Positions 1 through 32,000 of a stretch of 32,000 nucleotides of DNA are shown in pieces. Each line of letters opens with the position of its first letter. The stretch's first letter is position 1. Origin of the DNA: Candidatus Electrothrix sp. GW3-4 (GTDB taxonomy: Bacteria > Desulfobacterota > Desulfobulbia > Desulfobulbales > Desulfobulbaceae); contig NZ_CP147990.1 in NCBI RefSeq assembly GCF_037902255.1, positions 1,380,001 to 1,412,000 of the forward strand, in the 5' to 3' direction. The notes below the pieces were generated by a model. That model worked only from the letters and a program-made list of their open reading frames with translations, was not told the origin of the DNA and did not search any database. Made by a program: the position numbers and the translations under genes.

Positions 1-218
1 CAGGTAAATAGAATTTTCCTGAGAAATATTCGATCTGATTGAAGTAATTTTTTGAGACTAGCGGCATAAAGAAAGAGCCCTATAAGAAAGGATACCGTCA
101 GTATCCCTGAAGATGGGTTATATCCGAGCGACGCATAGTGAATATTTGTCTCTGCCAGCTGATTGACGCTCTGTAAAAAGGAGGTACGTGCCGGTGAGAG
201 GAGGCTGAGCCAGCTCAT
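1..218 (-). CDS. possible 5' part of a membrane-protein gene running off the left edge (partial)
   Basis: My own minus-strand translation from the ATG at 218-216 gives MSWLSLLSPARTSFLQSVNQLAETNIHYASLGYNPSSGILTVSFLIGLFLYAASLKKLLQSDRIFLRKILFT. The frame stays open for 72 codons to position 1 and contains one TM-like hydrophobic stretch. It is on the same strand as, and downstream of, the export gene. There is no clear Shine-Dalgarno. It is absent from the ORF track because it is truncated. Confidence 0.3.
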   Translation of the reverse strand, partial: MSWLSLLSPARTSFLQSVNQLAETNIHYASLGYNPSSGILTVSFLIGLFLYAASLKKLLQSDRIFLRKILFT

Positions 219-327
219 TGGCAGAGGGATACTAGAGAGGAGTATCCAAAGGACCAAGAAAAAAAACAGGACATGCCCGACAGAAAAAAGACGATGACGC
301 GTGTAGTTTCTGGCGTTCAGAAGTAAC

Positions 328-351
328 CACCCTCCTAAAGTCAGGAGGGTG
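328..351. other. GC-rich 9-bp hairpin (caccctcct-aaagtc-aggagggtg) downstream of the export gene
   Basis: A perfect inverted repeat is read directly at 328-336 / 343-351. No T-run follows it on either strand, so a terminator role is uncertain. Confidence 0.3.
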
Positions 352-466
352 AATGCGGTGTATGCCCCTGTGACAAGAGGATGCACGGCCCCAAAAAGAA
401 AAGGAATTGTTCCCAATAAAAAAAGGACGATGCACTGAGCAGTTTTTGGCAGTTTGAGTTTGTTGC

Positions 467-1492
467 TCACAGCCGCCTGTCAACAGATGGGTTGCGGTAA
501 TTAATTCCGGTTCCCATAAAACCAAGATCAAATCCTAGGCCTGTCGATAATAGCCCTGAAGTACTTGATTCTGCATAGACAACATCCTGATCTTGGAGCT
601 TGATCTTGTCACCAAGCCCATCTTGCAGCTCACTGAAGCTCAGGCTGATAATATTACGCTTACCTTCTCCAGTATAGCGAATGAGCTTAATTTTGTCATT
701 ATCTGCATAGGCTGTCAGGCCTCCTGCTAAAACAATCGCCTCGGTTATGCTCATTTCCCCTTTCAGGGGGTAGGTCCCTGGATTTCTGACTGCACCATCT
801 ATAAAGCATTTTCCCGCCTCTGGAACAAATATGACATCACCGCCAGCTATGGCAACGTTATAGTTCATATCACCTCGCTTTATAAGCGCATCCAGGTCAA
901 TAATGTAGTTTTTTACTGCTCCGGTTTTGCGATCCTTTCGAGCTAGATAGGCTATTGATGCTGAATCCTCCGTGACCCCCTGGGCAACGGCAATAATGTC
1001 AAGTAAACGCCGGCCCGAAACATAATCATAGTTACCAGGCATAGTAAAAGAGCCAACAAGGGTTATTTGATCACTTATTTTTTCTTTTACAAAAACAGAA
1101 ACATGAGGGTCTTTTAGGTATTTTTCCTGAAGAAGGAGCTCAATTTTTTCTTCCGCTTCTGCGGCTGTAAGGTTAAAGACTTCTACTTGGTCGAGAATAG
1201 GAAGACTGACATATCCTCTTGAACTCACTCTGGTTTCTGTGTTTAATTCCTCTGATTCAAGAACGTTGACCGTAATAAGGTCTCCTGGCCCCAGTTTGGA
1301 TTCAGCGTCTTCCGGCGGAGCAGTGAGGACTGAATCAAACATATTTTGCTGAACAGTTCTACTTGCCAGCTGATCATCTTGTTGAGTGAATTCTTCAATG
1401 TTAACATTACTTTTAAACTGCTCGTTTGCGCATCCAGAGAGTATTAAAGTAAAAGTAAACAGAAGGCGCAGGATAAACTTTTTTTTGACCAT
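467..1492 (-). CDS. polysaccharide biosynthesis/export lipoprotein (Wza-like; Poly_export + SLBB-type domains)
   Basis: 341-aa ORF with a lipoprotein signal (LILSGC lipobox). The segment LGPGDLITVNVLESEELNTETRVSSRGYVSLPILDQVEVFNLTAAEAEEKIELLLQEKYLKDPHVSVFVKE matches the Poly_export motif pattern. SLBB-like repeats follow (GDVIFVPE, ITEAIVLAGG). Confidence 0.85.
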   Translation of the reverse strand: MVKKKFILRLLFTFTLILSGCANEQFKSNVNIEEFTQQDDQLASRTVQQNMFDSVLTAPPEDAESKLGPGDLITVNVLESEELNTETRVSSRGYVSLPILDQVEVFNLTAAEAEEKIELLLQEKYLKDPHVSVFVKEKISDQITLVGSFTMPGNYDYVSGRRLLDIIAVAQGVTEDSASIAYLARKDRKTGAVKNYIIDLDALIKRGDMNYNVAIAGGDVIFVPEAGKCFIDGAVRNPGTYPLKGEMSITEAIVLAGGLTAYADNDKIKLIRYTGEGKRNIISLSFSELQDGLGDKIKLQDQDVVYAESSTSGLLSTGLGFDLGFMGTGINYRNPSVDRRL

Positions 1493-1616
1493 TGTAATAA
1501 AAGGTGAAGGAAAACCCTTAGGTAACCTGTTGGTTGTGAATGTGATTGGGTGTTTTTTACAAGGAACGAGAGGATAGGCCCCCTCTGGGGCAGCCTATCC
1601 GGGATAAGGCCTGCGC

Positions 1617-2471
1617 TCAGATGCTTGGGCTGGGATTTGTAGGGAAAGTCGGAGTCCTTGTAGGCGTAGAAGAGCTGCTCTTTGATGAGCTTGAACTCTG
1701 TGAAGGTGACGAGCTTTGCGAAGATGATGCAGCAGGCGTAGTTGCTTCAGGGGAAGACGGAGCAGGAGCATCGTCATCATCGTCATCAAAATACTCATAA
1801 ACACCCCAAGCGGCAGTGCCAGCAACAGCAGTGGCAGCAATAATTTCTCCGTTACTCCACCAGATTGCACCAGCTTTGTCATCATCATCTTCTTCTTCCG
1901 CTGGTGGAAGGGTATCGTCAGCAAGAGGTTCCCCCATGTCTACCTGGGCAAGCAAAATATAATTATTACTGTCAACAGTCTTGGCACCTTCTACGGTATC
2001 AAAAACCATGCGTCCCTCGTAGACACCTATTTTAGTGTCTCCATTTGGAGTTACCTCCATATAACCGCGTACCGGAGTGTCCGTGCTTGCGTTGAAGATG
2101 ACATCGGCACTCGCATACTGCCTGTCAGCAGTGTAAAACCCCATTTTTCCTATAGCACCATTGAGGATAAAGTCGAGCTGCCCTTGCTTGAGAAGCACGT
2201 TGAATTGTTCCTGATCACTTTTGACAGCCAGCTCTGCTCCTGCTGTGCCAACAATTGAAACTCCAGTTGATTTAATCATGCATGTTTCATTACAGACCAT
2301 CAAGGCTTCTTCGTCAACAGGGTTTTGTCCGGTAATCGTGTTGGACAAGTGACCGCCCTTATAGACGGAGATGTTGCCTTCAGCAAGTATGCCAGCCGTT
2401 GCCTGTGTACTTGCAATGCCAGCAGAGAGTAGTGCCGCCATAATATAGGCGCTAAATGATTTCTTTTTCAT
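1617..2471 (-). CDS. secreted hypothetical protein with acidic and Ser/Thr/Pro-rich low-complexity C-terminal tail
   Basis: The ORF spans 1617..2507. I prefer the ATG at 2471 (MKKKSFSAYIMAALLSAGIASTQATA is a Sec signal), which is preceded by aaaggag. The body looks beta-rich. The tail carries EEEDDDD, a hydrophobic stretch IIAATAVAGTAAWGV, DDDDDD, then a run rich in S, T and P. Confidence 0.65.
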   Translation of the reverse strand: MKKKSFSAYIMAALLSAGIASTQATAGILAEGNISVYKGGHLSNTITGQNPVDEEALMVCNETCMIKSTGVSIVGTAGAELAVKSDQEQFNVLLKQGQLDFILNGAIGKMGFYTADRQYASADVIFNASTDTPVRGYMEVTPNGDTKIGVYEGRMVFDTVEGAKTVDSNNYILLAQVDMGEPLADDTLPPAEEEDDDDKAGAIWWSNGEIIAATAVAGTAAWGVYEYFDDDDDDAPAPSSPEATTPAASSSQSSSPSQSSSSSKSSSSTPTRTPTFPTNPSPSI

Positions 2472-2992
2472 GGAAGACTCCTTTATTGTTGAAATGCAGG
2501 CAGACAAACTAGAATTTATGTTGATCTACTTTACCTTGCTCGAAATTTATATACAAGAAAAAAAAACGTTTTTGTTTTTGGGCAGATATCTTTGTGATGC
2601 TCGTTGGTAAGGTGTTGCATAGTTTATGTAAGGGGAGGGTGCTTGTCGTTCTCCTTATTGCCTGTTTCTGGTCTGTTGCTTGCAGGGTTTTGTGAATTTT
2701 ACGGTTGCCAGAAAATTGCTTTGAAATGAGCTGGTTAAGACGTGAGGAAGGAAAGGGGTGCTGTTGTCCCTGTCAAGTCTTTTTTGATCTTAATGCAGGA
2801 GGAATTGTTTTTTATTGGCTTTGATATTTTTTATCTGTAGTCTCAATGCTGTATAGTATTTTATACTTAATTTTATTTTTTTGACATGCGTTTTTTCAGG
2901 GACTAAGGTGTTGATTTTTTTGCCTGTGCCGTGCAGTTGGTATGATATGCTTGTTTGAAGGGGGATTAAATATTGAAATGCGGTGAATTTAT

Positions 2993-3022
2993 TTGACAAA
3001 TTCAATTTTATTATTTTATAAT
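2993..3022 (+). promoter_or_regulatory. candidate sigma70 promoter (TTGACA-N18-TATAAT)
   Basis: TTGACA at 2993-2998 and TATAAT at 3017-3022 are both perfect hexamers, about 320 nt upstream of the first chemosensory gene. The background is very AT-rich, so a chance match is possible. Confidence 0.3.
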
Positions 3023-3344
3023 TGAAGCTATTTTTTATTAAAAGTATTAGACAATCATTCTTGCCGCGTGTTCGATCAAGCTTGACGTTAAGTACCATGA
3101 AAAAAAAGCAGCCCTTTTGGGAGTGATTGCCATCTCTTGTTAGAAGCCTGCTACTGTGCAACTGTCAATACCATGCTTTTTATGCAACGTAACGGTAATT
3201 TTCAATAAATAAATTTTGTTTTTTTAATGCTAAAAAGCCTCTCCAGAGATACTGATTGTTTTCGTGGAATATCCCAAATTCAGTCAAATGAAGAAGCGAA
3301 CTAGGTGTTTTCTTGTTTAAAGGCAAACGGATAAGAGCTGTTCA

Positions 3345-5180
3345 ATGAAAAAGGTATTGTTGGTAGATGACGATGAGATGATTCATGAGATCGTTGACTC
3401 TACATTGGGTGATTATAGGAAAATATTTCAAATATCACACGCTTACGATATTAAAGAAGCCGTTAGACAGGTTGAAAGGGGGGATATTTCTCTTGTTATT
3501 ACTGACCTGGTTATGCCGGGAGGGGATGGTTTTCAGCTTTTATCGTACATTCAAAAGAGACATTCTGATATCCCGAGGATAGTTATTACCTCTTACGACC
3601 TTCCTGAGTTGAAGACGAGGTTGATGGGAAAAGCCTTTCAGGTCTTTAAAAAACCGCTTGCCTCTGAAGAACTTGCTGATGCGATTATCAGGGGGTTAAA
3701 AACGCAGCAAAAGAAGGGCGATTTGGGGAAGTTTTCCGTTGTCGGCATTGTGCAGCTGATGGAGACGGAGGAGACGACCTGTCGTCTGGATGTGCATAAT
3801 TGTGGAGAGCATCAGGATATTGATCAATGTATTGAAAATAAATGTCCTGAGTATAAAGGAAGTCTGTTTCTTGTTCAGGGGAAAATCTATGATGCTGTTT
3901 GCGGCAAACTGATCGGTGAAGAAGCCGTGCTCAAACTGCTGAGTATGGAAGGTGTTCAGGTCAGTAGCTGCACATTAAAAGGTGATGTGGTCAGAAGGGT
4001 GCATAAAAGCAACCAGAATTTACTGATCAACGCCATGATTCAGAAAGATAATCAGCATGATGATGCTAAACCTGAAACGGTCCCTCAACAGGAACTTTTA
4101 GATGAAGGTGTTGAGCTTTGTGAACGGCTGGAGCTCAAAAAAGCCCAGAAAAAACTTATGGCCTTTGTTCGCGATAATCGCCAGAGCGCTCCAGGGTGGC
4201 TCTGGCTTTCCCGGTCGTTGACAGAGTTGCCAAAAATAAAAAAGGCATTAGGTGAAGCATATAAATGTTCTCCTAAAGAGCCGCGTATTCTTGAGGATGT
4301 TGAAAAAGTACGTCTTTTCAAAAGTAGTGGAAAGGTAATCCGCTGTCCTTTTTGTTATGCTCCAATGGAGCAGGAGGCTGTCTTTTGTTCATATTGCAGG
4401 GCTAATGCTCTGTCCGACTCTTCAACACTGTCGCAAATTGATCCCTATAAGGTGGAGCGGAAGATGGTTCAGGAGGCGGCGAAACGTTTTGAACGCGTTT
4501 TGGCCGATGAGGTCAACCCGAGGCTCCTTTATTATGCAGGGGCCGCTTACCTCAATCTCAATGATTTTGAAAAGGCACTCACCTATTTTGATCTTTTGAT
4601 GCCCATTGTTCACGTTGAGACTAAATATCAGAATGTTGCAGGTCAGGTTCGTGAAATAGTTGAATATATAGCTTCGAATCAGAAACTTGAATCAGGAGAA
4701 AAGGAAGCAAAGAATAGTTGGCACGAGCAGAAAGAAAATAAAGAAAAACGACTGATTACTAACCGTTCTTCCTGTAAAACAATCTTAGTTGTTGAAGATA
4801 GTCCGACAACGAGGAAAGTTATTAAAATGACCTTGACCAGCGGTGATTTTCGAGTAGTTGAAGCTGCTGACGGTGTGGAGGCATTAAGCAGGCTGAACGA
4901 AGAGCGTCCAGATCTTGTTCTCCTTGATATTATGCTGCCCAAGATTGATGGGTACCGTGTCTTGTCAATCCTTAAAAAGAATAGTGATACAAGAGATATT
5001 CCTGTTGTTATGCTGACAAGTAAAAACAGAATAATCGATAAAGTGAAGGGCAGGTTGTCTGCGGCCAGTGCTTATTTGACCAAACCGTTTAAGCCTGCCG
5101 AGCTTATAGATATGGTGAACTCTATAATCGTCAAAGACGGCCCGAATACCGAACAATCAGCTGAAGCTGCTGCTGAATGA
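3345..5180 (+). CDS. dual response-regulator protein: REC - DUF4388/PATAN-like - zinc ribbon - TPR-like - REC
   Basis: The N-terminal REC has VDDDE, VITDLVMPG and FKKP. The DUF4388-like block is GDLGKFSVVGIVQLMETEETTCRLDV...GSLFLVQGKIYDAVCGKLIGEEAVLKLL. A CPFC...CSYC zinc ribbon follows, then a TPR-like LLYYAGAAYLNLNDFEKALTYF. The C-terminal REC has LVVEDSPT, LLDIMLPKIDG and LTKPF. Confidence 0.85.
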   Translation: MKKVLLVDDDEMIHEIVDSTLGDYRKIFQISHAYDIKEAVRQVERGDISLVITDLVMPGGDGFQLLSYIQKRHSDIPRIVITSYDLPELKTRLMGKAFQVFKKPLASEELADAIIRGLKTQQKKGDLGKFSVVGIVQLMETEETTCRLDVHNCGEHQDIDQCIENKCPEYKGSLFLVQGKIYDAVCGKLIGEEAVLKLLSMEGVQVSSCTLKGDVVRRVHKSNQNLLINAMIQKDNQHDDAKPETVPQQELLDEGVELCERLELKKAQKKLMAFVRDNRQSAPGWLWLSRSLTELPKIKKALGEAYKCSPKEPRILEDVEKVRLFKSSGKVIRCPFCYAPMEQEAVFCSYCRANALSDSSTLSQIDPYKVERKMVQEAAKRFERVLADEVNPRLLYYAGAAYLNLNDFEKALTYFDLLMPIVHVETKYQNVAGQVREIVEYIASNQKLESGEKEAKNSWHEQKENKEKRLITNRSSCKTILVVEDSPTTRKVIKMTLTSGDFRVVEAADGVEALSRLNEERPDLVLLDIMLPKIDGYRVLSILKKNSDTRDIPVVMLTSKNRIIDKVKGRLSAASAYLTKPFKPAELIDMVNSIIVKDGPNTEQSAEAAAE

Positions 5181-5220
5181 CGTTTACTAAATTGTGTTAA
5201 TAAATAATAAAAGGGAAGAT

Positions 5221-5589
5221 ATGTCTGCGAGGAAATTATTGATTGTTGATGACAGTCCAACAGAGCTTAAACTGATAACCGATGTGTTCAATACACCTGA
5301 ATATGACGTTGTCACGGCCGGAGACGGAGAAGCTGGTGTTGAAATGGCAATAGCGGAAAAACCAGAGCTGATTATTCTTGATGTTGTGATGCCCAAAATG
5401 AATGGATTTCAGGCGTGTCGAAAGATTAAATCTACTCCTGGATTAGAGAATATTCCGGTTATTTTGCTAACCAGCAAAAATCAGAAGTCAGATGAGTTTT
5501 GGGGGAAAAAACAGGGCGCTGACGTGTACCTGACAAAACCTTTTAATACCGACGAGGTATTGGAGGCGGTAACGAGCCTCCTCTCCTGA
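5221..5589 (+). CDS. single-domain CheY/PilH-like response regulator
   Basis: Complete REC signature: LLIVDDSPTE, IILDVVMPKMNG, LLTSK, YLTKPF. The ATG at 5221 is preferred over 5194 because aagggaag lies just upstream. Confidence 0.9.
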   Translation: MSARKLLIVDDSPTELKLITDVFNTPEYDVVTAGDGEAGVEMAIAEKPELIILDVVMPKMNGFQACRKIKSTPGLENIPVILLTSKNQKSDEFWGKKQGADVYLTKPFNTDEVLEAVTSLLS

Positions 5590-5608
5590 TTTTTTATGTT
5601 ATTCGAGA

Positions 5609-6202
5609 ATGACAATGAGTAACGATATGAGTGGCAGACTAGGCTCTCCTTCTGATCTCGCGGCATTGCTGTACAATATTGATCAGGAAATAACAGAGGT
5701 CGTGCTGGACTATGGCGACGGGCTCAAAAAGGCCACTGATGAGAAACAGCAGGAAATTGGAAGGCATATCTGTTTTGATCTTGGTGAGATGCGCTTGGCC
5801 GTGCCTCTCTCATTGGTTGTTGAAGTAGGAGAGCTGGAAGAAAAGGTCCGAGCTCTGCCGTTTCTCCCTGAATGGGTTCAAGGGGTGACCAATATCCGCG
5901 GAGAAATAGTCTCTGTTACTGATATTGGTCTTTTTTTTAATATCGCTAACAGGGTACCCAAAAAGAAGAATCGTGCATACATCGTTATTTATAACGGCGA
6001 GATGAAAACCGCGGTTATTGTCGATCGTATTACTGCTACTCGTATGTTGTATAGAAAGGAAGGGACCGTTGGTCAGGGGAAACCGGAGCAAACGGTTTTG
6101 TCCAATTTCTTATCCGGTTCAGCAGTGTATTATTCTGGTGAACAAGAGGACGTGGTCCAGCTTTTTGACGGTGAACAATTACTCTCATCAATACGGATAT
6201 AA
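5609..6202 (+). CDS. CheW/PilI-like coupling protein
   Basis: CheW-domain pattern: CFDLGEMRLAVPLSLVVEVGE...LPFLPEWVQGVTNIRGEIVSVTDIGLFF...AVIVDRI. The exact start (5609, 5615 or 5627) is uncertain and there is no strong SD. Confidence 0.85.
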   Translation: MTMSNDMSGRLGSPSDLAALLYNIDQEITEVVLDYGDGLKKATDEKQQEIGRHICFDLGEMRLAVPLSLVVEVGELEEKVRALPFLPEWVQGVTNIRGEIVSVTDIGLFFNIANRVPKKKNRAYIVIYNGEMKTAVIVDRITATRMLYRKEGTVGQGKPEQTVLSNFLSGSAVYYSGEQEDVVQLFDGEQLLSSIRI

Positions 6203-6226
6203 TGAGAACTGGATCGGAGAGAGTAG

Positions 6227-9200
6227 ATGAATAGCAGTGTGGGCAGTGAAATCGTGACTGGATTTATCGGGGAGGTGGAAGGTTACCTTCCTGATATGAG
6301 CCGTTGCCTTCAGACCCTGCAGCAGGATCGCGCGCATAGACCGTCATTAGCAGAACTGCATCGGATAACCCATACCATCAAGGGGGCAGCCGCTATGGTT
6401 GGCCTGGACGACTTGAGTGGGGTCGGTGAAATCCTGGAAAAAGTGATGGAGAATGTTCTTGGGGCTTCTTTGGTCTTGGACGATGAAACCATCCTTCTTT
6501 TAGGAGACGCAACGCATTGTATTGACAGCTACTGCACGATGCAGCGTGCTGGACAGCCTGATGATCGGCTCTTCCAGAAAACCGTTGCCAGAATTGAGGA
6601 AAAACTCTGTCAGTGTACTGACGGATCTGGAACGGGTGAGAATAATACAGAACAAAGTAGTACGGAACAAAGCAATCCCGAAGCTATCCTTTATGATCAA
6701 GAAGAAGAGGATCTGCTGGAAACTGTGCCGGATGATGTAAAGGGTGTAAAGAGCGTTCAGGATTTCCCTGAGGACGATGCAGTCGATTTCTTTGTTGAGG
6801 CTGACAGCGAAATTTCAAAAGAGCCAGACTCTGAGCGTTTGTTGGATGATATTTCTGTGTCTGATTTACTGGCTGGGGAGGATGTGGAAGATGAACTTCT
6901 TTTTCAGGAAGTTGAGGATCTTGAAGAGGAAGATGATCTGTTTGGCTCCGTTGTAACAGAATATACAGAACAGTCAGAGACCGTTGAAGATGCGGCCGCT
7001 TTGCCCGAGTCCACTGAGATGGATCAGGATGATGTCGCAGGAGAGGCGATTGACCCTGAACTGTTACAATGTTTTCAAGAGGAGACAGAGGATCATTTAG
7101 AGAATATCGACAGCTGTCTGATCAGTCTTGATTCCCAGATTAGCGAGTCTGTTGCACTTACGCCGTCTACTCAGGAAACCCTCCATTCCCTTCGTCGCTC
7201 TGTGCATACCCTCAAAGGGGCTGCCGCAGTCATTGGTATTGAACCGGTTGCAGCCTGGGGTCATGATTTTGAGGATTTTCTTGACTGGCTGCATGATGAG
7301 GCGCAGCAGCTTGACCCCATTACGGTTGCTGCTCTCCGGGAAGGGGCTGACCTCTTGGCCTCCCTGGCTGAAGAGCCCGCATTGCAAGCTGAGCAAGAAA
7401 GACAACGAATCCTCGGGAAATTTGCCGATATTACAAAGGCCTTTTCCTCAGGCCTTCTGGGGGACGAGCAGGATGAGGAGAATGTATTAGAGCCGTCGCA
7501 AAATGGTGCATCTGATTCTTTTCCTGCGGCCGACACAGAAGAAGTATCAGAAGAGGCTGGTGGTCTTTTTGACGATCTTGATCTTGCTTCATCTGCCTCT
7601 CCAGCTGAGGATGTGGAAGATGAACTTCTTTTTCAGGAAGTTGAGGATCTTGAAGAGGAAGATGATCTGTTTGGTTCCGTTGTTACAGAACATACAGAAC
7701 AGTCAGAGACCGTTGAAGATGCGGCCGCTTTGCCCGAGTCCACTGAGATGGATCAGGATGATGTCGCAGGAGAGGCGATTGACCCTGAACTGCTGCAATG
7801 TTTTCAAGAGGAGACAGAGGATCATTTAGAGAATATCGACAGCTGTCTGATCAGTCTTGATTCCCAGATTAGCGAGTCTGTTGCACTTACGCCGTCTACT
7901 CAGGAAACCCTCCATTCCCTTCGTCGCTCTGTGCATACCCTCAAAGGGGCTGCCGCAGTCATTGGTATTGAGCCGGTTGCAGCCTGGGGTCATGATTTTG
8001 AGGATTTTCTTGACTGGCTGCATGATGAGGCGCAGCGATTGGACCCCATTACGCTTGTTGCTCTCCGGGAAGGGGCTGACCTCTTGGCCTCCCTGGCTGA
8101 AGAGCCCGCATTGCAAACTGAGCAAGAAAGACAACGAATCATAGGAAATTTTGCCGATATTACAGAGGCCTTTTCCTCAGGCTTGACAGTCAGTGAGGAT
8201 GATGACGAGACGGTGAATGCCTTAGAGTTGCCTGAAGACCGCGGCGCAGATGATTTTTTTACAGAGACAGATAGTGAAGGGGGGGATAAGGCAGGTCCAG
8301 AGAGCCTTTTTAACGAACTCTCATTGTCTGATTCATCGGCTGGGTTGGAGTTAGAGGACGACGAGCTCCTTCTTCAGGATGTTGAGGAAGATGAGGACGA
8401 TTTTTTCGGCTCTGTCGTTGCTGGGTTATCTGCGTCGCCAGAAGATATCTTTACTGAAAGGGCAGAAACAGGACAAGGTGAAGCCGGAGCTGAGGCGACT
8501 GATCCAGAGTTACTGGAATGCTTTCGTGAGGAAACCGAAGAACATCTGGAGAATATCGATAGCTGTCTCAATCGACTGGGTGTTCAGATTACCGCGCCTG
8601 TGGAGCTCACTTCTACTACTCGGGAGACATTGCACTCCCTCCGTCGTTCCGTGCATACCCTTAAAGGTGCTGCCGCAGTCATTGGTATTGAACCGGTTGC
8701 AGCCTGGGGCCATGATTTTGAGGATTTTCTTGACTGGCTGCATGACGAATCACAAAGGCTGGATCCTTCTCTTATCTCCTTGCTCCGTGATGGGGCAGAT
8801 TTGTTGGCAAAACTCGCTGAAGATCCAGCTTATTCGGTTGAAAAAAGAAAGAGTGATCTCACGGGACAGTTTTATGCTGTCATAGAAGGCGACGCAAGCG
8901 CAGAAGATACTTCCCTTTTTGAGGCGCAAGAGGACATTGTTGACCAAGATTTTTTTCCTGAAGAAAATCTTGCTGCGAAAGAAAATACCCTGGAAGAGTC
9001 GCAGGCCGGGGAGAACGCGGATAATTTTTTTGATGAACTCCCCGTTCCTCCTGCTGATGAAGGAGAAAATGACCCACTTGAGCTTGATCCAGAGAGTGCT
9101 TTTGCATCGTTACCAGAGTTGTCTGAATCTGTTCATAAACTCTCGGGTGGTGAAGAGATTGATGAAGAGCTCCTCCAATGTTTTCATGAGGAAGCAGAAG

Positions 9201-11500
9201 AACATCTTGACAATATTGACCGTCAACTGAATCACCTCGGCATGACTGTTTCTGGTGAGGCGGAACTCACTGATCTTAAACGTGGCTCACTCCATTCTAT
9301 CCGACGCTCAGTGCATACCCTCAAAGGAGCAGCCGCAGTCATAGGCATTGATCAGATCGCAGCCTGGGGTCATGATTTCGAAGATTTCCTTGATTGGCTC
9401 CATGATGAGGCGCGAGGTATACGGCCACAAGTTGTGGAGGCAATGCAAGAGGGGGCTGATATCCTGGTTCGCCTTGTCGAGAAGCCGAATCAATCTCTTC
9501 GTGCTGATCAGCAACACATTCTGAAAAAATTTGGAGCAATTACCGCAGGTGATCTCGGGGAATCTCCTGCTCATAATAGAGAAGAGGAGACCGCAGCCGA
9601 TGCAGGGCTGTCTGCCTTTGCTGAACCCGTTGTTGAGCAAAAGGTGAAGACCGCTCCTCGCCAGCAACGCCAACTGAAGAAGACAATAACGCTGCGCGTA
9701 GATGTCAACAGAATTGATCAGATGGTAGGGCTAAGCGGTGACATGGTTATTAACCTGAGTAGTTTTGAGGACTCAATGGAGGCCATGTCAGGAACGATGA
9801 AAGAGTTGGATATGATTCTTCAGCGCCTGAAAAATATCAACTCCAGTCTGGAAGCGGGATATGAACTTGCTTCGATCCCCCATCTTGGCGGTCCAGATGA
9901 TGGCCAATCTTCAGGTCTCACCGAAGACTTTGATCCGCTGGAGATGGATAGATATTCCGAGTTGAATATCCTGATTCGTTCCTTGAGTGAGGCTGTCAGT
10001 GATCTTGATTCTATCATGGCTCAGAATGTCCTGGATAATGTGACATGGCAGAAAACTGTTGAGCGCCAGGGGATGGTTCTGAAGGAATTACAGAACAGGA
10101 TGATGGGTGTTCGTATGACGCCTCTCTTGGCCTTGTCAAACAGAATGCACAGGACCGTGCGGGAAGCTGAGCGAACAACGGGACATCCTGCGCGATTAAC
10201 TATTGAGGGGGAATCCATTATGATGGATACCCGGGTTTGGGACATTATGGCAGATCCCCTCATGCATATCCTCCGTAATGCAGTGGCGCATGGTGGACGT
10301 TTACCGCAAAAGGCTGGCTGGCAAGCGCTATCCATTACTATTAAAGCGATCAGAAAAGGAGGGTTATGCATTCTCCGGGTCAGTGACAACGGAACGGGCC
10401 TGGATTATGAGGCAATACGAGTCAAGGGCATGAAGCTCTATCCCAATGATCGGGTCAACCTGATGAGCGACAGTGAGCTGGCTGAGTTAATCTTCAGGCA
10501 TGGTTTTTCCAGTACAGGTTCAATCACCAACATCGCTGGCCGTGGTGTTGGTATGGATGTTGTTCGCGATGCAATCGACCAGCTGAACGGCTCTATAGAA
10601 CTTATATCTGAACGAGGGCAGGGGACTGAATTTATTATGCGCCTGCCGGTAGCTGTTGCCCAGCTGCCAGCTATTCTTGCCCGCTTGGGAACCCAGATTT
10701 ACGCTATCCCGATGCATGATGTAGCCAGTGTTGCCCGGGTGACTCCTGAAGAGAAAAAGGGGAGCGAATATACCTTTGATGGGGAAACCATGCCTCTTCT
10801 CCATCTCGCCAAGGTGCCAGGCTTTGAGACAGGCAGTGGCTATGTTGAGGAAAGTCTCAGCGAAGAAGATCAAGCCCTCCTTATTGTCCACACCGGGCGA
10901 AAACGGGCAGCGCTTTTCTGTGAACAGCTCATCGGACAGAGAGACGTCGTTTTTAAGGATCTGGGGACTCACTTAAAGAATGTCCCCTGTATTTCAGGTG
11001 TTACCATTATGGGTGATGGTGCCCTGATACCTATTCTTCAGGTGGAGGAGGTTCTCCATAAGTGGAGCTCTGTGGTTCAAAGGCAGGATGAGAGGAGTGC
11101 AGTACGTTCTGTTCAAGAACGAGGACCTTTGCATATTCTTGTTGTTGACGACTCTATCAGTGTGCGAAAAGTTGTTTCCAATTTTATTACTCAGCAAGGT
11201 TGGATTCCTGTCGCAGCCCGAAACGGTATTGAGGCTGTAGAAAAAGTACGCGAAGAAAAACCAGACGTTATTCTTCTTGATGTGGAGATGCCGCGAATGA
11301 ACGGTTTTGAAGTCCTGCAGGCCTTGCAGGCCCAGCCAGAGTACCGTGATATTCCGGTTGCTATGCTCACCTCGAGAAGCGCAGACAAGTACCAAGAAAA
11401 GGCTCGGGAATTGGGAGCACGGGGCTTTATGACAAAGCCCTTTAAGGCGGATGAAGTCATCCGTTTTATTCGTAAGGAGACAGCAAATGAACAGGTGTAA
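6227..11500 (+). CDS. ChpA/PilL-like hybrid CheA histidine kinase: 5 x Hpt - dimerisation - HATPase - CheW-like - REC
   Basis: The start is preceded by the RBS ggagagag. There are five Hpt motifs, (H)T(I/L)KGAAA, with His codons at 6371, 7205, 7934, 8654 and 9314. Kinase core motifs are HILRNAVAHG, DNGTGLD, GRGVGMD and GQGTEF. A CheW-like segment follows. The C-terminal REC has LVVDDS, LLDVEMPRMNG and MTKPF. Very acidic linkers separate the Hpt modules. Confidence 0.95.
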   Translation: MNSSVGSEIVTGFIGEVEGYLPDMSRCLQTLQQDRAHRPSLAELHRITHTIKGAAAMVGLDDLSGVGEILEKVMENVLGASLVLDDETILLLGDATHCIDSYCTMQRAGQPDDRLFQKTVARIEEKLCQCTDGSGTGENNTEQSSTEQSNPEAILYDQEEEDLLETVPDDVKGVKSVQDFPEDDAVDFFVEADSEISKEPDSERLLDDISVSDLLAGEDVEDELLFQEVEDLEEEDDLFGSVVTEYTEQSETVEDAAALPESTEMDQDDVAGEAIDPELLQCFQEETEDHLENIDSCLISLDSQISESVALTPSTQETLHSLRRSVHTLKGAAAVIGIEPVAAWGHDFEDFLDWLHDEAQQLDPITVAALREGADLLASLAEEPALQAEQERQRILGKFADITKAFSSGLLGDEQDEENVLEPSQNGASDSFPAADTEEVSEEAGGLFDDLDLASSASPAEDVEDELLFQEVEDLEEEDDLFGSVVTEHTEQSETVEDAAALPESTEMDQDDVAGEAIDPELLQCFQEETEDHLENIDSCLISLDSQISESVALTPSTQETLHSLRRSVHTLKGAAAVIGIEPVAAWGHDFEDFLDWLHDEAQRLDPITLVALREGADLLASLAEEPALQTEQERQRIIGNFADITEAFSSGLTVSEDDDETVNALELPEDRGADDFFTETDSEGGDKAGPESLFNELSLSDSSAGLELEDDELLLQDVEEDEDDFFGSVVAGLSASPEDIFTERAETGQGEAGAEATDPELLECFREETEEHLENIDSCLNRLGVQITAPVELTSTTRETLHSLRRSVHTLKGAAAVIGIEPVAAWGHDFEDFLDWLHDESQRLDPSLISLLRDGADLLAKLAEDPAYSVEKRKSDLTGQFYAVIEGDASAEDTSLFEAQEDIVDQDFFPEENLAAKENTLEESQAGENADNFFDELPVPPADEGENDPLELDPESAFASLPELSESVHKLSGGEEIDEELLQCFHEEAEEHLDNIDRQLNHLGMTVSGEAELTDLKRGSLHSIRRSVHTLKGAAAVIGIDQIAAWGHDFEDFLDWLHDEARGIRPQVVEAMQEGADILVRLVEKPNQSLRADQQHILKKFGAITAGDLGESPAHNREEETAADAGLSAFAEPVVEQKVKTAPRQQRQLKKTITLRVDVNRIDQMVGLSGDMVINLSSFEDSMEAMSGTMKELDMILQRLKNINSSLEAGYELASIPHLGGPDDGQSSGLTEDFDPLEMDRYSELNILIRSLSEAVSDLDSIMAQNVLDNVTWQKTVERQGMVLKELQNRMMGVRMTPLLALSNRMHRTVREAERTTGHPARLTIEGESIMMDTRVWDIMADPLMHILRNAVAHGGRLPQKAGWQALSITIKAIRKGGLCILRVSDNGTGLDYEAIRVKGMKLYPNDRVNLMSDSELAELIFRHGFSSTGSITNIAGRGVGMDVVRDAIDQLNGSIELISERGQGTEFIMRLPVAVAQLPAILARLGTQIYAIPMHDVASVARVTPEEKKGSEYTFDGETMPLLHLAKVPGFETGSGYVEESLSEEDQALLIVHTGRKRAALFCEQLIGQRDVVFKDLGTHLKNVPCISGVTIMGDGALIPILQVEEVLHKWSSVVQRQDERSAVRSVQERGPLHILVVDDSISVRKVVSNFITQQGWIPVAARNGIEAVEKVREEKPDVILLDVEMPRMNGFEVLQALQAQPEYRDIPVAMLTSRSADKYQEKARELGARGFMTKPFKADEVIRFIRKETANEQV
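6878..8182 (+). repeat. in-frame tandem duplication, period 729 bp (243 codons), inside the kinase gene
   Basis: 6878-7453 and 7607-8182 are near-identical at nucleotide level. I counted 8 amino-acid differences over about 191 aligned residues, plus a few silent changes. Each copy encodes an acidic linker and one Hpt domain. The remainder of each period has diverged. Confidence 0.9.
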
Positions 11501-11530
11501 CCATACCGGTAATTGTACTGATTCGTTAAC

Positions 11531-12331
11531 ATGAAAAAGGTTTGTTTGGTAAAGGGAGGGGATTTTGTTTTAGGGATTGAGGCCTGTTACATTCTCTCTC
11601 GCCAACAAGAGATGTTACCTCAAGAAATAGTGAGCAACGAAAGGGCGATCTTTCATCTTGGCTCTCTCCTCTCCCGGAAGCAAGGCGAGTGTCCAGGAGA
11701 ACCTGGCTCGGTTTTTCTCCAGCTGCAGAAAGGAGAGAGCACCTTTTTTCTCTTGGTTGATCAGGTGATTGATGACATAGAATTGCCTGAGCAAACGACG
11801 CAATTACCCCCTCCTTCGCCTGCACTTGCTGAGCAGTTATGTCCGCAGGTGGCAGTGTGGATGAACCTTGTTGTTCTGCTGTTGGACCCAGCCCAAGTGA
11901 TCCCTCTTGCACAGCAACTGGGACAGGGCATTGGACTTTTTGTCCCAGAGCATTATGTGCAGTCACAACAACAAGAAGTACTGCAACAACCTGTCTTTGT
12001 TGGTGATGGTGATGTTGTTGACCAGCAACTTGAAACTGAGGACGGGAAAAAATCTGGGGCGGCAAGTACGAACAAGCAGATTAAAAAGAATAAAAAAAGG
12101 CCCAAGTCAGTTGATGAGGAAACCTTTAAACGCGTTATGGCTTGGACAATCGCTCAGTTTAAGCAGGGCAAGGTTGGCACAGAACAGCTTGCTGTGGACC
12201 AACTCCCTCCAGGGTTGGTGCAGCAAGAGGGGGTGAGTGATACGGTTCTTCAGTACTTAATTGATCAGATATCTCTCAGGTGTCAGGAAAGTATCACGCC
12301 GAGTCGACCGGGAGAGTATCATGGCAGTTAA
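11531..12331 (+). CDS. degenerate CheW-like protein with ~130-aa C-terminal extension of unknown function
   Basis: The N-terminal ~130 aa follow a CheW-like pattern: FVLGIEACYILS...VFLQLQKGESTFFLLVDQVIDDIELP...VVLLLDPAQV. The C-terminus has a Q-rich stretch, a basic patch (KKNKKRPK) and a helical tail. Its stop overlaps the next start by 11 nt. Confidence 0.6.
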   Translation: MKKVCLVKGGDFVLGIEACYILSRQQEMLPQEIVSNERAIFHLGSLLSRKQGECPGEPGSVFLQLQKGESTFFLLVDQVIDDIELPEQTTQLPPPSPALAEQLCPQVAVWMNLVVLLLDPAQVIPLAQQLGQGIGLFVPEHYVQSQQQEVLQQPVFVGDGDVVDQQLETEDGKKSGAASTNKQIKKNKKRPKSVDEETFKRVMAWTIAQFKQGKVGTEQLAVDQLPPGLVQQEGVSDTVLQYLIDQISLRCQESITPSRPGEYHGS

Positions 12332-12857
12332 GAAAAAAAAAGCTGTTGGGTTGAAGGCGAAAACAGTTTCTGTGTATTTGGAGGCTGAGTCGATTCAGGG
12401 GAGAAAACCTGTTTTGCTTTTTACGGCCAGTCAGGTTGATGAAGTATTGGCTGAGGCCCATATTCAGCCCCTGCCCTTTGCATCAGAGTATCTCGTTGGA
12501 CTTTGTGCATGGCGAGAACAGGTGCTACCGACAATCGATCTTGTGCGATTTTTCGGGCTAAGCTCCTCGCAAAATGAAGAGGGAGGGCGTTACTTGGTCG
12601 TGCGTGCGGTCAAGACACATGCATCAGATCAGAAGGAAAATATTCACCCTGCAAAGACGATGCTGCGTTGTGTTCTCAAGGTCTCGGATCAGATTATCAG
12701 CGGAAATATTCCAGAAGGATGTCAAGCCGTTGTTCCAAAAGAGCAAGGTTTTGCTTCGGCTTTTGTTCGAGGTCTCTTTCAGGGGGAGAAGGAATTATTT
12801 ATTTTGCCTGATATTACGGCAATAATACATTCGAATTCCCTGGGCGGTGGGGAATAA
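12321..12857 (+). CDS. CheW-like coupling protein (divergent)
   Basis: CheW-like pattern: PVLLFTASQVDEVLAEAHIQPLPFASEYLVGLCAWREQVLPTIDLVRFFGL...RYLVV. The ATG at 12321 is preferred, giving an overlapping stop/start with the upstream gene. The ORF-track start at 12261 is also possible. Confidence 0.75.
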   Translation: MAVKKKKAVGLKAKTVSVYLEAESIQGRKPVLLFTASQVDEVLAEAHIQPLPFASEYLVGLCAWREQVLPTIDLVRFFGLSSSQNEEGGRYLVVRAVKTHASDQKENIHPAKTMLRCVLKVSDQIISGNIPEGCQAVVPKEQGFASAFVRGLFQGEKELFILPDITAIIHSNSLGGGE

Positions 12858-13053
12858 TAAAAGAGGTTTTACCGCTTGCAGCGTCGCGAGATGTGGGGTG
12901 ACGGTCTGCTAAGATGTAATCATGGGGGGGACGCCGTAAACAGAGATCGTTAATACGGATTTTTGGCGCCGACGCTTTTTTTAAAAAAGGTCAAAACAAG
13001 CAGTTACCTGTTCGAAAAGACTCGTGTCGGGTAATTTTTTCAAAGGAGAAAAA

Positions 13054-16000
13054 ATGGCACAGAAGGCTAAGGGAAAAAAGATGTTAAATGTAAAGAAGCT
13101 GTTTCGCGGCGGACAGACGATTAGGGGCAAATTGCTCTTTTGGCTTCTGATTATTTCGTTAGTGCCAATGGCTGTTATCGGCTTTGTCAGTTATGAATAT
13201 TCGTCCTCTTCATTACAGCGCCAGTCCTTTGAACAGTTGGAGACAACCTTGGCGTTCCAGTATCAGGCGCTCCATCGATATTTTAATGAGCAGGCGAGAA
13301 AACTGGAAAATATTTCTGGTAATATGCGTGCCTTCCAGGAAGAGGCATACACCAAACTCTCTGCTGTTCGAGCGTTGCAGAAAAAGCAGGTGAAGTCCTA
13401 CTTTAAGATGCGCTTTGAGGATGTACAGATGTTTGGTGAGAGTCCTCAGCAACAGCAGGCCTTTAGTCAACTTCTCAGTAATACGACTGTTGAGCCGAGC
13501 GCTGAGTTTGTCGAGTTTCTGGAAGACTGGCTTGCAAATCGTGATTTTTATTCGCTTACTTTGCTCAGTCAGGATGGAAAGGTTGTTTTTTCCACGGATC
13601 GGGAAGTAGAGCGGGGTGCCCCAGTGCAGGAAGGTACATCAGAGTGGGAAGCGGTCGAGAAAGGTATGCAGGAAACGCGTTTTATAGACTATCACCTCTC
13701 ATCTTTTTGGGAGCTCAAGCATGTTGCCTATTTTTCTACTCCGCTGTTCACTGCTGATCAAGCGCCAGGCCTTCTCCTTTTTCGCCTGCAAGACAATGCG
13801 TTAGATAGTATTATGAAGGATACGACGGGGTTGGGCGAGACTGGTGAGAGTTACATGGTTGGTATGGACGGTATGTTTCGTTCCAATTCTCGTCATTTTG
13901 AGGAGCCCACGATTGCCAACCCCTCCTTTCTTGTGGATACGGAAAGTATTGTTTATGCGCTGGCAGGCGAGGATGGAGAAACAACTGTTGTGAACTATCG
14001 CGGTGACAATGTTCTTTCCGCCTATACAGCGGTAAGTCTTTACGGAGCAACCTGGGTCTTGATGGTTGAAATAGACCGGGCGGAAGCGGTGGTGCCCAAG
14101 GTGGATGGGGAAGAAATGGATCTTCTCGCCCAGCTTGCTAAAATCTATAATTTTTCTGATCTCTATCTTGTTTCCACTGATGGGTATATTTTTGCTTCTG
14201 CTGGGCAGAAGAAGGATTACCTGACCAATATTCTTACAGGTCCTTATGCTGACTCAATGTTTAGTAAAGCTGTTAAGAATGTTCTGGAAACCAGGGAGAT
14301 GGCAGTCAGTGATTATGCCTTCTATGAACCTGCTGGCGGGCAAGCAGAGGCGTTTATGGCGGTACCGATTATGAACCGTGAGGCCATTTCTATGATCGTT
14401 GTCCTGCAGATCTCCGATGATCCGATCAATGAAATTATGAAGATTCGCCAACAGTTCGAGAAGAAGTCAGGTCATACAGAATTGAAAGGCCATAGTGAGA
14501 TGGTCAATATTGCCACCTATTTAATCGGTCCGGATAAGCTATGGCGTTCGGAAGCACAGGATGCCAAGAAGTACAAGGTTAAAAGCACGCTCTTGAATCC
14601 CAAGGCAAAGGTGAATACGGAAGCCGTGCAGCAGGCCCTTAAGGGGAAGAGTGATACGAAAATTACCGTGAATAGTCTGGGTGAAAAGGTGTTAGCTTCC
14701 TGGGCACCCGTTCGATATAAGGGCCTCAACTGGGCCATTATCAGTGAGGTTGCGCAGGAAGAAGTTGACCGGCCTGTTATGCAGTTGCTGTTGATTGTTG
14801 GCCTGCTTGCCCTCTTTGCTGCTGCTGCGGTTATTTTTGTCAGTCTGCGGGTTGCTGGTGGTGTGACTGAGCAGGTTGATGAGATTATGCAGGGTATTGC
14901 CAAGGTTGAAAAAGGTGAATACGGTGAGCAGGTTAAGGTGACCAGTGGGGATGAGCTGGGGCGAATGGCTACCTCTTTTAACCAGATGACAACAACGATT
15001 CATGATCTTATTGAGTCCAGGCAGAAGGAGCATGATGAGCTCCAGGATTCCATTATTCGCCTTCTTGAAGAGATTACCGAGCTGGCTGACGGTGACTTGA
15101 GTATTCGTGCCACCGTTACTGAGGACGTGATTGGAACCTTGGCTGACTCCTTGAATTTAATGCTTGAGGAGCTGGGAACGGCTTTTGTCCGGATTAAACA
15201 GTCTGCTGAGCAGGTTGGTTCAACAGCAAATATTCTCAGTGCGTCAACAGGAGAACTGGCTGGTCAGAATAATAATCAGTCAAGCATGATTAATGAGGCG
15301 GTACAGGAAATTAATCTGCTGACCAATGCTATCCGGGAGGCAGCGAATCAGGCGAATCAGTCAGCGAGCTTTTCCAGAGAATCCAGCCAGGTTGCTGCTG
15401 AGGGGGCAAAGGCGGTACGCGAAACCAGTCAGGCGATGGAGGTTATTCGAGGGAATGTTCAGAATACAGCCCGGTCCATTAAGCGTCTTGGTGAGAGTTC
15501 ACAGGAGATCAGTGACTTTGCCCGAACGATTAACGAGATTTCCGATCGTACTTCTATTCTGGCGCTGAATGCCTCTATTCAGGCCGCTGCTGCTGGCGAA
15601 GAGGGGCGTGGTTTTGCCGTTGTTGCTGAAGAAATTCAGCGTCTGGCTGAGCGGGCTGCTGTGTCAACCCGACAGATTGAAACCTTGATTAAAAATATTC
15701 TTGGCGAGATCACTGAGGCAGGTGTCAGTATGGATGCCAGTATTCAGGAGGTGGTTCAGGGGACCAAACTGTCCCACAATGCGCTTGCGCGACTGGATGA
15801 AATTACTGATCGATCCAATGAGGTTTTTGAGCTTATTCAGGGTGTTGCCTCCGCTGCTCAGCAGCAAGCAGATACAACAGCGATCTTGGCAACATCAATG
15901 GGCGAGATTGGCAGTATCAGTCTGGAAACAGCTGAAGAGGCCCTGGGCGCTTCGGTTTCCATGCAGGAGATGGCAGTTATGGGCGATGACATGTTGCAGG

Positions 16001-16086
16001 CTGTTGCCACCTTTAAACTTGAGGCTGAAGATCAGGCCGATGATGCTGCCGTTGAAGTTTTGGACGCTGATGCACTTGATGCCTAG
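13054..16086 (+). CDS. PilJ-type methyl-accepting chemotaxis protein with large Cache-like periplasmic domain
   Basis: The ATG at 13054 is preceded by aaaggag. TM1 is LLFWLLIISLVPMAVIGFV. The periplasmic region is ~560 aa and carries the Cache-type motif GETGESYMVGMDGMFRSNSR. TM2 and a HAMP domain follow. The PilJ/PixJ-like segment is ELADGDLSIRATVTEDVIGTLADSLNLMLEEL. The signalling hairpin is ILALNASIQAAAAGEEGRGFAVVAEEIQRLAERAA. There is no C-terminal NWETF-like pentapeptide. Confidence 0.95.
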   Translation: MAQKAKGKKMLNVKKLFRGGQTIRGKLLFWLLIISLVPMAVIGFVSYEYSSSSLQRQSFEQLETTLAFQYQALHRYFNEQARKLENISGNMRAFQEEAYTKLSAVRALQKKQVKSYFKMRFEDVQMFGESPQQQQAFSQLLSNTTVEPSAEFVEFLEDWLANRDFYSLTLLSQDGKVVFSTDREVERGAPVQEGTSEWEAVEKGMQETRFIDYHLSSFWELKHVAYFSTPLFTADQAPGLLLFRLQDNALDSIMKDTTGLGETGESYMVGMDGMFRSNSRHFEEPTIANPSFLVDTESIVYALAGEDGETTVVNYRGDNVLSAYTAVSLYGATWVLMVEIDRAEAVVPKVDGEEMDLLAQLAKIYNFSDLYLVSTDGYIFASAGQKKDYLTNILTGPYADSMFSKAVKNVLETREMAVSDYAFYEPAGGQAEAFMAVPIMNREAISMIVVLQISDDPINEIMKIRQQFEKKSGHTELKGHSEMVNIATYLIGPDKLWRSEAQDAKKYKVKSTLLNPKAKVNTEAVQQALKGKSDTKITVNSLGEKVLASWAPVRYKGLNWAIISEVAQEEVDRPVMQLLLIVGLLALFAAAAVIFVSLRVAGGVTEQVDEIMQGIAKVEKGEYGEQVKVTSGDELGRMATSFNQMTTTIHDLIESRQKEHDELQDSIIRLLEEITELADGDLSIRATVTEDVIGTLADSLNLMLEELGTAFVRIKQSAEQVGSTANILSASTGELAGQNNNQSSMINEAVQEINLLTNAIREAANQANQSASFSRESSQVAAEGAKAVRETSQAMEVIRGNVQNTARSIKRLGESSQEISDFARTINEISDRTSILALNASIQAAAAGEEGRGFAVVAEEIQRLAERAAVSTRQIETLIKNILGEITEAGVSMDASIQEVVQGTKLSHNALARLDEITDRSNEVFELIQGVASAAQQQADTTAILATSMGEIGSISLETAEEALGASVSMQEMAVMGDDMLQAVATFKLEAEDQADDAAVEVLDADALDA

Positions 16087-16162
16087 TCCCTATCAGATTG
16101 AATAGACTTCACTCGCTAACTCCAAAAAATGAATAAATGAATAATTGAAAGGGTTGAAAGGA

Positions 16163-17365
16163 ATGAAGAAAAACCGATGGAATATTCTGTGGGGCTGTTG
16201 CCTCTGTTTTGCGATAGCTTTGCCCGGCCAGAGTGATGCCGCAGTCAAGCTGGGTCAGTCCTGCGCATTGACAGGACCAACGGCATTTCTCGGCCAGCAG
16301 GTGCATAAAGGGGCAATGGCCTATGTGAATGCACATGCCGGAGATGAGATTGAGATATCGCTCAAGGATGATGGTTATGAACCCGCGCGTTGCCTTGAGA
16401 ACACAGAGACTTTTTTACAGGATGGCGTTCATGCCCTCTTCGGCTATGTGGGCACCCCTACCTCAAAGGTAGCAGTACCTCTGTCAACCGAAAAGGAGGT
16501 CCTATTTTTTGCCCCCTTTACCGGGGCTGGTTTTTTAAGCGATGTCGAAAAGACCCCCTATTCTTTTGCCGTTCGCGCCAGCTATGACGCTGAAATTGAA
16601 AATATGCTACGGCATCTGAAGGAAGACTTGGGAATTACCCGGATTGGCCTCTTTGTGCAGCGGGATTCCTTTGGCATGGCGGGTGTCCAGGCTGCTGTGC
16701 AGGCACAGGAGAAATTGGGAGGTATTAAAATAGTTCCTCCTGTACCGAAATTACCCGGCGATGAAAGCTCTATGGATGAGTGGAATGAATTCTGGAAGAG
16801 TGTACCGAACTATCAGAGAAATACGGTTTCAGTGGGAGGAGGGGTGCGCCAAGTCAGGGGGCAGGCCGTCGAGGCTGTGATTCTTGTTGGGGCCAGCAGA
16901 CCCTGTGCAGTGGCCATCAACCAATGGCATAAAATGGGCTTCAAGGTCCCGATGATCAATATCTCTTTTGTCGGCTCACTCTCTTTGGCTCAGCGTCTGA
17001 AAGGTACCGATAATGTCTATATCAGTCAGGTGGTTCCTGATCCTTGGGATGATAGTCTGCCTCTGGTGAAGCAGTATCAACAGGATATGGGCTCTGAAGA
17101 GTACGGTTTTGCCAGCCTGGAAGGGTATCTCAGTGCCAAGGTTTTCCATCATGCCCTTACAGGAGGGGTACAAGGGGAGGTAACGACAGCAGCGCTGAAG
17201 GATGCGCTTGAATCCATGTCGCAATATGATGCAGGGGGAGTAGAGGTCTCCTTTGGCGAGAATGATCATCGCGGTATTGATTCAGTCTATCTGACCAAGA
17301 TAAACAAGTCCGCTGATACAATAGTCTTCACTTATGTTGACGTCTTATCTCCTCTGGAGAAATGA
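16163..17365 (+). CDS. periplasmic substrate-binding protein, type I fold (Leu/Ile/Val-binding-like), without adjacent permease/ATPase
   Basis: The ATG at 16163 follows gaaagga. The signal peptide is MKKNRWNILWGCCLCFAIALPGQSDA. The segment KLGQSCALTGPTAFLGQQVHKGAMAYVNA...DDGYEP...FGYVGTPTS is typical of LivK-like binding proteins. Confidence 0.85.
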   Translation: MKKNRWNILWGCCLCFAIALPGQSDAAVKLGQSCALTGPTAFLGQQVHKGAMAYVNAHAGDEIEISLKDDGYEPARCLENTETFLQDGVHALFGYVGTPTSKVAVPLSTEKEVLFFAPFTGAGFLSDVEKTPYSFAVRASYDAEIENMLRHLKEDLGITRIGLFVQRDSFGMAGVQAAVQAQEKLGGIKIVPPVPKLPGDESSMDEWNEFWKSVPNYQRNTVSVGGGVRQVRGQAVEAVILVGASRPCAVAINQWHKMGFKVPMINISFVGSLSLAQRLKGTDNVYISQVVPDPWDDSLPLVKQYQQDMGSEEYGFASLEGYLSAKVFHHALTGGVQGEVTTAALKDALESMSQYDAGGVEVSFGENDHRGIDSVYLTKINKSADTIVFTYVDVLSPLEK

Positions 17366-17461
17366 TCTTCTCTTTGAGAAAGATCTGCACCGGAAGAGGT
17401 TCGCTATAGGATATTGTTGGTATTGGAGACGGTAACGTCTCAGAACGATATTTCAAAATAC

Positions 17462-17497
17462 AAAAAACCGACCCGTTAGGATCGGTTTTTATTTTTT
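17462..17497 (+). terminator. rho-independent terminator ending the chemosensory operon
   Basis: The sequence is aaaaaaccgacccgttaggatcggtttttattttttt. A stem (ccga/tcgg plus cc/gg with one bulge) is flanked by an A-tract and a long T-tract, about 100 nt after the stop at 17365. Confidence 0.7.
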
Positions 17498-17552
17498 TAG
17501 AGGATAAGATTGATGGCCTGGTAAAAAGTCAGAAAACAGCAATTCGCTAACG

Positions 17553-17569
17553 GTAACTCAATGAGTTAC
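17553..17569. promoter_or_regulatory. perfect 17-bp palindrome GTAACTCA-A-TGAGTTAC (possible operator)
   Basis: Read directly from the sequence. It lies about 70 nt upstream of the two-CW gene start. A direct repeat cgcgattttt/cgcgatttt follows at 17572-17590. Confidence 0.3.
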
Positions 17570-17639
17570 AACGCGATTTTTCGCGATTTTGGACTTTTTA
17601 CGAAACCATCAAGATTGTAAAAAAAAGGAATTCGAGAAA

Positions 17640-17954
17640 ATGAAAAAACAAAACTGTTGGGAAGTAAAAAAATGTGGGCGGGAGCCTGATGGAATACGGG
17701 CTGATGAATTTGGAGTCTGCCCTGCTGCTGAAGAGGATAAGGCTGACGGAATCCACGATGGTGAGAACGGTGGCCGCTGCTGCTGGGTGGTTGCCGGGAC
17801 CTTATGTAAGGGCGAAAATGCCCAGGGATCTTATGTAGATAAGTTTACTGCTGATTGCCAGAAATGTGATTTTTACGCTATGGTCAAACGGGAGGAGGAA
17901 CCGAATTTTAAAATTGGTTTATCCATCTTAAAGGAAATACGACAAAAGAAGTAG
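17640..17954 (+). CDS. small Cys-rich protein of the 'two-CW domain' type
   Basis: The ATG at 17640 has aagga about 10 nt upstream. The 104-aa product carries 9 Cys in the pattern NCWEVKKCG...GVCPA...GGRCCWVVAGTLCKG...ADCQKCDFY. From memory this matches proteins annotated 'two-CW domain-containing' in sulfate-reducer genomes. I have not verified this. Confidence 0.7.
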   Translation: MKKQNCWEVKKCGREPDGIRADEFGVCPAAEEDKADGIHDGENGGRCCWVVAGTLCKGENAQGSYVDKFTADCQKCDFYAMVKREEEPNFKIGLSILKEIRQKK

Positions 17955-18010
17955 GGGGACTGTAACGTTAAACTGATGGGCATGGTAACGCCGGGAAGAA
18001 AAGCTTATTT

Positions 18011-18578
18011 TATCCCGGCGGGCCAGTATACATAAATCGAGTAGGATGCGGTGGGGTAAATCACGCTCACCTCATCCCTTCGTAATTGAGAAGGGCTTTT
18101 GTGGCTCATATCCCCCCCCGACGAACACAGCCCGCCAGGTTATTCCTCCGGTTTTATCCTTCACGCTGTTACCTGGTTTTACTGGCTGGAATTTCAACAC
18201 GACTACGGAATCATCTGCCACCTCTCACTGCTTCAGAACGTCCTTGGATCTCTCCTTGTTCCTTCCTCTCTCAAATTTTGAGAACAGCAAGAGGCTTCCC
18301 CGGTTAAGGGGAACTTCCTATGAGCAATCGCGTGCTCAAGCACGCAAATAGAGCTGACCGGATATCGGGCGTCACGATATTTCGAACGGTTACCCCTCTA
18401 TCGCGCCGAATCAGGTTCGCTTGCGCTATGTACCACTCACTTTCTATCGCTTCCTTCAGACCCTGCCGTTGCCAGCACGCCCCCGGAGTCTTCGCTTACC
18501 TGCGATTCGAATTGTCTTCCCCCTGGTCGGGGTGGCGCCTGTTTAACCCTGGCTGAGTTTGCCCGCCATGCCGGGTAA
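18011..18578 (-). ncRNA. candidate large structured non-coding RNA or element (~570 nt), family not recognised
   Basis: There is no credible ORF. All three plus frames are open only because the plus strand is pyrimidine-rich, which makes the minus strand purine-rich. The ends pair: cccggcgggc at 18014-18023 with gcccgcc-atg-ccggg at 18561-18575. Internal perfect hairpins lie at 18076-18095, 18269-18283, 18296-18313 and 18330-18345. The strand assignment is tentative. Confidence 0.35.
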
Positions 18579-18581
18579 ACA

Positions 18582-18619
18582 AAAAATCCCTACCTGCACC
18601 AAGGCCGGTAGGGATTTTT
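18582..18619. terminator. bidirectional intrinsic terminator hairpin
   Basis: aaaaatccctacc (18582-18594) pairs with ggtagggattttt (18607-18619) as a 13-bp stem. A/T tracts flank both sides, so it could terminate transcription from either direction. Confidence 0.6.
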
Positions 18620-18737
18620 GGGTGGGTGTTGCTCCTCGCTCTTTTTGAGGCAAGGGGCTGAAGATTCTCAGCGGAAAAAATTACAGCGGACAGCGCGTTT
18701 TTGACAATCCACGGCCTGAGTCAGGACGCGGAGATTA

Positions 18738-19541
18738 TTATTTGTCTGCACTTGCCTTGTTATGGTGGTATTCTTCCAACACCTCAAGTTCCTTTTCCAG
18801 CTTTTCCACTGAGGCCAGAACTATCACCGGTAAGGCTCCTTTCTCGATATCAACAAAGAATTCCTTGGCAACTGGCCAAAATTCGTTGATTTTATTTCGG
18901 CTGGCCAAGGTGTTGCCTGTGTATTTAGTATATGCATTGATTTTGGATATGGTAGTTTCAAAATCCTGCACAGCCTGCTTTAACTGGACAACATTATTAT
19001 AATCATTAAAACCTGCCTGATAGGCAATGTAGAACTTGTTAATCCTTTCGAGAAGAAAAAGCAGCTCTTCTACCGCAACAAGCATGCTTTCTTCAGCATT
19101 ATTCTTATGCAGATGCTGGTCAGCAACAAACTCTGACCCCTCCAGCAGGGACTCGCTATAGTCGATCATCAATGCCCCGTTTTCCTTACTGTACGGTTTT
19201 TTGACAATGTCTAATAACTCATCCAGGGTATACTCAAGGTAGGTTACGATGTTTCTTTCTTCCTTGCTTCCCTTCTTCAGCCCGTCTTGGATGACGATCA
19301 GGTCCTTCTGCAAACGGGCAAGACTTTTTTTCAGGTCCTCGGTTGCACGGTCAGAGCGAACACCCTGTTGCTTATAAAAATACGCCTTGGTGATCGTTTG
19401 GCTGGAAAATTTTATATTTTCGGCCGCCTCTACGGTCAACAGATCATGCTTCAAGTCAGCTGCAAATGCGGGAACAACGTATAATGCGCAGAATATACCT
19501 GCTGTTACATACTTTACTGTCTTCTTCATTGTCAATTTCAT
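18738..19541 (-). CDS. secreted all-helical protein with two PilJ/NarX-N-terminal-like sensor repeats, no output domain
   Basis: The Sec signal is MKKTVKYVTAGIFCALYVVPAFA-A. Two PilJ-like motifs are present: IKFSSQTITKAYFYKQQGV and VEELLFLLERINKFYIAYQAGF. The start ATG (19541-19539) shares one nucleotide with the upstream TAA stop. An alternative start lies at 19529. Confidence 0.75.
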   Translation of the reverse strand: MKLTMKKTVKYVTAGIFCALYVVPAFAADLKHDLLTVEAAENIKFSSQTITKAYFYKQQGVRSDRATEDLKKSLARLQKDLIVIQDGLKKGSKEERNIVTYLEYTLDELLDIVKKPYSKENGALMIDYSESLLEGSEFVADQHLHKNNAEESMLVAVEELLFLLERINKFYIAYQAGFNDYNNVVQLKQAVQDFETTISKINAYTKYTGNTLASRNKINEFWPVAKEFFVDIEKGALPVIVLASVEKLEKELEVLEEYHHNKASADK

Positions 19542-20455
19542 TAGACCAGTTCCCCCTCTACATATACAATTTCAGTGATGACCCTAAAGATTTCGCCTGC
19601 TGTTTTCTCATCAGCAATAGGCGTGAAATATCCTGAGACCGTCCCCTCAACCAGTTTTTGTTCCATGTTCAGGATGGTACGAAGTTCTTCAAAGATCTTG
19701 CTGGCCATCTTCTCTGCTGCTGACGGCATGAAGCGACCAGAGTCACTCTTGGCCATTACGCTGAAGGCGATAAACTCCTTTTCTACCTTTTTCAGCTTTT
19801 CTTTGATCTCCTTAGAGACAAGCTTTTCATCCGCTTCAAAAAGTTCTTTGTAGATCTTTTCGGTTTGGTCAACAATCTCTTTTAACTCTGTTTCGTAATC
19901 AGAGTCAGCCAGTCCCCAGGCCTTTATCAGGTAGAGAGCGGCCAGGCGCTGTGACTCCATACCCAGCTCGGCCACCAGCACCACATCATGTTCGCCCTTG
20001 ATGCCGGTGTCATGGGAGATATCTTCAGCAATCTCCTCACAACGAATAGTAAATTTCTCGACCCTCTTGCGAAGATCAAGCATTTTGCTTTGTTCTGGAG
20101 CCTTTTCGAACTCCGGCTTGATGGCATGCCAGGATTTTTCGATTTCAACAATCTCGGCTGCCAGTTTTTCATTTTGCTTATGCCCTTCAAGGTCCTGAAT
20201 CTCCTTCTCCATAACCTCAAGGTTTTCTTTAAGGTCCTTGGCAGGATCATGGTAGTCTACCCCCATGCCGACCAGGGCATAATCCTTTAAGAGGCGATTG
20301 GCCTGCATGCAGATTGCGGCCATTTCATGGACGTCTTCTGCTGAGGCGTTTGCGGATACCTCTGTGCAGAAGAAAAGTGCTGTGACAGCTGTTAGGGTCA
20401 ATATATATCTGGCAGGTAGATATATAAGTTTCTTCGCGATTTGTTTGTGTTTCAT
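19541..20455 (-). CDS. secreted or anchored all-helical protein with two PilJ/NarX-N-terminal-like sensor repeats (paralog of the downstream gene)
   Basis: The N-terminal hydrophobic segment is YILTLTAVTALFFCTEVSANA. Motifs are AAICMQANRLLKDYALVGMGV and VAELGMESQRLAALYLIKAWGL, the latter resembling the AGRQRMLSQR-type PilJ motif. The rest is K/E-rich and helical. Confidence 0.75.
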   Translation of the reverse strand: MKHKQIAKKLIYLPARYILTLTAVTALFFCTEVSANASAEDVHEMAAICMQANRLLKDYALVGMGVDYHDPAKDLKENLEVMEKEIQDLEGHKQNEKLAAEIVEIEKSWHAIKPEFEKAPEQSKMLDLRKRVEKFTIRCEEIAEDISHDTGIKGEHDVVLVAELGMESQRLAALYLIKAWGLADSDYETELKEIVDQTEKIYKELFEADEKLVSKEIKEKLKKVEKEFIAFSVMAKSDSGRFMPSAAEKMASKIFEELRTILNMEQKLVEGTVSGYFTPIADEKTAGEIFRVITEIVYVEGELV

Positions 20456-20485
20456 AACTTTCTCTGGATCAAATTAGTGTTAGCA

Positions 20486-21126
20486 CGAAATAAGGAATTA
20501 TTTCGCATAAAAAGCTGATATAGATAAGAATGTCCCGAGCACACTTGGTTCTCCAAACCATCTTGTTTGGTTATGATGCTGGAATATTCGCCTTTGCGCG
20601 CAAACGGGAGCGGAAAAATATTTCCGCTGGCAATACCACATCAACGGCCTGAAGTAAAAAAGACAAGGTACTGTGCGAAAGACTGAGGGGGATGGCGGTG
20701 CTGACGTATCGCCACGCACCACGAATGGAAAACGTACTTGGATGGAATAGAGTTCTCATAACATACCTTCCGATATAGGTTACAGGTAAAAGCAGGCAAC
20801 CCGGCTATCTCCTCCCTGGAGACCCGTGGCTTTCCGACACCGCCTCGCGACGGCTGTGGCTTTATCAACTTTCCGTTTTCCAGCGGAAAGCAGGCACCCA
20901 CTTAGTTTTAACGAGGGATTGCCATTTGTTACGAATTTATACAGAACGAAAAGTATCTGTTCTGTTGCGCAGCCCATGAAAGGCTGGCAAAGAGTTGAAG
21001 CACCGTCTTCTTCATGTCGACAGACGCTGGAACATCACCTGTTCCTAACTGGAAACGCCTTTGGTGGGTGGGGCGTCAGTTATTGCTTCAACGTGCAATG
21101 AACTTACAGGGTTTTGTTAGCCCTGT
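20486..21126 (+). ncRNA. second hairpin-dense non-coding segment (~650 nt): candidate structured RNA or long leader; strand uncertain
   Basis: No credible ORF is present. The minus frames are open because the plus strand is purine-rich. Perfect helices lie at 20486-20505, 20553-20570, 20609-20628, 20869-20890, 20941-20965 and 21106-21126. A palindrome tttgcgcgcaaa sits at 20593-20604. A long-range 9-bp pair, gttgaagca (20992-21000) with tgcttcaac (21084-21092), encloses nested helices. Confidence 0.3.
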
Positions 21127-21241
21127 CAAGAAAAACTTTTTATATCAATATGATAGGGCGCAGTTGTCTCGTTTCCCTTGTTGGGAGGGTATTTTTTTCT
21201 TGGGAACAATGAACAGAAGCTTGTTGTGCCCAGATGTACTC

Positions 21242-21280
21242 TATGTGTATATTTTATGTGTATATTCTATGTGTACGATG
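21242..21280 (+). repeat. 13-bp tandem repeat tatgtgtatatt(t/c), about 2.6 copies
   Basis: Read directly as tatgtgtatattt / tatgtgtatattc / tatgtgtacgatg. It lies in the AT-rich region upstream of the GH3 gene. Confidence 0.6.
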
Positions 21281-21663
21281 GAGTCACGTATCCTTTGTTT
21301 TCAGCTTTTGCGACCATGCTATCTTGCTTTTTTGAGGTTATTAAACAAAAAATGAACTGCTGCTTGTTGTTAACAGAATAGCTCCTGTTTGGCCGCACAA
21401 TGTGGTGTTTATTTGCTATCTTTATTATGTTTAATAAATTTAACTAGTTACGACTTTTATTTCTGTTTTTTGCTAAAAATGTGCCATTTGCAGGTTTATT
21501 ATTATTTTTATTGTTACAAGTTGTTTTTTATCGAAAAAATAATATGCAAGGAAACTTCTTGACAAGTTTGTCTTTGGTTGTTCTCTGATGTTTGTATATT
21601 TTTTTGTACATATGAGGCGGTAAGGTTTTATTTTTTTATTCAACATGAATATTGGGAGGAGAA

Positions 21664-22701
21664 ATGATGAAGCTCAGTCGTATGTTTCTTGTTGGCTTCG
21701 ACGGATGCACACTCAAGCAAGGGCATTGGCTCAGAAGGGCCCTTGCAGGCACACCTCCGGCGGGCGTCATCCTTTTTGATAGAAATATCGACGGGAGAGT
21801 TCAGAATTTCAGCTCGGCAACTCAGCTTAAGGAACTGACGACAGAGCTTGCTACGTTGACAACTGGCCCTCTATTGATCGCAGTAGACCAGGAAGGGGGG
21901 AGGGTGTGCAGGCTGAAAGAACGGGATGGGTTTGCAGGTACTGAAACAGCGGCAGAGCTTGGACAGCAGAGTCCAGAGGTATCTACTCTGCCAGCGGCAG
22001 AGGCAATGGCTGCCGCCTTGGCAGGCTATGGCATTAATCTGAATCTTGCCCCAGTGGTGGATGTAAATCTGAATCTTGATAATCCGATTATCGCTCGGTA
22101 TGAGCGGAGCTTTGGAGTTATTCCAGAGACGGTTGCCGCCCACTGTCAGGCCTTTCTGCAAGGACATCATAATAATGGGGTTGCCTGTTGCTTAAAGCAT
22201 TTCCCGGGGCATGGCAGTGCCTCTGGGGATTCACATCTTGGCTTTGTCGATATCAGCAAGGATTGGCAAGAGAAAGAGCTTGAACCCTATAAGATTCTGC
22301 TTGCGAGCTGTCGTGTCGATGCCATCATGACGGCGCATGTGGTTCATTATGGGCTGGATCCCTCAGGGCTCCCTGCGACCTTGTCACCTGTTATGATCAA
22401 CACCATGCTGCGCCATGACTTGGGATTTACTGGCGTGATCATAACTGATGACTTGCAAATGAAGGCTATTTCCTCAAGGTATGGTTATAAGGAGGCGGTC
22501 CAGCACGCTGTGCTGGCAGGGACGGATCTTCTGATTGTGGGCAATAATCTGGAGCGCGATCCAGATGCCCTTGAACAGGGCATTGCCGCAATTCAAGAGC
22601 TTCTGGATCAAGGGCGTGTCTCTGAAGAGCGCATTCAAGAGTCCTTACGGCGCATTGATCTCTTGCTCCAGTTCTGCACCAGGAGAGAGCTCTTCAAGTG
22701 A
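21664..22701 (+). CDS. nagZ: glycoside hydrolase family 3 N-terminal-domain protein, beta-N-acetylhexosaminidase-like
   Basis: The ATG at 21664 follows gggagga. GH3/NagZ motifs are DQEGGRV, NLAPVVDV, KHFPGHG and ITDDL. The size (~345 aa) fits single-domain NagZ. Confidence 0.8.
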   Translation: MMKLSRMFLVGFDGCTLKQGHWLRRALAGTPPAGVILFDRNIDGRVQNFSSATQLKELTTELATLTTGPLLIAVDQEGGRVCRLKERDGFAGTETAAELGQQSPEVSTLPAAEAMAAALAGYGINLNLAPVVDVNLNLDNPIIARYERSFGVIPETVAAHCQAFLQGHHNNGVACCLKHFPGHGSASGDSHLGFVDISKDWQEKELEPYKILLASCRVDAIMTAHVVHYGLDPSGLPATLSPVMINTMLRHDLGFTGVIITDDLQMKAISSRYGYKEAVQHAVLAGTDLLIVGNNLERDPDALEQGIAAIQELLDQGRVSEERIQESLRRIDLLLQFCTRRELFK

Positions 22702-25161
22702 ATCGGAAAAATTATCTCGACGCATCCTTTCCTCATCAAGTATTTTATGAAGAATAGCGGTGAGGCAGCCGGGCTGAAGGTAGTCCTGGCCCCGACCGTT
22801 GGCAAAGATAAAGGAGGACTTTGCTGCCATGTCTTCCCATGTTATGGAGGAAGGGGTCTTGGCCACGATTTCAAAGAAGTTTCGGTTATAGGGATCGTTG
22901 ATAATTGCCATACCCGTGCCAATAGTGGCCAGGATATCAATATGGCCGAGAAACATTCGGGTCAGTTTGGTGTAGGCCTTGACACCACCGCAGGAGCCCA
23001 GGCTGAAAAAACGCTGCCTTCTGGTGAGATCATTGGCTGTGATCTGGTTGTTCTCCTTGAGCTTTTCCAGAGGGTCCGTGATCTGCTCTGAACGCCAGTA
23101 GGAATGTCCTCGCTGGGCAAACATTTCGTCGTCTCCCTGGAGGAAACGTTTCATCAATAATTGTTGATCAGCTTCATTGGCATACACATATACTGCATGG
23201 CTTATAGTGATCCCCTTGACCTTTTTGACAAAGGCAGCGGCAAAGGGGTTGCGGCGCATGGTATCAAAGAGCGCTGCCAGTCCCTTGCCTGATCGGGCCC
23301 GCTGGAGAGCACGCTTGCTCATCTCCCTTGTGGATGCGTCCTGGTACGGGCTGTATTGTTTGGAAAAGGCCATGCTGTAACCATGCTTGAGCAGGGTCTG
23401 CGCGTTGGAGACAAAGGATTTACGTCCATCATCGTCAGGATGAAAGACAGAAATGGATCCCAAGCGTTTGTCTTCTTTCCATTCCCCAAAGGGCGTCTGG
23501 AGGTACTTGTTTAGATCCACAGCGCCGTTGCGATCAACTGTCTGCTGAATGAGCTGTCGGGATGAGGCATTGAGGAGATCAGGGTATTCCTGTAAATAGT
23601 ATTGAAGAATAACCGTAAGTAACTTGCTGAAACTGCCTCGCCCGTTATCGGCCAGCACCATTTTTTTAATCAGATAAAATCGAACCTCTGGATCAAGTAC
23701 CTTGAGCAAATGGCGGAAGGTGGCGGAAAAGAGGAGGATGGTATCTTCATCCTTAAAGGCGGAAGCCGCAACCAGATCCAGGATCTTTTCCTGCTCACTA
23801 GCTTTGTTGGGGAAAAAGGTGGTGAGTTTTCCTTTCTGGGCCAGGCTGACAATAAAGCTGGAAACCAGGAGGTTGTTCGGGTCTGTTGCCTTGAGAAAGA
23901 TGAGCAGGTTGTTCTGATATTTTTTATGGATTCGTTTCTTTAAGATGGGGACCAGGATATCTCGAAACGAGGAGTCATATAGTTCGCTTCCCTGGGCCAG
24001 CAGGGTATAGATATTTGCTGAGGTGAGATCTTGCGAAACCTGGGTACGGTCTGCTGTGGTTGCTTTGCGCAATACCCTGATCATCGTATTTTTTTTTCCT
24101 GCCTTGTATGCGGCAAGAAAATGACCACCATAGTTGACCTTAGTTTTTTGGGAGAGTTTGGCAAAAAGCCCCTGTAGCTCCTTTCTCGACATTGCCTGCA
24201 GGCTGGCACTGGAGATTTCCATGCCGTATTCATCGGAAACAGCATGCAGGCTGTTAATCTTCCAGATCAGCTCTTCGCCAGCAGCATAAAAGGCGTCCAG
24301 GAGCTGGGTACGTTCGCGGCCGTCATAGCGATAATACTGTTTTTCCTGCACATGAACGGGGTGGGCAAAATAACTAATCAACCACCTCCAGGCAGCGTTT
24401 CTGTTGAGTTTGTCTTTTTTAATCAAGGTGCGCATGTTCCAGGCCGCATCATCACGCAGTTGCTGAAAGAGGGGCAGGGCATCGGTGACCGTTTCCGCAC
24501 CCATCCTCCTCGTTTCTGCAAAGGCGGCATAGGCCCATGCCTGTTTATCTGTAAATGTATCAATGAGACTGAGGTTGTTTAAGGCCTGTTCAACAGTTAT
24601 TCCGCGCACGCTGAACATCTTGCGAGCAGCAAAATTCCCTGAAGATTCCATTGCGACAATTTGGGGAATAAGGGCGAGGACTGCATCGGCCTTTTGCCTG
24701 GAGATCCCCAGAAAGGCACGCAGGCATTTTACCTCTTCATGCGTCAGCTCTTTGATGCTCCTGAGAACTTGAACCGCCAAAGGCATGGTCGCGTCAGGAA
24801 GTTTGGTCCATTCTTCAAAGGCAAGGATTTGATTATAGCTTGCATTTTTATTTTCCAGCTCCTTCCAGATTTCTCTGCATTGGGGAAAATTTGCCCCAGG
24901 CAGCACGCTGATTTGGCGGGTAATCCGCTGGGAGTTGTAGTTCATCTGTTTAATAACTTGGTGCCCATATTCCAGTTCATCTTCTGTTAAGCCTGGTATC
25001 TGGGAAAAGCTCGCCATGGTTTTTTTTACCACGGTATCGTTGGATCTTGCCTGGGCAGCTTGGTGATGAAATAATACGGAGAAAAAATAAAGTAAAAATA
25101 AGGCGATGGCGAAACGGGGGCGTGGGGTATAGGTATTTGTTTTTTTGGGTTGAGCATTCAT
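22645..25161 (-). CDS. large secreted hypothetical protein (838 aa): helical N-terminal two-thirds, possible caspase-like (clan CD) His/Cys C-terminal domain
   Basis: This is a long uninterrupted ORF. The signal-like N-terminus is FAIALFLLYFFSVLFHHQAAQA. The C-terminal region has MFAQRGHS followed 38 residues later by RFFSLGSCGG. No family was recognised. No SD precedes the only possible ATG. Confidence 0.8.
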   Translation of the reverse strand: MNAQPKKTNTYTPRPRFAIALFLLYFFSVLFHHQAAQARSNDTVVKKTMASFSQIPGLTEDELEYGHQVIKQMNYNSQRITRQISVLPGANFPQCREIWKELENKNASYNQILAFEEWTKLPDATMPLAVQVLRSIKELTHEEVKCLRAFLGISRQKADAVLALIPQIVAMESSGNFAARKMFSVRGITVEQALNNLSLIDTFTDKQAWAYAAFAETRRMGAETVTDALPLFQQLRDDAAWNMRTLIKKDKLNRNAAWRWLISYFAHPVHVQEKQYYRYDGRERTQLLDAFYAAGEELIWKINSLHAVSDEYGMEISSASLQAMSRKELQGLFAKLSQKTKVNYGGHFLAAYKAGKKNTMIRVLRKATTADRTQVSQDLTSANIYTLLAQGSELYDSSFRDILVPILKKRIHKKYQNNLLIFLKATDPNNLLVSSFIVSLAQKGKLTTFFPNKASEQEKILDLVAASAFKDEDTILLFSATFRHLLKVLDPEVRFYLIKKMVLADNGRGSFSKLLTVILQYYLQEYPDLLNASSRQLIQQTVDRNGAVDLNKYLQTPFGEWKEDKRLGSISVFHPDDDGRKSFVSNAQTLLKHGYSMAFSKQYSPYQDASTREMSKRALQRARSGKGLAALFDTMRRNPFAAAFVKKVKGITISHAVYVYANEADQQLLMKRFLQGDDEMFAQRGHSYWRSEQITDPLEKLKENNQITANDLTRRQRFFSLGSCGGVKAYTKLTRMFLGHIDILATIGTGMAIINDPYNRNFFEIVAKTPSSITWEDMAAKSSFIFANGRGQDYLQPGCLTAILHKILDEERMRRDNFSDSLEELSPGAELEQEINAP

Positions 25162-25257
25162 AAGTGAAAAAAGTGAAAAAAGTGTTGGTGAATGTGGGTT
25201 GACTCAGGTGATGATGAAAAAACTCTGCGGATGATATTGCTCAGCATTGGATTTATA

Positions 25258-25384
25258 GGACAGCGCTCTCTGCTTTCTTCTTCTAAGTAACAGGACGTGT
25301 ACGTCAGTACGTCAACGTTACTTCGAGGTTTGGTCTCGGCCGCAGGGGACGCTTTCAAGAAGAAGTTGACTGCGCGAGCTGTCC
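25258..25384. other. long imperfect branched inverted repeat in a divergent intergenic region
   Basis: ggacagc (25258-25264) pairs with gctgtcc (25378-25384), ttcttcttc with gaagaagaa, and aagtaac with gttactt. The centre contains a direct repeat tacgtca/tacgtca. Confidence 0.3.
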
Positions 25385-25432
25385 TTGCTCTGCTGAGGGA
25401 TCAGTACGGTTGAATGATACTGTAAAAACGGC

Positions 25433-25462
25433 AAAGGGCAAAGAGAGAAGTTGCCCTTTTTA
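25433..25462 (+). terminator. terminator-like hairpin (aaagggcaa-N9-ttgcccttt + TTTA) between divergent genes
   Basis: A 9-bp perfect stem at 25433-25441 / 25451-25459 is followed by T residues. No annotated gene ends here, so it could close a small transcript. Confidence 0.35.
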
Positions 25463-25878
25463 CCCTGGTAACCATTTGTGTTCCTTAAGGGATGACCTTG
25501 AGCTCTGGTAACGGCAACGACAGGTGATGGTCGTGAAAGGAGGGGGAAGAGGCAGGTGAACCTCTCGTTCGTCTTTTATCGTATAGATATTGATTGGTTA
25601 TTTTCTTTGTGTGATACGCTTGCAATACGCCTCCGGTATCTTTCGTCATTCACCATTCCATCAAATATTTCAAGATGGGTGTTTTTTTTGCTCTACCGCA
25701 AGAAAAAAATCTTACTGGTAATGGATAGTGTTGTTATCTGGCTGTTGTTAAATAAAAATATTGACTTTCTGCTTCGTGGTGGTACCATGACTTGGCCCAA
25801 AGGACCATCGTTTCTTGGGACCATATACCGATAGATGGAACCTGCTCGCAACTGCACCCCTTTGTCAGGAGGAATAAC

Positions 25879-27717
25879 ATGACCATTCAGCTTAGTGACG
25901 TCGGGGCTTCCGTCAGTGGTTCCCACGTTCAGTTCGGGATCTACTTACCGGGAGTTACACCGGGAAGAGGTTACTCGGTGGAGGCTTTTGCAATTCATCT
26001 AGACGATCAGTTTGATCCCGCAGTTCCCGCGCAATCCTTCACCATGAATTATACGGGAGGGCCACACGATCTTTGGAGTGCAAACGGTCCTTTGACCGGT
26101 CCAGGAAATTTTGGAGCTGCGGGCCTGCACTTATATCGCTATCGCTTGCTGAGGAACGGGAATCCGGTCGTGTTTGCCTTTGCAGATCCATTTGCCCGGG
26201 AGGCGGGGCCGGGAACTTTCTCTGCATTCACGGTTGGGGGGACGCCCTTTGCCTGGACCGATGGGAGCTACCAAACGCCCGCGTTACAGGATCTTGTTGT
26301 CTATGAGCTTAACGTGGATGAGTTTGCCAAGGATTTCTACGGTGTCATTAAACGCTTAGACTACCTCAGTAGTCTCGGGGTGAATGTCCTTGAATTGATG
26401 CCATTCACCAATGTGAAAGAAGATACGGAGTGGGGATACACCCCATTGGCTTACTTGGCAGCAGACGACCGGTACGGGGGGCTGCAAGGGCTTAAGATGC
26501 TTGTCAATGCATGCCATGCTCGCGATATCGCCGTTATTCTCGACGCGGTTTACGCTCACGCTCATCCAGAGTTTGCCTATAATCTGGCCTACGAGGCCAC
26601 CGGGCTTCCCAACCCGATGATGGGACCGTTTGTCGGCGAGTTTTTCCCAGGCCGACCTGGTACTGACTACAGCAAAGAATTCACGCAGGATTACTTCAAG
26701 ATCGTGAATCAATACTGGCTCGATGAACTGCATCTTGACGGGTTTCGATACGACTACGTTCCCGGTATGTGGAAGAGCCCAACTGGTCCAGGATACGCCA
26801 AACTGACTTTTGAGACGTACCAGTACTCAAAAGGCATTCCACGCTTTCAGGATCCGGCTGGGCATAGTCGTATCATTCAGTGCGCGGAACACCTTCCAGA
26901 TCCCCGTGGTGTCATGAGCAGCACCTATTCCAACACGGCTTGGTCGAACGAACTGATGGACAAGATGGCCGATACAGCCATTTGGCGTTATGTAGACGAG
27001 CAGTTGGCCTACCTGTTTGATCCTCAGCTCACAGGTTATCCAACGCACTATTCAAATCCCGCCACGGGGGACAGCTTTCCCGTGGCTCCATTTCAATACG
27101 TGGAGACACACGACAACCCTCGCCAGCTCGCACGCATAGCTCCGAGTGAGCTCCGGGATTTGATAGGCGAAAGATACGGTGATCGGAGCCGTTTTTATCT
27201 CTTACAGCCTTATGCCATCGGCCAGTTTATGGGAAAGGGGGTTCCTATGTTGTGGCAAGGACAAGAACTCGGCGAAAATTGGGGTATGGCTCATTGGGGG
27301 CTGGGGAGAAACCTCTATCCGCGAGATGTTCATTGGGAGTACTTCTATGATCAGTATGGTCAGGCGCTAATTCGGCTCTATAGGCGGCTTGGACAACTGC
27401 GGAAATCCCTCCGTGCCGTCAATGCCAGCGGGCCATTTTTTTATGTGAATGATGCTTCCCATCGAAGCCAACAAGTGATCGTGTTCTGGCGGTCTGTTTT
27501 GGCCACAGCCACAGAACCCGAGCAGTACGTTCTCGTGTATCTGAATTTCTCTGAACAACCCCAAGAGATCTGGATGCAAATTCCGAAGGCAGGTATTTGG
27601 GTTGAGCAACTCGATCACGGTGAGCCCACTCCGCAACCCGATCTCGTCGCGAACCACGCTGGGGAATGGTGCCCGGTAACTGTTCCGAGTCACTATGGCT
27701 CTGTATTTCTGCTGTAG
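25879..27717 (+). CDS. alpha-amylase family (GH13) glycoside hydrolase with N-terminal E-set/CBM48-like domain
   Basis: The ATG at 25879 follows aggagga. GH13 motifs are VILDAVYAHA (region I), DGFRYDYV (region II) and YVETHDN (region IV). The N-terminal beta-sandwich-like segment is HVQFGIYLPGV...YRYRL. Confidence 0.9.
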   Translation: MTIQLSDVGASVSGSHVQFGIYLPGVTPGRGYSVEAFAIHLDDQFDPAVPAQSFTMNYTGGPHDLWSANGPLTGPGNFGAAGLHLYRYRLLRNGNPVVFAFADPFAREAGPGTFSAFTVGGTPFAWTDGSYQTPALQDLVVYELNVDEFAKDFYGVIKRLDYLSSLGVNVLELMPFTNVKEDTEWGYTPLAYLAADDRYGGLQGLKMLVNACHARDIAVILDAVYAHAHPEFAYNLAYEATGLPNPMMGPFVGEFFPGRPGTDYSKEFTQDYFKIVNQYWLDELHLDGFRYDYVPGMWKSPTGPGYAKLTFETYQYSKGIPRFQDPAGHSRIIQCAEHLPDPRGVMSSTYSNTAWSNELMDKMADTAIWRYVDEQLAYLFDPQLTGYPTHYSNPATGDSFPVAPFQYVETHDNPRQLARIAPSELRDLIGERYGDRSRFYLLQPYAIGQFMGKGVPMLWQGQELGENWGMAHWGLGRNLYPRDVHWEYFYDQYGQALIRLYRRLGQLRKSLRAVNASGPFFYVNDASHRSQQVIVFWRSVLATATEPEQYVLVYLNFSEQPQEIWMQIPKAGIWVEQLDHGEPTPQPDLVANHAGEWCPVTVPSHYGSVFLL

Positions 27718-27740
27718 TCAATCGAGTCATTGCCTGAGTG

Positions 27741-27766
27741 CTATCGGAAGGCCGAGAGTTTTTTTT
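27741..27766 (+). terminator. rho-independent terminator of the GH13 gene
   Basis: ctatcgg-aagg-ccgagag forms a 7-bp stem with one mismatch, followed by T8 at 27759-27766. It lies 24 nt after the stop. Confidence 0.7.
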
Positions 27767-28013
27767 ATTCCTGTTTTTCTGGGGCAACGACTTGAATTAA
27801 GAAAAAATCGAAGCTTCGCGGTTCATGCGCGGCCTTGCAGAGGATGTGATGTCTAGAGGATTCTCGGTAACAGGGCACCGTACCTTGCTCTCTCTGTACC
27901 CATACGATTTTTTTTGGCCCGGATCCAGAATTCGAACCTTTGCCCCGCAGTGCGGAGCAAAGGAGCACGGGAGTGCTTATCCCAAGCTTGTGAAGGACAG
28001 TAACGGGATCTGG

Positions 28014-28814
28014 TTAGAAGGAGTAGCGTAGAGAGGCATTGATTGCACTGCTTTTCAGATCATCGACTCGCAGGAGATCATGGTCCCGCCCGAATTCCAC
28101 ATCACCGGTACGCAGGTACTCATAGCCCAGATCCACAGCCATGTTCGGAGCAACATCCATAGCCACACCAGCGCCAGCCTTGTAGGCAAAGGTTACTTCA
28201 CTATCGTCACCATTGGCAAAGGCCATCTCTACCTTAGCCGTACCAGCACCTGCGGTTCCGTATACAGAAAAGGGGCCATAGACAGGAACGCCATAAAAAC
28301 CATTCAGCATGGCCGTGATGATGGTCACATCGGAAAGCCCTTCGCCTTTGATGTCAGCTGTCCGCCCTGCCATTTCACCTTCAATGCGAAGATTGCCGAT
28401 TTGGCGTCCAGCTGAGACCCCAAAGCCGTATCCGGTGTCAGTGTCCGCTTTGTAGCCGTACGACGCCTTATCAAGATCCATTGATCCCATCCAGGTCAGC
28501 TGGGCTGTCGCTTTGATATACCAGGGGTGATATTCCTCGCGGTTTTTCAGATTTTCAATCTCTTGCAGATTAGTTTGGATATCTGCGGCATTGGCTTCAA
28601 TGGCTTGGTCCTGGCGGGCCTGGCTGTCTTCCAGGGCCTCAAGTTGTTCATCCTGACGGGCCTGACTGGAGTTGAGCTGGTCAATCTGGTCCTGGCAATC
28701 AGCAGGACAATCCGCGCCCAGAGAGGGGGGCATAATTTTCATGTTCCCGGCCATTCCAGGGGCTGCTGTAAACATCAGGGCTGATATGGCCGCTGCGCTT
28801 AATATTTTCTTCAT
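28014..28814 (-). CDS. outer-membrane beta-barrel protein (OmpA/OmpX-like 8-strand type) with N-terminal coiled-coil extension
   Basis: The ATG at 28814 follows aggaag. The signal is MKKILSAAAISALMFTAAPGMA. A CPADC motif precedes the repeat SSQARQDEQLEALEDSQARQDQAIEANAADIQTNLQEIENL. Alternating beta-strand patterns follow, ending in the terminal LRYSF. Confidence 0.85.
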   Translation of the reverse strand: MKKILSAAAISALMFTAAPGMAGNMKIMPPSLGADCPADCQDQIDQLNSSQARQDEQLEALEDSQARQDQAIEANAADIQTNLQEIENLKNREEYHPWYIKATAQLTWMGSMDLDKASYGYKADTDTGYGFGVSAGRQIGNLRIEGEMAGRTADIKGEGLSDVTIITAMLNGFYGVPVYGPFSVYGTAGAGTAKVEMAFANGDDSEVTFAYKAGAGVAMDVAPNMAVDLGYEYLRTGDVEFGRDHDLLRVDDLKSSAINASLRYSF

Positions 28815-29164
28815 AACGTTCTTCCTTTTTTTGATTCCCATAGAGAGATATCTTATGAATGATATTCTAACGAATTTATGGTATCCGATAGTGGGCAAAA
28901 AGCAAAGGGTAAACTCATTGGTATCATTTTTTACATCACAAAAAACGTACTGGCTATTGCCTTACAATTCCAGTTGATACCATCAAGTCAGTTGAGCGAA
29001 ATGCTGCGTTCGTGAGAAAGATGGGAACAGTTTTTAAGACTGTTTTTCGGAAGAGCGATATATGAGGGGGGGGGCACTTGTCGATGAGTTTGTTTTTTCG
29101 CTTTTTTTATATTTTATAGCTTGGTGAGGTTGAAATCTGCTGAAGGCCGGAAAGCATAAACACC

Positions 29165-29893
29165 TTACCCCTTATATATCTTCTCAACCTCGGCAGAATA
29201 CGGCCCATCAGGGTACTGATAGATATACAGGGGCGGCAGCAGACGCAGCCCTTCACCTCCGTTTTTCATGGCCTCAATCATGACCAAACGGGCTTGCTTA
29301 CTTTCCGGGTAGCTGTACACCGGCTGGATCCGTTTGGGAATCAGGCGCTTTTTCGTCATGGCAGCGATCACCGTGGCAAGACGCTCTGCCGGGTAGATGC
29401 AGGCCACTGTGCCCCGATTTTTCACAGCATAGGCTGCGGCCGCGATCACCGAGTCAGGATCAGCGCTGAGTTCGTGGCGGGCAAGGGCGCATTCATCCGC
29501 TTTGCTCAGGCGTCCGCCCCCTACCTTATGATAGGGAGGATTAGTGAGCACCTGTTCATAGGACTCTGCCGGCAGATGTTGTTTGATTTTGCGGAGATCC
29601 CCTTGCTGAAGAGTAAAGCGATTCTGAAGGTTGTTCGCACGGATATTGTTTTGGGCAAGCTCAGCCAAGGCCGGTTGCAGTTCCAGACCGGTGATCTGGA
29701 TATCAGGATGGCGATAACTGAGGACAAGACCAATGACTCCACACCCAGTCCCCAGATCCAGCACCCTGTCTCTGGATGCAGGCTGGCAGAAATGGGCCAG
29801 GAGTACTGCATCCAGGGAAAAACGGTAGCCGTCCCGGTGTTGGCGGCAGATAAGACGGCCGTTGAACAGGGTGTCGTCAGTCAGGGGGGGCAT
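29165..29893 (-). CDS. SAM-dependent N6-adenine methyltransferase, tRNA1(Val) m6A37 TrmN6/YfiC-like
   Basis: Motifs are VLDLGTGCGVIGL (SAM motif I) and LTNPPYH (the NPPY catalytic motif). The N-terminal FSLDAVLLAHF is typical of this family. The ATG at 29893 shares one nucleotide with the upstream TGA. Confidence 0.8.
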   Translation of the reverse strand: MPPLTDDTLFNGRLICRQHRDGYRFSLDAVLLAHFCQPASRDRVLDLGTGCGVIGLVLSYRHPDIQITGLELQPALAELAQNNIRANNLQNRFTLQQGDLRKIKQHLPAESYEQVLTNPPYHKVGGGRLSKADECALARHELSADPDSVIAAAAYAVKNRGTVACIYPAERLATVIAAMTKKRLIPKRIQPVYSYPESKQARLVMIEAMKNGGEGLRLLPPLYIYQYPDGPYSAEVEKIYKG

Positions 29894-31272
29894 CAAGAAG
29901 GCGGCTGGATATGTTGTTCATCGTCCAGTTTGTTGACGAGCAGCCCGGTCATGATTTTGGGATAGAAGTAGGTTGACTTATGGGGCATGATATTATCGCT
30001 GTCCGCCACCTTGAGTACCTGCTCTACCTTGGTGGGATTGAGGAGGAAGAGCAGGGGGGTGTGGGTGTCCTGCAATACGCTTGCCTTCACCGCCTCGTCC
30101 AGGGCCACGTCTGGGTCACTGAGATAACTGACCAGTCCTTCGTTCACGCATTGATCATGGTTGAGGCCAAGATAATCCTGGATGAGCAGGTCTGAAAGGA
30201 CAACCACATCCAGCTCCTGTAGCACCTCAGGTTTATCAGCAAGACAAGGAGAGCGGGAGATGGTTTCGTCCTGCATCTGGAGAAGGAAGGCCCGGTCTTC
30301 ACCTGGATGATACACACCAAAGGCTGGCGTGCCGTGGCTGGTGTCTGCCTCATTCATTCTGTTCATCACTTCAGCAATGAGAGTTTCCCGACCACCTTGC
30401 TTAACCTCGGTGACGATCATGCCCTGCTGCATCCGTTCCTGCAACTGATCAGCGGTCATGGCGCCTGGCCAGCGAACCAGCCTATGGGTGGGGAGGACGG
30501 ATAGACCTGCATCCTCACAGGCGCAGAGGTACATCATGATATAATTACAGGGATGATCTGCTGGCAGGTTGGGATTTTGGGCCAGGGCCCGTCTGCGGCA
30601 GTCCAGGGCAGTGGTGTAGCGGTGGTGTCCGTCTGCAATGTACACAGATTTATCGCTAAAGAAATGATGCACCTGTTTCAGCGTTTCTTTATCCGTCACC
30701 CGCCAGAGGGTATGGGTATTGGCATTTTGGTCATCAACTTGCAGGAGCGGTTCAGCATGACGGGCTTTTTCCAGGTTTGTGATGACCTCTTGCTCGCGAT
30801 CTGAATAGATGGAGAAGATCTGACTGAACTGGGCCTTGCAGGTCTCCATGAGCTGGAGACGGTCACTGATTACTCCAGAGAAGGTCTTTTCATGGGGCTT
30901 GACAATACCCTCGGCAAATTCTGCCAGCCCCACCAGGCTGACAATACCCTTGCGGGTCAGGCGCTTGCCATTGGGATGGTTATAGTCGATGTAGTAGAGG
31001 TAGATGGCTGGTTGCTCATCCTGAACAAGGACATTTTCATCCTGCCAGGTCTGAAATCGCTCCTGAGCCTGTTTGTAGCGTCCGTCATCCTCAGTTGTCC
31101 CCTGTGAGATATTGCGCAGATCCAGATTGATCATGGAGTAGGGGGTTTTTTGCAGCAGTTTTTTCTCGTCGTCTGTGGAAATGACGTCATACGGCGGGGT
31201 AACGACGTCTTCCAGTCGCTCTATTTTTTCCGGGTTGTAACGCACGCCACGAAATGGGGCAACAACAGCCAT
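29893..31272 (-). CDS. DUF1015 domain-containing protein
   Basis: The ATG at 31272 follows ggag. The N-terminus MAVVAPFRGVRYNPEKI...VVTPPYDVIS and the internal YIADGHHRY motif match my recollection of the DUF1015 family. The size is ~459 aa. Confidence 0.8.
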   Translation of the reverse strand: MAVVAPFRGVRYNPEKIERLEDVVTPPYDVISTDDEKKLLQKTPYSMINLDLRNISQGTTEDDGRYKQAQERFQTWQDENVLVQDEQPAIYLYYIDYNHPNGKRLTRKGIVSLVGLAEFAEGIVKPHEKTFSGVISDRLQLMETCKAQFSQIFSIYSDREQEVITNLEKARHAEPLLQVDDQNANTHTLWRVTDKETLKQVHHFFSDKSVYIADGHHRYTTALDCRRRALAQNPNLPADHPCNYIMMYLCACEDAGLSVLPTHRLVRWPGAMTADQLQERMQQGMIVTEVKQGGRETLIAEVMNRMNEADTSHGTPAFGVYHPGEDRAFLLQMQDETISRSPCLADKPEVLQELDVVVLSDLLIQDYLGLNHDQCVNEGLVSYLSDPDVALDEAVKASVLQDTHTPLLFLLNPTKVEQVLKVADSDNIMPHKSTYFYPKIMTGLLVNKLDDEQHIQPPS

Positions 31273-31476
31273 GGTCTTTTTCTCCAGTTCTTTGAAATAA
31301 CTTCCATCCCGACTCAGCGGTTCAGGACAATAAAAGATGAAAATTAATCGGGCGATTGGCTTCACCCGGTACTTTCATATAAAAGGATCTCTTATCCAGA
31401 GCAGAGAATTCGTCAGCTCAGAAGAGAAGAATACGGTTTTCGCATGCCTTGTTTACCATTATCCGGTGCGCAGATG

Positions 31477-31517
31477 CAAGGAGGTTTTGGAAAGTTTTTG
31501 GAAACTTTCCCTCCTTG
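31477..31517. other. strong extended hairpin in an intergenic region
   Basis: The inner 9-bp stem pairs ggaaagttt (31489-31497) with aaactttcc (31502-31510). The outer 7-bp stem pairs caaggag (31477-31483) with ctccttg (31511-31517). No T-run follows on either strand. Confidence 0.4.
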
Positions 31518-31715
31518 GATGGGAAAAAGCATATCCCCTGCCTGTACCAGCATTACCATGGAGATAGAATGGTAGAGCATAGAGGGCGTGTAGCTGAAGT
31601 TGAAGCTGTCCGGCAGGTAGAAATTGGTCGACCTTGACTTGGAGGGCCGAAGAAGAGGGTAATTATGAGGGCCTCGCGGTTGGCCTTATTCGTTATACCT
31701 GAGGAGACAATACAG

Positions 31716-31991
31716 TTAGCTCCCCGCAGCTACTGCCACAACAATAAAAAAGACCAAACTGACAAGAAAGATAAACACCGCCACCTCCCAGAGGATACAG
31801 CTGAGAGCTAATCCCAGAGATACAAGCGAACCCCGTAACACCTCCTTATGCACTCTGCTGAGAATAGCATAATAGAGCGAGACCAGACCACAAAGCAGGC
31901 AGGTGCCCCGAAGAAAATAGCCGAGGAGCGTGTAGTCAGTATTAAAGACAAAGCTGCGATTGCTTGGTTGTAAACCAAAGTATATGGTCAA
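31716..31991 (-). CDS. small hydrophobic membrane protein (hypothetical)
   Basis: The 91-aa ORF has 2-3 predicted TM stretches (TCLLCGLVSLYYAIL, LVSLGLALSCILW, VFIFLVSLVFFIVVAVA). Its start is only 9 nt from the window edge, so the true start is uncertain. Confidence 0.35.
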   Translation of the reverse strand: MTIYFGLQPSNRSFVFNTDYTLLGYFLRGTCLLCGLVSLYYAILSRVHKEVLRGSLVSLGLALSCILWEVAVFIFLVSLVFFIVVAVAAGS

Positions 31992-32000
31992 GACACCAAA

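Follow-up and report, generated by a model that had tools for sequence, protein, structure and literature searches.

Organization of the locus

The window analyzed here is a 32,000-nucleotide stretch of the genome of Candidatus Electrothrix sp. GW3-4, a cable bacterium, and all positions given below refer to this 32-kb window. The segment under study, 18011-18620, lies between two convergent genes, as the earlier sequence-only reading had stated: a plus-strand open reading frame for a 104-residue, Cys-rich protein ends at 17954, and a minus-strand frame for a 267-residue protein ends at 18738 (Table 1). The Cys-rich protein has no Pfam match, and its gene is kept as the convergent neighbor in all four of the Electrothrix loci examined. 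The 267-residue protein matches one of Candidatus Electrothrix sp. GW3-4 with 100% identity. Its gene is translationally coupled to a gene for a PilJ-N-domain protein, and this two-gene operon is kept across Ca. Electrothrix species. A c-di-GMP-I riboswitch lies ∼340 nt upstream of the PilJ-N-domain gene.

The segment itself contains no credible protein, in agreement with the same reading. Two plus-strand frames, at 18046-18351 (101 aa) and 18320-18556 (78 aa), showed no Pfam match, and a protein-coding interpretation of them was discarded for want of any family match. Further, a gene caller called zero genes in the segment on L001, a Logan contig from another sequencing run that spans the whole element at 99.8% identity. 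A second contig, L002, covers the 5' part of the element at 100% identity; L001 and L002 come from consecutively numbered sequencing runs and probably represent the same organism.

Table 1. Coordinates of the locus features and of the parts of the intron remnant
Feature	Position	Strand	Basis and remarks
ORF, 104 aa, Cys-rich	17640-17954	+	Convergent neighbor; MKKQNCWEVKKCGREPDG...CCW...
Whole element, 545 nt	18036..18580	-	Lacks IEP ORF and domain V; termini are those of the family
Domain VI	18036..18081	-	Putative bulged branch-point A at 18042; 3' end ...CCUACUCGAU
Deletion junction	18069..18081	-	Domain IV CGAAGGG fused to domain VI GGGAUGAGG at short microhomology
Domain IV, 5' remnant	18082..18156	-	G8 run and local hairpin; collinear with L229 (∼430-487), L216, L137, and L242
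Domain III	18157..18202	-	CGUGUUG...CAGCGUG-AAGGA; putative, from alignment and helix by sequence
J2/3 region	18219->18211		GGCAGAUGA; 3' of domain II
Domain II	18221..18294	-	CCUCUUGCUG...CAGUGAGAGG; putative, from local fold and alignment
Domain I	18298..18575	-	RF02001 and alignment to relatives; boundaries set by homology with the IIC architecture
Domain I motif CCCGGCAUGG	18575->18566	-
Domain I motif UCUGAAGGAAG	18460->18450	-
Domain I closing CCGGGG	18303->18298	-
Intron 5' end GUUUA	18576..18580	-	Lineage consensus GUUUG
Terminator	18581..18619	-	Intrinsic, bidirectional-looking; A-run, stem ATCCCTACC with GGTAGGGAT, TTTTTT; 5' exon and DNA target
ORF, 267 aa	19541-18738	-	Gene whose terminator hosts the intron
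PilJ-N-domain gene	20455->19541	-	Coupled to the 267-aa gene
c-di-GMP-I riboswitch (RF01051)	20792-20870	-	56.4 bits, E = 1e-8

Identification of a class C group II intron remnant

The 545 nt that run from 18580 to 18036 on the minus strand are the remnant of a class C (IIC) group II intron, which is a known kind of element. Its domain I core was recognized by the Rfam model RF02001 (group II D1-D4-3), which matched 18478->18309 with a score of 35.9 bits, above the gathering threshold of 32 (E = 6e-4 over all 32 kb), and is collinear with that of the relatives described below. RF02001 and the c-di-GMP-I riboswitch were the only families to reach gathering level in the 32-kb window; a permissive scan of 17500-19100 (1.6 kb, E <= 10) returned nothing relevant beyond RF02001, and RNase P, tmRNA, SRP, 6S, OLE, GOLLD, ROOL, HEARO, raiA, and similar models, to the extent that Rfam 15 includes them, gave no match. 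The sequence-only reading had been unable to match the segment to a group II intron signature and had put it forward as a candidate large structured RNA. The RF02001 score, which exceeds the gathering score, overturns the first statement and, as a significant match to a known family, also removes the novelty, which that reading had itself made dependent on the outcome of such a search. Since no Rfam family beyond RF02001 is significant in the region, nothing supports the Desulfotalea motif that it had mentioned.

The termini of the element were compared with those of 20 canonical IIC introns, which we took from viral contigs by the pattern CCCGGCATGG-N-TCTGAAGGAAG; a 15-nt pattern, ATAGCGNNAGCGAACCT, was also tried on viral contigs and gave chance matches only. 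All but one of the 20 displayed (i) a terminator hairpin, (ii) a T-run (TTTTT), (iii) GTGCG or variants of it, such as GTGTG and GTACG, and (iv) CCCGGCATGG, and the full-length canonical introns end in ...CCGCCGTAT...GGTGGTGTGAGAGG...CCTACTCGAT. The window carries a hairpin (18619->18586) followed by TTTTTT/GTTTA-CCCGGCATGG (the slash marking the junction of target and intron), and ∼545 nt further on ...CATCCTACTCGAT ends at 18036. From this comparison, we identify the terminator as the IIC insertion target and 18580->18036 as the element. The terminator directly adjoins G1 of the intron at 18580, which is the insertion context of IIC introns, and at the other end a domain VI with a terminal AY is present, where ...CAUCCUACUCGAU ends at 18036 with three broken pairs. 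The terminator had been described before, at 18582-18619, as bidirectional and abutting the segment; its A-run, its stem of ∼9-11 bp, and its six T are all present, but it is the insertion target of the intron, not a mere neighbor. A repeat search of the 32-kb window found no second copy of the element.

The structural features that had set the segment apart were confirmed only in part. At least four perfect 6-bp hairpins had been claimed for 18011-18620; we counted six, compared to 1.1 ± 1.3 in 1000 dinucleotide shuffles (0.9% of which held six or more), and these hairpins are inherited intron helices. The end-to-end helix does contain 10 bp, which 1.4% of shuffles matched, but its bulge measures 5 nt rather than 3 nt and it is not a P1-type closing helix: its 3' arm (18014-18023) falls outside the element, in flanking DNA that is different in every relative, and since the helix pairs the first 20 nt of the intron with this site-specific exon DNA, it is not part of the element. 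The plus strand is indeed rich in pyrimidines (57.9%, against a window mean of 48.9 ± 3.7%), but it stays inside the range of minus-strand coding DNA (window maximum, 59.8%), and a purine-rich minus strand is normal for the group II intron ribozyme family. The folding energy of the whole segment is unremarkable (z = -1.78 for the minus strand and -0.74 for the plus strand).

A novel large ornate RNA closed by the end-to-end helix, as first proposed, could draw on the 10-bp helix, on the enrichment of hairpins, and on the minus-strand z score; we give this proposal next to no credence, because homology to a known intron family explains the whole length, the helix draws its 3' arm from DNA that no relative shares, and orthologous loci show no conservation of the element (see below). 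What persists of the original proposal is a noncoding, minus-strand segment of structured character, and what does not is its status as a new or rare ornate RNA.

The promoter that had been suggested on the minus strand, TTGTCA-N16-TGTAAT, is present as a motif at 18707->18680, but it fails the -10 criteria of our promoter scan. We rejected it as a promoter, as it is weak, is not kept in E. aestuarii, and is located upstream of the terminator. Lying between the stop codon of the 267-residue gene and the terminator, it would, if active, yield only a ∼90-nt transcript that ends at the terminator.

The parent intron lineage

A metagenome scan with the pattern GGGAAGACAAT-N20-50-TCTGAAGGAAG recovered at least 120 related loci. 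Among the matches listed, a hairpin and a T-run precede every captured 5' end, and all but one of these ends start with GTTTGCCCGG, the sole exception having GTTCG where the rest have GTTTG. The listed relatives with a detected 3' end finish in ...GAGCCGTAT...ACGGTTCTGTGAGAGGG...CCTACTCGAT, which corresponds, in the listed loci, to the pattern ...GAGCCGTATACGAGGCCCGTACGTACGGTTCTGTGAGAGGG...CCTCACCCTACTCGAT. The termini shared by the relatives listed and by the copy in D. psychrophila can be written as hairpin-TTTT/GUUUG...CCUACUCGAU, and two viral contigs also start with hairpin-TTTTTT/GTTTG.

The element measures ∼2.08-2.15 kb in 16 of the 19 listed loci with both ends captured. Its ORF encodes an intron-encoded protein (IEP) of 420-440 aa, a group II reverse transcriptase (RT)/maturase with RVT_1 and GIIM domains. 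This protein most resembles the IIC reverse transcriptases 7uim and 6ar1 and shares 81% identity with a D. psychrophila protein that carries the annotation group II intron RT/maturase. Homologs of this IEP number in the thousands, many of them named from Desulfobulbales-type genera (Desulfopila, Desulfofustis, and Desulforhopalus). The chromosomal copy in D. psychrophila LSv54 (L242) comprises 2094 nt with the family termini, within ∼2.8555-2.8598 Mb of CR522870.1, and D.p.I1 is listed as a divergent class C intron (PMC3552965).

Domains V and VI of the family are 98.8% paired, with nine covarying pairs. A recognizable domain V was found in all 43 distinct 3' ends of relatives (40 intact and three with small indels), and its pairs are 99% formed in the 40 aligned relatives. 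Two features separate the parent lineage from canonical IIC introns: (i) a 5' GUUUG in place of GUGYG, the canonical group II 5' consensus, and (ii) an AGC triad in domain V (GAGCCGUAU), compared to CCGCCGUAU in the canonical IIC introns sampled, the window copy having no domain V. A literature search that combined 'GUUUG' with group II introns found no paper mentioning this 5' motif. The parent lineage, with its 5' GUUUG, AGC triad, and terminator targeting, is highly abundant in metagenomes of sediment and marine origin.

Several further observations concern the lineage. Its first 24 nt (GUUUGCCCGGCAUGGCGGGCAAAC or GUUUGCCCGGCGAAGCCGGCAAAC; L115-L234, L242, and 18557-18580 of the window) could form a terminal hairpin of 9-10 bp in both variants, and such a hairpin would compete with the long-range stem of domain I. 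Full-length copies are arranged head to tail in L129, L229, and L162 (...CCTACTCGAT/GTTTGCCCGG), the second copy in L162 being without GTTT. Numerous metagenome and viral contigs terminate within the intron, which is expected of a multicopy repeat that breaks assemblies. In L209 (1-74), a full-length member directly follows a 5S rRNA gene, that is, behind the terminator of an rRNA operon.

An internal deletion removed the maturase ORF and domain V

Positions 1-512 of the window intron align collinearly to positions 1-∼490 of L229, L137, and L242, with 74-77% identity in the closest full-length relatives; in L164, the alignment of the 5' segment stops at intron position 434. Positions 502-545 align to the last ∼44 nt of the relatives (∼2050-2094), which is domain VI. 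The retained 5' portion thus reaches through domains I-III into the beginning of domain IV. The ∼1.56 kb missing between the aligned segments correspond to the remainder of domain IV, including the IEP ORF, and the whole of domain V. No RT/maturase ORF is found in the window copy. Intron positions 502-512 are shared by both BLAST segments, and there CGAAGGGGUGA of domain IV is similar to GAGAGGGAUGA of domain VI, which suggests a microhomology-mediated deletion between these two sequences.

The loss of domain V was examined with two covariance models. RF00029, the Rfam model for domains V and VI, matches the relatives but gave no match on 17500-19100 even at E <= 10. A model built from domains V and VI of 40 family sequences (R1) gave a single match in the 32-kb window, at 18102->18036 with 19.9 bits. 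In this match, 12 unrelated nucleotides stand where the model has its 29 domain V positions, and three of the pairs in domain VI are nonstandard. A domain V hairpin of ∼34 nt with an AGC or CGC triad and a 2-nt bulge is accordingly missing from the element. The local hairpin in the domain IV remnant bears a partial resemblance to the 5' strand of domain V, and GGGCUGUG...CACAAAAGCCC (∼18131->18091) was considered as a diverged domain V; we rejected it, as it is collinear with domain IV of the relatives and R1 skips domain V.

These results bear on whether the element could be a functional ORF-less group II intron, acting either on its own, as a HYER-type ribozyme that needs no protein, or with the help of a maturase that a full-length copy elsewhere in the genome would provide in trans. 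Such introns do occur: domain V is retained in the ORF-less relatives L036, L138, L192, and L195, genomes contain many canonical ORF-less IIC introns, and in bacteria an ORF-less intron is usually accompanied by related full-length ones (PMC4424553). An autonomous ORF-less IIC intron combines domains I-III with domain V, however, and the window copy lacks this catalytic center, of which none was found in the 32-kb window; its 5' motif is also mutated and helices of its domains I and VI are broken. To our knowledge, a maturase cannot substitute for domain V, and this holds against a supply in trans as well. We consider a functional ORF-less intron extremely unlikely.

A related possibility is a retained, domain V-less RNA that would fold the scaffold of domains I-III, either to work with a domain V or IEP provided in trans or to serve as a maturase decoy. 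We deem this very improbable; if true, it would be the bacterial equivalent of introns that are fragmented or resemble group III, or else it would sequester the maturase of active D.p.I1-like introns in the cell.

Sequence decay of the window copy

The remnant has diverged further from the family consensus than its relatives have. Its RF02001 score is 36 bits, compared to 43-73 bits in the relatives, and its 5' terminus reads GUUUA (G5->A), with an A at position 5 in the window copy only. The 5' part of domain I has five broken consensus pairs versus none in 27 of 36 relatives, and the next domain I segment has two versus none in 20 of 36, as counted in MAFFT/RNAalifold segment alignments that include a few misaligned distant relatives. 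We give these counts for the two domain I segments only, because whole-length MAFFT and RNAalifold analysis of domains I-III yielded a poor consensus, with no pairs predicted for domains II and III. Moreover, the window copy deviates at 12 of 146 near-invariant columns, compared to 0-3 deviations in 28 core members, and its domain I contains a 17-nt insertion relative to the relatives. On the other hand, 74-77% identity to active-looking relatives and the many intact helices indicate that the copy is not very old or not fully randomized.

Empty sites in sister species

The same convergent gene pair is present in E. aestuarii, E. gigas, and E. communis, with spacers of 263, 63, and 461 bp, respectively, and no intron similarity was found in the spacers of these three syntenic loci. 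E. aestuarii keeps a homologous terminator hairpin without an intron, which is an empty site. Since three sister loci are without the intron and one of them is an empty site, the insertion is lineage specific and dispensable.

The sister loci also weigh on a possible exaptation of the remnant, as a structured 3' UTR or read-through RNA, as an IEP decoy, or as a spacer that insulates the convergent genes. The hairpin count above chance would fit such a role, as would the persistence of the element in L001 (99.8%) and, for its 5' part, in L002 (100%). However, the hairpins are inherited intron helices, the substitutions break conserved pairs rather than compensate for them, and the absence of the element from all three sister-species loci examined implies that the locus works without it; persistence in L001 and L002 is uninformative on selection, because both probably derive from the same organism. 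An exapted function is, in our judgment, highly unlikely.

A proposed history of the element

We are confident that the element is a dead, internally deleted D.p.I1-like IIC intron behind the terminator of the 267-residue gene, and the following course of events would account for it. On the branch that led to Candidatus Electrothrix sp. GW3-4, a mobile D.p.I1-like IIC intron would have retrotransposed into the site immediately downstream of the rho-independent terminator of this gene. A later internal deletion of ∼1.56 kb, probably between the short similar sequences named above, would have taken most of domain IV with the RT/maturase ORF and all of the catalytic domain V. This would have left the 545 nt of domains I-III, a domain IV stub, and domain VI, in which mutations would have been accumulating since. 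Having neither domain V nor a protein, the remnant can neither splice nor move. It would be transcribed, if at all, solely by read-through of the terminator, and it probably has no function of its own.

Relation to known introns

The D.p.I1-like introns, as represented by L242, are among the closest known systems. They share with the window element the context of terminator hairpin and T-run, the 5' GUUU(G/A)CCCGGCAUGGCGGGCAAAC and the 3' end CCUACUCGAU, domain VI, and domains I-III, which are 73.6% identical over 512 nt; the window element differs by the lack of the ∼1.56 kb that hold the RT/maturase ORF and domain V, by G5->A, by the 17-nt insertion, and by the broken pairs. Canonical IIC introns (O.i.I1, B.h.I1, and GsI-IIC; RF02001 and RF00029) have in common with it a compact domain I with UCUGAAGGAAG and CCCGGCAUGG, insertion at an intrinsic terminator, and a domain VI with the 3' end ...CCUACUCGAU, as well as an En-less IEP in the case of the parent lineage.

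ORF-less IIC introns, with the HYER ribozymes that Liu et al. reportedly described in 2024 (cited in PMC11754743) among them, resemble the element in size (∼500-650 nt), in their derivation from IIC introns, and in the lack of an ORF. They keep an intact domain V and 5' motif, however, and are often multicopy, whereas the window element has neither domain V nor the 5' motif. A genome scan with the pattern TCTGAAGGAAG-N390-420-CCTAYYCGAT gave 55 matches, about half of them due to chance (∼34 expected by estimate), and yielded many canonical ORF-less IIC introns together with a closer relative, L036, from a Marinobacter MAG, which begins with GTTTG, has an intact domain V, and measures ∼510 nt by eye.

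Fragmented group II introns are common in bacteria, with 111 fragments in 90 Enterobacteriales genomes (PMC3522654), and ORF-less and degenerate group II introns are well described (PMC4424553). The window remnant is like such fragmented or degraded copies (PMC3522654; PMC4028801) in being an inactive partial copy with recognizable boundaries and an intron-free homologous site, but it arose by an internal deletion that kept both termini, not by end truncation. The group III introns of Euglena likewise keep domains I and VI without a domain V (PMC4424553); these, however, are 90-120 nt long, lie in essential genes, and are spliced by a presumed trans-acting machinery, whereas the window element occupies the spacer between two genes, behind a terminator, where splicing is neither needed nor evident.

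Biologically, the element is minor: an ordinary genomic fossil that adds another decaying copy to a mobile intron lineage already catalogued. Intron finders that rely on the IEP or on domain V miss such relics, which can therefore be mistaken for novel structured RNAs. The 780-bp 'gene desert' that separates the convergent Electrothrix genes should be annotated as a group II intron remnant.

Two sets of shortened introns came to light alongside this analysis. The genome-scan matches L025-L077 include ∼25 canonical ORF-less IIC introns of ∼500-650 nt with a GUGYG-type domain I and a CGC-type domain V; these introns are spread over Firmicutes, Bacteroidota, Proteobacteria, and Acidobacteriota and are far commoner than older surveys suggested. 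Within the parent lineage, the shortened members L036, L138, L192, L195, L170, L131, L120, and L165 have lost most or all of the ORF but retain intact domains V and VI (L192 and L195, with both ends captured, measure ∼850 nt), and they are candidates for HYER-like or trans-mobilized derivatives.
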